Origin: an uncultured Bacteroidales bacterium
Lineage (GTDB): Bacteria; Bacteroidota; Bacteroidia; Bacteroidales; UBA12077
NCBI GenBank assembly: GCA_964606845.1
Contig: CAZSIC010000006.1
Location: forward strand, 1 to 60,281
Reading direction: 5' to 3'
DNA: 60,281 nucleotides
In this document: one piece after another, positions 1-60,281 of the stretch
Position numbering within the stretch: the first letter of the stretch is position 1
Layout: each line of letters opens with the position of its first letter
The notes under the pieces: model-generated
What the model was told of the DNA's origin: nothing
The model's database searches: none
What the model saw: only the letters and a program-made list of their open reading frames with translations
Translations under genes and position numbers: made by a program

Positions 1-108
1 AATATGTTAGAATACCAAAAAAATATTGATTTATTGAGTTTTAATAAAATTAGATATACTTTATAAATAATATGGAATAGTGATTGCAGAATCTTATAAA
101 AATAAAAA

Positions 109-455
109 CAGCAGGCCTGTAAGCCAGGTTCTGTTTCCTCAACAGCCAAAAGACTAAAGAGGATTTTCATCATTTATCTGAGCGGCCTACCCCCCGGCAT
201 CGGACGAGCAGCCCTTAATTGCCGGTATACGTGGCCTTGCAACCCAAAAGACAGGCAGCACCGGAAATTGCTTCCCGGCCTGGTGGGCTCTTACCCCACC
301 TTCTCACCCTTGCCCCGACGGTAAACGTCAGGACGGTTATTTTCTTCCCTGTTACTATACCCTCACGGGTATCTCTCTTTCGAGAGTTTGGTGCTCTGTG
401 TTGCCCGGACTTTCCTTCCTGACTTTAACAGTCAGAACGATGAAACGGCCTGCTG
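109..455 (-). ncRNA. rnpB: RNase P RNA (bacterial, probably type A)
   Basis: Minus strand reads CAGCAGGCC...GGAAAGTCCGGGCAACACAGAGC...AACAGAACCTGGCTTACAGGCCTGCTG, i.e. both conserved P4 strands plus a self-complementary P1 (CAGCAGGCC/GGCCTGCTG). Confidence 0.96.
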
Positions 456-460
456 ATTTG

Positions 461-468
461 CAAATTTA
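461..468 (-). promoter_or_regulatory. Bacteroidetes -7 promoter box for rnpB
   Basis: TAAATTTG (TAnnTTTG consensus) 5 nt upstream of the RNA 5' end. Confidence 0.7.
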
Positions 469-502
469 ATGAATTTTACGGTTGAAATCCATTCAATCTC
501 AT

Positions 503-1555
503 TTACTTTATCATGACTAAAGTAGCCCCATACCCATATTCTTTAAAAGAAGCATCCTGGTAGCGTAATTTTGGGTATTTGCGGTCTAATGTTTTCAGAA
601 TTTCGTGTTTTAATCTTCCGTTTCCTACGCCATGAATAAAAACAATTCTACGTGTTCCGGATAAAATAGCTCCTTCAAGAGCTGTAGTGAACCGGCTCAT
701 TTGTATTTCTAAAATTTCGGCATTGGAAAGATTTGAATAATCATCTGTTAGCTCCTGAATGTGAAGATCAACTTCTTCAATTTCTTCATCTTTGCCTTTT
801 TTACTACTTTGATAAACTTTTTTTGGCTCTTTTCGTTCTTTCTCTTTCTTTGCTTTTTCAATGTCATCGTCGGAAATATGATCGGCAATATTTATTTCCT
901 CTTTAGTAATTTCATAAATAAAAGCCTTTTCGTGAAAAAAGTCATTTTCGGTAAAACTTTTTTCCTTGTAAAACCTTGAAGGCTTAAAGTTCCATGATTT
1001 ATTTATCGGATTAAGCAAATAGTAATTCCCTTTTCTGAAAAATATAATTTGAAAGCTGATTTCTTCATAATTATTTAGTTCATCACGCTTAATATCAGCT
1101 AGTTGTATTTTTGTGTTATCTTCAAGGTTTCCGTAAGCCATCAGGCTTTGAAATTCACCTTCAGCACGAGAAATTGAATATAAAATCCTGAAATTACTAT
1201 CATTAATTAAATAAATTTCCAAATCTGAGTTTAGAATATCATCCTGATTTTTGGGCACTAAGGAAAAAAATACATTGGCATTGCGATCGGTATTTAACCC
1301 GTCTTCGTCAATATCATCACTATCGTCTTTTATTTCAGGTGTTTGAGAAGAATGGAGTTCTTCATTTATTTCTGAACCTTGATTGTCATCAAAAATATAT
1401 TCGTTTTCAATTTTTAATAATTCGCTCATTAATACAGGCACCTCAAAACCATCGCTGTTAAGGATAATAGCAATATTTTTATCCTGAAAACGGACAATTA
1501 CTCCTTCTCCCACATCATTTAAAAACTTTACCTTATCTCCTTTTCTGAAATTCAT
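503..1555 (-). CDS. DUF2027 / Smr (MutS2 C-terminal-like) domain protein
   Basis: N-terminal GDKVKFLNDVGEG, central YLINDSN, C-terminal Smr motifs VDLHI...IVFIHGVGNGRLK...GYGAT. Confidence 0.85.
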   Translation of the reverse strand: MNFRKGDKVKFLNDVGEGVIVRFQDKNIAIILNSDGFEVPVLMSELLKIENEYIFDDNQGSEINEELHSSQTPEIKDDSDDIDEDGLNTDRNANVFFSLVPKNQDDILNSDLEIYLINDSNFRILYSISRAEGEFQSLMAYGNLEDNTKIQLADIKRDELNNYEEISFQIIFFRKGNYYLLNPINKSWNFKPSRFYKEKSFTENDFFHEKAFIYEITKEEINIADHISDDDIEKAKKEKERKEPKKVYQSSKKGKDEEIEEVDLHIQELTDDYSNLSNAEILEIQMSRFTTALEGAILSGTRRIVFIHGVGNGRLKHEILKTLDRKYPKLRYQDASFKEYGYGATLVMIK

Positions 1556-1634
1556 TTTTATGTAATTTTTTATTAAGTACCTGGTTTATTTTTTTGAACT
1601 ACTGAATAAATTGTACCAGCTTTATTTTTGGTTA

Positions 1635-1652
1635 CAAAATTAGTTAATTTTG
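1635..1652. promoter_or_regulatory. Back-to-back divergent -7 promoter boxes (queA and Smr gene)
   Basis: CAAAATTA-GT-TAATTTTG gives TAATTTTG on each strand between divergent genes. Confidence 0.55.
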
Positions 1653-1672
1653 CGCATTGAAAAAGAAAAGCA

Positions 1673-2881
1673 ATGGATATAAAAATAGAAAATACAAGAA
1701 TTGACCAGTATACCTATGAACTGCCTGACTCAAGAATTGCAAAATATCCGCTTGAGCAAAGAGATTTATCCAAACTACTGGTTTATAATAAGGGAAATAT
1801 TGAACACAATACTTTTTTAAATCTTGACCGGTATATTTCTGAAAAAGATACAATGGTTTTTAACAATACCAAAGTAATTCAGGCCCGGTTAAATTTTTAT
1901 AAAAATACAGGCGCTAAGATAGAGATTTTTTGTTTAGAGCCGGTTGAACCTTCCGACTATGTATTTGCTTTTCAACAAACCCAAAGAGTAACCTGGAAAT
2001 GTATTGTTGGTAATGCCAAAAAATGGAAGAATGATATTTTAAAGCAAAAAGTAGTTGTTAATAGTACAGAAGTTGAATTAATTGCCAAAAAATTAAATAA
2101 CATTGGCAATACAAGGGATATTGAATTTTCATGGAATAATCCTGAGATTTCATTCAGTGAAATCATTGACCATATTGGAAAAACTCCTATTCCACCATAT
2201 CTAAATCGCGATTCGGAGAATATTGATAAAGACCGGTATCAAACGGTTTATTCCAAATTAAAAGGTTCGGTTGCTGCTCCTACTGCCGGATTACATTTTA
2301 CAGACTATGTTTTTGATCAACTAAAAACCAAAAAAGTAAATATTGAAGAAATTACACTTCATGTGGGAGCCGGTACTTTTACACCGGTAAAAACAGAAAC
2401 AATCAATCATCATGAAATGCATACCGAACATTTTATGATCAATAAATCAACCCTAATTAATTTATTAAATACTAAACATATTACAGTGGTTGGAACTACT
2501 TCAGCACGAACACTTGAAAGCATTTACTGGCTGGGTGTTAAATTAGTCAAAAACGGTACTTTAAATTTAAAACTGCATCAATGGGAGGTTTACGAATTAC
2601 CAAGAGATATTACAAAACAACAATCGATTGAAGCTTTATTAAATTACATGCAAAAAAATCATTTGGAAACTTTACATGCGGCTACTCAAATTATGATTGT
2701 TCCCGGTTATATATTTAAAATGACAGATGTTTTGATAACCAATTTTCACCAACCCAAAAGCACCTTATTATTGCTTATTGCTGCATTTATTGGTAATGAC
2801 TGGAAAAGAGTTTATGAGTATGCTTTAAAGAATGATTTCCGGTTTTTAAGTTATGGCGATAGTTCAATTTTAATTCCTTAA
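1673..2881 (+). CDS. queA: S-adenosylmethionine:tRNA ribosyltransferase-isomerase
   Basis: Motifs VFNNTKVIQARL, PIPPYL, RYQTVY, GSVAAPTAGLHF, TLHVGAGTF, TNFHQPKSTL, FLSYGD. Confidence 0.96.
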   Translation: MDIKIENTRIDQYTYELPDSRIAKYPLEQRDLSKLLVYNKGNIEHNTFLNLDRYISEKDTMVFNNTKVIQARLNFYKNTGAKIEIFCLEPVEPSDYVFAFQQTQRVTWKCIVGNAKKWKNDILKQKVVVNSTEVELIAKKLNNIGNTRDIEFSWNNPEISFSEIIDHIGKTPIPPYLNRDSENIDKDRYQTVYSKLKGSVAAPTAGLHFTDYVFDQLKTKKVNIEEITLHVGAGTFTPVKTETINHHEMHTEHFMINKSTLINLLNTKHITVVGTTSARTLESIYWLGVKLVKNGTLNLKLHQWEVYELPRDITKQQSIEALLNYMQKNHLETLHAATQIMIVPGYIFKMTDVLITNFHQPKSTLLLLIAAFIGNDWKRVYEYALKNDFRFLSYGDSSILIP

Positions 2882-2995
2882 ACTCACTTACGAATAAATT
2901 TAAAATGTAATGAATTTAAGGTAATTCTCAAGTAGTTTAAGTTTTTACAATTAATAGAAATCAACCATTTTGTTTTACCTTTGTTAAAACAATCC

Positions 2996-4873
2996 ATGCT
3001 AGAAAATAAAACTCCATATAAACTTAATGACTGGTTACCTACAACCAAAAAAGAAGTAAAAGCACGAAGCTGGGAACAGCTGGATGTTATTCTTTTTAGT
3101 GGAGATGCTTATATCGATCATCCATCGTTTGGACCTGCTGTAATTGGGCGTTTATTAGAATCTTTGGGTTTAAAGGTTGCCATTGTTCCACAACCCAACT
3201 GGCAAGACGATTTGCGTGATTTTAAAAAATTAGGTATTCCACGCTTGTTTTTTGCAATAACAGCCGGATGTATGGATTCCATGGTCAATCATTATACAGC
3301 GAACAAGCGGCTCAGATCAAACGACGCTTATACGCCCGGTGGTAAAGCAGGATTCAGGCCTGATTATGCCACCATTGTTTATTCAAATATTTTAAAAAAG
3401 CTTTTCCCGGAAACTCCGGTTGTGCTTGGAGGTGTTGAAGCATCCCTGCGTCGTTTAACTCATTACGATTTCTGGTCGGATAAACTTAAACCTGGTATTT
3501 TACACGACAGTAAAGCCGACCTTCTCATTTACGGAATGGGTGAAAAACCCTTAAGTGAGCTGGTTCATTTGCTAGTAAAAGGCGTTCCTTTTTCTTCGAT
3601 CAAAAATATTAAACAAACTGCATATATTTCTGATGAAATTGATACTGCAAAAAATAGCGAATGGGAAGATTTTCAATTATATACTCATGAAGAATGTTCT
3701 GCTGATAAAATAAAATATGTCAGTAATTTTAAAGTAATTGAGCAGGAATCCAATGCATATCAGAGCAATAAGCGATTAATTCAAAAATTAGATAACCATT
3801 ATATCATCGTAAATCCACCTTTCGATATTTTATCGGAAAAGGAAATGGATGCTATTTACGATTTACCTTTTACCCGGCTACCCCATCCTAAATATGCAAA
3901 AAAAGAGCCTATTCCTGCTTACGAAATGATTCGCCATTCCATAACTTTACACCGTGGTTGTTTTGGCGCTTGCTCATTTTGTACCATTTCTGCTCATCAG
4001 GGTAAATTTATTAGCAGCCGGTCGGAAAAATCAATAAGCAAAGAAATTGATGATGTAACACACATGCCTGATTTTAAAGGTTATATTTCTGATTTAGGAG
4101 GTCCTTCAGCCAATATGTATAAAATGCAGGGAGTTGATTTGGAGCAGTGCAAAAAATGTAAACGCGCTTCCTGCCTGCATCCTAATATTTGTAAAAATTT
4201 AAATACAAACCCAAAATCATTAACTGAGATATACAAAAAAGCACATAAACACCCAAAAGTAAAGAAAGCATTTGTTGGAAGTGGTATCCGTTACGATTTA
4301 TTCATGAATAAATTAAACGAGCCGGATTATAACGAGTACGCTGAAAAGTTAATACAAAATCATATTTCGGGCAGGTTAAAAGTAGCACCTGAGCATACCT
4401 CCTCAGCTGTTTTAAATACTATGAGGAAACCTGATTTTTCGATGTTTTATGCGTTTAAAAAAGTATTTGACAGAGTGAATCAAAAATATGGTTTAAACCA
4501 ACAATTGATTCCTTATTTTATTTCCAGTCACCCGGGATGCACCAATATTCATATGGCCGAACTGGCCGTTGAAACAAAAATGTTAGATTTTAAATTAGAA
4601 CAGATTCAGGACTTTACTCCCACGCCAATGACATTAGCAACAGCCATGTATTATTCCGGAATTAATCCCTATACCATGGAAAAAGTTCCTGTTGCCCGCA
4701 AAAAGGAAGAAAAACTTTCGCAACGCAAATTCTTTTTCTGGTACAAAAATGAATTCAGGAACGAGATAATATCGGAATTACAAAGATCGAACCGGCAGGA
4801 TTTAATCGAAAACCTCTTTGGAAAATCAATGGCAAAAAAGAATATAAAATCAAAGAAGCGAAGGAGAAAATAA
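2996..4873 (+). CDS. YgiQ/UPF0313 family radical SAM protein
   Basis: GDAYIDHPSFG, MDSMVNHYT, CxxxCxxC (CFGACSFC), DLGGPSANMY, KVAPEH. ATG 2996 preferred because TACCTTTG (2976-2983) overlaps the TTG at 2981. Confidence 0.92.
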   Translation: MLENKTPYKLNDWLPTTKKEVKARSWEQLDVILFSGDAYIDHPSFGPAVIGRLLESLGLKVAIVPQPNWQDDLRDFKKLGIPRLFFAITAGCMDSMVNHYTANKRLRSNDAYTPGGKAGFRPDYATIVYSNILKKLFPETPVVLGGVEASLRRLTHYDFWSDKLKPGILHDSKADLLIYGMGEKPLSELVHLLVKGVPFSSIKNIKQTAYISDEIDTAKNSEWEDFQLYTHEECSADKIKYVSNFKVIEQESNAYQSNKRLIQKLDNHYIIVNPPFDILSEKEMDAIYDLPFTRLPHPKYAKKEPIPAYEMIRHSITLHRGCFGACSFCTISAHQGKFISSRSEKSISKEIDDVTHMPDFKGYISDLGGPSANMYKMQGVDLEQCKKCKRASCLHPNICKNLNTNPKSLTEIYKKAHKHPKVKKAFVGSGIRYDLFMNKLNEPDYNEYAEKLIQNHISGRLKVAPEHTSSAVLNTMRKPDFSMFYAFKKVFDRVNQKYGLNQQLIPYFISSHPGCTNIHMAELAVETKMLDFKLEQIQDFTPTPMTLATAMYYSGINPYTMEKVPVARKKEEKLSQRKFFFWYKNEFRNEIISELQRSNRQDLIENLFGKSMAKKNIKSKKRRRK

Positions 4874-4987
4874 GCTGTAAAGAATAGATCGCTGATTCAG
4901 TAAATTGAACTCGCCTATTATGGCCGCTAGCAGAAGTATGCAGTCAGATAAGCTAATCTGCCAACTTGTAATTTTTTTAAGAAATAG

Positions 4988-5153
4988 CTAGTGTCATGTC
5001 AACGCTATTTTAGTCAGCCCAAGTCTTGTTCTTTTTCCTCAGCTCGGCAAAATAAATTCTTTACGTAGCTTCGGCTATGTGCAGAATTTCTTTTTTGATC
5101 TGAGAAAAAATTATTGCGACTTAACCGACACAATAGCATTGACACGACACTAG
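4988..5153. mobile_element. 166-bp MITE-like palindromic element, copy 1
   Basis: CTAG at both ends; 22-bp imperfect terminal inverted repeats (CTAGTGTCATGTCAACGCTATT / AATAGCATTGACACGACACTAG); near-identical inverted copy at 26668-26833. Confidence 0.85.
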
Positions 5154-5277
5154 CAGCTCAGTGAACAATAAAATGAGCGTTAGATCAGCAATAATATAAT
5201 AGTTAAAGCTAAAATAAGAAGAAGTATTTATCTAATGAATCGGCTTACTTTACTTTATCTATCAAAATATTTTTTAG

Positions 5278-6684
5278 TTAAAAATAGCTACTACCATCCC
5301 AGCAATGGGTACAAAGCTTTTCTTTAGGCAAGCCAATATTCTCCACCAAATCATCCAGCTTTTGGAATTTTAAGGAAGTTACGCCCATATTTTTTCTGAT
5401 CTGCTCCACCATCAGTTCATATTTACCATTTTTAGTATCTGAATATTCCCTCATATCAACATTTTCTTTGCCCTCTATTTGTTTTACTGCCTTGTGGGTA
5501 GCTAAATCCATATTAGAGCGAGAACGGCTAAAATTTAAAAATTCGCATGGAAAAGTTAATGGAGGGCAAGCAATGCGAACATGAGCTTCATCTATTCCTG
5601 CTTCATATAAATCCTTTACATTGTCTTTAAGCTGTGTCCCACGGACAATTGAATCATCTAAAAAAACACCTTTTTTACCTTTGGTTAATGCTTTGTTTGG
5701 AATCAATTTCATTTTGGCAACCAGTTCCCGAGTATTCTGACTTTGCGGCATAAAACTGCGAGGCCAGGTAGGTGTATATTTTGAATAAGGCCGTTTTAGC
5801 GGTATTTTTTGTTGGTTGCTATAACCCATAGCATGTCCAACTCCGGAATCAGGAATGCCAGCCACAAAATCAATCTTTAAGTTGTCTCTTTTGGCTAAAG
5901 AGGCACCACATCTGTATCTTACTTCATCTACATTAATATTTTCGTAAAATGATGGTGGATAACCATAATAAACCCAAAGAAACGAACAGATTTGCATTTT
6001 TTCTTCAGGCTTTTTAAGTTGTGTGTGTCCATCAGCAGTTATTTCAACAATTTCGCCCGGGCCTATAAATTTTTCAGTTTCAAAGCCTAAATTTGGGAAA
6101 GCACAGGTTTCAAAGCTGGCAGCATAGGCTCTTTCTTTTTTACCAATAATGATGGGTGTTCTTCCCAATTTATCGCGTGCTGCTATAATACTATTCTCAG
6201 TTAGAATAAGCATCGAACACGAACCTTTAATTTTATCGTAAACATTTTGAATACCGGAAACAAAATCGTCTCCGTCGGCAATTAGCATCGATACAATTTC
6301 GGTAGGATTGATGAATCTCTGGCTGTTTTCGGTAAAAGTACGGTGATTCTTCGTATATTCTTTTTCCAACTCATCGATATTCACAATTTTACTAACAGAT
6401 GCCACTGCAAATTTTCCCAAATGTGAGGTAACCACAATGGGTTGTGCTTCGGTATCGCTTATTACTCCTATTCCTAATTTGCCTGTAAATTTAGATAAAT
6501 TACTTTCGAACTTATTTCTAAAATACCCATCTTCAAGGCTATGAATTGAACGCTGAAAGTCTTTTTCGGGCGAATAAAAAGCCATACCGGCTCGTTTGGT
6601 GCCTAAATGTGAATGATAATCTGTTCCGTAAAAAACATCTGCTACACAATCTGTTTTTGAAATACTGCCAAAAAAGCCACTCAT
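5278..6684 (-). CDS. purF: Amidophosphoribosyltransferase-like protein (lacks N-terminal Cys)
   Basis: ARDKLGRTP, CSFLWVYYGYP, GIPDSG, PRPP-binding LDDSIVRGT, LCTHCW; begins MSGFFG rather than MCG. Confidence 0.85.
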   Translation of the reverse strand: MSGFFGSISKTDCVADVFYGTDYHSHLGTKRAGMAFYSPEKDFQRSIHSLEDGYFRNKFESNLSKFTGKLGIGVISDTEAQPIVVTSHLGKFAVASVSKIVNIDELEKEYTKNHRTFTENSQRFINPTEIVSMLIADGDDFVSGIQNVYDKIKGSCSMLILTENSIIAARDKLGRTPIIIGKKERAYAASFETCAFPNLGFETEKFIGPGEIVEITADGHTQLKKPEEKMQICSFLWVYYGYPPSFYENINVDEVRYRCGASLAKRDNLKIDFVAGIPDSGVGHAMGYSNQQKIPLKRPYSKYTPTWPRSFMPQSQNTRELVAKMKLIPNKALTKGKKGVFLDDSIVRGTQLKDNVKDLYEAGIDEAHVRIACPPLTFPCEFLNFSRSRSNMDLATHKAVKQIEGKENVDMREYSDTKNGKYELMVEQIRKNMGVTSLKFQKLDDLVENIGLPKEKLCTHCWDGSSYF

Positions 6685-6841
6685 TGGATAATTTTTTTAA
6701 TTATAATTTTATGAGGCCAAAAGTATTAGTTTTTATACGATTTAGAAAATTTAGTTAATAAAAGCAATATTTTTGTTGATATTTTCTTTTGTGGTTTATT
6801 TTTGAGTGGGTAATTGGAATTTATTACTAAATATGCTCTAG

Positions 6842-6916
6842 TATTGAGGCGATGACTCCAAGTCATCGCCTCAATATATGTAGACTTAAATCTTACTTAG
6901 AGTCATCGCCTCAATA
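6842..6916. repeat. REP-like perfect 16-bp hairpin plus partial second copy
   Basis: TATTGAGGCGATGACT-CCA-AGTCATCGCCTCAATA (6842-6876); right arm repeated at 6901-6916. Confidence 0.75.
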
Positions 6917-6929
6917 AGAAATAGTCATA

Positions 6930-7967
6930 CTAACGACTTAATTTACTTTTTATCAACTCAACAAACCTTAAAATATCTTCTTCTTTGGTATCAAACGAAC
7001 ACATCCAGCGTACTTCATTATTCGTTTCATCCCAATCGTAAAAGAAATATTCCTTTTTTAAATCTTCAGTTATTTCTTTCGGAATACTTGCAAATACACC
7101 ATTGGCTTCTACTTTTTGTGTAATGTTAATTTGAGGAATTTCTTTTACTTTGGATGCCAATAATTGAGCCATCTCGTTTGCATATTTAGCAGTGTCATAC
7201 CATAAATTATCCTTCAAGTATCTTTCAAATTGTGCAGCAATAAAACGCATTTTTGATGCCAGTTGCATTCCTTGTTTTCTTACATATTTAAAATCCTCTC
7301 CAAGTGTTTTATTTAGAAAAATTATAGCTTCGCCGTACATCATGCCGTTTTTGGTTCCTCCAAAAGATAAAATATCAACTCCGGCATCTTTGGTAAACTC
7401 CTTGAATCCTGAATTTAAAGATACAGCAGCGTTAGCTATTCGTGCACCATCCATATGCAAATACATTTTGTTTTGATGTGCATAATCAGCTAATATTTTA
7501 ATTTCATCGGTTGTATAAACAGTTCCTAACTCGGTAGTTTGTGAAATGGATATAACTTTTGGCTGTGAATGATGCTCGAAATCAAAACCTTTCATATGTT
7601 TTTGAATAGCATCAACTGTAAGTTTGCCATCAGTTGTTTCTACGGTTAGAAGCTTAAATCCATTGAATTTTTCCGGTGCTCCGCATTCGTCTTCATTAAT
7701 ATGGGCCGTTTCGGCACAAATAACGGAGTTCCATGAGCGTGTAGCTGCATTCAATCCCAATACATTTGCTGCAGTTCCAATAAAGACAAAATAAATATCT
7801 ATATCACTCCCAAAATGCTCATATAATTTTTCTTTTGCACTTGCAGTATAATGATCATCTCCGTAAGCAATTGTATGCCCTTCATTGGCTTCAATTATGG
7901 CTTTCATTATTTCAGGATGCACTCCGGAGTTATTATCGCTGGCAAAGCCGCGTTTGTTTTTAGTCAT
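6930..7967 (-). CDS. Low-specificity L-threonine aldolase family (PLP)
   Basis: FASDNNSG, GTAAN, HINEDECGAPE, HMDGARIANA, SFGGTKNG. Start moved to ATG 7967 (MTKNKRGFASD). Confidence 0.9.
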   Translation of the reverse strand: MTKNKRGFASDNNSGVHPEIMKAIIEANEGHTIAYGDDHYTASAKEKLYEHFGSDIDIYFVFIGTAANVLGLNAATRSWNSVICAETAHINEDECGAPEKFNGFKLLTVETTDGKLTVDAIQKHMKGFDFEHHSQPKVISISQTTELGTVYTTDEIKILADYAHQNKMYLHMDGARIANAAVSLNSGFKEFTKDAGVDILSFGGTKNGMMYGEAIIFLNKTLGEDFKYVRKQGMQLASKMRFIAAQFERYLKDNLWYDTAKYANEMAQLLASKVKEIPQINITQKVEANGVFASIPKEITEDLKKEYFFYDWDETNNEVRWMCSFDTKEEDILRFVELIKSKLSR

Positions 7968-7992
7968 CTTTATAAATTTATGGAAGAAGAAC

Positions 7993-8019
7993 GTCATACT
8001 GAGCCTGACGAAGTATGAC
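7993..8019. repeat. REP-like 27-bp hairpin, copy 1
   Basis: GTCATACT-GAGCCTGACGA-AGTATGAC; related copy at 55222-55248. Confidence 0.7.
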
Positions 8020-8034
8020 ATTCTAATTCAATTA

Positions 8035-9666
8035 TTAAAATTTCTCATCATATTTTGTCCAAAGAAAATCTCCCAGTTTCCATGCTTCATCAACGACTTT
8101 ATTTGCCCAGTCGTTTGAATATTTGTTTAAATAATTGATGGTTTTTTTCGGATTCTTTTCTTTATAAAGTTTAAGGGCTTCTTCTTCAATTTTTGTTTGA
8201 TTTTCGAACAATTCAGTTTGCATTGGGTTCCAAACAGCATCAACATCGTTACGCATATCGCCCCATCGTTGAGCAGCTAGTGTTCCCATGCGGTTAAATG
8301 CCCACCAGGCTGATTCTCTTGTAAAACCATTTACTCGTCCGGGTATTTTATATGATTCAGGCAAATCTGTTACACTGCAATAAACAGGAACATAAATTGA
8401 AGTGGCAACATTATCCTGAGCTAACCAAACCACACCGCCAATTTCGTCGGGTAGCCAATTACGGCACTGAATAATGGTTGCATACATGGTGTACCAACGG
8501 GCAATGGTACGTTCGCCTAAAAATCTAATATCACCAGATTCTTCATCAACACTATACCATCCACCGCTTACATTTGAAATTTCCAATTGGTCGTAAGGCA
8601 TAAAAGGATTTGCAAGTGGTGAAATAATTGTTTTGCCATTTTCGTCGGTAGCTTTGATATTTCTGGTCATATCATAAGGTGTACCTTCGTAATAATCTTT
8701 AAATACCATTACCAAATCATCTAAAGTAACTTTTTGGTCTGGTTTTACCGAAAAGGGATAATCCTGAGCATTTGGATCTAAATTTAAGGATGGTGCCAAT
8801 AAATCAAATATCCTCCATTCTCTTCTGCGTGAGCCGATTGCATTTCTGCTTTCGGGAGCATAAGCATAACAGAAACGGAAAGTTTCATCCTCGTTCCACC
8901 AGCCATTTTCTTTGGCTACATCGTAAATATTTTCAGAAGCCATAAAATAATCAGGATCAGAAAGGTCTATTTCTTTGATAGTGCTTGCATTAACATTCAT
9001 AGAAATATGATCATCAGGAACACGTTGAGCAACCCAAACAGCACCCACTTTTCCTTTTCCTGGCCCTACAATTTCGAAGTGCCATACTTCATTTGGATCG
9101 GCAATGGTTAAACATTCGCCATAATCATTCCAACCATATTTTTTGGTTAATTCATCAGCCATTTGTATTGCCTGTCGTGCAGTTGTACATCTTTCAACCA
9201 TTAATTGACAAAGACGCTGGCAATCAATTAAGCCTTCGTCTGACTGAAGCTCTTCTCTCCCACCAAAAGTGGATTCACCGATTCCTAGTTGCTTTTCATT
9301 CATACTAGGATATGCAGAATTAATATATTGATAAGTTTGCTCTACTTGTGGAATTTCACCAATTTTTTCGTGTTTGTAGGCAGGCATTGCTTTGGTATCA
9401 TCGGCACTACGTTTATACATAGGAACCATTTCGCCTGGTTTATGGTCTTTTGCTGGTTGAATATCCATCCATGAACGGGTTCTGTGGCTATCATCTGTAT
9501 GAGATGTGATTACTGAACCATCAGCAGAAGCTGCTTTGCCAACAGTTATAGATGTACACCCCTCGGGATGCCCACCTTCCCAGTCACTTTTATCCTGGGC
9601 AACTGAAATGTTAATCATTAAACTTGATAATAATACAACAGTTGAGATTTTGCCTAATTTTTTCAT
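8035..9666 (-). CDS. Secreted C69 family dipeptidase
   Basis: Signal peptide, then CTSITVGKAASADGS (Ntn Cys), MNEKQLGIGESTF, IADPNEVW, SAWWAFN. Confidence 0.9.
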   Translation of the reverse strand: MKKLGKISTVVLLSSLMINISVAQDKSDWEGGHPEGCTSITVGKAASADGSVITSHTDDSHRTRSWMDIQPAKDHKPGEMVPMYKRSADDTKAMPAYKHEKIGEIPQVEQTYQYINSAYPSMNEKQLGIGESTFGGREELQSDEGLIDCQRLCQLMVERCTTARQAIQMADELTKKYGWNDYGECLTIADPNEVWHFEIVGPGKGKVGAVWVAQRVPDDHISMNVNASTIKEIDLSDPDYFMASENIYDVAKENGWWNEDETFRFCYAYAPESRNAIGSRRREWRIFDLLAPSLNLDPNAQDYPFSVKPDQKVTLDDLVMVFKDYYEGTPYDMTRNIKATDENGKTIISPLANPFMPYDQLEISNVSGGWYSVDEESGDIRFLGERTIARWYTMYATIIQCRNWLPDEIGGVVWLAQDNVATSIYVPVYCSVTDLPESYKIPGRVNGFTRESAWWAFNRMGTLAAQRWGDMRNDVDAVWNPMQTELFENQTKIEEEALKLYKEKNPKKTINYLNKYSNDWANKVVDEAWKLGDFLWTKYDEKF

Positions 9667-9852
9667 TTTTTTGTCATTTTATTGTTTTAGCCGACCAATT
9701 TAATAAAAATCCTATAGAAATAAATTCTCTGATTTATTATTCTTTTAGATAAATAATCTTAATTAGGGTTTATTCGTTCGAAATGTTGATAAAATGGTGC
9801 TTGAAGATTTTGGAACAAACATTAATTTTGTATATTTGATCTAAATCTATTA

Positions 9853-10311
9853 ATGATTATGGATAAGAAAATACTGAAGAAAAATATTATAAAATCTTGT
9901 ATTGATATACTTGAAACAAATATTAAAACAAGCAAAGATCGGATTCAAGAAATCATACAAACAGCCAATGATTATGAGGGCGATCATGATATGTTTGACC
10001 CTTTTAAGGAAGAAATGATGAAGAAAAAAGATCTTCAGGTAAAACAGATGGAAAAATTTTTAGAAGATTTGAAACTGGTTAAAAAGGTTGACCCTAATAA
10101 AATATGCAAAAAAGTAGAATTTGGTGCAGTTATCATTACAGATAAACAAAAAATGTTCGTTTCTGCTGCATTGGGCAAAATTTCTGTTGAAGAAGAAAGT
10201 TATTATGCAATTTCTACGCAGGTTCCTGTTTTTAAAGCAATGAAAGATTTAAAATCCGGTGATACGTTTAATATTAACAACAACACATTTACTATTAAAG
10301 ATATTTTTTAG
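9853..10311 (+). CDS. GreA/GreB C-terminal-like domain protein
   Basis: Helical N-terminus followed by KVEFGAVI...FVSAALG...YAISTQVPVFKAM...GDTF; TATATTTG promoter box at 9831-9838. Confidence 0.65.
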   Translation: MIMDKKILKKNIIKSCIDILETNIKTSKDRIQEIIQTANDYEGDHDMFDPFKEEMMKKKDLQVKQMEKFLEDLKLVKKVDPNKICKKVEFGAVIITDKQKMFVSAALGKISVEEESYYAISTQVPVFKAMKDLKSGDTFNINNNTFTIKDIF

Positions 10312-10326
10312 ACATAATTTAAAGGC

Positions 10327-11085
10327 GTGAGGGAAAGATATTTTGTACAATTAAGTTATAAAGGCACCAATTACCACGGTTGGCAAATTCAACCCAATGC
10401 ATTAACAGTACAGGAAGTACTAACCAAAGCATTTTCAACAATTTTAAAGGAAGAATTAGAAATTACCGGAGCTGGCAGAACTGACAGCGGAGTTCATTCC
10501 AGTTTTTTTGTTGCACATTTTGATAGTTCTAAAAAAGGCCTGGATAAAGATTTAAAACTGGTATTTAAATTAAACAGCTTTTTGCCAAAAGACATAGCCC
10601 TTTTTAGAATTGTAAAAGTAAATAACGAGGCACACGCCCGTTTTGATGCTACAGATAGAACCTACAGATACTACATACATCAGCGAAAAGATGTGTTTAT
10701 TAATAGCACCTCATGGTATTTACCAGTTGACCTGGATGTTGAATTAATGAATAAAGCTGCCCGGGTACTATTAAATTATGATGACTTTACCAGTTTTTGT
10801 AAACTGAATACAGATGTAAAAACGAACATTTGCAAAGTAACTGAAGCCAGATGGTCAAAAGATGATTACCGATTAATATTTACGATTAAAGCCGACCGCT
10901 TTTTGCGCAATATGGTACGTGCTATTGTTGGTACATTGGTTGATGTGGGAAAAGAGAATTTAACATTAGAAGAGTTTAAACAAGTTATTGAAAACAAAAA
11001 CAGAGATGATGCTGGCGTATCTGTACCTGCTCATGGACTTTTTCTGGAAGATATAAAGTATCCACAATCAGTTTATCAGACTTAA
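10327..11085 (+). CDS. truA: tRNA pseudouridine(38-40) synthase
   Basis: YKGTNYHGWQIQ, GAGRTDSGVH, HARFDA, FLRNMVRAIVG, PAHGLFL. Confidence 0.96.
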   Translation: MRERYFVQLSYKGTNYHGWQIQPNALTVQEVLTKAFSTILKEELEITGAGRTDSGVHSSFFVAHFDSSKKGLDKDLKLVFKLNSFLPKDIALFRIVKVNNEAHARFDATDRTYRYYIHQRKDVFINSTSWYLPVDLDVELMNKAARVLLNYDDFTSFCKLNTDVKTNICKVTEARWSKDDYRLIFTIKADRFLRNMVRAIVGTLVDVGKENLTLEEFKQVIENKNRDDAGVSVPAHGLFLEDIKYPQSVYQT

Positions 11086-11237
11086 GCTTTATTTTTATTT
11101 AACTGACTGAACCACAGAAACTACGTAATATAGTTAAAAAATTAGTTCTTGTATTTATTAATCAAAATAAAATTTATTAGTATCTTAGAAACGCTTTATT
11201 AAGCTATATTTGCATTTAAAAATACAGTACTATTGCT

Positions 11238-13016
11238 ATGAAATTTAGATTTACCATTGCAAAAAAATTAATTCTGGGCTTTGGAATTGTTACTTTAGCT
11301 ATTTTAGCCAATATCCATTTAATCAATACTACATTAAAGGAAAGTATTGTTTCCAACGATAAAATATCAAATGTATACTCGCCTTCTGCAGAATTAATCA
11401 GGGAATTATCCAATTTAATGATTTCATCAAAGATGTTAATTAAAAATTGGGTATATATTGATAAAAAACAAGATACTCAGGATAAACTCAGGTTAGAAGA
11501 GCTTCATCAGGAAACATTGCCCGAAATCAATCAACAAATTTCAAAACTTTCTGGCCAGTGGGAACAAGAAAAACAAGAAATGTATCGTGAGATATATACA
11601 ACCATTCAAGATACCTTATTTCCTTTACATCAAAAAGTAATGAACAGCCTTTCAACTTTCGAAAGCTATGATGATGCTTTTATATTGATGTTTGAAATCT
11701 ACCCTTTGGTTGAAGAAGATGGCGAAATCATTGTTTTAAGTGATCAAGTCATTGAAAAATTAAATGAATTATCTAAGCAGTTAGACAATAAAGTTTCTGA
11801 GGCCCGACAGGACATGGCACAATCATTTAACAGCCTCGAAAACTTTATTTATATTGCCGGTATTATTTTGGTAGTTATTGCAATTGCCATTGCGTTATAT
11901 CTTGCGCGTGTTATAATTACTCCAATTCAAAAAATTAAAGGGATTTTATTGGAAATGGGTAAAGGTATTATGCCCAAAAAACAGATTAAAGAAACTAATG
12001 ATGAAATTGGCGAAATGGCAGGTGCACTGAATAATCTGATCAGAGGGTTAAAAGAAACAACAGAATTTGCTTTGGAAATTGGCAAACACAATTTTGATAG
12101 CCCTTATGTACCATTAAGTGACGAAGATGATTTGGGAAATGCGTTGCTTGATATGCGAACAAATTTAAAACATGCTACAGAAGAAGAAGAAAAACGAAAA
12201 AAAGAAGACGAACAAAGAAACTGGGCATCGCAGGGTATTGCCAAATTTAGCGAAATACTTCGACAAAACAATGATGATTTAACCAAGTTATCATACGATG
12301 TTATTAGCAATTTGGTAAAATATTGTGATGCAAACCAGGGTGGGCTGTTTATTTTAAATGATGATGACCCCGATAACCCTTTTATTGAAATGAGTGCTGC
12401 TTATGCATATAACAGGAAAAAGTTTTTAGAAAAACGCATCGAACCCGGCGTAGGACTTATCGGAAGAGCAATCCAGGAAAGCGAAACGATTTATTTGACT
12501 GATATTCCTGACGATTATATTTCGATTACCTCAGGATTAGGAAACGAAAACCCGCGAAGTTTACTGATTGTCCCACTAAAACTTAACGAAGAAGTTTTTG
12601 GCGCTATAGAAATAGCAGCATTTAAACCATTTGAAAAATATCAAATTGAATTTGTCGAAAAAATTGGCGAAAGTATTGCTGCTACTTTCTCATCAGCAAA
12701 AATTAATATCCGTACTGCCGAGTTATTAGAAAAAACACAACAGCAAGCCGAAGAGATGAAAGCCCAGGAAGAAGAGATGCGGCAAAATATGGAAGAATTA
12801 CAAGCCACACAGGAAGAATCGGCACGTCGCGAAGCTGAACTTGAGCAGAAAGTTAATGAATACGAAAAATTTAAAAAACAGCAGGAAAAATTTGTTAAAA
12901 AACTGGATGGTAACCTTTCAGGCAACCTGGTTTCTACAATTGATGATGATGAAGATGATAATGAAAATGATATGGATGATGATACAGAAGAAAACGATGA
13001 CAAAAAAAAGAAATAA
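11238..13016 (+). CDS. Membrane sensor: periplasmic helical domain + HAMP + GAF + coiled coil
   Basis: Two TM helices, HAMP (PIQKI...DEIGEMAGALN), GAF (GVGLIGRA...SLLIVPLK...GAIEIA), coiled coil QEEEMRQNMEELQATQEE, acidic tail. Confidence 0.8.
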   Translation: MKFRFTIAKKLILGFGIVTLAILANIHLINTTLKESIVSNDKISNVYSPSAELIRELSNLMISSKMLIKNWVYIDKKQDTQDKLRLEELHQETLPEINQQISKLSGQWEQEKQEMYREIYTTIQDTLFPLHQKVMNSLSTFESYDDAFILMFEIYPLVEEDGEIIVLSDQVIEKLNELSKQLDNKVSEARQDMAQSFNSLENFIYIAGIILVVIAIAIALYLARVIITPIQKIKGILLEMGKGIMPKKQIKETNDEIGEMAGALNNLIRGLKETTEFALEIGKHNFDSPYVPLSDEDDLGNALLDMRTNLKHATEEEEKRKKEDEQRNWASQGIAKFSEILRQNNDDLTKLSYDVISNLVKYCDANQGGLFILNDDDPDNPFIEMSAAYAYNRKKFLEKRIEPGVGLIGRAIQESETIYLTDIPDDYISITSGLGNENPRSLLIVPLKLNEEVFGAIEIAAFKPFEKYQIEFVEKIGESIAATFSSAKINIRTAELLEKTQQQAEEMKAQEEEMRQNMEELQATQEESARREAELEQKVNEYEKFKKQQEKFVKKLDGNLSGNLVSTIDDDEDDNENDMDDDTEENDDKKKK

Positions 13017-13037
13017 ACCATTCTCGATTAAACTGAT

Positions 13038-13069
13038 AAAAAGAGCTAACAAAAATTAGCTCTTTTTTT
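13038..13069. terminator. Bidirectional intrinsic terminator
   Basis: AAAAAGAGCTAA-CAAAAA-TTAGCTCTTTTTTT between convergent genes. Confidence 0.75.
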
Positions 13070-13397
13070 GATCTATTTCGTCAATTAACTGATTTAAGCT
13101 TGTAGATATATCTTCTTCGTTTATCATTTTATATTCACAGGGGATTTTAAAATCAATAGCTGAAAGAGTTAATACGGTATCAATTCCTTCTTCACTCAAA
13201 AGATTGTTAAAATCTTTAAGATTTAAATTTTTCTTGTTGAAAAATTCTGAAGTTTTAATTTTTCCAGCTAACTGATAGCTTCTGTTGCTAACATTATACA
13301 GTAAATAATACATTGCTTGCTTAATGCCATTTTCAGAAATGGTTAATCCGTCATCGGTTGGAATTAAAACTTTAATATCAAAATCTTTTTTTGGCAT
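13056..13397 (-). CDS. Hypothetical protein, weak NifB/NifX-like N-terminus
   Basis: 113-aa ORF starting 1 nt after the MalY gene stop; KVLIPTDDGLTIS resembles NifB/NifX-family starts. Confidence 0.55.
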   Translation of the reverse strand: MPKKDFDIKVLIPTDDGLTISENGIKQAMYYLLYNVSNRSYQLAGKIKTSEFFNKKNLNLKDFNNLLSEEGIDTVLTLSAIDFKIPCEYKMINEEDISTSLNQLIDEIDQKKS

Positions 13398-13398
13398 A

Positions 13399-14571
13399 TT
13401 ATGGTAATTCGTTAACTGCTGCTTTTAGTTTGTTTAATGCCTGTTCAATTGTTTTGCGTGGACAGGCAACATTCATGCGCATAAAACCATCGCCACCGGC
13501 ACCAAACATTCTGCCGTCGTTAAATCCCAGTCCTGCATCATTGATCATAAAATCTTTTAAATCTTTGTTTTTAAGATTCAGGTTAGAACAGTCGAGCCAC
13601 ATTAAATAGGTACCTTCGGGGCGTATAACTTTTATATCTGTTATATGCTCAGAAAAATATTGCTCAACAAAATCCATATTCTTAGAAAGATACATGAGGA
13701 GCTGATCAAGCCATTCGTCGCCATAATTATACGCTGCTTCGGAGGCAATTGTACCAAAAATATTACCCATGCCAATATGGATTGTATCTAATATTTGATC
13801 ATATTTTTCTTTTAATAAAGGATTAGATGTAATTACTGATGATGTTGCCAGTCCTGCCATATTAAAAGTTTTGGAAGGAGCAATAAAGGTTACCGTATTT
13901 TTTTTAATTGCTGGTGAAACCGAGGCCATGGGGACAAATTTAGCAGGCCTAAAAACCAGGTCGGCATGGATTTCATCGGCCATAATGAGCACATCATTTT
14001 CCACACATAGTTCACCTAATTTTTGCAGTTCTTCTTTAGTCCAAACAGAGCCACCGGGATTATGCGGATTAGACAACAAGATCATTTTTGCATCTTGTAG
14101 TTTTTGTTCCATATCCTTAAAATCTATAAAATAACGTCCATCTTGCAGTTTTAAGGGATTTTCAACCTGTACACGATTATTATTACTTATCGCTGAAAAG
14201 AAAGGATGATAAACCGGTGGTTGAACAATAATTTTATCGCCGGGGCTGGTATAAGCCATTATTGCCATATTAATTGCGGGAACAATTCCCGGGCTGAACG
14301 AAATCCAGTCCTTTTCAATTTCCCATTGATGTCTTCGCTTTAACCAGTTAATAATCGACTGATAATAGGAATCAGGCCTGAAACTATATCCCAAAATGGA
14401 ATGTTCTAATCTTTTTTTCAGTGGTTCGATAATAAAATCAGGGGTTTTAAAATCCATATCGGCAACCCACATAGGAATAATATCCTCTTTGCCAAACACC
14501 TTTTTTCGTAAATCAAACTTTACCGATGCTGTATTATCCCTGTCAATGATTTCATCAAAATTGTATTTCAT
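13399..14571 (-). CDS. MalY/PatB family PLP-dependent C-S lyase
   Basis: PMWVADMDF, SNPHNPGG, ADEIHADL, APSKTFNMAGL, PEGTYLMWLD. ATG 14571 preferred. Confidence 0.92.
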   Translation of the reverse strand: MKYNFDEIIDRDNTASVKFDLRKKVFGKEDIIPMWVADMDFKTPDFIIEPLKKRLEHSILGYSFRPDSYYQSIINWLKRRHQWEIEKDWISFSPGIVPAINMAIMAYTSPGDKIIVQPPVYHPFFSAISNNNRVQVENPLKLQDGRYFIDFKDMEQKLQDAKMILLSNPHNPGGSVWTKEELQKLGELCVENDVLIMADEIHADLVFRPAKFVPMASVSPAIKKNTVTFIAPSKTFNMAGLATSSVITSNPLLKEKYDQILDTIHIGMGNIFGTIASEAAYNYGDEWLDQLLMYLSKNMDFVEQYFSEHITDIKVIRPEGTYLMWLDCSNLNLKNKDLKDFMINDAGLGFNDGRMFGAGGDGFMRMNVACPRKTIEQALNKLKAAVNELP

Positions 14572-14593
14572 AAAAAATTTTTTCACAAAAAAT

Positions 14594-14634
14594 AAAAGGC
14601 CGTATTTTTATGAAATTACTTACTACGGCCTTTT
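14594..14634 (-). terminator. Probable intrinsic terminator / intergenic hairpin
   Basis: AAAAGGCCGTA...TACGGCCTTTT downstream of the nitroreductase gene. Confidence 0.6.
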
Positions 14635-14652
14635 GCTAAATTTCGTATTTTT

Positions 14653-15288
14653 TTATTCTGAATAACCAACCGACTGACTGTAAATAACATGTTTATCGCC
14701 TTCAAGTTGTAATAATTCGGCTGCTTTTTCTTTATCAATCATTGCGCGGAATACTGATATCAAACCTTCCGAAGCACAATATAAATAAACATTTTGACCA
14801 ATAAAACCAGAATGTGTAGCTGCTGTCATTGTTTTAATATCATCAGAACTATCGCCCAGTTTATCAAAATCGGAAACATAAATTAAGTTAACTGCGGCTA
14901 TTTTCACAAAATCCTGCAACCCGGCTACTTCGCGTTGGTCCTGATCAGAAATTTGAATTAAAGCATGCTCTTCAGGATTATATAAAAATACACCATTGCT
15001 GGTTGTTATATAAACTTCAATATCCTGACGGTTTCTGGACGTTGGAATAGTGTGCTTTCCCGTCTCCGGACGATTAATTCCATATGCAGCCCACAATAAA
15101 TCAGATAATTGTTGTTGTGTTAAATCTTTGTCAATAAAATCACGGCCCGATTGTCTTTCATTAATCGCCTGCATTAAAGGCATTCCTCCTTCTTTATTTG
15201 GTTCCGGAAGTTTTATTAAGTCTTGCGCCAGACTTATGTTTGCAAAAGCAATAAAAAAGAATACAAAAAATAAGTTTAATTTTTTCAT
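14653..15288 (-). CDS. SagB/ThcOx-like nitroreductase family protein with signal peptide
   Basis: IKLPEP...GGMPLMQAINERQSGR...LSDLLWAAYGINR...QNVYLYCASEGL. Real start 15288 (MKKLNLFF); the longer ORF overlaps the thioesterase gene. Confidence 0.85.
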   Translation of the reverse strand: MKKLNLFFVFFFIAFANISLAQDLIKLPEPNKEGGMPLMQAINERQSGRDFIDKDLTQQQLSDLLWAAYGINRPETGKHTIPTSRNRQDIEVYITTSNGVFLYNPEEHALIQISDQDQREVAGLQDFVKIAAVNLIYVSDFDKLGDSSDDIKTMTAATHSGFIGQNVYLYCASEGLISVFRAMIDKEKAAELLQLEGDKHVIYSQSVGYSE

Positions 15289-15295
15289 AATAGTT

Positions 15296-15688
15296 TTATT
15301 TTTCAGGTTTATATTTTTCCATAAATTTTTTTGTGTTGATGATATAGCGGGTATGGGTTCCCTCACCAATTTTTCCTTCTTCATCATGAGCAACCACATG
15401 AAACACCAGTTTTTTATCATCAATTTCTTTAAGCGTAGCTGTACATTCAACTTTCATTCCTATGGGTGTTGGTTTTAAGTGTCGCACATTGACTTCAAAT
15501 CCAACGGTATTATAATCTTCGGGTAAATGAGTAAAAACTGTTTTGAGCGCAGCATTTTCCATAAGTGCTATCATTGCAGGTGTGGCAAAAACTTCAACCA
15601 AACCCGAACCATATTTTGCAGCTGTATCCTCGTAGACAACAACCTGTGTTGCCGTATAAGACATGCCCGGTTTTAAGTTAAATTCCAT
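15296..15688 (-). CDS. FlK-like hot-dog fold thioesterase
   Basis: VFATPAMIALMENAA, TVG, HLKPTPIG, IGEGTHTR. Confidence 0.9.
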   Translation of the reverse strand: MEFNLKPGMSYTATQVVVYEDTAAKYGSGLVEVFATPAMIALMENAALKTVFTHLPEDYNTVGFEVNVRHLKPTPIGMKVECTATLKEIDDKKLVFHVVAHDEEGKIGEGTHTRYIINTKKFMEKYKPEK

Positions 15689-15715
15689 ACTATCTGATTT
15701 TTGAGAATTTAATTT

Positions 15716-16909
15716 TTATTTTAATTTTTCAGCCATTGCTTTGGCTATGGTTGCACAGCGCTCAAATTCTTCGTTACCCGGAATTCCTTTGGTATCTACC
15801 GGATCGGAAACCAGTTCCCACTGAATTTTTTCGTAAAATTTATGCAATGATTTTACACCTCCGCCATTCCAACTGTAGGAGCCGAAAATTCCTAGCAGAT
15901 GATTTTTAACACCCATATGTTCGAGCGTTCGGGTTAAATGTTCCAGGGTTGGCAACATCCCTGAATTATAGGCACAACTGCCTAATATTACACCTTGATA
16001 TCGCCAAATTTCGTTGATTAGGTAAGAAATATGGGTTTTCGAAGCATCGTACACCCGGATTTTCTTTATTCCGTTTTCGGCCAGTTTGCGTGCAATAAAA
16101 TCGGCTAATTTAGCTGTATTTCCATACATTGATCCATAAATAATAACCACTCCTTTTTCCGATTCGTATTTACTCCATTTATCGTATAATGAAAGCACTT
16201 TATTAACATCTGAACGCCAAACAGGCCCATGGGTGGAACAAACATATTTTATCTCAACACCATCGAGTTTTTTAAACGCTTTTTGCACCATATTGCTGTA
16301 CTGCCCAACAATATTAGAAAAATACCGTCGCATTTCTTCTTCGTAGTAATCTTCAAACTCAATCTCATCATCGAAAATACCCCCGTCTAAGGCTCCAAAA
16401 CTGCCGAATGCATCTCCCGAGAAAAGCATCTTTTCTGTTTCATCATAAGTCATCATGGTTTCGGGCCAGTGCACCCAGGGTGTCATTACAAATTTTAGCT
16501 TGTGATGACCTAAGTCAATTTGACTGCCATCCTCTATTTGATGCCATTTCTCTTGGTATCCATAATAGGATTCAATTATTTTGAAAGTCTTCAAATTACC
16601 TACCAGTTTAATATCCGGATAACGTTCCACAATGGCTTTCATCGCACCAGAATGGTCGGGTTCCATATGATTGATGATAAGATAATCTATTGTCCGGTCT
16701 TTCCCAATCAGTTCCTCAATTTTTTCCAGGTAATCATCAGATGAACCTTGCTCAAGGGTATCTACCAGGGCAATCTTATCATCCACAATTAAATAAGAAT
16801 TATATGATATGCCATAAGGCAATGGCCACATATTTTCAAACAGGTTTGTACGGCGGTCATTAGCGCCTATCCAATATACTTTGTCGGTTATTTTTACTGA
16901 ATTATGCAT
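15716..16909 (-). CDS. fprA: FprA family flavodiiron (A-type flavo)protein
   Basis: GISYNSYLI, NHMEPDHSG, VHWPETM, FSGDAFGSF, STHG, flavodoxin YGSMYGNT. Confidence 0.93.
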   Translation of the reverse strand: MHNSVKITDKVYWIGANDRRTNLFENMWPLPYGISYNSYLIVDDKIALVDTLEQGSSDDYLEKIEELIGKDRTIDYLIINHMEPDHSGAMKAIVERYPDIKLVGNLKTFKIIESYYGYQEKWHQIEDGSQIDLGHHKLKFVMTPWVHWPETMMTYDETEKMLFSGDAFGSFGALDGGIFDDEIEFEDYYEEEMRRYFSNIVGQYSNMVQKAFKKLDGVEIKYVCSTHGPVWRSDVNKVLSLYDKWSKYESEKGVVIIYGSMYGNTAKLADFIARKLAENGIKKIRVYDASKTHISYLINEIWRYQGVILGSCAYNSGMLPTLEHLTRTLEHMGVKNHLLGIFGSYSWNGGGVKSLHKFYEKIQWELVSDPVDTKGIPGNEEFERCATIAKAMAEKLK

Positions 16910-17043
16910 ATTTAGATTTTTATCGTTTTATAATTGGACATAAAATTATAACAAATATGTATTTAAAAAAAGGAATTAGAAATGATAATGAACAGTTGTT
17001 TGCAGGAACTAAAACCTGCCCAATAAATTTAATTTGTAAAAAG

Positions 17044-17082
17044 AAAAAAGTGCATAGTTTTTTTATGAACTACGCACTTTTT
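17044..17082 (-). terminator. Intrinsic terminator of the metal-uptake operon
   Basis: Minus strand AAAAAGTGCGTAGTT-loop-AACTATGCACTTTTTT just after the 17102 stop. Confidence 0.75.
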
Positions 17083-17101
17083 ATAAAGCTTTCAGACTTT
17101 T

Positions 17102-17593
17102 TTAACGATGTAACATTTTAATGCTTAATCCTTTTTGAGTGGACCACCCCTCTTTGTCTGTTAAGCTAATAAAAAAATGATAATCACCTTCATCAAATAA
17201 TCCATCACCATTTTCGGAAGGAATTGAAATGGATAAACTTGTTTTATGTTCTTGTAAACCGGCAGGTATATCATAATCTTCAATAAAAATAAATGGGTTA
17301 ACCGGATCTTTAACTGGGTCTAGTTCACACTCAGTAACTTCGGTACTGTGCGAATGATGGTCGAAATTGTGGTGGATATCAACACTATATGAACCCAATT
17401 CAACATTATCGGAGAATAATACCTTCAGCTCAAATGATTCTCCGAAATAGAGTGTATCGCAATTCAGAGGGAAGGCATCCTCGATGGTTAGGTCAATTGC
17501 TGGTTTTTCTTTATCTATTTCATCGTCTTTTTCGCAGGAACTGAAAAACGCAAGCAAAAAAAATGAAATAATAACTATGCTGTATATTTTCAT
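17102..17593 (-). CDS. DUF4625-like His-rich lipoprotein
   Basis: Lipobox FSSC, SDNVELGSYSVDIHHNFDHHSH, GDYHF, TDKEGW. Confidence 0.85.
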   Translation of the reverse strand: MKIYSIVIISFFLLAFFSSCEKDDEIDKEKPAIDLTIEDAFPLNCDTLYFGESFELKVLFSDNVELGSYSVDIHHNFDHHSHSTEVTECELDPVKDPVNPFIFIEDYDIPAGLQEHKTSLSISIPSENGDGLFDEGDYHFFISLTDKEGWSTQKGLSIKMLHR

Positions 17594-17650
17594 ATCAAAA
17601 ATAATTAAGGGCAGGTTTTTAAAATAACCTGCCCAAATTTTTTACAATCA

Positions 17651-18496
17651 CTAATTGATTACAATTGGATAATGACTTGAAACTGTCCCGTTACCACCAA
17701 AAGCATCTTTACATTTTACCAATATATAGTAATCAGCAGATTGCCAGGCAATATCTCCCGTTATTTCTTTCGGTTCGATATTGTTATCATATTCTGCTCC
17801 CACCTCTATACTTGCTGAAAAATTGTGGGAAGTTGGACTATCGAATTCATGGGTATGCAAAATGGTAATGGTGTTGGTGGCATTCACTTCGGCATCGGTT
17901 AAATTCTGGTTAACACGCACTAAACCAATATACATGCCACCCAAAGCCTTATCATCGCTCACAGATCCTGAGATGTTAATCATATCTCCATCACTGAATA
18001 CTTCTCCATCTGTTGGAGCTGAGTTAATAGTGATTTCCGGATTTACATCATCAGATGGTTGTTGGATTTCGATTTCATCTTCAAAAACTGTTTGTTGCCC
18101 TTCCAAATCGGTAACAATAAAATGAAAATGATAATGCCCGGTGTCGGCATGTACGGGAACATCAATATGTTCATGGAAATTTGTGTTCTTCAATCCCGAA
18201 AATTTGGTGTAAGTAGTATCAACTTCCCATTCATCATCATGTAAGGTCTGTGAGGTACTTTTGTGGTCATGCTCACCTTCCGGATGAATTTCAATGGTTA
18301 TGATATCAATTTTCCCTTCGGCAACAATTTCAGCTTCTATATGCAAATCAGCACCTGCATAAGCTATTTTGTTGTTTTCGTAACCCAGTTCAGTTAAATC
18401 TACAACTGGTTTTGGGTTTGTTTCATCATCTTCACATGAAGTGAAAAATAAACTTGCTGTTAAAGCAATTGCAATTAAAAAAATTTTTTTGTTCAT
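17651..18496 (-). CDS. DUF4625-like His-rich lipoprotein (two Ig-like domains)
   Basis: Lipobox FTSC, DLHIEAEI, FHEHIDVP, GHYHFH, VTDLEG. ATG 18496 preferred. Confidence 0.85.
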   Translation of the reverse strand: MNKKIFLIAIALTASLFFTSCEDDETNPKPVVDLTELGYENNKIAYAGADLHIEAEIVAEGKIDIITIEIHPEGEHDHKSTSQTLHDDEWEVDTTYTKFSGLKNTNFHEHIDVPVHADTGHYHFHFIVTDLEGQQTVFEDEIEIQQPSDDVNPEITINSAPTDGEVFSDGDMINISGSVSDDKALGGMYIGLVRVNQNLTDAEVNATNTITILHTHEFDSPTSHNFSASIEVGAEYDNNIEPKEITGDIAWQSADYYILVKCKDAFGGNGTVSSHYPIVIN

Positions 18497-18525
18497 AATT
18501 TTAAAATTTAAATGGTTATACATTA

Positions 18526-20943
18526 TTATTCTTGTTTCATTTTTCCTGAAAAGGGTATTGAAATATTTACAATAAAATTTCTGCCCGGTTCAGGCACGTT
18601 TATCAGCCTGTAATAGCTGGTGTGATTGAAATACTTGTTGTTTAACAGGTTCTGCACCTGCATTGAAATATTAATTTTTTGATTTTTCAGAATGATATCG
18701 CCTCCAAAACCAAGGTTAAATACCTGGTAGCCGTCGGTTGTCTCTTCCGGCGGAACTATATTGTTTTGTGACGCTGTAATCCTGTAATCAAAAGAGAGAT
18801 ATGCGTTTTCAATAAATTTCACTTTCTGTTTTTTATATTTAACATTAAAAACCACAGAAGGTGGAGGTGAAAACGGTAGCGAAAATCCTTTCTTTTCTCC
18901 TGAAAGTTGCTCTGAATAAACATATTCACCAATAATACCCAGTTGTAAAAATTTTAGTAATTCATAATGAGCATGTAACTCGCCTCCATATCTAAACACT
19001 TCACTTTGTGTATAATAAAAAACCTGGTTACCGGCACCATAATCCCTGTTATGCTCAGAAGTAGGATTGAGATAAATATAATTTGAAAAATAATTAATAA
19101 AAGGTGTAGTCCCAATGGCAAATTTTTTTGAATTATACTCTATCCCTGCATCTAACTGATAGGATATTTCTGGTGATAGATCATCATTTCCAACCTCGTA
19201 ACTAAAGTGGTGGTAATTTACACCATTTGCTGTCAGTTCTTTTGCTATGGGCATACGAAAACTCTTGCCGATATTGGCTTTAAAAGACCACTGTCTGGGA
19301 TTAAAATTATATCCAACCGACCATGAAAAGTTTGAAAAACTGCGGTTGATATTTTCAGCTCTTTGCAAGTAAAGAAGTATCGTATCATTACCATTAACAA
19401 CTGACGAAGGAAACCAATCAAAATAATCACAGGTATTAATATTTCCATAATCGTATCGAATGCCTAACTGGACCCTGTTAATTTCTGAAAAAGAATATTT
19501 CGCAAAAACATAACCACCGATATTTAATTGTTTGAATGCAGGGATAATAAAACCACGTCCATCAGTACGATTATCCTGAAACTCGGTGTTTATCCCTAAA
19601 CTGAATTGGGTTTTATCATCTTTTTGATAGGACAGTTTTATACTCCCTGAATATACATATTTTTCAAACTGTCGTTCGAGGTCTGAGTTAAAACTTAATG
19701 AGTCTGGAAAAACAGCAGGCATAAAACCATGGTTTACATATTGGCTCCACTCCTGTCTAAAATTGTTCTGAAAACCTAAATTGGATTCAAGGGTCAGTTT
19801 ATCCCACAAATATTGGCTATTGTTAATTATTTTAAAATGATTTACCGATTGATATGGATAATGAATATCCCTGGCAGACTTATCATGTAAACCGGTATCA
19901 ACATTTCTGGGCTCTAAACCATGAGCATTGGCAAAAAAGCCACTCTTTTTATAGATGTTGCTTATAAAAAAATCACTGCGAAATTTTGTTTGGATAATAC
20001 CAAAAGTTAAATGCAGATTTTGTTCTTTCCCCGCCGTATTCCTTAAATAATTTTTATTTAAAGCTGCACGGTATGAATAAATATCTACACTATCGGTTGG
20101 TACTTTATAATCGCCATAATTCAACATAGTGGCACGTAAGTTGGCAAAGAACCACTTTTTCCTGCCATATAAAGAAATAGAGGTACCTAAAAAATCATTG
20201 TTCGTTTTGCCTGATAAATCAATTGTTCCTCCAAATGATCCATCAATAGGTAAGTTTCTGTTTTTTAGGTTAATAACACCACCTATGGCATCCGAGCCGT
20301 GAATAAGCGAGGCAGGCCCCTTAATAACTTCAATATTATTAATGGCATACTGGTCGATTTCTAAACCATGTTCAGCTCCCCATTGTTGGGCTTCGTGTTT
20401 GATGTTATTTTCAACCACCACAACCCGGTTAAAACCAAGTCCGCGTAAAACTGGTTTCGACTGCCCTGAACCAATATCAATAGTAGTTATACCTGGCAAA
20501 CGTTCAATTGATTTCATAAGGCTTCCGCCCAGATTTTGTTTCAGGTAATCATCATTTACAATTTCAATATTGAGCGATTCTTCTTTTTTGCGTAATTCAA
20601 CATAATTATCGGTTACAACCACTTCCTGTAAATTCAAATAAGCCATACTAAGCTGAGCTTCATATGTTTTATCCCCATTGATTTTTAATGTGTCGATAAG
20701 TGAGTCATAACCGACAAATGAAATCTCAATTACATAATCTCCTTTTGGCATGTTCCTGAGTATAAATATACCCTTGTCATCACTCGATATACCTTTTTTT
20801 ATTGGATATAAAAATATCGTTGCACCTATTAAGGGTTGATTGTATTCGTCTACAACCTTACCTTTAAGGGTATATTTACTTTGTGCAAAAGACAAACCAT
20901 GTAAAATAAGTATTAATAAGAAAAGCACAAAATACTTGCTCAT
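18526..20943 (-). CDS. TonB-dependent receptor (probable metal uptake)
   Basis: Signal peptide, CarboxypepD-like N-domain, plug KPVLRGLGFNRV...QQWGAEHG...IEVIKGPASL.HGSDAIGGVI, C-terminal PGRNF. ATG 20943 preferred. Confidence 0.92.
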   Translation of the reverse strand: MSKYFVLFLLILILHGLSFAQSKYTLKGKVVDEYNQPLIGATIFLYPIKKGISSDDKGIFILRNMPKGDYVIEISFVGYDSLIDTLKINGDKTYEAQLSMAYLNLQEVVVTDNYVELRKKEESLNIEIVNDDYLKQNLGGSLMKSIERLPGITTIDIGSGQSKPVLRGLGFNRVVVVENNIKHEAQQWGAEHGLEIDQYAINNIEVIKGPASLIHGSDAIGGVINLKNRNLPIDGSFGGTIDLSGKTNNDFLGTSISLYGRKKWFFANLRATMLNYGDYKVPTDSVDIYSYRAALNKNYLRNTAGKEQNLHLTFGIIQTKFRSDFFISNIYKKSGFFANAHGLEPRNVDTGLHDKSARDIHYPYQSVNHFKIINNSQYLWDKLTLESNLGFQNNFRQEWSQYVNHGFMPAVFPDSLSFNSDLERQFEKYVYSGSIKLSYQKDDKTQFSLGINTEFQDNRTDGRGFIIPAFKQLNIGGYVFAKYSFSEINRVQLGIRYDYGNINTCDYFDWFPSSVVNGNDTILLYLQRAENINRSFSNFSWSVGYNFNPRQWSFKANIGKSFRMPIAKELTANGVNYHHFSYEVGNDDLSPEISYQLDAGIEYNSKKFAIGTTPFINYFSNYIYLNPTSEHNRDYGAGNQVFYYTQSEVFRYGGELHAHYELLKFLQLGIIGEYVYSEQLSGEKKGFSLPFSPPPSVVFNVKYKKQKVKFIENAYLSFDYRITASQNNIVPPEETTDGYQVFNLGFGGDIILKNQKINISMQVQNLLNNKYFNHTSYYRLINVPEPGRNFIVNISIPFSGKMKQE

Positions 20944-21001
20944 ATTGAAAGAATTGAGTTGAAACACCTGAAAATTGAAAAGAAAGGAATTATAATAGAT
21001 T

Positions 21002-21355
21002 TCAGGCAGGAGGTGCTCTGGGTGATTTAATTGTAATTAATTGTTGAAAATAAAACTGTAATTCAAGCTTTTTTAAAAAACTATCAATCAATAGTGTGTT
21101 TGTACTAAAAAGAAAAATTTTTGGTAAATCATTTATAGAGAACTGATATTCACATATTGGACAATGATTATCCTTTTGTGATGCTGTATTTATTTCTGCC
21201 TGAATATTTTGTCCCGTTTGTTGTATATGACATAATATGTGATTGCATTTATAATCATGAGAATGATGCCAAACAATATGAAGCGATTGGAAAACAATTG
21301 GGAAAACAAATAATCCCAATAAAATAATAACAATATGTCTTTTAAATTTTAACAA
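21002..21355 (-). CDS. DUF2946-like His/Cys-rich leader protein ending in RAPP
   Basis: N-terminal TM helix, HHSHDYKCNHILCH, CPIC, C-terminal SPRAPPA; directly upstream of the TonB receptor. Confidence 0.75.
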   Translation of the reverse strand: MLKFKRHIVIILLGLFVFPIVFQSLHIVWHHSHDYKCNHILCHIQQTGQNIQAEINTASQKDNHCPICEYQFSINDLPKIFLFSTNTLLIDSFLKKLELQFYFQQLITIKSPRAPPA

Positions 21356-21360
21356 TTTAT

Positions 21361-21768
21361 TTAAAGCTTATTTTTACAAATAGCACATGTCCCTTTGATT
21401 ATAACTTCTATTTCATCTTGTTCATATCCTTCAGGTAAATAAAATTTATTTACAGGAATAGATTCAAGGCACTGAACTCTGTGACATTCATTGCAATAAA
21501 AATGTGCATGTTCTTTTTTATTGGTTATTGAATTATCGAGCGCATATTTAACCAATTGATTGTCAACAACAATTTTATGAATTATTCTATGATCTTCAAG
21601 TGTTTTAAATGACCGGTAAAAAGTAGTACGGTCGTAACTACTAACGAGTTTTTCCTTGATTTCAATTTCTGAAAGGGGTTGATTTGCAGCCATTACTGCT
21701 TCAATGATTCCTTCACGGCAACTTGTACGTTTCAGATGATGGTTATTTAAAATATCAACAGCTTTCAT
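21361..21768 (-). CDS. Fur family transcriptional regulator (Zur-like)
   Basis: LKRTSCR, DRTTFYRSFKTL, HAHFYCNEC, C-terminal GTCAIC. Confidence 0.9.
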   Translation of the reverse strand: MKAVDILNNHHLKRTSCREGIIEAVMAANQPLSEIEIKEKLVSSYDRTTFYRSFKTLEDHRIIHKIVVDNQLVKYALDNSITNKKEHAHFYCNECHRVQCLESIPVNKFYLPEGYEQDEIEVIIKGTCAICKNKL

Positions 21769-21789
21769 GAATGCAAAATATTTTTAAAA

Positions 21790-21810
21790 TGCAACAGTGT
21801 TGCAAATATA
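21790..21810 (-). promoter_or_regulatory. Palindromic Fur/Zur-type operator overlapping a -7 promoter box
   Basis: TGCAAC-AGT-GTTGCA (21790-21804) overlapping minus-strand TATATTTG (21803-21810), 21 nt upstream of the Fur-family gene. Confidence 0.75.
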
Positions 21811-21899
21811 AATAAATAGATATTTAAAACATAAAATATTTACCAATACTTTGGATTTATTATTCGTACTAAAACAAAAATTAGATTTTTGAATAAAAA

Positions 21900-22748
21900 T
21901 CAGTTGTCTGTAATTTCAGCTTCTAAAGGAAATTTTAAATTTTCTGTAGTAAGCAATGTAGCTTTAACCGAGCCAATTAGAATTTTTGCTTCTACTAATA
22001 CAGGGATTCTATTCAGATCATCGGTAACCCAAACAAATAAATCTTCTCCACCCTTAAAGATTGTTCCTTCTACTAATAATGCCGAAAACTTAATGGTATT
22101 AAATTTTTGTTTATTGTGCAATTTAATCACTTCGCGTCCCAAAAACCGGACATATAAATCGAAAATTTCATTGTCGATGATCATACGTACCGGAATAGTA
22201 TCATTGATCTCGTATTGGTCAAAATCAATATTTCGAATAAAATAAATACCTGAAATAACATCATAAATATTATGAGGCATTTTTAAAGTATCCTCTGAAT
22301 AAGGTTTGTCAGAATTTTCGGTTTTAGTGTAAATCAGGCTATCATTATAATCAAAGGCAAAACGATTATGCACCTTATAACCTCCCTCGTAAGTGTTACG
22401 GTCGAAATATAGCGGGGCAAGATTGTCTGTTTTGGCATAGGATTGAAAATAATCACGAACTTTAAAAAGCCAGTCATAAGAGGGTATGCTGGCTCCATAA
22501 CTGTTAAAATGATAAACATCCTCTCCGCTAAGGGTCGTTTTATTCACTTTAAATTCAACATAACCGGCATTAAGCCAAATAAATCCCCAGTTATAAACTG
22601 CTGAATATGAAATACGTTCGCCGGATTTAAAAACAGGAAACTGTTTAACAAGATTTTGGGCTGTGCAGCCAAGTGAATGGCTAAAAAAAAGTATAGAAAT
22701 TGATAATGTTTTAATCACAAGCTGCCTTTTTGTTTTTAGTAACCCCAA
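21900..22748 (-). CDS. DUF3108 domain protein
   Basis: FKSGERISY...YNWGFIWLNAG, YDWLFKVRD, WVTDDLNRIPV...IGSVKA. Start may be GTG 22718. Confidence 0.85.
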   Translation of the reverse strand: MGLLKTKRQLVIKTLSISILFFSHSLGCTAQNLVKQFPVFKSGERISYSAVYNWGFIWLNAGYVEFKVNKTTLSGEDVYHFNSYGASIPSYDWLFKVRDYFQSYAKTDNLAPLYFDRNTYEGGYKVHNRFAFDYNDSLIYTKTENSDKPYSEDTLKMPHNIYDVISGIYFIRNIDFDQYEINDTIPVRMIIDNEIFDLYVRFLGREVIKLHNKQKFNTIKFSALLVEGTIFKGGEDLFVWVTDDLNRIPVLVEAKILIGSVKATLLTTENLKFPLEAEITDN

Positions 22749-23416
22749 ATATTATATCGTGATCGATACGGGTTATATCCTGGGTTATAAAAGGGTGAAA
22801 AACTGTTGTACATTGGATTTAAACCATCCGAATAGCGGTATTGAAAATTGATGTGTAAATGATCATTGACTTTATAACCCAAACCAATGGATACTGATTT
22901 ATAATTATTTGAATAAATGTTGGTTTGATTATTACTAAATAAAGGCGTTTGATTTTCAAAGTAGGTGGCATCGCCGAAAATGCTAAAATTATCGGTTAAC
23001 TGATAATATGCCTGGCTATTGATTCCGTAATTGGATGTATTTGGATTGACAGCGGATCCATTTGTAGGTAAGATATTATTTTGTAATCCGTTAAAATTAT
23101 TTTGCATGATAACACCATTTACAGAAATAAATAATTTGTCGTTGGGTTGATAATTAATCGAAGGAGCAATATACGATGATGCCATGGACATATTATTCGA
23201 AAAGCTGCTAAATCCTGTTCCCAAAGTTACAGAATAAGAAAATTTATTGTTATGCAATTTCATTAAAGCGTTATTATCCTGTTTTTCGGGTTGATTATTT
23301 TTGGCTAAAACAGATGAGTCCATTGGCTGATAATATTTAGGCATTAAAGGCCATAACTGGGCTTTAAGCACCGATGCCATAAAAATAAAACTTAAAAGAA
23401 TTAAAACTTTTCGCAT
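22736..23416 (-). CDS. Hypothetical exported protein, probable small outer-membrane beta-barrel
   Basis: Signal peptide, amphipathic strands, SIGLGYKVNDHLHINFQYRY. Confidence 0.65.
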   Translation of the reverse strand: MRKVLILLSFIFMASVLKAQLWPLMPKYYQPMDSSVLAKNNQPEKQDNNALMKLHNNKFSYSVTLGTGFSSFSNNMSMASSYIAPSINYQPNDKLFISVNGVIMQNNFNGLQNNILPTNGSAVNPNTSNYGINSQAYYQLTDNFSIFGDATYFENQTPLFSNNQTNIYSNNYKSVSIGLGYKVNDHLHINFQYRYSDGLNPMYNSFSPFYNPGYNPYRSRYNIWGY

Positions 23417-23486
23417 AATAAAGCTTATTTATAATACCATTAAACGAATAAATAACCTGTATTGTTTTATTACAAATTTAAAAAAA

Positions 23487-25736
23487 TTATTGATTAATTT
23501 CCAATGTTTCAACCCTTGTAACTTTCAATATTTCTTTTTCTTTTTTTAATTTTCTAATAAGCATATCCAGATGTTTCGTGCTTTCAACAAAAAGTTTTAT
23601 TTGTCCCTCGAACATACCATCGTTAGAGTCTATGGCAATAGAACGCATGCGGATATTCATATCTTTAGAAATAACATTCGAAATTTTATTTACAATACCT
23701 ACATCATCAATTCCGGAAACTTTAATAATGGTTTGGAATGATTTTTTTGCTGAAGACTTATTCCATTGCGCTTTTATTACCCGGTAATTATATCTTTCGA
23801 GCAATTGCCGTGCATTTGGGCAATTGGTTCTATGTATTTTGATACCTTCGCTCACAGTAACAAAACCAAAAATGGGGTCTCCATAAATAGGATTGCAGCA
23901 TTTGGCAAGCTTATAATCCACATTTTCAATTTTATCATCAATTACAAGATAATCGCCTTGTGGTTCTGAAGTTTTTTCTTCTTCTGTTACTGTTTTGTTT
24001 TCCTCAATTTCAGGTGATTTTTCAGTATGTTCCTGTTGGTTGATATTAATTATTTCTGCTTTAATATCAGCAATATCAATTTTTTCGGTAGCAATAAGAT
24101 AATAAAGGTCTACAGGTACTTTTAGCTTGTAATGTTTTAATAATTTATCAATCAGCTGGTCTTTAAATTTAATTTTCCAGTTTTTCAACCTCCTTTTTAA
24201 TAATTCTTTACCCACCTCGGCTTCTTTAAAAAGCTCTTCACGAAGCGTAGATTTAATCTTGGTTTTAGCTTTAGAGGTAACCACAAAATTTAGCCAGTCG
24301 TTTTTAGGTTTTTGGGTTTTGGATGTAATAATTTCAATCTGGTCGCCATTATTAAGCACCTGTTTAATGGTAACATTTTTACTATTCACTCTTGCTCCAA
24401 CACACTGGTTTCCGATATCAGAATGAATATCGTAAGCAAAATCCAAAACGGTAGATCCGGCTTTCAATGTTTTCAAGTCTCCGTTTGGTGTAAACACAAA
24501 TACTTCTTTGTTGTATAAATCCAGCTTGATATCATCAATAACATCAACAGTATCGAGGTTTGGACTATCAAGCACTTCGCGAATTTTTTGCATCCAGCCA
24601 TCAATTCCACGTTCCGGTTTTACGCCTTTATATTTCCAATGGGCCGCATAACCTTTTTCGGCTACTTCGTCCATCCTGCGGGTTCGTATTTGCACTTCTA
24701 CCCACTTTTTATCGGGTCCTACAACAGTAGTATGCAACGACTCGTAACCATTGGATTTAGGAACGCTAATCCAATCGCGCAACCGCTTGGGGTTGGGCTG
24801 ATAAAAATCGGTGACAATTGAATACACGCGCCAGCAATCGGACTTTTCTTTCGAAGGCTTAGAATCCAGGATAATACGTATGGCAAAAATATCATAAACT
24901 TCTTCGAATTCAACACCTTGCTTTTTCATTTTTTGCCAGATAGAATATACCGATTTGGGCCGTCCTTTGATTTCAAATTCAAATCCTTGATTTTTCAACT
25001 CTTTCTCTATGGGTGCTGCAAACTTTTTGATAAAACGGTTTCGTTTGGATGTCGTATTTTTTAATTTTTTAATAATCTCTTTGTAGCGTTCCTTTTCAGT
25101 ATATTTCATCGCCAGGTTTTCCAGCTCCGACTTGATATTGTATAATCCTAAACGGTGAGCTAAAGGAGCATAAAAAGAAAACGTTTCCATTGATATTTTA
25201 ACCTGATAATCTTCTGGCATATAATTTAACCCACGCATGTGTTCCAATAAAATAGCCAGTTTTATTAGAATTACACGCACATCGTCAACTAACGTTAAAA
25301 GAAGCTTACGAAAATTTTCTGATTGATCGGTAGCCGCTTTAGAGTCAATATCGGCCAGTTTAATCAACCCATCAACGATTAGTTTAATTTTTTTATCAAA
25401 TTGTTTTTCAACTTCAACCAACGTAATTTGATCATCGATAACAGCATGATATAAAAGAGAAGCAATAACCGAACGAGTGCCAAGGCCTATTTGTTCGACA
25501 ATAATAATGGCAATATCAAGTAATTCAATGATAAAAGGTTCGCCAGAGGGGAGTCGTTTCTCGTCGTGAACTTCTAGGGCTATATCGAATGCTTTCCGAG
25601 TAAATTCAAGCTCTTTTTTTTGTGTAAATACTTCAGATGTTTTAAGTAATCCGCGATACTTATCAATTATTCTCCTGCGCTCTTTTTCTGTTATTTTTCC
25701 TTCGGTCTTTTTATCGAAGTTTGTTTTTGATAACAT
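23487..25736 (-). CDS. Long RelA/SpoT homolog (ppGpp synthetase; hydrolase motifs degenerate)
   Basis: YAPLAHRLG, GRPKSVYSI, NGYESLHT, EVQIRT, AAHWKYK, TGS (VFTPNG..DFAYDIHS), AKCCNP, ACT domain. Confidence 0.93.
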   Translation of the reverse strand: MLSKTNFDKKTEGKITEKERRRIIDKYRGLLKTSEVFTQKKELEFTRKAFDIALEVHDEKRLPSGEPFIIELLDIAIIIVEQIGLGTRSVIASLLYHAVIDDQITLVEVEKQFDKKIKLIVDGLIKLADIDSKAATDQSENFRKLLLTLVDDVRVILIKLAILLEHMRGLNYMPEDYQVKISMETFSFYAPLAHRLGLYNIKSELENLAMKYTEKERYKEIIKKLKNTTSKRNRFIKKFAAPIEKELKNQGFEFEIKGRPKSVYSIWQKMKKQGVEFEEVYDIFAIRIILDSKPSKEKSDCWRVYSIVTDFYQPNPKRLRDWISVPKSNGYESLHTTVVGPDKKWVEVQIRTRRMDEVAEKGYAAHWKYKGVKPERGIDGWMQKIREVLDSPNLDTVDVIDDIKLDLYNKEVFVFTPNGDLKTLKAGSTVLDFAYDIHSDIGNQCVGARVNSKNVTIKQVLNNGDQIEIITSKTQKPKNDWLNFVVTSKAKTKIKSTLREELFKEAEVGKELLKRRLKNWKIKFKDQLIDKLLKHYKLKVPVDLYYLIATEKIDIADIKAEIININQQEHTEKSPEIEENKTVTEEEKTSEPQGDYLVIDDKIENVDYKLAKCCNPIYGDPIFGFVTVSEGIKIHRTNCPNARQLLERYNYRVIKAQWNKSSAKKSFQTIIKVSGIDDVGIVNKISNVISKDMNIRMRSIAIDSNDGMFEGQIKLFVESTKHLDMLIRKLKKEKEILKVTRVETLEINQ

Positions 25737-25742
25737 TATAAT

Positions 25743-26522
25743 TTACAATATTTTAAATTTATCAGCATCAAGTCCAACCGGAAACTTTTTTCTAAACCGA
25801 TTCAGTTCATTTAACGATAAATTGGCATCAATTATTTGTTCTTTATGCTCTTTTGTTTCAGCCATTATTTCACCCTTAGGGTTAATAAGCACTGTATCGC
25901 CTGCATAGCTTAAACCTTCGCCATCATTTCCAATACGGTTTACTCCTGCAACATAAACCTGGTTTTCAATGGCTCGTGCGGGAAGCAATTTTTTCCAAAC
26001 CTCTCTCCTGCTTTCTGGCCAGTTGGCTATATAAATCAACAAATCAAAATCATTTTGGTTGCGGCTCCACACCGGAAATCTTAAATCGTAACAGGTAAGC
26101 GGGCAAATACGCCAGTTTTTATAGTTGAAAACCAACCGTTTGTTTCCTGCACTGTAATGTTTATGTTCATTGCCCATCCTGAACAAGTGTCTTTTATCAT
26201 AATATTCGTAATTCCCATCAGTAAATATTACAAAAAGTCGATTAAAATATGCTCCCTGGTCTTTAATTATTATACTCCCGATAATGATTTTATTGATTTT
26301 AGAAGCTTGTTCTTGTAGCCAAGCAAAAGACCTTCCATCCATTTTTTCTGCCAGTTTTTCCGTTTTCATGGAAAATCCGGTGGTAAACATTTCAGGCAGT
26401 ATAACCAGTTCAGTTGATTTGGATAACTGATTGAATAAAATCTCAAAATGTTTTAAATTTTGTTCTACATCTTCCCAAAAGAGTTCTGTTTGTATACAAG
26501 AAATATGAAGGTTGTTTTGCAT
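25743..26522 (-). CDS. Nitrilase-family omega-amidase (YafV-like)
   Basis: LPEMFTTGF, YDKRHLF, CYDLRFPVWSR, ARAIENQ (E-K-C triad). Confidence 0.92.
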   Translation of the reverse strand: MQNNLHISCIQTELFWEDVEQNLKHFEILFNQLSKSTELVILPEMFTTGFSMKTEKLAEKMDGRSFAWLQEQASKINKIIIGSIIIKDQGAYFNRLFVIFTDGNYEYYDKRHLFRMGNEHKHYSAGNKRLVFNYKNWRICPLTCYDLRFPVWSRNQNDFDLLIYIANWPESRREVWKKLLPARAIENQVYVAGVNRIGNDGEGLSYAGDTVLINPKGEIMAETKEHKEQIIDANLSLNELNRFRKKFPVGLDADKFKIL

Positions 26523-26667
26523 GGTGTTACAATTTTAAAATTTCTGCAAAGATAATAAATGTGTATGGTAAAGCTAAATTGATTAATTACTTCTTTCAGT
26601 CGTGAAAAAGTTCATCAATATTGGAAATCATAAAATGTATGAATATCTGAGGCTAAAACCCTTTATC

Positions 26668-26833
26668 CTAGTGTCGTGTCAATGCTATTGTGTCGGTTAA
26701 GTCGCAATAATTTTTTCTCAGATCAAAAAAGAAATTCTGCACATAGCCGAAGCTACGTAAAGAATTTATTTTGCCGAGCTGAGGAAAAAGAAAAAGATTT
26801 GGGCTGACTAAAATAGCGTTGACATGACACTAG
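26668..26833. mobile_element. 166-bp MITE-like palindromic element, copy 2 (inverted relative to copy 1)
   Basis: Reverse complement matches 4988-5153 with 2 mismatches by manual comparison; CTAG at both ends. Confidence 0.85.
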
Positions 26834-26857
26834 TTGAAAATTAAAAAAAGTATTTAT

Positions 26858-27175
26858 TTAATGAACCCTTCTTCGTTTACTGCTGCCGGTACTTTTTCCA
26901 CCAAGTATTCCCCAACCCCCACTTCCAAGCAAAAACCCAAAGGCATACCAGGCACCATTATTGTTTTGTGCATAAACCGTAACATCATCGCGAAAAAGCA
27001 TAGCTATTAAATCGAAGGGTGCTATGATTCCATGTAACAACCCGCCCCAAAAACCATAAGTTTGTCCTTCTAAACAGGCATCTACAGTTTCTTTATTGGC
27101 ACACGAAGAAAAAAGTAAAAAGATAAAAACTACTAATAATAAGAGCACAATTTTATTTGATGATACTGTTTTCAT
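26858..27175 (-). CDS. Small hypothetical membrane lipoprotein
   Basis: Lipobox FSSC, GFWGGLLHGIIAPF, NNGAWYAFGFLLG. Confidence 0.75.
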   Translation of the reverse strand: MKTVSSNKIVLLLLVVFIFLLFSSCANKETVDACLEGQTYGFWGGLLHGIIAPFDLIAMLFRDDVTVYAQNNNGAWYAFGFLLGSGGWGILGGKSTGSSKRRRVH

Positions 27176-27183
27176 TATAATAA

Positions 27184-28344
27184 TTATTGACTTTGTATAG
27201 AATTATAATAGTCTTCAAAAATTTCTGATGTTAGCGGCAAATAAAATTTTCTGTAAAATTTTTTCGTGCTTTTATAATTTTCTCGTGTTAATGTTGCCAT
27301 CAGGTCGTGGTAACCTTCAAAATAGGCAGTTTTATTATTTATTGCATTAGCCGCAAAGTTTCCGCCAAAGTAATAAAATCTGTAATCGCCATCATGTTCA
27401 ATTACTGCAGGAAATACAGGGCGTATATTATAGCTTCGCAATAGAGAGTCGCCTTTGGCATTTACCATTAAATTAAAACTAGCCAACACATCATTGCGAT
27501 CTCCTGTGTATGTTATATCAAACCAGTTTGGATAGTAAACCTTTTCCGGAACTCCATATTTTTCAACTGTTTCAGGTTTAGAAACAATAAAAGGGATTTT
27601 TTCTGACAAGTGTGTTTCGTGCTCTAATACTGCAATGGTGCCAAATTTATGCACCAGCACAATACCCGAATTTTTAAAAGGCCATTGATGATTGTTTTGC
27701 TCCATATACAGTTTAACAATCCATTCAGGAAAGTAACTATTAGAAGAAGTATCCAGACTCGGGAAATATTTACCGGTCCATCCGCTCCAGTTAATGCCAA
27801 ACATATCTTCTGCCTTTTCACGAATTAATCCACTGGTGGGTGCATTATATAAGTTAAACTCTGTTATGATAAGTTTATTAAGTTCTTTCATTTCTTTTAG
27901 CAAAAGATAATCGTTCTGATTTAACCCGCCATATACTTTCTGGCTAATATCAGCATCGCTTGCTTGGTTTTTATACCACTCATTGTAATAAACTCCGTAA
28001 GTATCGGCGTAATATACCGCATCATAATCTAATGCAGCATCTTTAACATCATGAATACGCAAGCTTTTAAAATCAAATTCCTGTGATTTGGTATCAAGTG
28101 GAAAAAAGCCGTAATAGTCTTTATTTACATTGTATAAACTTCCATCAGGTAGGGTAAATTTATTATGATTTAACAGCCATACCAAAGATTTATGCTCGGT
28201 TCGATCGGTTGTTGGTACCGTTTTATCGAGAATATAAATATTTAAAGGTTTTGCCGGTTTAATATACCAAAATAACCAACTCCCGATAAGGGTTAATAAA
28301 ATGATACCTACAGCAATAATTAAGATTAAAATTTTTTTATTCAT
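27184..28344 (-). CDS. Membrane-anchored hypothetical protein
   Basis: 386-aa ORF, N-terminal TM anchor, ILDKTVP...EH, DYYGF, YADTYGVY, WSGWTGKYF. Confidence 0.8.
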   Translation of the reverse strand: MNKKILILIIAVGIILLTLIGSWLFWYIKPAKPLNIYILDKTVPTTDRTEHKSLVWLLNHNKFTLPDGSLYNVNKDYYGFFPLDTKSQEFDFKSLRIHDVKDAALDYDAVYYADTYGVYYNEWYKNQASDADISQKVYGGLNQNDYLLLKEMKELNKLIITEFNLYNAPTSGLIREKAEDMFGINWSGWTGKYFPSLDTSSNSYFPEWIVKLYMEQNNHQWPFKNSGIVLVHKFGTIAVLEHETHLSEKIPFIVSKPETVEKYGVPEKVYYPNWFDITYTGDRNDVLASFNLMVNAKGDSLLRSYNIRPVFPAVIEHDGDYRFYYFGGNFAANAINNKTAYFEGYHDLMATLTRENYKSTKKFYRKFYLPLTSEIFEDYYNSIQSQ

Positions 28345-28466
28345 CTTTGACAGAATTATTTAGGTTAATTCATATAAAACAAGGGTGCTCTAAGATACAA
28401 AGATTCGGGAAAAATACAAATTATAAATTACTGTTGAATATTTTTAAAGTTAAAAGGGTTAAAAAT

Positions 28467-28597
28467 AAGGTGAGAACGCCATAAGGAGACAGGCACTTTC
28501 GATAATCGAAATTACGGGTTGCTTATGTTTTCCCATCCTGATGCCCCGGAAATAATGTCTCTTTTCCGGTATTTGGATCGATGGTCGATCTCACCTT
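28467..28597 (-). ncRNA. Candidate structured ncRNA with double pseudoknot (family unrecognised)
   Basis: GC-richer island in an AT-rich intergenic region; closing stem AAGGUGAGA/UCUCACCUU, four hairpins and an internal stem, two 6-bp loop-to-3' pairings; TAAATTTG promoter box at 28604-28611. Confidence 0.65.
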
Positions 28598-28603
28598 TTT
28601 AAA

Positions 28604-28611
28604 CAAATTTA
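28604..28611 (-). promoter_or_regulatory. -7 promoter box upstream of the candidate ncRNA
   Basis: TAAATTTG 6 nt before the closing stem; same sequence and similar spacing as upstream of rnpB. Confidence 0.65.
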
Positions 28612-28661
28612 ATCAAAGAAATTAATAAATTAAAATTTTAGATTTTTTTTTAAAAAAACAA

Positions 28662-30683
28662 TTAATTATCAATAAGTTCAAGTGCATCTGCGAAAGATTT
28701 TACAGGCCTTTGGCATACATTATCCCGGCAAACATAAATGGTTAATTTTTCATTAGTATATCGATCCTCTAAAAGTGGCAAATTGCCATCATTACCACCA
28801 GCCAGAATAATATTGGGCATATACTGCCTAAAAAAGTTCTTCCGGGTTTCCTGATGTTTGTTTCCGACAATACATACCTCGTAGGGTTTATGAATAAATT
28901 GTATCATCAAATCAATCCAGTTGCCATTAAAATATGGGTTCCTCAATATTTGTTCTTTCATATTCAGCAGCATTTGGCCTGACTTTTGGATATAATCCGC
29001 TTTTAAAAAATAATGCCCCAGTTTAAATAAATTTTGTGCCATAACAGAATTGGATGAAGGAATAACGTTATCATTTAATTCTTTAGTTCTGGAAATTAAT
29101 TGAGGGTCATTATCAGATGTATAAAAAAACATGCCAGATTCGGCATCATAAAAATGCCGGATAATATACTCTGTAATATTTAATGCAGTATTGATATAAT
29201 ACTCATCAAATTTAGCCTGATAGATAGAAATCAGAGCATCAACCAATAAAACATAATCATCTAAAAAAGCATTAATGGTTGATTTTTTATTCTTATAGTT
29301 GCGAAAAAGGCTAAAATCACTATTGAGTAGATTATTTTCAATGAATTGAAAATTTCTCTCGGCCATTTTTAAAAAATGCTCATCATCAAAAACATTGTAT
29401 GCATCAGCATACGCTTTTAGGGTTAATGCATTCCACGATGTTAAAATTTTATCGTCTAAAGCAGGTTTTACACGTTTTAAGCGATGTTGAAACAGTTTCT
29501 TTTTCGATTGAAGTATAATTTCTTCTAGTTTTTCTAAGGATATGTTGTGCTTGCTGGCAATAACTTTATCAGGTTCTTTTCTATTTAAAATATTTTTGTC
29601 TTCCCAGTTTCCATCAGATGAAATATCAAAATAATCGCAAAAAATGGCTGCATCATCTTTTAATAATTCCTCTACTTCCTTTTTATCCCAAACATAATAT
29701 TTTCCTTCAACACCTTCACTATCAGCATCTAGAGATGAATAAAAACCACCTTCGGGTGAGGTTAATTCTCTTTCTACAAAACGGAGCGTTTCGTATACTA
29801 CTTTTTTATATTCCGGATCAGGATTTAATCGATAAGCTTCTGCGTAAAGACTTACCAGTTGTGCATTATCATAAAGCATTTTTTCAAAATGAGGTACCAG
29901 CCAGTATCTGTCGACCGCATATCGTGCAAAGCCTCCTCCCAGTTGATCGTATATGCCGCCTTTAGCCATTTTTTCTAAAGTTAACATAACCTGCTGTAAT
30001 ATCTCTTTCTCGCCAGAATGATAATAAAAATGCATCAAAAAGAAATAATTAACAGGTAATGGAAACTTAGGAGCCCCAATTGTTCCGCCATTTTCACGGT
30101 CGAATCTTTTTCTGGTATGAATCATTACGTTTAAAAGATCTTCATAAGCGAAATCAGCTTTATCATTTACCTTAGCAATTTTGTCTATGGAAACGATTCC
30201 CTGTTTCAAATCGTTTGCATATTTTTCGAACCGATCTTTATCTACTTCATAACCTCTGGCCAGTTTTTGTAAAATATCTTTCCATTGATCGGGCTTAAAA
30301 TAGGTCCCTCCAAATACTGGCCTCCCATCTGGCAATGCAAAGCAATTTAATGGCCATCCACCACTTCCGGTCATCAATTGCACTGCGTTCATATATATTT
30401 GATCAATATCCGGGCGCTCTTCCCTGTCAACTTTAATACAAACAAAATAATCGTTCATGATTTTTGCAATTTCATCGTTCTCAAACGATTCGCGTTCCAT
30501 TACATGGCACCAGTGACAGGCAGAATAGCCAATACTAACTAATATTAATTTGTTTTCATTTTGTGCTTTTGCTATAGCTTCATTATTCCAGGGATGCCAA
30601 TTAACCGGATTATGGGCGTGTTGCAGTAAATAAGGACTTGTTTCGTTGATTAAGTGGTTACTATATTTTTTATTTTTTTCCAT
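28662..30683 (-). CDS. YyaL/Ssp411 family thioredoxin-domain protein
   Basis: [64 protein letters not shown]. Confidence 0.95.
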
Positions 30684-30908
30684 ATCGATACGGTATTTTA
30701 ATTACAAAACAAGAAGAGTAAGTTGAATGTTTAAATTAAAGATGAATAAAAGATAATTAATGAGGGTATGATTTGTATATTTTTTTAAGTATTTTAATCC
30801 TTTCATAAAATTAAAAATTGACATAAAATATCCAATCAGTCTATTTTTTTACAATATTTTCATTTATTTTTAGCCTTCAAAATTTTATCAAAAATTTTAT
30901 GTCATAAA

Positions 30909-31826
30909 ATGAATAAAGTATTAATCATTTATTACTCACAATCAGGACAATTAACAAATATTGTAAATAATTTTGCCAGGCCATTTGAAAATTCAGATCA
31001 TTATTCAGTTACCTATGCAAATATAAAACCTGTAAACGATTACCCTTTTCCCTGGCAGGGTTATGATTTTTTTGATGTTTTTCCAGAATCGGTGAATAAA
31101 ATTCCATGCGAAATAAAACCATTGGAACTGGAACATGAAGATTTTGATTTAATTGTATTTGCTTATACAGTATGGTATATGTCGCCATCAATCCCTTCCA
31201 ATTCGTTTTTACTGTCGGAACAAGCTAAGCGAATTTTTAAGGGTAAACCGGTTGTTACTTTATTGGGTGTAAGGAATATGTGGATTGTTGCACAGGAATA
31301 TGTGAAAGAGAAAATTGCAGCACTTGGAGGTAATCTGCTAGGTAATATTTGTTTGCGAGATAAAGCTGAAAATTTAACCGGTATTGTTTCCATTTCTTAC
31401 TTTTTATTTACAGGCAAAAAAGATCGATTGTGGGGTATTTTCCCAAAACCAGGCATTTCGGATAAAGATATTGAAGGTGCTGAAAATTTCGGAAAAATTG
31501 TTTTACAAAAATTTGATCAAAAAGATTTAGCTCATCTACAAGACGAATTAATTGAAAATAGAGCTGTAATTATAAAACCTTATTTACTATCGCTGGAAAA
31601 AACAGCTTCGAGGGTATTTAAAATATGGACTTCTTTTATGCTTAAAAAAGGCGGTCCCGAAAACTCCGCACGAAGATTTCGGGTTAGTTTATTCAGAGGT
31701 TATTTCCCGTTAGCCATAGGCTTGGTTGCACCATTAAAATATATTTTTTATGTGTTGTTAACACCTTTCTTTTTTTATAAACGAAACAAAGAAAAACGTT
31801 ACTACGCCCAAGTAAAACAAAAATAA
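30909..31826 (+). CDS. darA: Dialkylresorcinol condensing enzyme
   Basis: KVLIIYYSQSGQL, YPFPW...FFDVFPE, YTVWYMSPSIP, RNMW; directly upstream of a DarB-type ketosynthase. Confidence 0.85.
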   Translation: MNKVLIIYYSQSGQLTNIVNNFARPFENSDHYSVTYANIKPVNDYPFPWQGYDFFDVFPESVNKIPCEIKPLELEHEDFDLIVFAYTVWYMSPSIPSNSFLLSEQAKRIFKGKPVVTLLGVRNMWIVAQEYVKEKIAALGGNLLGNICLRDKAENLTGIVSISYFLFTGKKDRLWGIFPKPGISDKDIEGAENFGKIVLQKFDQKDLAHLQDELIENRAVIIKPYLLSLEKTASRVFKIWTSFMLKKGGPENSARRFRVSLFRGYFPLAIGLVAPLKYIFYVLLTPFFFYKRNKEKRYYAQVKQK

Positions 31827-31850
31827 ATTAGATTAAATGTTCGAGAAAAG

Positions 31851-32990
31851 ATGTTAAATAAAGTATATATAAATAATATTACCAAGTTTTTGCCCAACGA
31901 TCCTGTATTTAATGATGATATGGAGAATTTTCTGGGAAAAGTTAATGGGAAACCTTCACGGTCAAAATCTATTGTTTTGAGGCAAAATGGAATTAAAAAA
32001 AGATATTATGTAATTGATGATAATGGAGTTGTTAAGTTTTCAAATGCTGATCTAACGGCACTTGCAATCCAGAAACTTGAAAATAAGACCTTTTCTCTTA
32101 AAGATATTGGAGTATTATGTTGTGGCACTTCTATCGCCGACCAATTACTACCTTCTCATGCCTCGATGGTACATGGCAAACTAAATAATAAACCTGTTGA
32201 ATTATTTTCACCTTCAGGGGTTTGTTGTGCCGGAATGCATGCATTAAAATATGGCTATTTGTCTGTTATGTCAGGACAAACCCAAAATGCCGTTTGTACG
32301 GGTTCTGAAGTTATTTCTCCACTATTGCGTTCCGATAAATTTAGTAAAGAAGCTGAATGCACCAATCATTTGGAAAAAAATCCAATATTAGCATTCGAGA
32401 AAGATTTCCTGCGATGGATGTTATCTGATGGTGCTGCAGCAGTTCTACTTGAAAATAAGCCAAATAAATCAGGAATTTCCCTAAAATTAGAATGGATTGA
32501 AACCATTTCTTTTGCCAACGAAATGGAAGTTTGTATGTATGCCGGAGCAGAAAAAGACGAATCAGGTCAACTTGTTGGCTGGAAAGAAGTTGATCCGGAA
32601 ATTTGGCTTGAAAAGTCGATATTTTCTGTTAAACAGGATGTTAAATTGCTGGATAAAAATGTTGTTTCTCTTGGGGTACAATATTTGGTTGATATTTGTA
32701 AAAAAAATAGCATTACAGAAACTTCTATTGATTATTTCCTTCCTCACCTATCTTCCATGTATTTTAAACAAAAAGTCTATAATGAATTAGTATCGCAAGG
32801 ATTAGAGATACCTTACAAAAAGTGGGTTACAAATTTAGACCAGGTAGGAAATGTGGGTTCTGCATCGATCTACCTTATTTTAGAAGAATTATTTCATTCA
32901 GGGCAACTCAAAAAAGGAGAGAAAATTTTAATTCTTGTACCTGAAAGTAGTAGATTTTCCTATGCATTTGCTTACTTAACAGTTGTTTAA
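31851..32990 (+). CDS. darB: StlD/DarB family beta-ketosynthase III
   Basis: PSHASMVHG, SGVCCAG, FEKDFLRWMLSDGA, PHLSS, GNVGSAS, VPESSRF. Confidence 0.88.
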   Translation: MLNKVYINNITKFLPNDPVFNDDMENFLGKVNGKPSRSKSIVLRQNGIKKRYYVIDDNGVVKFSNADLTALAIQKLENKTFSLKDIGVLCCGTSIADQLLPSHASMVHGKLNNKPVELFSPSGVCCAGMHALKYGYLSVMSGQTQNAVCTGSEVISPLLRSDKFSKEAECTNHLEKNPILAFEKDFLRWMLSDGAAAVLLENKPNKSGISLKLEWIETISFANEMEVCMYAGAEKDESGQLVGWKEVDPEIWLEKSIFSVKQDVKLLDKNVVSLGVQYLVDICKKNSITETSIDYFLPHLSSMYFKQKVYNELVSQGLEIPYKKWVTNLDQVGNVGSASIYLILEELFHSGQLKKGEKILILVPESSRFSYAFAYLTVV

Positions 32991-33133
32991 CCGAATTTAA
33001 AAACAGATAATAACGCTTTAGAATTATGATAAAGTGTTTTTTTATTGAAATAGCTTTAAAGAATATATGGAGATTAAAATGCTTTTTATTATTTTTGATT
33101 AGCAGTGAATTATTAACCTATAAATTTTTTTAA

Positions 33134-34303
33134 ATGTTTAATATTGCACTATTTGGCCCTCCCGGGGCAGGAAAAGGCACTCAGTCCCGGAAGCTTATTG
33201 AAAAATACAACCTCGCCTATATTTCAACCGGTGATATTTTAAGAGAAGAAATTGCTGAAAGTTCTGACCTGGGAATGAGAGCAAAAAGTGTAATTGAAAA
33301 AGGAGAGCTTGTTTCCGATGAAATCATCGTACAGATTATTGAGAAAAAAATTAAAACAAACACCGAGGTAAACGGTTTCCTTTTCGATGGATTTCCTCGA
33401 ACCGTTGTTCAGGCTTACATTTTAGAAGGTTTGCTTATTAAAATGAATACAACCCTTAATTGTATGATAAGCCTTGAAGTTCCGCAGGATGTTTTAATGA
33501 AAAGAATGCAGGAAAGGGCAAAAAAAGAAAACAGGGCTGATGATACGGTTGATGTAATAAAAAACCGGTTGGAAGAATATAAAAACAAAACCGTTCCTGT
33601 AGCTGAATTTTACAAAGATAAAGGTATTTATTATGCAGTTGACGGTGTGGGAACGGTTGATGAAATTTTCGATCGAATTACCAATGTAGTTGAACATACC
33701 CTAACCAAAACCTGGCTTAATGTTGTACTATATGGCCCTCCAGGTTCGGGAAAAGGAACACAGGGAAAATTACTTGCCGACAAATATAATTTGGTCTATA
33801 TTTCTACAGGATCACTACTTCGTCGCGAAATTGAAAAAGGCACACAAATGGGACTGGCAGCTAAAGAATACATGGAAAAGGGAGATATTGTCCCGGACGA
33901 GTTTGCTATCAAGCTTATCGAAAAACAAATTAAATCACATCCTGAGGCAAATGGTTTCTTTTTTAAGGGATTCCCCCGAACGATTGTTCAAGCATATATT
34001 TTAGATGGTTTATTGCGAAGACTGAATTCTACGGTTTCATGCATTTTTAATTTAAATGTCCCTACCCTTGAATCAATCAAAAGATTATCGGCCAGAAGTA
34101 AAACCGATCAAAAAAGATATTATGATATGAATCTGGATGTAATCATCAGAAGATTAGAAAATTTTGAAAATCAAACCAAACCTGTTTTAGATTACTATTC
34201 GAAACAAAAAAGCATTTATCAGATTGACGGCGTAGGTTCTGAAGAAGAAGTTTTTAAACGATTATCCGAAAAAATGGAACTGGTATTTAAGCATGCTCGA
34301 TAA
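33134..34303 (+). CDS. adk: Adenylate kinase with two tandem Adk domains
   Basis: Domain 1: GPPGAGKGTQ, STGDILR, DGFPRT, RADD. Domain 2: GPPGSGKGTQ, STGSLLR, KGFPRT. Confidence 0.9.
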   Translation: MFNIALFGPPGAGKGTQSRKLIEKYNLAYISTGDILREEIAESSDLGMRAKSVIEKGELVSDEIIVQIIEKKIKTNTEVNGFLFDGFPRTVVQAYILEGLLIKMNTTLNCMISLEVPQDVLMKRMQERAKKENRADDTVDVIKNRLEEYKNKTVPVAEFYKDKGIYYAVDGVGTVDEIFDRITNVVEHTLTKTWLNVVLYGPPGSGKGTQGKLLADKYNLVYISTGSLLRREIEKGTQMGLAAKEYMEKGDIVPDEFAIKLIEKQIKSHPEANGFFFKGFPRTIVQAYILDGLLRRLNSTVSCIFNLNVPTLESIKRLSARSKTDQKRYYDMNLDVIIRRLENFENQTKPVLDYYSKQKSIYQIDGVGSEEEVFKRLSEKMELVFKHAR

Positions 34304-34305
34304 AA

Positions 34306-34340
34306 TACTAAAAGCTCCATTTTAGGAGCTTTTTTTAGTA
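34306..34340. terminator. Bidirectional intrinsic terminator
   Basis: AAAAGCTCC-ATTTTA-GGAGCTTTTTTT between convergent genes. Confidence 0.75.
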
Positions 34341-34676
34341 TAAATTTAAAACCTCGTCTATTTGTTCTCCCTTCTCGTTATAAAATAACGAATAAGCACC
34401 CAGCTCCTGCTCTGTACGCTCAATAATTAAATCAATACAAACTTCAGCACATGGCGTTTGATATTCATTATTCTGCAAATGGATACAAACGGTTTTTAAT
34501 TTTACGCCAATATCTTCGGGTTGGAGTTTGGGTGGTAAATAAGGCTTAATTTGATTGGTATCGTCACCAGCTAATGCATTGCCAATTAAGCCGCTTAAAC
34601 TGGTTAAAGCTCCTTCAATAAGCTGATCTTTTGTTTTATTTTGAAAAAATAAATTTTCAATCTTTTCTTTTAACAT
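34335..34676 (-). CDS. Hypothetical protein
   Basis: 113-aa ORF filling the gap between terminator and SDR gene; no motif recognised. Confidence 0.65.
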   Translation of the reverse strand: MLKEKIENLFFQNKTKDQLIEGALTSLSGLIGNALAGDDTNQIKPYLPPKLQPEDIGVKLKTVCIHLQNNEYQTPCAEVCIDLIIERTEQELGAYSLFYNEKGEQIDEVLNLY

Positions 34677-34762
34677 AAGGATTCTTTTTCAAGGTTTAAA
34701 TGATAAAGTAAGTAAAACTTTTTTAAATATTAAAATTTGAACTTATTTTATCTATTCACCTA

Positions 34763-35476
34763 TTAGGGAGTAGTGCTGCTTACAGGCAACACCTTGCCAT
34801 TAAAATATTTTTTCCCGTTTATGGCAAAGTCGTAAATAAATGTTGCCATTTCTTCTGGGTTCAAAGGAGCATTCATGCCGGGAAAAGCAGATTTTAGCAT
34901 TTCGGTATTCACAGCCCCCAATGCCAGGCTGTTAAACGCAATTTGTTTGTTTTTATATTCTTCGGCTAACGATTCAGTTAAATTGGCTAAACCAGCTTTA
35001 CTGGCGCTATAAACTGATAAACCAGGAAATTTAACACTCCCCTGAAAGCCTCCCATGCTGGAAATATTAATAACATGTTTTAGTCTTCCTTTTTTCAATA
35101 ATGGCAAAAGTTCCTGAATAATAATGGCCGGACTAATCATGTTAACCTGGAACGACTTTAATAATTCATCCGGTGATATTTCATGAAAAGGTTTATTAAC
35201 CAAAATCCCGGCATTGTTAATCAATATATCAATTGAATCAACATGATTTAATACTTCTTCTTTGAAAGATTCTTTCACCTTTTCAGGGTTTTCGATATTA
35301 AAAACGATGGTTCGGATTTTTGTTTTTAAATTTTCACGTATACAGGCATTTTTAAGCTCCTTTAATAAATCTTCGCTTCTTGCAAGAGCAATTACGGTAT
35401 TTTCTTCGTTGGCAGCAAAAAGCTTAGCTGTCTCAAAACCAATACCTTTGCTTGCTCCGGTAATTAAAATATTCAT
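34763..35476 (-). CDS. SDR family oxidoreductase
   Basis: ITGASKGIG, LINNAG, NISSMGG, YSASK. Confidence 0.93.
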   Translation of the reverse strand: MNILITGASKGIGFETAKLFAANEENTVIALARSEDLLKELKNACIRENLKTKIRTIVFNIENPEKVKESFKEEVLNHVDSIDILINNAGILVNKPFHEISPDELLKSFQVNMISPAIIIQELLPLLKKGRLKHVINISSMGGFQGSVKFPGLSVYSASKAGLANLTESLAEEYKNKQIAFNSLALGAVNTEMLKSAFPGMNAPLNPEEMATFIYDFAINGKKYFNGKVLPVSSTTP

Positions 35477-35563
35477 TTTTGCTTCTTTTTTCTAAATTTG
35501 ACACTGGAAAATTAACTATTTTTAATCATTTTATAAATTTGTTGACAAAATAAATAGATTCTT

Positions 35564-36196
35564 ATGAAAAATATTTTTGCGTATTTATTATTAATAATGC
35601 TTTTATTTTCATCTTTTGCCTACGGACAGAACAAAAATGAAAAGGATAAAAGTACTAAAAGTATAGAAACTCAAGAGATAAAAGAACCGTACTTTTTTTG
35701 GGGAGGAAATTTATGGTTGGCTTTTGGCAGCCTTAATATGGTTGATGTTAATTTAATAATTGGTAACCAAATAACAGAACGTTTAAGTGTTGGATTAAGT
35801 GGCAAATATCAATATTATAACGATAAAAGAAATGCATATATTAGTCCCACTTCCACTGGATTTAAAGCGCATACATATGGAGGAAGCGCATTTTTTCAAT
35901 TTGCTGTTGTTAAAGATTTCAGGGAGATTTTGCCGGTAAAAATGCATTCAGGACTAATTGCTCATGCCGAGTACGAATTTTTAAACACACGGTATAATTA
36001 CTTATATTTTCAAGACTTTCCCGATACCAGCAAAGACCGCTACTGGCTTCATAATGTTTTATTAGGAGGAGGATATTTTCAGCAGTTGGGGAAAAAAGCA
36101 AAAACTTGGGTTGTTTTGTTATGGAATGTGAATAAAACAGATGACAATCCTTATGAATATCCACAATTCAGGATCGGTTTTTCAATAGCCTTTTAA
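35564..36196 (+). CDS. Hypothetical outer-membrane beta-barrel protein
   Basis: Signal peptide, FFWGGNLWLAFG, HAEYE, C-terminal RIGFSIAF. Confidence 0.7.
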   Translation: MKNIFAYLLLIMLLFSSFAYGQNKNEKDKSTKSIETQEIKEPYFFWGGNLWLAFGSLNMVDVNLIIGNQITERLSVGLSGKYQYYNDKRNAYISPTSTGFKAHTYGGSAFFQFAVVKDFREILPVKMHSGLIAHAEYEFLNTRYNYLYFQDFPDTSKDRYWLHNVLLGGGYFQQLGKKAKTWVVLLWNVNKTDDNPYEYPQFRIGFSIAF

Positions 36197-36570
36197 TCAT
36201 CAAAAAATTTTGACATAATGGTTAGCAAGTTATCCGGCCTAATTGGCTTAGAAATATAATCATCGCATCCGGCATCCAGGCTTGCTTTTTCATCTTCTTC
36301 CATAGCATAAGCTGTTTGAGCAATTATGGGAAGATTTGGAAAATCTTTTTTGATCTCTATAGTAGCATCCAAACCGTTAATATCGGGCATTTTAATATCC
36401 ATCAAAACCATATCAACATTGTCTGATTTACAAACATCAATGGTTTCCCTGCCGGTTTTAGTCCAAATCACTTTGGCTTTGGTAGGTTTTAAAACAGCTT
36501 TTAAAAATAAAAAATTTATTTGCTCGTCTTCTGCTATTACAACAACTTTATCTTCCCAGTTTTTATTCAT
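36193..36570 (-). CDS. Single-domain response regulator (CheY-like)
   Basis: IAEDE, LMDIKMP, AQTAYA, YISKP. Confidence 0.93.
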   Translation of the reverse strand: MNKNWEDKVVVIAEDEQINFLFLKAVLKPTKAKVIWTKTGRETIDVCKSDNVDMVLMDIKMPDINGLDATIEIKKDFPNLPIIAQTAYAMEEDEKASLDAGCDDYISKPIRPDNLLTIMSKFFDD

Positions 36571-36637
36571 TGTTTATTGATTTCTTGGCAAGAGTAATAA
36601 AAAATTAAACGTAAACCAATATTTTTTCTTTATACGC

Positions 36638-36671
36638 AAAAAAGCGGATTATTGATATGAATAACCCGCTT
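36638..36671 (-). terminator. Intrinsic terminator after sucD
   Basis: Minus strand AAGCGGGTTATT-CATATC-AATAATCCGCTTTTTT. Confidence 0.7.
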
Positions 36672-36694
36672 GCAAATGTAACAAAAAGTTTGAT

Positions 36695-37567
36695 TTATTT
36701 TTTTAAAGCATCGATCATTTTTTCCCCAATTTCGGCAGGCGATTCAACAACATGTATTCCACACTGTTGCATAATTTCCATTTTAGCAGCAGCAGTGTCT
36801 CCTTTTCCACCAATTATTGCGCCTGCATGTCCCATTCTTCGGCCTTTAGGAGCAGTTTTTCCTGCAATAAATCCAACAACAGGCTTGGTTCCGTTTTCTT
36901 TAATCCATTCAGCGGCTTCAGCCTCCATGTTTCCTCCAATTTCACCAATTAATATGATGCCTTCTGTTTCTTTATCTTCCATTAATAGCTTTACCGCATC
37001 CAGTGTAGTGGTTCCAATGATTGGATCGCCGCCAATGCCAATACAAGTCGATTGTCCTAATCCTATTTTGGTTACCTGGTCAACAGCTTCGTATGTTAAA
37101 GTACCTGAACGCGAGATTATTCCAATCGTACCTTTTTTATGGATAAATCCCGGCATAATACCCACTTTTGCTTCTTCGGGAGTAATTATTCCCGGACAGT
37201 TTGGCCCAATCATCCGGCAATCTTTATCTTTTAAAAATTCTTTAACTTTTACCATATCCGATGTAGGGATTCCTTCAGTGATGGTTACAATTACTTTTAT
37301 GCCCGCATCGGCAGCTTCCATAATGGCATCAGCGGCAAAAGCTGGTGGTACAAAAATAACCGAAACATCGGCACCGGTTTTTTTAACAGCCTCTTCAACG
37401 GTATTAAATACCGGTTTATCAAGGTGCTTTTGCCCACCTTTGCCAGGAGTAACACCACCAACAACATTGGTTCCGTATTCAATCATTTGTTGGGCATGAA
37501 ATGTTCCTTCACTACCGGTAAATCCCTGAACGATTACTTTTGAATTTTTATTAACTAAAACACTCAT
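36695..37567 (-). CDS. sucD: Succinate--CoA ligase alpha subunit
   Basis: [46 protein letters not shown]. Confidence 0.97.
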
Positions 37568-37596
37568 AATTATCTGTTTATATTTGTATAATCTAT

Positions 37597-38073
37597 TTAA
37601 AAACCAAGTTGATTGCTGCTTTCTTCTGCTTTATTTCTTCTAAATTCAATAAGCACGCCTACACAAAACTTTTCATTTTTATACTTTTCATTCTCCGGTA
37701 CAGATACTTCAATAATTAATTTTTTTGTTAAGGCATTTTTAAAATAAAAGTATTTTTCATATTTAAAATTAGCATTATCATATAAAATGGTTTGTTTTTC
37801 ATCATCTTCCTTTAATCTAACCCTAATGTCACCTAATTTTCGGTGTCCACTAACACTAATATAATACTCTTCTCCTCCATAAACCACAATACTAAAATTT
37901 GATTTCATTCGGGGAGTAAAAAGTGCACTGCGTGATTGTCGGCTATACAGGAAAGTGCGATCAGCCCAACGACAATTTTCAACATGATAATCAGTGCAAT
38001 CCTGAGCAAAAGATACCTCTTGAAACGAAGAAATAATTAATAGAAGTAATATTTTATGAACAATTGATTTCAT
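37597..38073 (-). CDS. Hypothetical secreted beta-rich protein
   Basis: Signal peptide (VSFA|QD), three Cys, ILYDN, LIIEV, FCVGVLI. Confidence 0.75.
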
Positions 38074-38082
38074 TAAAAATGC

Positions 38083-39006
38083 TTAATTGATTGAATTTGT
38101 TATAATTTCATTTCTAAATTGATTAATCAACTTTTTTAATTCATTAAACTGGTTTTCAGTCATATGCAATTTGTCTCCACCCTCAATCAACAACTTATTA
38201 TCTTTATCCCGGCTTGTTTTTACAGGCTCTTTCTTGCTTTCCATTTGATTAAAAGCAGATAGTATTTTTTTGATATATTGCATTGCAAAATAAACATTTG
38301 GGTCACTTTTATACTCGTTTAAATTGTTGTATAAATTTTCAAATGTATATTTTTGATCAGCAATCTTCTGAATCGCGGGTGAATTTTCCTTATATTCATC
38401 AATAAAATTTACCGCAATATATAATCCTTCGATATAACTACCTGCAGAAACTGTTGCCAATACATGTTCTTTATTATTCGAAAGCATGTATCGGTAAAAT
38501 TCATCAGAATAGCTTTCTGATAAGTAAATTAGTGAATCTTCATTATTTAGATTGTTTTTTACTCTTCGAATAAACTGGTCTGTAAATGGTACATCAATGC
38601 GTAAATCTCTGTAAAGATTATGAATAGTTTCCATATATTCAGAAGCTTTGTTAATTTCCCTGTACAATGTAAGGTAACTTAAATCAGAAAGATAAACGCC
38701 TAGATTCAGCATTTTAGACTTGGTGTCGACATATTGTGGGTAATTACTTACGGGATTAACCAGATGGGGTTTAAAGTCTAATGATTCTTCCTGTCTGATG
38801 AAATTAAACATCTCTTTGGCAGAGGGAAACTGGTAATATATGTTTTTTAATTGTCGATGTTCTATACTATCGGGAAAATCCAATTGATTTGAAAAGCCTG
38901 TACTTTCCTGCTCGTTGCTTTTATCTGTTTTGCAACAATTAATCAAAACAATAATTAAAAAAAAGATTAACCAGGTTTTTAGGCTTAAAAATGTTTTGTG
39001 CTGCAT
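38083..39006 (-). CDS. Hypothetical helical lipoprotein
   Basis: Lipoprotein-like signal (LINCC), LNLGVYLSDLSY, GSYIEGLYIA, IADQK. Confidence 0.78.
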   Translation of the reverse strand: MQHKTFLSLKTWLIFFLIIVLINCCKTDKSNEQESTGFSNQLDFPDSIEHRQLKNIYYQFPSAKEMFNFIRQEESLDFKPHLVNPVSNYPQYVDTKSKMLNLGVYLSDLSYLTLYREINKASEYMETIHNLYRDLRIDVPFTDQFIRRVKNNLNNEDSLIYLSESYSDEFYRYMLSNNKEHVLATVSAGSYIEGLYIAVNFIDEYKENSPAIQKIADQKYTFENLYNNLNEYKSDPNVYFAMQYIKKILSAFNQMESKKEPVKTSRDKDNKLLIEGGDKLHMTENQFNELKKLINQFRNEIITNSIN

Positions 39007-39040
39007 TGGATCATTAATTTGAAATCAAAAATAGGAATTA

Positions 39041-42000
39041 TTATTCTTTTTTAATAATCGATAAAATAGTTTTCTTTATCTGAACCTTATTTAAAACAAC
39101 ATAAAGTAGGTTATTGGTAAGGATTAAGTATAGCAAAAGATTGATAACCCATAGCATGATTACATTAAAATGAAAAGTATCATATATTGAATTAACCCAC
39201 ATTTTTTGTGCTGAGAAAAATGGTGCCCTGCCTAGTGGATCATCAGGTGTAATATAAAGTGGTTCATACGTTCTTATTATGTTATCTTCTGTTTTAATAA
39301 ATTTTTCTCTTCTATCTCTTCTTAAAACCAAATCTTTAATAGCATAATTTAAATTATTGTTTTTAAAATCATTATAATCATCAAAACTTCCTTTTTTAAC
39401 AATTAAATCCAGGGTAATCTGATCTTTCTCAGCAAGGATTTTATCCAACAAATCTGAAAAATAATACTTGTATTGTTCAAGAAAATTCTGCAATAAAACA
39501 ATTTGCTGATTTAATGATTCTGTATTTCTAATTTTGGTAATGTTTTCAGTAATATCATAATATATTTCATTACCGTTATCCAGTTCTGTTAATATAAATT
39601 CTATTTTATCAACCGCATATATACTGTCTTGTCTATTATCATGTAGTTGAATACAATCATTTAACATTGAGCTTAATTCAGGAACCCAGTAATTTAACCT
39701 GTAGGAAATATTGCTTTCAATTTTATCGATTGTAAAATAATGCTTTTCAAATGCATTGTTTTTAAACTGCAATACTGCTAATGCTTCAAAAGCCCAGCGT
39801 GAGGGAATCATATCTGCCACTATGGGTGGGTATGTTTTGGGTGTTAACCTACTGTTAAACTGATCGAATTTGATAATTGAACCACTTAAAAGTATTTGCG
39901 GAATAATTAAAAAAGGAATTAAAATATAAATAGTTATGGTTGATTTAAAGCCGGAGGAAATAATTAATCCCATCAAGTTGGCCGAACATGCCACAGAGAA
40001 AAGAATAATCCAAAAATAAAAATTTAATGATTTTATTTCAAGCAAAAAATTTCCGATATAAACATACAAAAGAGTTTGAATTGCAGATACAACAAACAAA
40101 AACACTATTTTTGAATTAATGTAGCTTACTTTACTAAGGTTAAGAAACTTTTCTCTTTTCAAAATTTTATGATCGCTGATTATTTCTTTTGCACTGATAA
40201 GCAATCCAATAAATAAAGCAACAATGATACTCATTAGCAAATATGCAGGAATATTGACATTTTCGCTAAAAATATATTTATTCGGTTGTCCGGATATTCC
40301 GGCATTATATTTTGAAAAATAACCCAAAATAAAAGCCAGCAAAGGTGCTTCCAGCAAACTAACCCAAATATATTGTTTATTGGATAGTTTAGCTTTTAGA
40401 TTTCGTAAACTAAAAATATTAAATTGTTTAAATGCTGACGGAATAGCAAAATGTATATCTGGTAAAGGCTTTTTTTCAGGTTGCTTTTGCTTTAATGATT
40501 TTTGATTTTCTTTATAGAGTCGGTGCCATTTTTCAGGAGTAATTTTTCGTTTATCGGTAGTGTTTCCGTTTTCATCAATTGTTTTTTCTTCTAAAATTTC
40601 TAAAATAGTTTCAGGTTCTATATTTCCACAAACAGGGCACTCTTTTTCTGATGGGTTAATCTGCTGATTTATAGTCTTAAAATATACAAAAGACTCAAGG
40701 GGATCACCTGTATATGCAATATATCCGCCTTTGTCAATAACAATGAGCTGATCGAGCAGCCGGAATAAATTCGACGAGGGTTGATGAATATTGACTATAA
40801 CCAGTTTTCCTTTTAGCGTTTGTTCTCTTAAAATGTTGATGATTTTTCGTGAATCTATAGATGATAATCCTGATGTAGGTTCATCAACCAGTAATATAGC
40901 AGGTTCTCTCAATAATTCTATTCCAATATTTAATCGTTTCCTTTGTCCACCGCTAATAATCTGGCTCGTTTCGTTACCAACCTTCAAATCTTTGATATGA
41001 TAGAGCTCAAGGTCTTGAAGCATTTTATTAACTTTTTCATCTATTTCACTATTTGTTTTTTTATGAAAACAAAGTTTTGCATTAAAATAAAGGTTTTCGT
41101 ATACAGTTAATTCCTCTAAAAGCAAATCATCTTGTGGCACATATCCAATTATACCTTTCAGTGTATTTTGTACTTTCGGTTCGTGTAAATCATAACCATT
41201 AATAAATACTTTTCCTTTTTGTGGTTTTAGATTGCCATTTAGAATATTTAGCAGCGTAGTTTTACCTGCGCCACTGGTACCAATAATTCCAACCAATAAA
41301 AATGATTCAGTAGAAAAATCAAATGCTTTGATACCTTCATCAGAGTTTTTATACTGGTATTCAATATCGGTTATCTCAAGAATAATTTTTTTAATGTTCT
41401 CATCTTGAAAGTATTTCATCCCTACTTCGGTGTAATAAACAGGTTTTAATTTTAAATTGTGTAAACCCATTTTATAACTTGAAATGGAATGTCCCTTTTG
41501 CAGGGCATAAATAGTATCGGGTACAATTTCTTTTTCGTTTAAAAAAAGTTGGTCAGAGCCCTTGTAATAAAACAAAAAATGGGAAATTGTCTTAATATAG
41601 AGAATACAAATATACCCGGAAAGATTTTCGCGATAAATTTGCTTGTAGGGAAATGAACTTCTTTGCTCTTTCCCGTTAATAATTAACACTTGTTCTTTAT
41701 CAGGTACATTTTCCCAATAGTTTAAAATAAAATGTTTCAGATTATAAAATTCTGCCTGTTTTATATGAAATGAAATAGCTACTGTTTCAACAAAATCATA
41801 CTCTTCTGCCAGGATATATTTTTTACTCTTTAAGATTTTAAATAAAAAGATTAATAACCAGTATTTCTCGTCAAGGGTGAGTTGTTGATTTATATTATTA
41901 ATTAGACCAATTGCTTTAACTGCATTGATAGTTAGGTTTTTGTAATAATTTTTTTCTTCTTCTGGCCCTTGTGAAATATAAAAATCGAACATATTTAAAT

Positions 42001-42142
42001 AGGGTTCGATATTCAGCTCTTTCGTGTGTTTTTTTAAAAAATCTTTAATGAATAACCTTATTTGATTTAACGATTGATTAAGATCAAATTGGCAAAATAC
42101 TGAAAACAATTTTATTACTTGTTTTAACGTTGGCTCAGTCAT
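39041..42142 (-). CDS. ABCG-like fused ABC transporter (N-terminal extension + NBD + ABC-2 TMD + extracytoplasmic domain)
   Basis: Walker A GTSGAGKT, GYVPQDD, ISGGQRKR, DEPTSGL, NIHQP, CPVC insert, six TM helices with PQILLSG and SRWAFEAL, final TM. Confidence 0.88.
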   Translation of the reverse strand: MTEPTLKQVIKLFSVFCQFDLNQSLNQIRLFIKDFLKKHTKELNIEPYLNMFDFYISQGPEEEKNYYKNLTINAVKAIGLINNINQQLTLDEKYWLLIFLFKILKSKKYILAEEYDFVETVAISFHIKQAEFYNLKHFILNYWENVPDKEQVLIINGKEQRSSFPYKQIYRENLSGYICILYIKTISHFLFYYKGSDQLFLNEKEIVPDTIYALQKGHSISSYKMGLHNLKLKPVYYTEVGMKYFQDENIKKIILEITDIEYQYKNSDEGIKAFDFSTESFLLVGIIGTSGAGKTTLLNILNGNLKPQKGKVFINGYDLHEPKVQNTLKGIIGYVPQDDLLLEELTVYENLYFNAKLCFHKKTNSEIDEKVNKMLQDLELYHIKDLKVGNETSQIISGGQRKRLNIGIELLREPAILLVDEPTSGLSSIDSRKIINILREQTLKGKLVIVNIHQPSSNLFRLLDQLIVIDKGGYIAYTGDPLESFVYFKTINQQINPSEKECPVCGNIEPETILEILEEKTIDENGNTTDKRKITPEKWHRLYKENQKSLKQKQPEKKPLPDIHFAIPSAFKQFNIFSLRNLKAKLSNKQYIWVSLLEAPLLAFILGYFSKYNAGISGQPNKYIFSENVNIPAYLLMSIIVALFIGLLISAKEIISDHKILKREKFLNLSKVSYINSKIVFLFVVSAIQTLLYVYIGNFLLEIKSLNFYFWIILFSVACSANLMGLIISSGFKSTITIYILIPFLIIPQILLSGSIIKFDQFNSRLTPKTYPPIVADMIPSRWAFEALAVLQFKNNAFEKHYFTIDKIESNISYRLNYWVPELSSMLNDCIQLHDNRQDSIYAVDKIEFILTELDNGNEIYYDITENITKIRNTESLNQQIVLLQNFLEQYKYYFSDLLDKILAEKDQITLDLIVKKGSFDDYNDFKNNNLNYAIKDLVLRRDRREKFIKTEDNIIRTYEPLYITPDDPLGRAPFFSAQKMWVNSIYDTFHFNVIMLWVINLLLYLILTNNLLYVVLNKVQIKKTILSIIKKE

Positions 42143-42284
42143 AGCAATATAATATAAAGAGTAATATATAACTAAAAATGAAATTACAATAAGATTCTAC
42201 CCGATTATTGCAACAAAAGTTACAATAATAAGTGTTGTAAAACCAAATAATGTTATACTTTTATCACAAAATAATAATTTTTCT

Positions 42285-42677
42285 ATGATCAAATCAAAAC
42301 AACTCCTAATTGTAGAAGATGAAGTTTCTATAAGAAAATTTTTCCGTGAAATTTTTGATGATTATTGCGATGTTGAACTGGCAGCCAATGGAAAAGAAGC
42401 TTACAAGCTACTTAAAAAAATAGTGCCCGATATCATCATCCTGGATATTATGATGCCTGAAGTAAGTGGTTTTGATGTATTGAAAACGATACGAAAGGAT
42501 GAAAAATTTAACAGAACCATTATCATCATAGTTACTGCTTTAAATGACATGGAAACCAAAAGAAAGGCAATAAAAGAAGGAGCTGATGATGTGGTGCATA
42601 AACCCTTTAATATTAGCGATATCAGAACTAAAGTACAACTTATGTTCCGGTTAAGAGACCGCTTATTAGATAAATAA
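42285..42677 (+). CDS. Single-domain response regulator
   Basis: IVEDE, ILDIMMP, VTA, HKPF. Confidence 0.92.
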   Translation: MIKSKQLLIVEDEVSIRKFFREIFDDYCDVELAANGKEAYKLLKKIVPDIIILDIMMPEVSGFDVLKTIRKDEKFNRTIIIIVTALNDMETKRKAIKEGADDVVHKPFNISDIRTKVQLMFRLRDRLLDK

Positions 42678-42728
42678 TTATATACATATTTTTTCCTTTT
42701 CCGGATTTTGTATTTAAATACTAACTCA

Positions 42729-45653
42729 ATGCTAAATCAACTCAAATCACTTGCAAAACAGCTTAATGGCGACTTATATACCGATTTAAAATCCCGATTA
42801 TTATATGCAACCGATGCTTCGGCATACCGCGAAATTCCAATAGCTGTGGTGCGCCCAAAGGATAAAAATGATTTATTTAAGCTGGTTGATTTTGCCAACA
42901 AACATAAAACATCAATCATCCCTCGTACAGCAGGAACTTCTTTAGCCGGTCAGGTGGTAGGGAACGGAATCGTAGTGGATATTTCAAGATATTTTACAAA
43001 AATTATTGAACTAAATACTGAAGAGCGATGGGTACGGGTTCAGCCAGGCGTAATTTTAGATGAGCTGAATATGTACCTGAAACCCTATGGTTTATTTTTT
43101 GGACCCGAAACATCTACCTCAAATCGCTGTATGATTGGCGGTATGGTAGGAAATAACGCTTGTGGTTCGCATTCCATCATTTATGGTACAACCAGGCATC
43201 ATACCCTGTCGACAAAAGTCATCCTAAGCGATGGACATGAAGCAGCATTTAAACCTTTAACCAAAAATGAATTTAAAGAAAAACGAAAAGGCGAATCTTT
43301 AGAAAATAAAATTTATCAACAGATTTACAAGCAATTATCGAAGCCCGAAGTTCAGAAAGAGATTCGAAATGAATATCCTGACCCTTCCATTTACCGCCGT
43401 AATACGGGTTATGCTATTGATGTGCTGCTTGAATCGGAAGTTTTTTCCGATACCGATATCCCTTTTAACTTTTCAAATTTGATTTGCGGCTCCGAAGGCA
43501 CACTGGGTATTATAACCGAAATAAAACTCAACCTGGTTGATATCCCGCCCCAAGAGACTGGTGTAGTAGCGGCGCATTTTAAAAGCAAAGAAGAAGCTTT
43601 TAAAGCCAATCTGGTGGCATTGAAACATCAGCCGGGAGCAGTAGAGATGATGGATAAGACCATCCTTAACTTAACCAAAGATAATCGTGAGCAGCAAAAA
43701 AACCGGTTTTTTGTACAAGGAGAGCCCGGTGCCATTCTAATTATCGAATTTGCCCGGCATACACCCGAAGAGGTTGAAGAAAGTTGTTACAAGCTGATAG
43801 AAAGCTTAAAAGAGGCAGGTTTGGGTTATTATTATCCTGTCATTACTAATAATGATACCCAAAAAGTATGGGCTTTGCGAAAAGCAGGATTAGGTGTATT
43901 ATCCAACATGGAAGGCGATGCCCGGCCGGTTTCGGTTATTGAAGATACAGCAGTAAATGTAGAGGTTTTACCTGATTACATGGCGGATTTTCAAAAAATT
44001 CTGGATGAATATAACATCGAATGTGTGTATCATGCACATATTGGTTCCGGAGAATTACACTTGCGACCGGTATTAAATTTAAAAAATCCTAAAGATGTGG
44101 AATTGTTCCGGACTCTCGGACTGGAGATTGCCCATTTGGTAAAGAAATATAAAGGTTCGCTGAGTGGAGAACATGGCGATGGCAGGGTGCGTGGCGAATT
44201 TATCCCCATGATTATTGGTGAAAAAAATTATACATTACTGCAGGAGTTAAAATCGGTTTGGGACCCCAATCATATTTTCAATCCCGGAAAAATTGTGAAT
44301 GTTCCTTCCATGATTTCCGATTTGCGATACCAGCCCGGCAGAAAAGAGCCTGAAATTAATACCATTTTTGATTTTTCAGCTGTTGGAGGTATTGTTCGTG
44401 CAACAGAGAAATGCAATGGCAGCGGTGACTGCCGGAAAACTGAACTTTCGGGCGGTACCATGTGCCCAAGTTATATGGCTACACGTAACGAAACGGACGT
44501 TACCCGTGCCCGAGCTAATATTTTACGTGAATTTCTGACCCATTCGCCCAAAAAAAATCCGTTCGACCATCCTGAAATTAAAGAGGTGATGGATTTGTGT
44601 CTTTCGTGTAAAGCCTGTAAGTCAGAATGCCCCTCGAATGTCGATGTGGCAAAGCTTAAAGCCGAATTCTTGCAACATTATTACGATGCGCATGGTATCC
44701 CTTTACGTTCAAGGCTTATTGCCTATATTACCGAAATAAATAAATTAGCATCTATCTGGCCGGGACTTTATAATTTTTTGATGGGTAACCGCACCCTTTC
44801 CTCGGTTATTTTAAGAATGATTGGTTTTGCTCCCCGGCGAAGCATGCCTTTACTGACCCGGCAAACCCTCAAAAAATGGATGAAATCGTATATAAAATCA
44901 TTAACACCTGATAATGGTTACAAGAGTAAAATATATTTATTTAATGATGAATTTACCAATTACAATGATACGGATATTGGAATAAAAACGGTTCAGCTGT
45001 TAAGCCGGTTAGGCTACGAAGTGGTTATTCCCCAACATATAGACAGCGGACGTACCTATTTATCTAAAGGTTTACTCAGGAAAGCAAAAAATATTGCTAT
45101 ACAGAATGTTAACTATTTAAAAAAAATCATTACCGAGGATACTCCTTTGTTGGGTATTGAGCCTTCGGCCATTTTAACTTTTCGTGATGAATATCCCGAC
45201 TTAGTGGGAAGCGAATTAAAAGAAACCGCCATAAATCTTGGAAAAAATGCTTTAATGGTCGATGAATTTTTAAAGAAAGAAATAGAAAAAGGAAGTATTA
45301 CCCAGGCACAGTTTACAAAAGCGAAGAAACATATCAAATTACATGGGCATTGCCAGCAAAAGGCAGTTGCTTCCACCGCGGATACCCTGTTCTTATTATC
45401 TTTTCCTGAAAATTATACTTCAGAAGAGATCCCTTCAGGATGTTGCGGAATGGCAGGTTCATTCGGTTTTGAAAAAGAACATTACGATGTATCGATGAAA
45501 ATTGGCGAAATGGTATTATTTCCTGCTGTTCGAAGTGCCAGAAAAGAAACACTGATAGCTGCTCCCGGTACCAGTTGCCGCCATCAGATTAAAGACGGTA
45601 CCGGCCGAAAAGCCTTCCATCCAATGGAAATACTTTATGATGCGTTACTATAA
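42729..45653 (+). CDS. FAD-linked oxidase with 4Fe-4S and CCG domains (YdiJ / D-2-hydroxyacid dehydrogenase-like)
   Basis: YATDAS, RTAGTSLAGQ, GSEGTLG, SGEHGDG, CNGSGDC, CLSCKACKSECP, HGHC, CCGMAGSFG. ATG 42729 preferred. Confidence 0.92.
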   Translation: MLNQLKSLAKQLNGDLYTDLKSRLLYATDASAYREIPIAVVRPKDKNDLFKLVDFANKHKTSIIPRTAGTSLAGQVVGNGIVVDISRYFTKIIELNTEERWVRVQPGVILDELNMYLKPYGLFFGPETSTSNRCMIGGMVGNNACGSHSIIYGTTRHHTLSTKVILSDGHEAAFKPLTKNEFKEKRKGESLENKIYQQIYKQLSKPEVQKEIRNEYPDPSIYRRNTGYAIDVLLESEVFSDTDIPFNFSNLICGSEGTLGIITEIKLNLVDIPPQETGVVAAHFKSKEEAFKANLVALKHQPGAVEMMDKTILNLTKDNREQQKNRFFVQGEPGAILIIEFARHTPEEVEESCYKLIESLKEAGLGYYYPVITNNDTQKVWALRKAGLGVLSNMEGDARPVSVIEDTAVNVEVLPDYMADFQKILDEYNIECVYHAHIGSGELHLRPVLNLKNPKDVELFRTLGLEIAHLVKKYKGSLSGEHGDGRVRGEFIPMIIGEKNYTLLQELKSVWDPNHIFNPGKIVNVPSMISDLRYQPGRKEPEINTIFDFSAVGGIVRATEKCNGSGDCRKTELSGGTMCPSYMATRNETDVTRARANILREFLTHSPKKNPFDHPEIKEVMDLCLSCKACKSECPSNVDVAKLKAEFLQHYYDAHGIPLRSRLIAYITEINKLASIWPGLYNFLMGNRTLSSVILRMIGFAPRRSMPLLTRQTLKKWMKSYIKSLTPDNGYKSKIYLFNDEFTNYNDTDIGIKTVQLLSRLGYEVVIPQHIDSGRTYLSKGLLRKAKNIAIQNVNYLKKIITEDTPLLGIEPSAILTFRDEYPDLVGSELKETAINLGKNALMVDEFLKKEIEKGSITQAQFTKAKKHIKLHGHCQQKAVASTADTLFLLSFPENYTSEEIPSGCCGMAGSFGFEKEHYDVSMKIGEMVLFPAVRSARKETLIAAPGTSCRHQIKDGTGRKAFHPMEILYDALL

Positions 45654-45844
45654 ATCTTTTTTTTAAACCAAATTATTAATTGAACACACATAATGTACTT
45701 TTTATAAAAGTTTTATAACTCTCACACTTCTGTTATTTATGTTTATTTTAAATAGTACATTAGTTAATTAGGATAAACATCATACAGTTAAGACGCTAAC
45801 TTTCTCATTAAATCATTGTTTTATTCCCTCATTGCATCATTGTA

Positions 45845-48199
45845 TCACTCATACCGAAGCACTTCTGCCGGATTTTTATTGGCTGTAACATATGCATTAA
45901 ACATCACGGTAAGTAATGAAATAGAGACACTTACTATCCCGGATAAAATAAAAACCCAAAGGTTTAAACCCGTTTTATACGGAAACTTCTCGAGCCAGAA
46001 GGTCATTAAATAATAGGCTAAAGGCCAGGCTATAACATTGGCAATCAATACTAAATACAAAAATTCTTTAGAGAATTTTATTAATATATCCCGGATGGTT
46101 GCTCCATAAACTTTACGAATACTAATTTGGCGCATATTCTGTTTTGCCATGTATGATGCAAGTCCATACATTCCAATAGTTCCGATAAGAATCGCTAAAA
46201 AAGCAAATACAGAAAATATTTTACTGAGTTTTTCTTCTTTTTGGTAATGCGCTTCAAAAGCTTCATCCACAAAAGTGTACTCGAAAGGATAACCCGGAGC
46301 AAAATCTCGCCAGACCTCCTGAATATAAGCTATGGTTTTCTTAATATTTTGTGGACGAATCTTAATATTTAATTTGGGTGTCCAGTCCGACCAAACAAAA
46401 ACCAACGGAACAATCTCTTTGTGCAAGGAGTTGAAATGAAAATCTTTCATGACACCAATAACAGTTCTGGGAGTACCTCCCCAGCCTTTTAACTGGTATC
46501 CAATCACCGAATCGGGCGGTATTTGAAATTTTTTCATGGCGGTTTCATTAATCACCCATTTCTCTCCTTTGTCGGTTGGCCTGCCCCAATCATGATTTCT
46601 ACCCTCAACAAACTCTATTCCCAGCAAATCTGCATAATCCGGATCGGTAGGTTGAACACGATACGCCTCATAAATATCTTCATCAACATAGGTTGAAGTA
46701 TGCCTGATATTTCCCGGAATTTGTTGTGAATAAGCTACTTTTAGGATATCGGGATTTTGTAACAATTTTTGTTTTATGGCTTCTTTATTTTTAGCTACAT
46801 CCTTGGGAGTATGAATTACAACAATCTGTTCGGGATTAAACCCCAACCGCGTATTTTTCATGTGAACATACTGTTTATTTACAATAATGGCACCAATAAT
46901 TAATACAACAGAAATGGTAAACTGCAAAACGATAAGTACTTGTTTCAGAATGCTTTTTTTAATTCCGCTTTGAGTTGTTTTAAAAATAGTTAGCGGTGAT
47001 ACTGCGGCCATATATGAAGAAGGATACAAACCAGCTAATAATCCGGTTATTATTGCAATAGAGAATAACCCTAAAGTAACTTGCACTGGAAATTCATTAA
47101 TATGCATTCCTTTGTCAGACAAGTAGTTGAAAATGGGTGATGAAACAAAATATACAATCAATAAACTGACCAGAAAAGCTAGTAAAGCTAAAATCACTGA
47201 TTCAACAATGAATTGAATAAAAACTTTTCTTCTTCCCGAACCCACAATTTTACGTATACTAACCTCTTTAAACCTTGACATTCCGCGGGCAGTAGTAATA
47301 TTTACATAATTTATTCCTGCTATAAATAAAACAATGATAGCAACAATAATAAAAGCCCCAACTACTTTTTTATTGCCATGCACACAGCCCAGTTCATACT
47401 GAATATCACTATTCAGGTATATATCAGAAAATTCACGTAGCCAGAATTGTGGTGGATCTTCTTTTGTCCATCCTCCTTTTTTGCCAATAAAATAGTTGTT
47501 GATTTTATTTTCCAATTGATCGGTATCAATGTTTGGATTTAATAAAAGGTATACCAGATAATTTTGAGGTCCCAAATTGTATAAAAAGGCTTCATTTCCA
47601 CCGCCACGTATATCTTTAAGCGACAGAAAATCAACAATTACATCGTATTGTATATGAAAATCATCACGTTCTTCAATAACTCCTGTGACTGTAAAAACAT
47701 GTTGATTATTATATTTTACGGTTTTACCCACTGGGTCTGTATCTCCAAATATTTTTTGCGCATAGGATTCGGATAAAACCATTGAATAAGGCTGGCTTAA
47801 TAATTCTTTTCGATTACCGGATAAAATTTTTAATGAAAAAATATTAAAAAAATCATTATCAGTAAAGATAAAATTATCTACCGAAAAAAGATTATTCTGG
47901 TAATTTAGTACATTATTTTCCCACGAAAAACCAATTCGGGTGGTATAATCAATCTCAGGAAAATTTTGTTTTACATGTGGCGCTACACCACTGGCCAGTA
48001 ATGACCAATCCTTATGCTCCAGCCGATATATATTATCGTAATGCTTGTTAAATTTATCAAAAGTAAGCTGCTGATATACAAACATAACGATTAAAATACA
48101 AATAGTAAAAGCAATAACTAATCCGGTAAAGTTTATTATCGTAACTCTGCCCGAACGGTACAGGTTACGAATACTTGTTTTTAGATAATTTTTCCACAT
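45845..48199 (-). CDS. MacB/FtsX-type duplicated ABC permease
   Basis: NYVNITTAR...RFKEVSIRKIVGS, LIVLQFTIS, DFHFNSLH, IRKVYGA, NPAEVLRYE. Confidence 0.9.
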   Translation of the reverse strand: MWKNYLKTSIRNLYRSGRVTIINFTGLVIAFTICILIVMFVYQQLTFDKFNKHYDNIYRLEHKDWSLLASGVAPHVKQNFPEIDYTTRIGFSWENNVLNYQNNLFSVDNFIFTDNDFFNIFSLKILSGNRKELLSQPYSMVLSESYAQKIFGDTDPVGKTVKYNNQHVFTVTGVIEERDDFHIQYDVIVDFLSLKDIRGGGNEAFLYNLGPQNYLVYLLLNPNIDTDQLENKINNYFIGKKGGWTKEDPPQFWLREFSDIYLNSDIQYELGCVHGNKKVVGAFIIVAIIVLFIAGINYVNITTARGMSRFKEVSIRKIVGSGRRKVFIQFIVESVILALLAFLVSLLIVYFVSSPIFNYLSDKGMHINEFPVQVTLGLFSIAIITGLLAGLYPSSYMAAVSPLTIFKTTQSGIKKSILKQVLIVLQFTISVVLIIGAIIVNKQYVHMKNTRLGFNPEQIVVIHTPKDVAKNKEAIKQKLLQNPDILKVAYSQQIPGNIRHTSTYVDEDIYEAYRVQPTDPDYADLLGIEFVEGRNHDWGRPTDKGEKWVINETAMKKFQIPPDSVIGYQLKGWGGTPRTVIGVMKDFHFNSLHKEIVPLVFVWSDWTPKLNIKIRPQNIKKTIAYIQEVWRDFAPGYPFEYTFVDEAFEAHYQKEEKLSKIFSVFAFLAILIGTIGMYGLASYMAKQNMRQISIRKVYGATIRDILIKFSKEFLYLVLIANVIAWPLAYYLMTFWLEKFPYKTGLNLWVFILSGIVSVSISLLTVMFNAYVTANKNPAEVLRYE

Positions 48200-48330
48200 A
48201 GTATTTTATTTTACAATTTGATTTAATGACGGATAACTGATTATATTGATGCATGCAAAGTGCAGTTTTCTTTTCGATTTTGACAAAGTTTATGTATTTT
48301 TAATGAATAAATACTATAAAACATTACATC

Positions 48331-48708
48331 ATGAGAATTTTAGGCAACCTTCTTTGGCTGATACTTGGCGGAATTATCACAGCCATTGAATATTTTATCA
48401 GTAGTTTTATTTTAATGATAACCATAATTGGTATTCCTTTCGGACTACAAACGTTAAAAATGGGATTATTGGCGTTGTGGCCGTTTGGCAGAACAACCGT
48501 TCAGCACGAAAGATCGAGTGGTTGCTTGTACATCATTTTTAATATTATATGGATTTTTATTGGAGGAATATGGATTGCACTTACTCACCTGGTTTTTGGA
48601 GTTATTCTCTATATTACTATTATTGGCATTCCGTTCGGTAACCAGCATTTTAAATTGGCTTCGCTGGCATTAACTCCTTTTGGAAGAGATATTGTGGAGA
48701 AAAAGTAA
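48331..48708 (+). CDS. YccF domain inner-membrane protein
   Basis: Two repeats of GN.LW..GG...ITIIGIPFG....K.....L.PFG. Confidence 0.92.
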   Translation: MRILGNLLWLILGGIITAIEYFISSFILMITIIGIPFGLQTLKMGLLALWPFGRTTVQHERSSGCLYIIFNIIWIFIGGIWIALTHLVFGVILYITIIGIPFGNQHFKLASLALTPFGRDIVEKK

Positions 48709-48738
48709 TTTTAGTTTACCAATAAAGCATTTTTTATA

Positions 48739-50268
48739 ATGAACAACACTCTAATTATCATTGAAACACATGGAAAAAACAAAAATTTTTTATTTTTTAA
48801 AGTACTGATTTTATTATTTTTATCATCAATAATCTTATCCTGTAGTTCAGAAAAACAAAAAATTAACACAGGAAAGGTTATTATTGCAGGAAAAATTGAA
48901 GAAGCGCAAAATTTTTCCCGGGTCATTTCGCTGAATCATCCCGGCCTTTACAATCATTGTGGAGACCTTAGCAATGCTATTATCGATACCAACGGGTTTT
49001 TTAAATTCGAATATCAAACAATGTTTCCCCAGGATGTTATGTTGAGATATGAAAATGGTTTCACTAAATTGTTTTTGAAACCAAAAGACAGTGTTTTTGT
49101 AACGCTAAATGCTCAAAAATATCATACAGAAACAAGTCCAGATTATAAGATTTCCGGAACCAATAGTTCTACTTCAAAAGATATTCATAAATATTTATAT
49201 TACAGAAAGTTATTCAATACATTTCAGCCGGATTATACCAATCAATCGGTTAACGAATTTATAGATCAATTAAATCATCGAATCAATAGAGAGGATTCTC
49301 TATTAGCCGAATTTATCCAAGAAAATAATCCCTCCGATGAGTTTATACAATGGGCCAATAAAACCATTACTTATGAGTATGCCAATTACCTGGTAGATTT
49401 TAAATGGTATTGTGAAGATAATGGATTAGCTATTGACCAAGAGCTATTTGATAAAAAACTATTTCCGGTCAATGACGATGATGCTATCATTACTTCATGG
49501 TATCACTACCATTTAAAACACTATTCTAATAAGTATTTTCAAGAAAACAGTGTAGTGATTAACCTTTTAAAAGATAATCAATTGGCAGATGCAAACCGTA
49601 TAGTACTTCAAAATATTGTAAAAAATGAAGACTCTGGAGTAAGCCGCGATTTGATGTGTTACTGGATATTAGATAATGTTGGGAAAGAGTCGTTGGATGA
49701 CTTTTTACAACTTTATGAGGAATTGCCTCAATATATTGATAATAACCAACTGAGAAACCTGCTTAGCCAAAGAAAGCAGCAGTTAGAATCCGATAAAGCG
49801 CTTACTCTATCAACATTGGATTCTTACAGGATAAAAGAGGTAGAATTTTCGGAAGACTTTTTCAAAAAACTGGCTGAAAGATTTAAAGATACCATTATAT
49901 ATATCGATATTTGGGCTACCTGGTGCGGCCCTTGTAAAGCTGAAATCCCGCATCTAATCAATTTACACAACGAGTATAAAAATAAGCCTGTTGCATTTGT
50001 AAACATCTGTATTTCCTCTAATAAAAAAGACTGGGAACAGGCTATCGAAGAATTGAATCTGCAAGGTGAAAATTATTTTTTTAACCAGGAACACTCCACG
50101 TTATTAAAAGAAAAGCTAAATAATTTTACAGGCATCCCCAGATATTTGCTTATTGACCAGCATGGAAATATAACAGATGATGATTCGCCCAGGCCTTCTT
50201 CGGGTGATAAAATAAAAAACATTTTCGATAAATTATTGGATAACAATACATCAAAACATATAGATTAA
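48739..50268 (+). CDS. TlpA-family thiol-disulfide oxidoreductase lipoprotein
   Basis: Lipobox ILSC; C-terminal YIDIWATWCGPC, GIPRYLLID, PRPS. Confidence 0.88.
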   Translation: MNNTLIIIETHGKNKNFLFFKVLILLFLSSIILSCSSEKQKINTGKVIIAGKIEEAQNFSRVISLNHPGLYNHCGDLSNAIIDTNGFFKFEYQTMFPQDVMLRYENGFTKLFLKPKDSVFVTLNAQKYHTETSPDYKISGTNSSTSKDIHKYLYYRKLFNTFQPDYTNQSVNEFIDQLNHRINREDSLLAEFIQENNPSDEFIQWANKTITYEYANYLVDFKWYCEDNGLAIDQELFDKKLFPVNDDDAIITSWYHYHLKHYSNKYFQENSVVINLLKDNQLADANRIVLQNIVKNEDSGVSRDLMCYWILDNVGKESLDDFLQLYEELPQYIDNNQLRNLLSQRKQQLESDKALTLSTLDSYRIKEVEFSEDFFKKLAERFKDTIIYIDIWATWCGPCKAEIPHLINLHNEYKNKPVAFVNICISSNKKDWEQAIEELNLQGENYFFNQEHSTLLKEKLNNFTGIPRYLLIDQHGNITDDDSPRPSSGDKIKNIFDKLLDNNTSKHID

Positions 50269-50373
50269 TATAATACGATAATATAACACCTCCTTATTTA
50301 AAAAGATTAATTATTAAATAAGAAAGCTATTTTTAAGTAAATTTGTATTAATTTATAATATCTAACCATAGTC

Positions 50374-53121
50374 ATGATAAAAGAAGCACCCTCTGAAAAC
50401 CAGAAGCACGAATTAACTATTCAAAGAGAAAAATGGTATTCATTTAGTCTGGAAGAAGTATACGAAAAGTTGGATTCCTCACCCGAAGGTATAGATACCA
50501 GCGAAGTAAAAGAACGTTTACATTTTTATGGCGAAAACACATTACCTCCGGCAAAACCGGTAACATTGCTTCAAATTATTCTGCACCAGCTTATCAATCC
50601 TTTGATATTTATCCTTTTAGCCGCAGCGGTTGCATCTATTGCCATTGGCGAAGCCAAAGATGCTGCTTTTATTTTTTTGGTGATATTAATTAACAGCGGA
50701 CTGGGTGCTTACCAGGAATACAATGCCGAAAAGAGTGCACAAAGTTTACAAAAGATGCTAAAAATCAGTGCACGGGTGAAACGAAACCACAAAGATCAGA
50801 ATGTGGACTCGAAAAACCTTGTTCCCGGAGATATTGTTTTGCTGGAATCGGGACTTAAAGTGCCAGCTGATATGAGGCTAATAGAAGCTTCCAACTTAAC
50901 GATGGATGAAAGTTTCCTTACCGGCGAATCGATAGCTGCGAAAAAAAGCACCGGAACCCTTAAAAAAGACACCCGGGTGAGTGAAAGAAGCAATATGGCT
51001 TATGCCGGAGCCACTGTAATGTCTGGACGTGCTGTGGGAATTGTTGTATCCACCGGAGTTCATACCCAGGTTGGACAAATTGCCAAAGATGTTACCGAAT
51101 CGGATTCGGCAAAACCACCACTTGTTTTACGAATGGAAAAATTTACCCGTCAAATCAGCTATGCGGTAGTGGCATTGAGTGTTCTTTTAGCAATCATCCT
51201 GCGAATGAATGGGATGGATTTGGCTGCCATTTTCTTCTTTATAGTGGCATTAGCTGTTTCTGCCATTCCGGAAGGGTTACCGGTGGCCCTCACCGTTGCC
51301 CTTTCCATTGCCACCAAGAGGATGGCAAAACGCAATGTAATTGTGCGCAAACTTACCGCTGTTGAAAGTCTGGGAAGCTGTACCATTATTGCCAGCGATA
51401 AAACAGGGACATTAACCGTTAATCAACAAACGGCCAAAAAAATTACATTGCCCAATGGATCAACATTTAATATTTCCGGCGAGGGTTATAATGGAAACGG
51501 TGAAGTAGACAAGGAAAGTGAACAAAATAAAGCATTAAAATACGGACAAAACTACACGTTGGATCTGTTAAATGAAATCGCAGTTCTTGCCAATGAGGCT
51601 TCACTAAACAATGAAAACAATAAATGGGAACATTACGGCGATGCCATGGATATTGCCCTGTTGGGAATGAGCTATAAGTTAGGTGCAAACCCTGAAGATA
51701 TTCGGGCAGCGTTTAAGTATAAAGATAAAATACCGTACGAATCAGAGAGAAAATTTTCGGCTGCCTTTTATGAAAAAGAGGGTACGACCTTAGTCAGTGT
51801 CAAGGGAGCGACAGAAACGATTCTGGATTTTTGCCATAACATGTCCGATGGAGAAAAAACCGTTACACTGAATAAAAAACAAATTTTGCAACAAGCCGAA
51901 GCACTTGCCGGGAACGGATACCGCGTTTTAGCTTTTGCCAGTGGCGAATATACTGATTTCAAAAAGCAGGATGAATACGAAAATAAAGATATCCCGGCAC
52001 TCACTTTTTACGGATTGATAAGTTTTATTGACCCGCTGAGAAAAGAAGCAAAGGATTCGGTAGATAAATGTAAGAAAGCGGGTATAAAAGTAATGATGAT
52101 AACCGGCGATCATCCCTCTACGGCCGGCACCATTGCCCGTGAGTTAGGAATTATTGAAGAGGATGAGCAGGTGGTTACCGGCCAGATGCTCGAAGATGCC
52201 TGCCCCGCAGATTGCCCGGCATTTAAAAAGTTAGTCCTTTCGGGCAAAGTATTTGCACGAATCTCCCCCTTACAAAAACAGGAAATTGTGGATGTGCTGA
52301 TTCGCAACGGCGAATTTGTTGCCGTTACCGGCGATGGAGTGAATGATGCTCCGGCACTGAAACGTGCCAATATTGGCGTAGCAATGGGCTCCGGTACCGA
52401 TGTGGCTAAAGAAGTAGGACAAATGATTGTTGTCGATGATAATTTTTCATCTATCGTTGCCGGCGTTGAAGAAGGGCGTTTTGCTTACGATAATGTTCGT
52501 AAGGTAATTTATCTGCTGATATCTACCGGAGCAGCGGAAGTCATCCTGTTTATTGCTTCTATTTTTGCCGGACTGCCCCTGCCCTTGCTTGCTGTTCAGT
52601 TGTTGTGGCTCAACCTGGTAACCAACGGAATTCAGGATGTAGCCCTGGCTTTTGAAGGTGGCGAACCACTGGCCATGAAAAGAAAACCCAGAAGCCCCAG
52701 GGAGAAAATCTTTAATCCCTTAATGATTAATCAAACCATTATCGCAGGACTTACCATGGGCGGAATTGTTTTTGGTGTTTGGTACTGGTTAATTAACTAC
52801 CTGCAAATGAACGAAATTCATGCACGGAATATGGTTCTGCTATTGATGGTATTTATGCAAAATTTCCATGCTTTCAACGCTCGTTCGGAAATTACATCTG
52901 CTTTTAAAGTGCCTCTGAAACGGAACCTGATTTTGGTTTTCGGAATTTTAGCTGCCCAGTTAATCCATATTGCCAGCATGCAAATTCCTTTTATGCAGAA
53001 TATCCTTCGTACAGAACCTATTACGCTTGCAGAATGGGCGCAAATCCTCGTTTTTGCAGTACCTATGATTTTAGTGATGGAAATTTTTAAGTGGATTAAC
53101 CGGAGGGTAAACAAGGAATAG
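50374..53121 (+). CDS. Cation-transporting P-type ATPase (P2A/Ca2+-like)
   Basis: TGES, IPEGLP, SDKTGTLT, KGA, MITGDH, TGDGVNDAPALK, LWLNLVT. Confidence 0.95.
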   Translation: MIKEAPSENQKHELTIQREKWYSFSLEEVYEKLDSSPEGIDTSEVKERLHFYGENTLPPAKPVTLLQIILHQLINPLIFILLAAAVASIAIGEAKDAAFIFLVILINSGLGAYQEYNAEKSAQSLQKMLKISARVKRNHKDQNVDSKNLVPGDIVLLESGLKVPADMRLIEASNLTMDESFLTGESIAAKKSTGTLKKDTRVSERSNMAYAGATVMSGRAVGIVVSTGVHTQVGQIAKDVTESDSAKPPLVLRMEKFTRQISYAVVALSVLLAIILRMNGMDLAAIFFFIVALAVSAIPEGLPVALTVALSIATKRMAKRNVIVRKLTAVESLGSCTIIASDKTGTLTVNQQTAKKITLPNGSTFNISGEGYNGNGEVDKESEQNKALKYGQNYTLDLLNEIAVLANEASLNNENNKWEHYGDAMDIALLGMSYKLGANPEDIRAAFKYKDKIPYESERKFSAAFYEKEGTTLVSVKGATETILDFCHNMSDGEKTVTLNKKQILQQAEALAGNGYRVLAFASGEYTDFKKQDEYENKDIPALTFYGLISFIDPLRKEAKDSVDKCKKAGIKVMMITGDHPSTAGTIARELGIIEEDEQVVTGQMLEDACPADCPAFKKLVLSGKVFARISPLQKQEIVDVLIRNGEFVAVTGDGVNDAPALKRANIGVAMGSGTDVAKEVGQMIVVDDNFSSIVAGVEEGRFAYDNVRKVIYLLISTGAAEVILFIASIFAGLPLPLLAVQLLWLNLVTNGIQDVALAFEGGEPLAMKRKPRSPREKIFNPLMINQTIIAGLTMGGIVFGVWYWLINYLQMNEIHARNMVLLLMVFMQNFHAFNARSEITSAFKVPLKRNLILVFGILAAQLIHIASMQIPFMQNILRTEPITLAEWAQILVFAVPMILVMEIFKWINRRVNKE

Positions 53122-53266
53122 AGGGATAGAGGAATAGAGGGATAGAGGAATAGAGGAATAGAGGAATAGAGGAATAGAGGAATAGAGGAATAGAGGGATA
53201 AGGGAATAAGGGAATAAGGGAATAAGGGAATAAGGGAAGAAGGGAAGAAGGGAATAAGGGAAGATA
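53115..53266. repeat. 8-bp tandem repeat, ~19 units (GGAATAGA grading to GGAATAAG)
   Basis: Contiguous purine-rich units; the first unit supplies the ATPase stop codon. Confidence 0.93.
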
Positions 53267-53346
53267 ACAGGGTGCTTGAATGAACATTAAACTATAACCA
53301 ACGGTTTTGTCTGTTGATTTACCGTCTTAACCGATAAAGAAATAGG

Positions 53347-53507
53347 AGCTGTCCAAAGAGTATTTAAAAATGGTAAATTGATTATTCATCTGCTTAGCGA
53401 AACTTTGCGACTTCTTTGCGATGCTCTCTGCCTATCAATACTTTATGATTATACCACAAAGTCACACAAAGGAATCACGAAGTTCCACAAATACTTTTTG
53501 GACAGCC
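53347..53507. mobile_element. ~160-bp MITE-like element with 19-bp terminal inverted repeats
   Basis: AGCTGTCCAAAGAGTATTT ... AAATACTTTTTGGACAGCC (17/19 match); no transposase inside. Confidence 0.6.
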
Positions 53508-53610
53508 TTTGCCTGATTGCTGTACCCCATCGGTTTTGGTTATCTTACCTACAGAACTATAAACCCCCTAAAGAAAACCGGCTGGAAGCCGGTGATCCTT
53601 TTTTAGATAA

Positions 53611-55185
53611 CTACAACTCCTTTTTCGGGTAATCTGTGATATCTCTGATATCGTGATACAATGGTTTTAATTGTTTATACATCTTCTTATAAACTTTATT
53701 AAAAAGTTTTTTATAAATAGCACGATTTTCGGATTTAGGCCTATAGGTTTCTCCTACTCTGCACATATTATCAATAGCTGTTTGAAAATCGGGATATAAT
53801 TTAAGTCCCACCGCACAGTTGATGGCAGCACCCAATGCGGATGTTTCGTAGGTATGTGGCTTTTCTACCGGCATATCAAATATATCGGCGGTAATTTGCA
53901 ACGCATTTTCGCTTTGCGAACCTCCACCCGAAACACGCAATTTTTCAATTTTTACACCGGTACGCTTTTGGGTAAGCAATGCACCATCCTTTAAGGCATA
54001 GGTTAACCCTTCAATAATGGAACGGTACAAGTGAGCCCTTGTATGCACATCACCAAAACCAATGACTGCCCCTTTAGCCTCATGGCCGGGAATTTTTACG
54101 CCGGGCGACCAGTAAGGTTGTAGTGTTAATCCCATAGAACCGGGAGGAATATCTTTAATCATCTCATCAAAAAGCTCTTCGGGAGTTTTTCCTGTTTTTT
54201 TGGACAGCTCCACTTCCCGATAGCCAAATTCTTTTTTAAACCAGTTTATCATCCAGTACCCCCGGTAAATCATTACTTCCGTGTTGTAATGATTAGGAAT
54301 AGCGCTGGGATAGGAAGGAAAATATTTGATCACTTCGACATACTTTCGATTAACTGTTTCGATGGTTGCTGTGGTTCCATAACTCAGACAAGCTTTTTCA
54401 GGTGTGATACACCCCGAACCTAATACCTCGCAGGCTTTATCGGCAGCAGCAGCTATAACAGTTAAGCCTTCGGGTAATCCGGTTTGTTTTGACGCTTCGG
54501 AGGTAATATTTCCCATCTTTTCAGATGGTTTAACCAAATCAACAAGCTTTTCTCGTTCTACTGGAAAAAGTTTGGTGTTTATTGAACCCGGTTTAGACCA
54601 TTGTTGCTTTTTATAATCAAAAGGCATATAACCAACCGTACTGCCGACAGAATCAATAAAATTTCCGGTTAAGCGGTAATTAAAGAAAGCAGAAAGAAAT
54701 ACATATTTGTAGGTTTTTTTCCATATCTCGGGCTGATTTTGTCTTATCCAGTTTGATTCTCCATCTTTAATGGCATGCGCCAGCGATTCGTACATATTTA
54801 CCAGCTGCAATCCTTTTTTTATAATTCCTTCAGGCCAATCGCCCACTTTTGCTTTGCGCTGGTCAAGCCATATAATAGCAGGGCGCAAGGGTTTACCCTT
54901 TTCATCGAGGTTAACTATCGAACCACGTTGTGTTGTTATTGATAATCCCCGGATAAGAGAAATATCAAAAGAATTATTTTTTACTAATCGCCGGGTGGTT
55001 TCACACAGCTTATCCCACAAATATTCCGGATCCTGTTCGGCAAACCCCGGATGGTCCGAAAAGTAAGGCTCGATTTCAGTACGCTCCAGGGCATCGATAT
55101 TTCCTTCCAGGTCAATCATCGCTGCACGGATGGATTGAGTTCCGGCATCAATAACAATAACGTATTTTTTTTCGTTCGCATTCAT
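53611..55185 (-). CDS. FGGY-family carbohydrate kinase
   Basis: IDAGTQSIRA, TTQRG, AIIWLDQR, ADKACE, SYGTT, VSGGGSQS, SALGAA. Confidence 0.92.
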   Translation of the reverse strand: MNANEKKYVIVIDAGTQSIRAAMIDLEGNIDALERTEIEPYFSDHPGFAEQDPEYLWDKLCETTRRLVKNNSFDISLIRGLSITTQRGSIVNLDEKGKPLRPAIIWLDQRKAKVGDWPEGIIKKGLQLVNMYESLAHAIKDGESNWIRQNQPEIWKKTYKYVFLSAFFNYRLTGNFIDSVGSTVGYMPFDYKKQQWSKPGSINTKLFPVEREKLVDLVKPSEKMGNITSEASKQTGLPEGLTVIAAAADKACEVLGSGCITPEKACLSYGTTATIETVNRKYVEVIKYFPSYPSAIPNHYNTEVMIYRGYWMINWFKKEFGYREVELSKKTGKTPEELFDEMIKDIPPGSMGLTLQPYWSPGVKIPGHEAKGAVIGFGDVHTRAHLYRSIIEGLTYALKDGALLTQKRTGVKIEKLRVSGGGSQSENALQITADIFDMPVEKPHTYETSALGAAINCAVGLKLYPDFQTAIDNMCRVGETYRPKSENRAIYKKLFNKVYKKMYKQLKPLYHDIRDITDYPKKEL

Positions 55186-55221
55186 GGATATTAAACTCAG
55201 TCATTTGTAATAATTACCTAT

Positions 55222-55248
55222 GTCATCCTGAGCCTGACGAAGGATGAC
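55222..55248. repeat. REP-like 27-bp hairpin, copy 2
   Basis: GTCATCCT-GAGCCTGACGA-AGGATGAC; same loop as 7993-8019. Confidence 0.7.
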
Positions 55249-55250
55249 AA

Positions 55251-56885
55251 CTATGGTTTTAGCCCCAGCGTATTTCCCGGATTCATAATCCCTTTGGGAT
55301 CCAAATGGTTTTTGACGGCTTGCATTAATTGCATATTTTCTTTTCCCAGCTCTTCTTCCATCCAGGGAGCTAAAGTACGGCCAACACCGTGATGATGAGA
55401 TAATGAGCCTTCATGTGCCCGAATGGTTTCAATAATGCCCTGATGATATTGTTTGTAATCCTCCAGCTCATCTCCTTTTTTCATCGGGCTTAAAAACGTA
55501 AAATACAAATTAGCTCCATTTTCGTATACATGAGAAATATGAACCATCACCACTGTTTTTGGTCTGCTTTTCAGATATCTCCGAACGGACTTCCAAAGCG
55601 GAAGCAGGTTATTCCACATCACTGCTGTTTCAAGGGTGTCGGTCATAATACCTAAATCCATGAGCGGATCGCGTAAATAAGCGCTTGAATACCGTTGCTC
55701 CAGCCATTTTTTAGTAGGCTTTGCGCCAATATACATGGCTTTGTGTTTTTTGGCAATCTTTTTAATAGATGATACCACTTGCTTTGTATATTCAGTACTT
55801 CCTTCCACCGAAACAAACATTAAACAGCGGCTGTGCGATTTATAGCCCCGGTAGCTTAAAAACTGATCGGCAAAAGTACCTTCAAAATGCTGGGTTTTAA
55901 ATGCAATATCGGTCTCTTCAGGGTCGGATATACGAAACAGATGGGGCACCCCTACGCCGCTTTGCATCACCGTTCGCATGGCTGCAACGGCCGATTCAAA
56001 ACTTTTAAAAATAAACGAGGCATTTTTGGTATGATTTGGCCTGTATTTAAGTATTTTCATAGTAATCTGTGTTATTACACCCAGCGTTCCTTCAGAACCT
56101 ATAAAAAGAGGATGTAAATCCCACCCCTGGGCACTGGCAGGATAGGTTTTGGTTTCAATAATCCCTTTGGGTGTAACTACACGCATGGATAAGACCATAT
56201 GTTCAATTTTACCATAGCCCGTAGAAGCCTGTCCGGCTCCTTTTGCTGCCACCCATCCTCCAACGGTCGAATATTCGAAAGATTGAGGAAAATGTCCGCA
56301 GGAATACTTTTGTCCGTAGTGATTCAAATAGGATTCAAAATCAGGGCCATACATTCCGGTTTGAACCGTTGCAGTAGAATTTATTTCATTTACTTCCAGT
56401 ACCTTATTTAGATGTTTGGTTAAATCAAGACTTATTCCGCCTTTTGGTGTTTCCACTCCGCGAGTCACTGACGACTGTCCTCCCTGCGGAGTTATTGCTA
56501 TATTATTCTCATGGCACAATGTTACTATTTTTACAATATCATTTTCGTTACGTGGATAAATAACCGCATCGGGAGGTGTTAGAATTTCACCCTTTCGTAA
56601 TTTTAATAATTCAGCATAATATTTTCCATGTGCATGAGAAGCCCTGGAGGAATCATCTATTACGATATTTTCTTTTCCCACAATACCCGTTAATTGTTCA
56701 ATAATTTTGCTATCTAAACTACAAGGCTTATCGAGTTTAATTGAGTGGTTGCCCAATAAATGCTTGTGATCTAAATCAGAATCAGTGAATCCAAATTTTT
56801 CTTTTATAACTTTTATTGTGCCTTCATCAATTTGAGTTTCACGTTTATCTCCCCACTTAAAGATATCTCTGTATGTGTTCATCAT
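55251..56885 (-). CDS. FAD-linked oxidase, alkyl-dihydroxyacetone-phosphate synthase-like
   Basis: PDAVIYP, GHFPQSFEYSTVGGW, GSEGTLGVIT, DTLETA, HISHVYENGANLYF, SLSHHHGVG. Confidence 0.88.
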   Translation of the reverse strand: MMNTYRDIFKWGDKRETQIDEGTIKVIKEKFGFTDSDLDHKHLLGNHSIKLDKPCSLDSKIIEQLTGIVGKENIVIDDSSRASHAHGKYYAELLKLRKGEILTPPDAVIYPRNENDIVKIVTLCHENNIAITPQGGQSSVTRGVETPKGGISLDLTKHLNKVLEVNEINSTATVQTGMYGPDFESYLNHYGQKYSCGHFPQSFEYSTVGGWVAAKGAGQASTGYGKIEHMVLSMRVVTPKGIIETKTYPASAQGWDLHPLFIGSEGTLGVITQITMKILKYRPNHTKNASFIFKSFESAVAAMRTVMQSGVGVPHLFRISDPEETDIAFKTQHFEGTFADQFLSYRGYKSHSRCLMFVSVEGSTEYTKQVVSSIKKIAKKHKAMYIGAKPTKKWLEQRYSSAYLRDPLMDLGIMTDTLETAVMWNNLLPLWKSVRRYLKSRPKTVVMVHISHVYENGANLYFTFLSPMKKGDELEDYKQYHQGIIETIRAHEGSLSHHHGVGRTLAPWMEEELGKENMQLMQAVKNHLDPKGIMNPGNTLGLKP

Positions 56886-56926
56886 TTCAGATTTAAAACT
56901 TCTTTACAGCTAATTTATTCTTAAAA

Positions 56927-56963
56927 AAATAACAATAAATAACAATAAATAACAATAAATAAC
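56927..56963. repeat. 10-bp tandem repeat (AAATAACAAT, ~3.7 copies)
   Basis: Exact units between the glpD-like stop and the next gene. Confidence 0.8.
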
Positions 56964-58595
56964 TTATTGTGGTAATCTAAAAATATTCATCACTTTATCC
57001 ACTTCTTCCTGCGTCTTTTGATCATCCCAATTCAGAAAAACCTTGGCTGTTTCTACAACTTTGGTGAAAGTTTCATCACCAGGGTATCCTAAAGTTCCTA
57101 TGCCTGTTCGTCTAAAAAAGATATCAGTTAAAGAATAAGCCATCTCTTTTTTAATTACATAAACCACCTCGGCCAATATCTCACCATCTTTAGTTAATAC
57201 TTGTGCCAATGATTTATCTCGCATCGCCAGCCGAAATATAGTATGACATTGCAGTCCATAATTTCTACCCACATAATTTATGGTTGCTTCTGAAAATGCA
57301 GGATACCTTAATGCCAATTGCTTAATAAAGCTCTCCATGTTTGTAATATCTGAATTTACCAGATATTTCTTTTTAGAGATAGATTTGCCTGCTTTTTTAT
57401 TCAGCTTTTTAGCGATTTTATTCACCAAATGATAAGCCAGGTTTCTACTGGTGGTATACTTACCTCCTTCAACAGTTATTAACCCATCCATGCCTTCTTT
57501 GGCATGATCAGTAATTTCGTATTTACGTGACGATTCATACGATGCTTCGGTTTGATTATCAACCAAAGGTCTTAAGCCACCATAAGCAAATAAAACATCT
57601 TCATATTTCAATTTTTCAATTCCATAGTTTTCATTCATCTCATCAATCAATTCCTGAATACTTTCTTTCGTGATTTTATAATCATCCGGATTGCCTTTAT
57701 ATTCTTTGTCGGTAGTTCCAATAAGTGAATGGTTTCGCCAGGGCATCAGCATAATATGGCGGCCGCTTTTAGTCATCATGGTAACCGCATGTTTATTACA
57801 AAGTTTTTTGGTGATGATATGAATCCCTTCAGAACGGCGAATATGATGATTTGAGGCTTGTTTCCCGGCCGTTGCATTTAAAACAATGTCTGTCCATGGG
57901 CCTGTACAGTTAATGGTTAAATCAGCTGAATATTCATGTTCAGCATGGGTAATTAAATCTTTCACCTTTATTCCTTTTATAGCTTCACTTTCTTTAATCA
58001 ACGATTCTACTTTAGCATAATTTGCTAAATCTGCACCATATTTTACAGCCGAATTAAGCAATTCAAACGTTAACCTTTCGGGATTAATATTCTGACAATC
58101 GTAATAAATACTCGCCCCGGTTAGTTTTTCATCTTTAATACAGGGTTCAAGATTTCTCGTCTTTTTTGCACCAATGGTTCGGTGAAAAGGTAGTTTTTTA
58201 GTTTTATCCCATGTAAATGCTTTGTCAAAAGATAAAATATCATAAAGCAACATGCCAATAAATAAAATTTGTTTGTTATTTTTAAAGTTGCTATATGTTG
58301 GTATCATGAAAGGTAAGGGATAAACAAAATTGGGTGCTATATTTTCCAGAATGCGCCGCTCGGTCAGGGATTCACGCACCAAGCCAAACTCCATATTTTT
58401 TAAATAGCGTAATCCTCCATGAATTAGTTTTGAGGTAGCAGCAGAAGTAGCTTCGCCAAAATCTCCTTTTTCGAAGAGGGCAACTTTTAATCCACGGCTG
58501 GCTGCTTCGTAAGCGACTGAAGCACCGGTTATTCCTCCTCCAATTATAATGATATCATAATGTTTATGATCGGGTTTATCAAAAATTCTTTCCAT
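56964..58595 (-). CDS. Glycerol-3-phosphate dehydrogenase/oxidase family (GlpD-like)
   Basis: IIGGGITGA, TSAATSKLIHGGLRYL, NCTGPW, IGTTD, GLRPL, GGKYTT. Confidence 0.92.
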   Translation of the reverse strand: MERIFDKPDHKHYDIIIIGGGITGASVAYEAASRGLKVALFEKGDFGEATSAATSKLIHGGLRYLKNMEFGLVRESLTERRILENIAPNFVYPLPFMIPTYSNFKNNKQILFIGMLLYDILSFDKAFTWDKTKKLPFHRTIGAKKTRNLEPCIKDEKLTGASIYYDCQNINPERLTFELLNSAVKYGADLANYAKVESLIKESEAIKGIKVKDLITHAEHEYSADLTINCTGPWTDIVLNATAGKQASNHHIRRSEGIHIITKKLCNKHAVTMMTKSGRHIMLMPWRNHSLIGTTDKEYKGNPDDYKITKESIQELIDEMNENYGIEKLKYEDVLFAYGGLRPLVDNQTEASYESSRKYEITDHAKEGMDGLITVEGGKYTTSRNLAYHLVNKIAKKLNKKAGKSISKKKYLVNSDITNMESFIKQLALRYPAFSEATINYVGRNYGLQCHTIFRLAMRDKSLAQVLTKDGEILAEVVYVIKKEMAYSLTDIFFRRTGIGTLGYPGDETFTKVVETAKVFLNWDDQKTQEEVDKVMNIFRLPQ

Positions 58596-58653
58596 ATAGC
58601 AATTGTATTAAATAAATCTTATTTCAAATTTCCGAAAAAATAAGCTAAAAACC

Positions 58654-58671
58654 ATTTAACATTTGTTAAAT
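58654..58671. promoter_or_regulatory. Palindromic operator, candidate Crp/Fnr-family site
   Basis: ATTTAACA-TT-TGTTAAAT ~60 nt upstream of the glpD-like start, near a Crp/Fnr gene; variant -7 box GAAATTTG at 58625-58632. Confidence 0.55.
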
Positions 58672-58828
58672 ATTTTAATTAATGGAACACAGATTCAAAG
58701 AATTGAACAGAACATCACAGATTAAAAATTTTGATATTAGAAACAAAAGCGGCAGTTGATAGTTTATCTGTCGGATGGCAGGCTGCAGGTGCCAGTAAAA
58801 TGGATATACAATTAACAAATTTACTATC

Positions 58829-59410
58829 TCACTCCCACTCCATCGATTTACGTAAACGGCTTAATGATTGAAGTTTTATACCTAAAAATCCGGCAATAAA
58901 TTTTAGCGGCACTTCTCTAATCATATCGGGATGTTGCTTTAACAATTTTTTATACCGTATTTCAGCGGTTTCGGTAATAAAAGAATAAATTCTTCGCTGC
59001 GATTCTACAAACATTTCTTCGATGATCCGGCGCCCGAATCGTTCCCATTTTGGAAAATTTGAATAGAGAAATTCCAGATCGTTTTTATGAATAGTAATAA
59101 GTTCACAATCGGTAATGGCACTAATTATTTCGAATGAAGGTGTTTGAGAGATAAAACTGGGTAAAGCCGTAGCAAAACTATGCAAAGGAGTAATATCGCG
59201 GGTAATTTCTTCGCCATCGTGCAGGTAGAAAACCCTTAGGTATCCTTTATTGGTAAACGCTATTTGACGGGCAATCTCACCTTCATCAATAAAGATATCA
59301 TTCTTTTTTAGATGGATTAAATTTACCCTATTTTTCATAGCATGAATTTCCTGCTCATCAAAATCGACGAAATGCTTTATGAAATTTATGGCATGTTGGA
59401 ATTTATCCAT
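58829..59410 (-). CDS. Crp/Fnr family transcriptional regulator
   Basis: cNMP-binding-like GYLRVFY...GEEIT...SFISQTPS, C-terminal AEIRY...IAGFLGIKLQSLSRLR. Confidence 0.92.
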   Translation of the reverse strand: MDKFQHAINFIKHFVDFDEQEIHAMKNRVNLIHLKKNDIFIDEGEIARQIAFTNKGYLRVFYLHDGEEITRDITPLHSFATALPSFISQTPSFEIISAITDCELITIHKNDLEFLYSNFPKWERFGRRIIEEMFVESQRRIYSFITETAEIRYKKLLKQHPDMIREVPLKFIAGFLGIKLQSLSRLRKSMEWE

Positions 59411-59702
59411 TTTTCTTCATTTTTTATTTTTCCCAAAAGATAAAAAATATGTTCATTAAAAATTAAAAAACCAACGTTTAATAAATTTATAAGCAGGCTC
59501 CGAGCTTGATTGATGTAATTTAATCACTCACTCTCACGCTCGCATAAAGCTTCACTTTATATCAGCTTTGAAAAAGTAAGGGATTGCACGCTGTTTCTTC
59601 CCGTTAATAATCGGAGTTCGTTATCGAAAATTATAGATAACAAAAATAGTCAGAATTGCATTGCAGCCCCATTTTTTCTGAAGCTGTATTATCAGTAGAG
59701 CC

Positions 59703-60047
59703 CTATTCAGCTTCCTTAATAAACTTAAAAATTTCTTCTTTTAAAAGTGGAACATGTTTAGAAATAATTGCCCAAATATTCTCATCTGAAATATTATCGT
59801 AAGCATAAATAATTTGGTTTCTTAATCCAACAATCTTTTTAGCATATTTAATTGGAAATTCTGGATCTCTTTTCAAAATTCTATTTATGGCTTCTCCTAT
59901 TATTTCTAAGTCTCGTTCAACGGCTCTTTTAAGTAAAGTATTTGATTGATAATGTTTGAAATCTTTCGGATTATCAATGAAAAAGCTATCAATCTCATTG
60001 ATAGCTTCGTGAATATCATACAGCCATTTTAGAATCCGCTCGTCCAT
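59703..60047 (-). CDS. HepT-like HEPN (DUF86) toxin with altered catalytic motif
   Basis: RAVERDLEIIGEA, GLRNQIIYAYD, IW; overlaps the MNT gene end. Confidence 0.88.
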   Translation of the reverse strand: MDERILKWLYDIHEAINEIDSFFIDNPKDFKHYQSNTLLKRAVERDLEIIGEAINRILKRDPEFPIKYAKKIVGLRNQIIYAYDNISDENIWAIISKHVPLLKEEIFKFIKEAE

Positions 60048-60281
60048 ATACTTTCATTTTATTTCTATCAATTGAACGCTTTAATATCGGGTTCTTTAAG
60101 GTCTGAATTTCTAATAAATCAACTTTTCTTTTGAAAAGATTCTCTAAAGATTCCTTAAATTCTATATAATTATCAAAATAATCATACAAATCCACATCGC
60201 CAAATTTCACTAGGAAGTCAATATCACTATGTTTATTAAACTTCTCAGTCAAAATCGATCCAAAAACATACAACTCACTCA
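60016..60281 (-). CDS. MntA-like minimal nucleotidyltransferase antitoxin (5' end beyond the window)
   Basis: VFGS-x9-SDIDFLV, LENLFKRKVDL; frame open to the window edge. Confidence 0.88.
   Translation of the reverse strand, partial: SELYVFGSILTEKFNKHSDIDFLVKFGDVDLYDYFDNYIEFKESLENLFKRKVDLLEIQTLKNPILKRSIDRNKMKVYGRADSKMAV

Follow-up and report, generated by a model that had tools for sequence, protein, structure and literature searches.

Orphan structured RNAs encoded by free-standing genes, such as raiA and OLE, are known from comparative genomics by their covariation and conserved junctions, and their function is not deducible. Compact folds of other kinds are held together by pseudoknots: HDV-like ribozymes contain a nested double pseudoknot, aptamers of the SAM-I type contain a pseudoknot between a loop and a junction, and several ribozyme classes have a compact core with two pseudoknots and invariant nucleotides in the junctions, and are tied to no particular gene context. 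The bridge RNA, or seekRNA, of IS110 and IS1111 elements has two internal loops with guides that match donor and target DNA (PMC11208160; PMC12288879; 10.64898/2026.10.21.760802, section 2.4), and is encoded on the strand of the recombinase gene, upstream of it in the IS110 group and downstream in the IS1111 group (PMC12288879). In ISPpu9 of Pseudomonas putida, the gene of the antisense small RNA Asr9 lies just upstream of the IS110-family tnp gene, while Ssr9 (MITEPpu9) is a small-RNA module that also occurs in solo copies and is thought to exploit the transposase for its spread; the targets with which Asr9 and Ssr9 form base pairs are the tnp 5' UTR and one another (PMC12288879).

The locus considered here lies in a stretch of 60,281 nucleotides (hereafter, the window) from contig CAZSIC010000006.1 of an uncultured Bacteroidales bacterium. 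A new non-coding RNA had been proposed there from the letters of the DNA, and the minus-strand sequence quoted in that original prediction agrees letter for letter with the window at 28597-28467. The RNA is real, conserved and structured. Our reading is that a free-standing gene occupies this interval of the minus strand and encodes a double-pseudoknot RNA of about 135 nt, which has its own promoter, belongs to a family outside Rfam and acts in trans in a binding role; to this reading as a whole we assign a probability of roughly 60%. Among newly found bacterial RNAs, folds of this size that combine two covarying pseudoknots with invariant nucleotides at the junctions are rare, and earlier cases have often turned out to act as ribozymes, as ligand sensors or as RNA-protein machines. 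The small-RNA biology of environmental Bacteroidota is scarcely explored, and the family is now defined enough for direct testing, with 22 members, a corrected fold, a strand and likely ends. With Rfam 15 at gathering scores, the only match in the window is RNase P at 104-456; at E ≤ 10, the region 28300-28700 gives 0 matches, and at E ≤ 1, the 16 homolog loci searched give only a tRNA in one locus (L043), outside the RNA. The prediction of a new standalone structured RNA with its own promoter box is supported. The family is new relative to Rfam 15 and the literature searched, and could already be contained in the cluster lists of two language-model preprints (10.64898/2026.10.21.760802 and 10.64898/2026.09.15.751765).

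Homologs in Bacteroidota, and covariation among them, had been named as the check on the predicted structure, and both were found. Matches to two models of the RNA (R1, R2), together with pattern scans, gave 22 full-length homologs, which belong to two classes of Bacteroidota. The structured RNA of the window, 131 nt from the first to the last pair of the terminal helix P1 (28467-28597, minus strand), scores 166.6 bits with R1 and 164.7 bits with R2. Homologs are present in 4 of the 37 genomes of the window's genus, and the draws made from its order, class and phylum contained them in 2/151, 3/151 and 2/151 genomes, respectively; the family of G186 gave three full-length homologs in 151 genomes plus one partial match of 24 bits, the order of G513 nine in 151, and the family of G513 eight in 68. 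Two matches were dropped as chance, one in G359 (24 bits, model positions 59-107) and one on the reverse strand in L038 (17 bits). Genome G212 contains two copies 1 kb apart, of which the second (37.8 bits) is without the 3' part and was excluded from all counts; L079 was excluded from alignment A6 and L138 from alignment A5. A pattern scan of viral contigs gave two matches, neither of which fits the model even at E ≤ 1, and plasmids and phages gave no match at E ≤ 0.001. The family is rare and patchy, and appears to move between genomes. The window copy is single in its own genome (G000), where the other 18 matches are 14-25 nt long with E values of 0.47 to 5.7, and it is not the dispersed repeat (MITE) that had been considered as an alternative.

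In the alignment of 21 members, 88.8% of the cells are paired, compared with 71.8% in shuffles, and 33 of the 43 pairs have changed on both sides, with a score of 0.486 against 0.185 in shuffles; such pair counts are biased towards the model, as alignments A4 and A5 were fitted to it, and the shuffle controls are inflated by related sequences. None of the three measures was reached in any of 500 shuffles, and slid controls pair at 39-48%. RNAalifold, applied to an unfitted MAFFT alignment, recovered only 13 pairs, eight of them with double changes, in parts of P1, P3 and the junction helix PJ. Within the clade to which the window belongs, which is free of the recombinase, the structure is upheld as well, as by U-A versus C-G at one P1 pair; several P1 mismatches are found in L046 and L044.

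The conserved fold, with all coordinates on the minus strand, consists of an interrupted terminal helix (P1a, CG/CG and P1b), the hairpin P3, and PJ, which encloses the hairpins P4 and P5; one pseudoknot (PK1) joins the P3 loop to the strand 3' of PJ, and the other (PK2*) joins junction J1/3 to the strand between PJ and P4. The 5' strand of P1a, AAGGUGAGA (28589-28597), forms nine pairs with 28467-28475, eight of them changed on both sides, with 89.4% of cells paired; the end pairing that had been claimed, AAGGUGAGA with UCUCACCUU, is present and covaries among the homologs. P1 continues with CG (28586-28587), paired to 28477-28478 (double-sided changes in 2/2 pairs, 95.2% of cells paired), beside which A28585 is bulged, and then with P1b, where CCAU (28581-28584) pairs with AUGG (28479-28482). 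The third pair of P1b is AU in 14, GC in 3 and UA in 2 rows of the 21-member alignment, and the fourth is UA in 7 and CG in 13. In J1/3, the 5' strand of PK2*, AUCC (28575-28578), pairs with GGAU (28535-28538): 81 of 84 cells are paired and the observed pairing was reached by 0/10000 permutations, the strands being anchored for this count on invariant neighbours, avoiding an indel column of alignment A5, and the first pair is AU in 7, GC in 9, CG in 4 and UA in 1 of the members. A conserved single-stranded tail, AAAUA (28570-28574), leads from there to P3, and reads AAAUA, AAGUA, AGGUA or a close variant in the 21 rows.

Both P3 (CCGGAAA/UUUCCGG, 28546-28569) and P5 (UUUCGA-UUA-UCGAAA, 28497-28511) hold in the homologs as claimed, with 7/7 and 4/6 pairs, respectively, changed on both sides, and 93.6% of cells paired in P5. 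The P3 loop contains the 5' strand of PK1, GAGACA (28556-28561), whose partner UGUCUC (28486-28491) lies immediately 3' of PJ. Four of the six PK1 pairs have changed on both sides, and at least four contiguous pairs are formed in 21/21 members and at least five in 20/21, through 15 distinct strand pairs; shuffles of single sequences are individually weak in this respect, since 4 to 779 of 2000 equal the observed pairing. The PK1 strands are similar in many members. The 5' strand of PJ, GGCAU (28541-28545), pairs with GUGCC (28492-28496) in all 21 members (100% paired), which agrees with its claimed place as the closing helix of a three-way junction; one of its pairs is A-U in 12 members and G-C in 9, and the terminal U-G is retained in 19/21. 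P4 (GGG/CCC, 28516-28534) has 4/4 pairs changed on both sides and a loop of 13 nt, which is variable in size and sequence across the family and carries CAUAAG, one partner of the second pseudoknot originally described.

It is in that second pseudoknot and in a 5' hairpin that the fold had to be corrected. The claim of two pseudoknots stands as regards PK1, but the pairing CAUAAG/CUUAUG is not conserved, and PK2* (AUCC/GGAU) is found instead. Although perfect in the window copy, and still possible at 4-6 of 6 positions in the nine members with the long loop, CAUAAG/CUUAUG was rejected as a conserved pseudoknot, as the loop is empty in 10/21 alignment rows and no double-sided change was seen among seven sequences. 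Where the CUUAUG strand changes, the compensation is in P1b, not in the P4 loop, and CAUAAG/CUUAUG could be an alternative pairing in competition with P1b. The 5' hairpin GAUCGA-CCA-UCGAUC is likewise present in the window copy, but only 69% of its cells are paired across seven homologs; as a conserved feature it was discarded, its halves belonging to P1b (CCAU/AUGG), which supplants part of it, and to PK2*.

Promoters in Bacteroides have a -7 box with the consensus TAnnTTTG. Scored by exact matches to this consensus, the box TAAATTTG of the window (28604-28611, minus strand) lies 6 nt before the first P1 pair, just where it had been claimed, and an exact box is found 4-7 nt before P1 in 6/12 members of the window's class and in 0/9 of the GC-rich members scanned, against a background in the window of 0.76 boxes per kb and strand. 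A terminator-like AUUUUU (28461-28466, minus strand) directly follows P1, with its U-run at 28465-28461, and a T-run of 3-8 occurs within the 24 nt around the 3' end of the RNA in 12/12 members of the window's class, the U-run being weak or absent in most GC-rich members. The window copy has a -7 box near its predicted 5' end and a U-run at its predicted 3' end, as is expected of an independent transcription unit in Bacteroidota. The match found in RNA libraries is one 345-nt metatranscriptome contig of a relative, covering 28463-28712, which also spans the end of the upstream gene, could be DNA and has no bearing on where the transcript begins or ends; from the three other runs came either nothing or pieces of just 35 nt in the AT-rich promoter region.

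Judging from these signals, transcription would begin at about P1 from the RNA's own -7 box promoter and would end at the U-run after P1, and the paired ends would make the product a stable, discrete RNA. The invariant junction nucleotides, locked in place by the two pseudoknots, may form a specific binding pocket or surface, and the RNA may work in trans, with a protein or a small ligand as its binding partner, not through an exposed antisense seed. The family may also move between genomes, and one sublineage lies in or beside IS110-type elements. Pocket, trans action and movement are the least certain steps of this scheme.

A trans-acting binding RNA is the reading we favour, and a recombinase-linked role is its main rival. 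The original prediction had not foreseen that, in a second class of the phylum, the RNA would prove to be linked to IS110-family elements. In 4/22 loci, all in the other class and from four genera (L075, L078, L079 and L080), a gene with PF01548 and PF02371 lies head-to-head with the RNA, its start 69-103 nt upstream, and a 12-nt motif, ATAGAAATCGTT, follows the RNA after 8-16 nt in these loci and in L076. Homology between two of the recombinase-linked loci stops 4 nt past the motif, which delimits a putative left end of 214-236 nt, a length within the range reported for IS110-group elements (PMC11208160). The association suggests an element-related role for at least part of the family, and the RNA might be a partner, a regulator or a hitch-hiking module in the long left end of an IS110-family element, antisense to the recombinase gene, the window copy being an orphan or a domesticated module that stayed behind after transfer; we consider this unlikely on balance, while granting it real weight. 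Copies truncated at the 5' end (the last 45-70 nt of the RNA plus the motif) are dispersed among unrelated flanks in G696 and G710 and resemble relics of element ends, other members sit amid toxin-antitoxin and transposase genes, the distribution is patchy, and ISPpu9, with its antisense small RNA upstream of tnp and its separately mobilised module with solo copies, offers a precedent (PMC12288879).

Against an element-borne role, 18/22 loci, including 12/12 of the window's class, have no recombinase gene in the flanks inspected, which measured 0.5-3 kb per side; the motif is absent from 17/22. Neither a DEDD recombinase gene adjoining the RNA, as for a bridge RNA, nor an IS110-family tnp directly downstream of an antisense small RNA, as in ISPpu9, is present in the window, and each arrangement is seen, by position, in the same 4/22 loci. 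The window's genome has no PF01548 match and contains the RNA in no partial copy; its assembly is 96% complete, but of a type in which IS elements are often missing. The RNA is head-to-head with the recombinase in all four linked loci, and hence on the strand opposite to that reported for bridge RNAs; it has no large internal guide loops, its junction strands pairing with each other, and the longest matches of RNA or spacer to terminus or flank were equalled by 127-260 of 300 shuffles, in a comparison of five loci with low power for short split guides. Moreover, the element boundaries are putative, and the RNA could instead mark an insertion target. A second copy of the motif with at most two mismatches, as in a sub-terminal inverted repeat, was not found in L081 or L082. 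In G696, the contigs C61 and C98 carry two transposase variants that are 90% identical, and the contigs break there. An integron was considered as well, as the GTTAGGC or GTTATGC after the motif recalls a core site; this idea was set aside, the neighbour being an IS110-type recombinase, not a tyrosine integrase, and no inverted partner of the motif being seen.

The patchy spread and, in one lineage, the IS110-type neighbours raise the question of whether these recombinases, which are RNA-guided, employ or carry RNA of a second kind. In the boldest form of this idea, which we regard as rather improbable, a new class of double-pseudoknot RNA would work with IS110-family DEDD recombinases in a manner unlike bridge RNAs, lying antisense in the left end, perhaps as a structural cofactor, an expression switch or a self-mobilising module, and the hosts of recombinase-free copies, such as the one in the window, would have retained them for some new function, trans-acting or catalytic.

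A further reading, and an improbable one, is that the RNA represents a new catalytic class, self-cleaving or of another activity. The compact nested double-pseudoknot core with its invariant junction nucleotides, the variable gene context, the two copies 1 kb apart in G212 and the association with mobile DNA would all suit a ribozyme, but no ribozyme model in Rfam matches the region 28300-28700 or the RNA in the 16 homolog loci, the strand order of the helices is unlike that of the HDV-like and twister folds, and no candidate cleavage site can be named. In addition, P1 is framed exactly by the -7 box and the U-run, as would sooner be expected of an RNA that stays intact and stable than of one that cleaves itself.

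That the functional strand is the opposite one, and the family a bridge-type RNA read backwards whose helices show on both strands, we consider very improbable. The region does sit, in the four IS-linked loci, where a sense-strand bridge RNA would be expected (PMC12288879 and PMC11208160), a U-run follows P1 on the opposite strand of the window's genome as well, and the plus strand has the better folding energy (z = -4.1, against -3.2 for the minus strand). Folding energy by itself is weak evidence for a structured RNA. The wobble argument for the minus strand, made originally from two stems, extends to the whole family: over 37 pairs in 21 sequences, G-U oppositions number 56 and A-C oppositions 12, and in the GC-rich clade, with the invariant U-G excluded, 13 and 4. 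Also opposed to a reversed strand are the U-G closing PJ in 19/21 members, the -7 boxes (6/12 members) and U-runs placed for the minus-sense strand of the RNA, and a canonical terminator hairpin 3' of the RNA, on its own strand, in L077; for a bridge-type RNA, it also counts that the word pseudoknot is absent from the main text of PMC11208160.

The original prediction had also offered a role in cis, as a regulator of the uncharacterised gene starting at 28344, and this idea is largely refuted. The RNA of the window lies between a DUF255 gene and an unannotated 386-aa gene (start 28344), and a riboswitch or leader of the latter would be on the right strand, about 120 nt upstream, with an aptamer-like fold followed by a U-run. 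However, the gene 3' of the RNA differs among loci and no neighbour is conserved: a 529-aa sensor kinase gene separates the RNA from the 386-aa gene in L044 and L050, the downstream genes are unrelated in G021, L043, L062, L064, L065, L066 and the GC-rich loci, and the next gene is convergent in G174. The conserved downstream gene expected of a leader is lacking in these loci. Within the genus, the 386-aa gene is present in 33/37 genomes and the RNA in 4/37. The 386-aa gene has a conserved upstream region of its own (28345-28440, minus strand), outside the RNA and probably the promoter of that gene. Two relatives without the RNA, G051 and G007, share both flanking genes with the window, and in G051, where the intergenic region is just 110 nt, the same upstream region (about 95 nt) precedes the 386-aa gene in the absence of the RNA. 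Among the candidates for a closer empty site, G012 has a contig that stops inside the kinase gene, and rearrangements were seen in G013 and G049. Since the neighbours vary and the promoter region of the downstream gene persists in relatives whose site is empty, the RNA is to be taken as a free-standing gene and not as a leader; we leave the latter only a very slim chance.

A non-functional origin, by chance folding, as a terminator of the upstream gene or as a decaying repeat, might be read from the modest z-score, which is better on the wrong strand, and from the P1 mismatches of L046 and L044, but is contradicted by covariation (22 homologs in two classes, 33/43 pairs changed on both sides, both pseudoknots upheld) and by the single copy in the window's genome, and its probability is negligible.

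The trans-acting binding RNA that we prefer can be set beside the described systems as follows. It resembles the IS110/IS1111 bridge RNA in being a structured non-coding RNA of the kind (130-180 nt) that adjoins a DEDD recombinase gene, and in 4/22 loci it occupies a putative long left end; it differs in being antisense to the recombinase, in having a terminal helix and two intramolecular pseudoknots in place of two internal guide loops, and in that 18/22 members have no recombinase nearby. With Asr9 and Ssr9, which we liken to it by their description and not by sequence, it shares the occurrence of both IS-linked and solo copies, but those small RNAs belong to another phylum, and the new family has a conserved tertiary fold that is upheld in genomes without a detectable IS110 gene. 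With HDV-like ribozymes and SAM-I type aptamers it has in common the pairing of a hairpin loop to a strand of the junction close to the closing helix, and a further pseudoknot nested with this one; unlike them, the RNA has the strand order P1, PK2*, P3, PK1, P3', PJ, PK2*', P4, P5, PJ', PK1', P1', matches no Rfam model and has no cis gene context. The likeness to raiA and OLE lies in an independent gene with strong covariation and conserved junction nucleotides, although the new family has no similarity to them in sequence or model and is much rarer, patchier and, so far, found in Bacteroidota only.

The candidate RNA on the minus strand (28597-28467) is, as far as its sequence can tell, a real, conserved and free-standing gene, and belongs to a family that we could not find in Rfam or, within the portions of the papers available for comparison, in the searchable literature. 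The minus-strand sequence of 28611-28461 agrees exactly with that read in the original prediction, and Rfam 15 gave no match on 28300-28700 even at E ≤ 10, the sole match in the window being, away from the RNA, a full-length bacterial RNase P class A RNA (104-456, minus strand; 202.5 bits). Sixteen homolog loci likewise returned no family at E ≤ 1, except a tRNA elsewhere in locus L043. The RNA is single-copy in its own genome by BLAST (the 18 other matches span 14-25 nt, at E 0.47 to 5.7), which argues against a MITE with many dispersed copies. Folding energy alone says little, as the plus strand folds slightly better (z = -4.1) than the minus strand, which reaches -42.8 kcal/mol (z = -3.2).

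The family has 22 full-length members in two classes of Bacteroidota: 12 come from the window's class, the other 10 from the GC-rich class of genome G513. BLAST of 24 same-genus genomes gave two homologs; L044, L046/L047, L050 and L043 came from pattern searches among genome and metagenome contigs, which also returned 4 and 2 chance matches. Covariance models, built on seven (R1) and eight (R2) sequences, were used for the group searches. Counting the window's own genome, matches occurred in 4/37 genomes of the genus, 2/151 in an even draw of the order, 3/151 in a draw of the class and 2/151 in a draw of the phylum; the family of G186 gave full-length matches in 3/151, plus a 24-bit partial that was discarded, the order of G513, in another class, 9/151, and the family of G513 8/68. 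G050 and L044, having equal scores, were counted as one sequence on score alone. Genome G212 carries two copies about 1 kb apart with a PIN-domain gene between them; the weaker, upstream copy (L064:1501-1638, G212:C32:54863-55000; 37.8 bits) lacks the 3' part, and with it the 3' strands of PK1 and P1, while keeping its own TAnnTTTG box.

The fold is well defined and differs from the predicted one in two elements: the terminal helix, P3, the junction helix PJ, P4, P5 and the first pseudoknot stand, while the 5' hairpin and the second pseudoknot do not. In 7 sequences, just 69% of the cells of the 5' hairpin are paired. One of the two pairings that stand in for these elements, CCAU/AUGG, extends P1, with the compensated states CCGU/ACGG, CCUU/AAGG, CCUC/GAGG and CCAC/GUGG. 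PJ (GGCAU/GUGCC), enclosing P4 and P5, is paired in 21/21 members, one position being A-U in 12 and G-C in 9. The first pseudoknot (PK1), in which the P3 loop GAGACA pairs with UGUCUC, is kept in all 21 members, which form it with 15 different strand pairs; shuffles of single sequences are weak for helices this short. The other predicted 6-bp pairing, CAUAAG/CUUAUG, has no pair changed on both sides, and its loop is empty in 10 of 21 alignment rows. The second replacement is PK2*, in which junction AUCC pairs with GGAU between PJ and P4. With both strands anchored on invariant neighbours, 81 of 84 cells of PK2* are paired, its first pair occurs in every Watson-Crick form (AU 7, GC 9, CG 4, UA 1), and among 10 distinct strand combinations 0 of 10,000 permutations equalled the observed pairing. 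The member at L079:523-690 (G696:C98) carries a GC-rich hairpin of about 30 nt between PJ and the PK2* strand, so an insertion is tolerated at this site.

Covariation was counted over the nested helices and PK1 in a 21-row alignment fitted to the model. Standard pairs fill 88.8% of cells (shuffled mean 71.8%), both sides have changed in 33 of 43 pairs (shuffled mean 22.3), and the covariation score is 0.486 (shuffled mean 0.185), none of 500 shuffles being as high in any of the three; pairing falls to 39-48% when the 3' partners are shifted by 1-3 columns. A plain MAFFT alignment with RNAalifold independently recovered parts of P1, P3 and PJ (13 pairs, 8 double-changed). As to strand, 37 pairs in 21 sequences hold 56 G-U pairs versus 12 A-C oppositions. 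An exact TAnnTTTG, the -7 box consensus, ends 4-7 nt before P1 in 6/12 members of the window's class, against a background in the window of 0.76 per kb per strand, and a T-run of 3-8 lies within 24 nt around the P1 3' end in 12/12. The box occurs in 0/9 GC-rich members scanned, where the T-run is mostly absent too; one of them, L077, reads as having a canonical terminator hairpin after the RNA on the same strand. Among RNA libraries, the sole evidence is a 345-nt contig of a salt-lake metatranscriptome (run X1); it matches 28463-28712 at 90-95%, reaches over the end of the upstream gene as well, and runs on downstream into unlike sequence. An RNA-carrying relative of the window organism is present in that library.

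As a best guess, we infer a trans-acting RNA that is stable and would bind a protein or small ligand through junctions locked by its pseudoknots. The main rival ties its role to IS110-type recombinases. At 4/10 GC-rich loci (L075, L078, L079, L080) the RNA has a head-to-head neighbour, an IS110-family recombinase gene (PF01548 with PF02371) whose start lies 69-103 nt upstream. A purely element-bound role sits poorly with the 18/22 loci that have no such gene nearby, with the window's genome, where PF01548 has no match, and with the compensatory change that keeps the fold within the window's recombinase-free clade. Two of the four linked genes are broken or truncated where a contig ends; two of the four, at L082 (G710:C51:1755-3050) and L083/L085 (G648:C74), look broken, one with a TAA inside the match, the other split over two overlapping frames. 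G696 holds two 90%-identical recombinase variants, L084 (C61) and L079 (C98), only one of which is seen beside the RNA, the contig of the other starting 48 nt before its start codon.

The same rival draws on a 12-nt motif found 8-16 nt past the RNA at these four loci and at L076. Homology between two such loci stops 4 nt beyond the motif, which would give a left end of 214-236 nt. Each genome has 1-10 occurrences of the motif versus 0-1 for the reversed control. Many extra copies follow only the RNA's final 45-70 nt, their 5' ends being variable and their flanks unrelated; two truncated copies lie 718 nt from each other in tandem, and several others are at contig starts. Such dispersed copies were seen at L094 (G710:C196; motif at locus positions 401 and 1119), L092, L095, L099, L100 and L102, and after each of the tandem L094 copies the sequence reads like the start of a small ORF. 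They look like relics of putative IS110 element ends, and could be left-end relics, recombination sites or a cassette-like array. Three contigs of G696 (L099, C80 end; L100, C39 start; L102, C77 start) break at one further repeat starting right after the motif, which suggests another repeated element inserted there. A new ribozyme class is a less probable alternative.

Cis-regulation of the conserved, uncharacterised 386-aa gene downstream (27184-28344, minus strand; no Pfam family, a hydrophobic stretch at its start; 33/37 genus genomes) is contradicted by its context. Five close relatives carry the RNA after a DUF255 thioredoxin-like gene. A 529-aa sensor kinase gene (L044:4046-5635, minus strand, with a matching ORF in L050; SBP_bac_3, HisKA and HATPase_c) intervenes before the 386-aa gene in L044 and L050, and hence the chromosomal spot is variable. 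Elsewhere neighbours are unrelated from locus to locus: HicA/HicB, ParE and a DDE transposase (G021), a nucleotidyl-transferase and a T9SS-sorted protein (L043), GcpE and DUF1801 (G302), PIN and a weak Bro-N match (G212), BipA (G462), a SNF2 helicase (G348), and an acyltransferase-family protein (G174, where a C1 peptidase gene runs convergently and overlaps the RNA 3' end). In the RNA-less G051 and G007 the same two flanking genes lie 110 and 104 nt apart, and G051 retains about 95 nt ahead of the 386-aa gene; the RNA is therefore a presence/absence block of about 200 nt, not a leader.

Published bridge RNAs, in the parts of the sources consulted, lie on the recombinase strand and have internal guide loops (PMC11208160, PMC12288879, 10.64898/2026.10.21.760802 section 2.4), whereas the RNA described here is antisense to the recombinase and knotted on itself, and its match to terminus or flank is no better than chance. 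The nearest precedent for the arrangement, and one that favours a recombinase-linked role, is ISPpu9, for which PMC12288879 describes an antisense sRNA ahead of tnp and an sRNA module that is mobilised separately and also occurs as solo copies.
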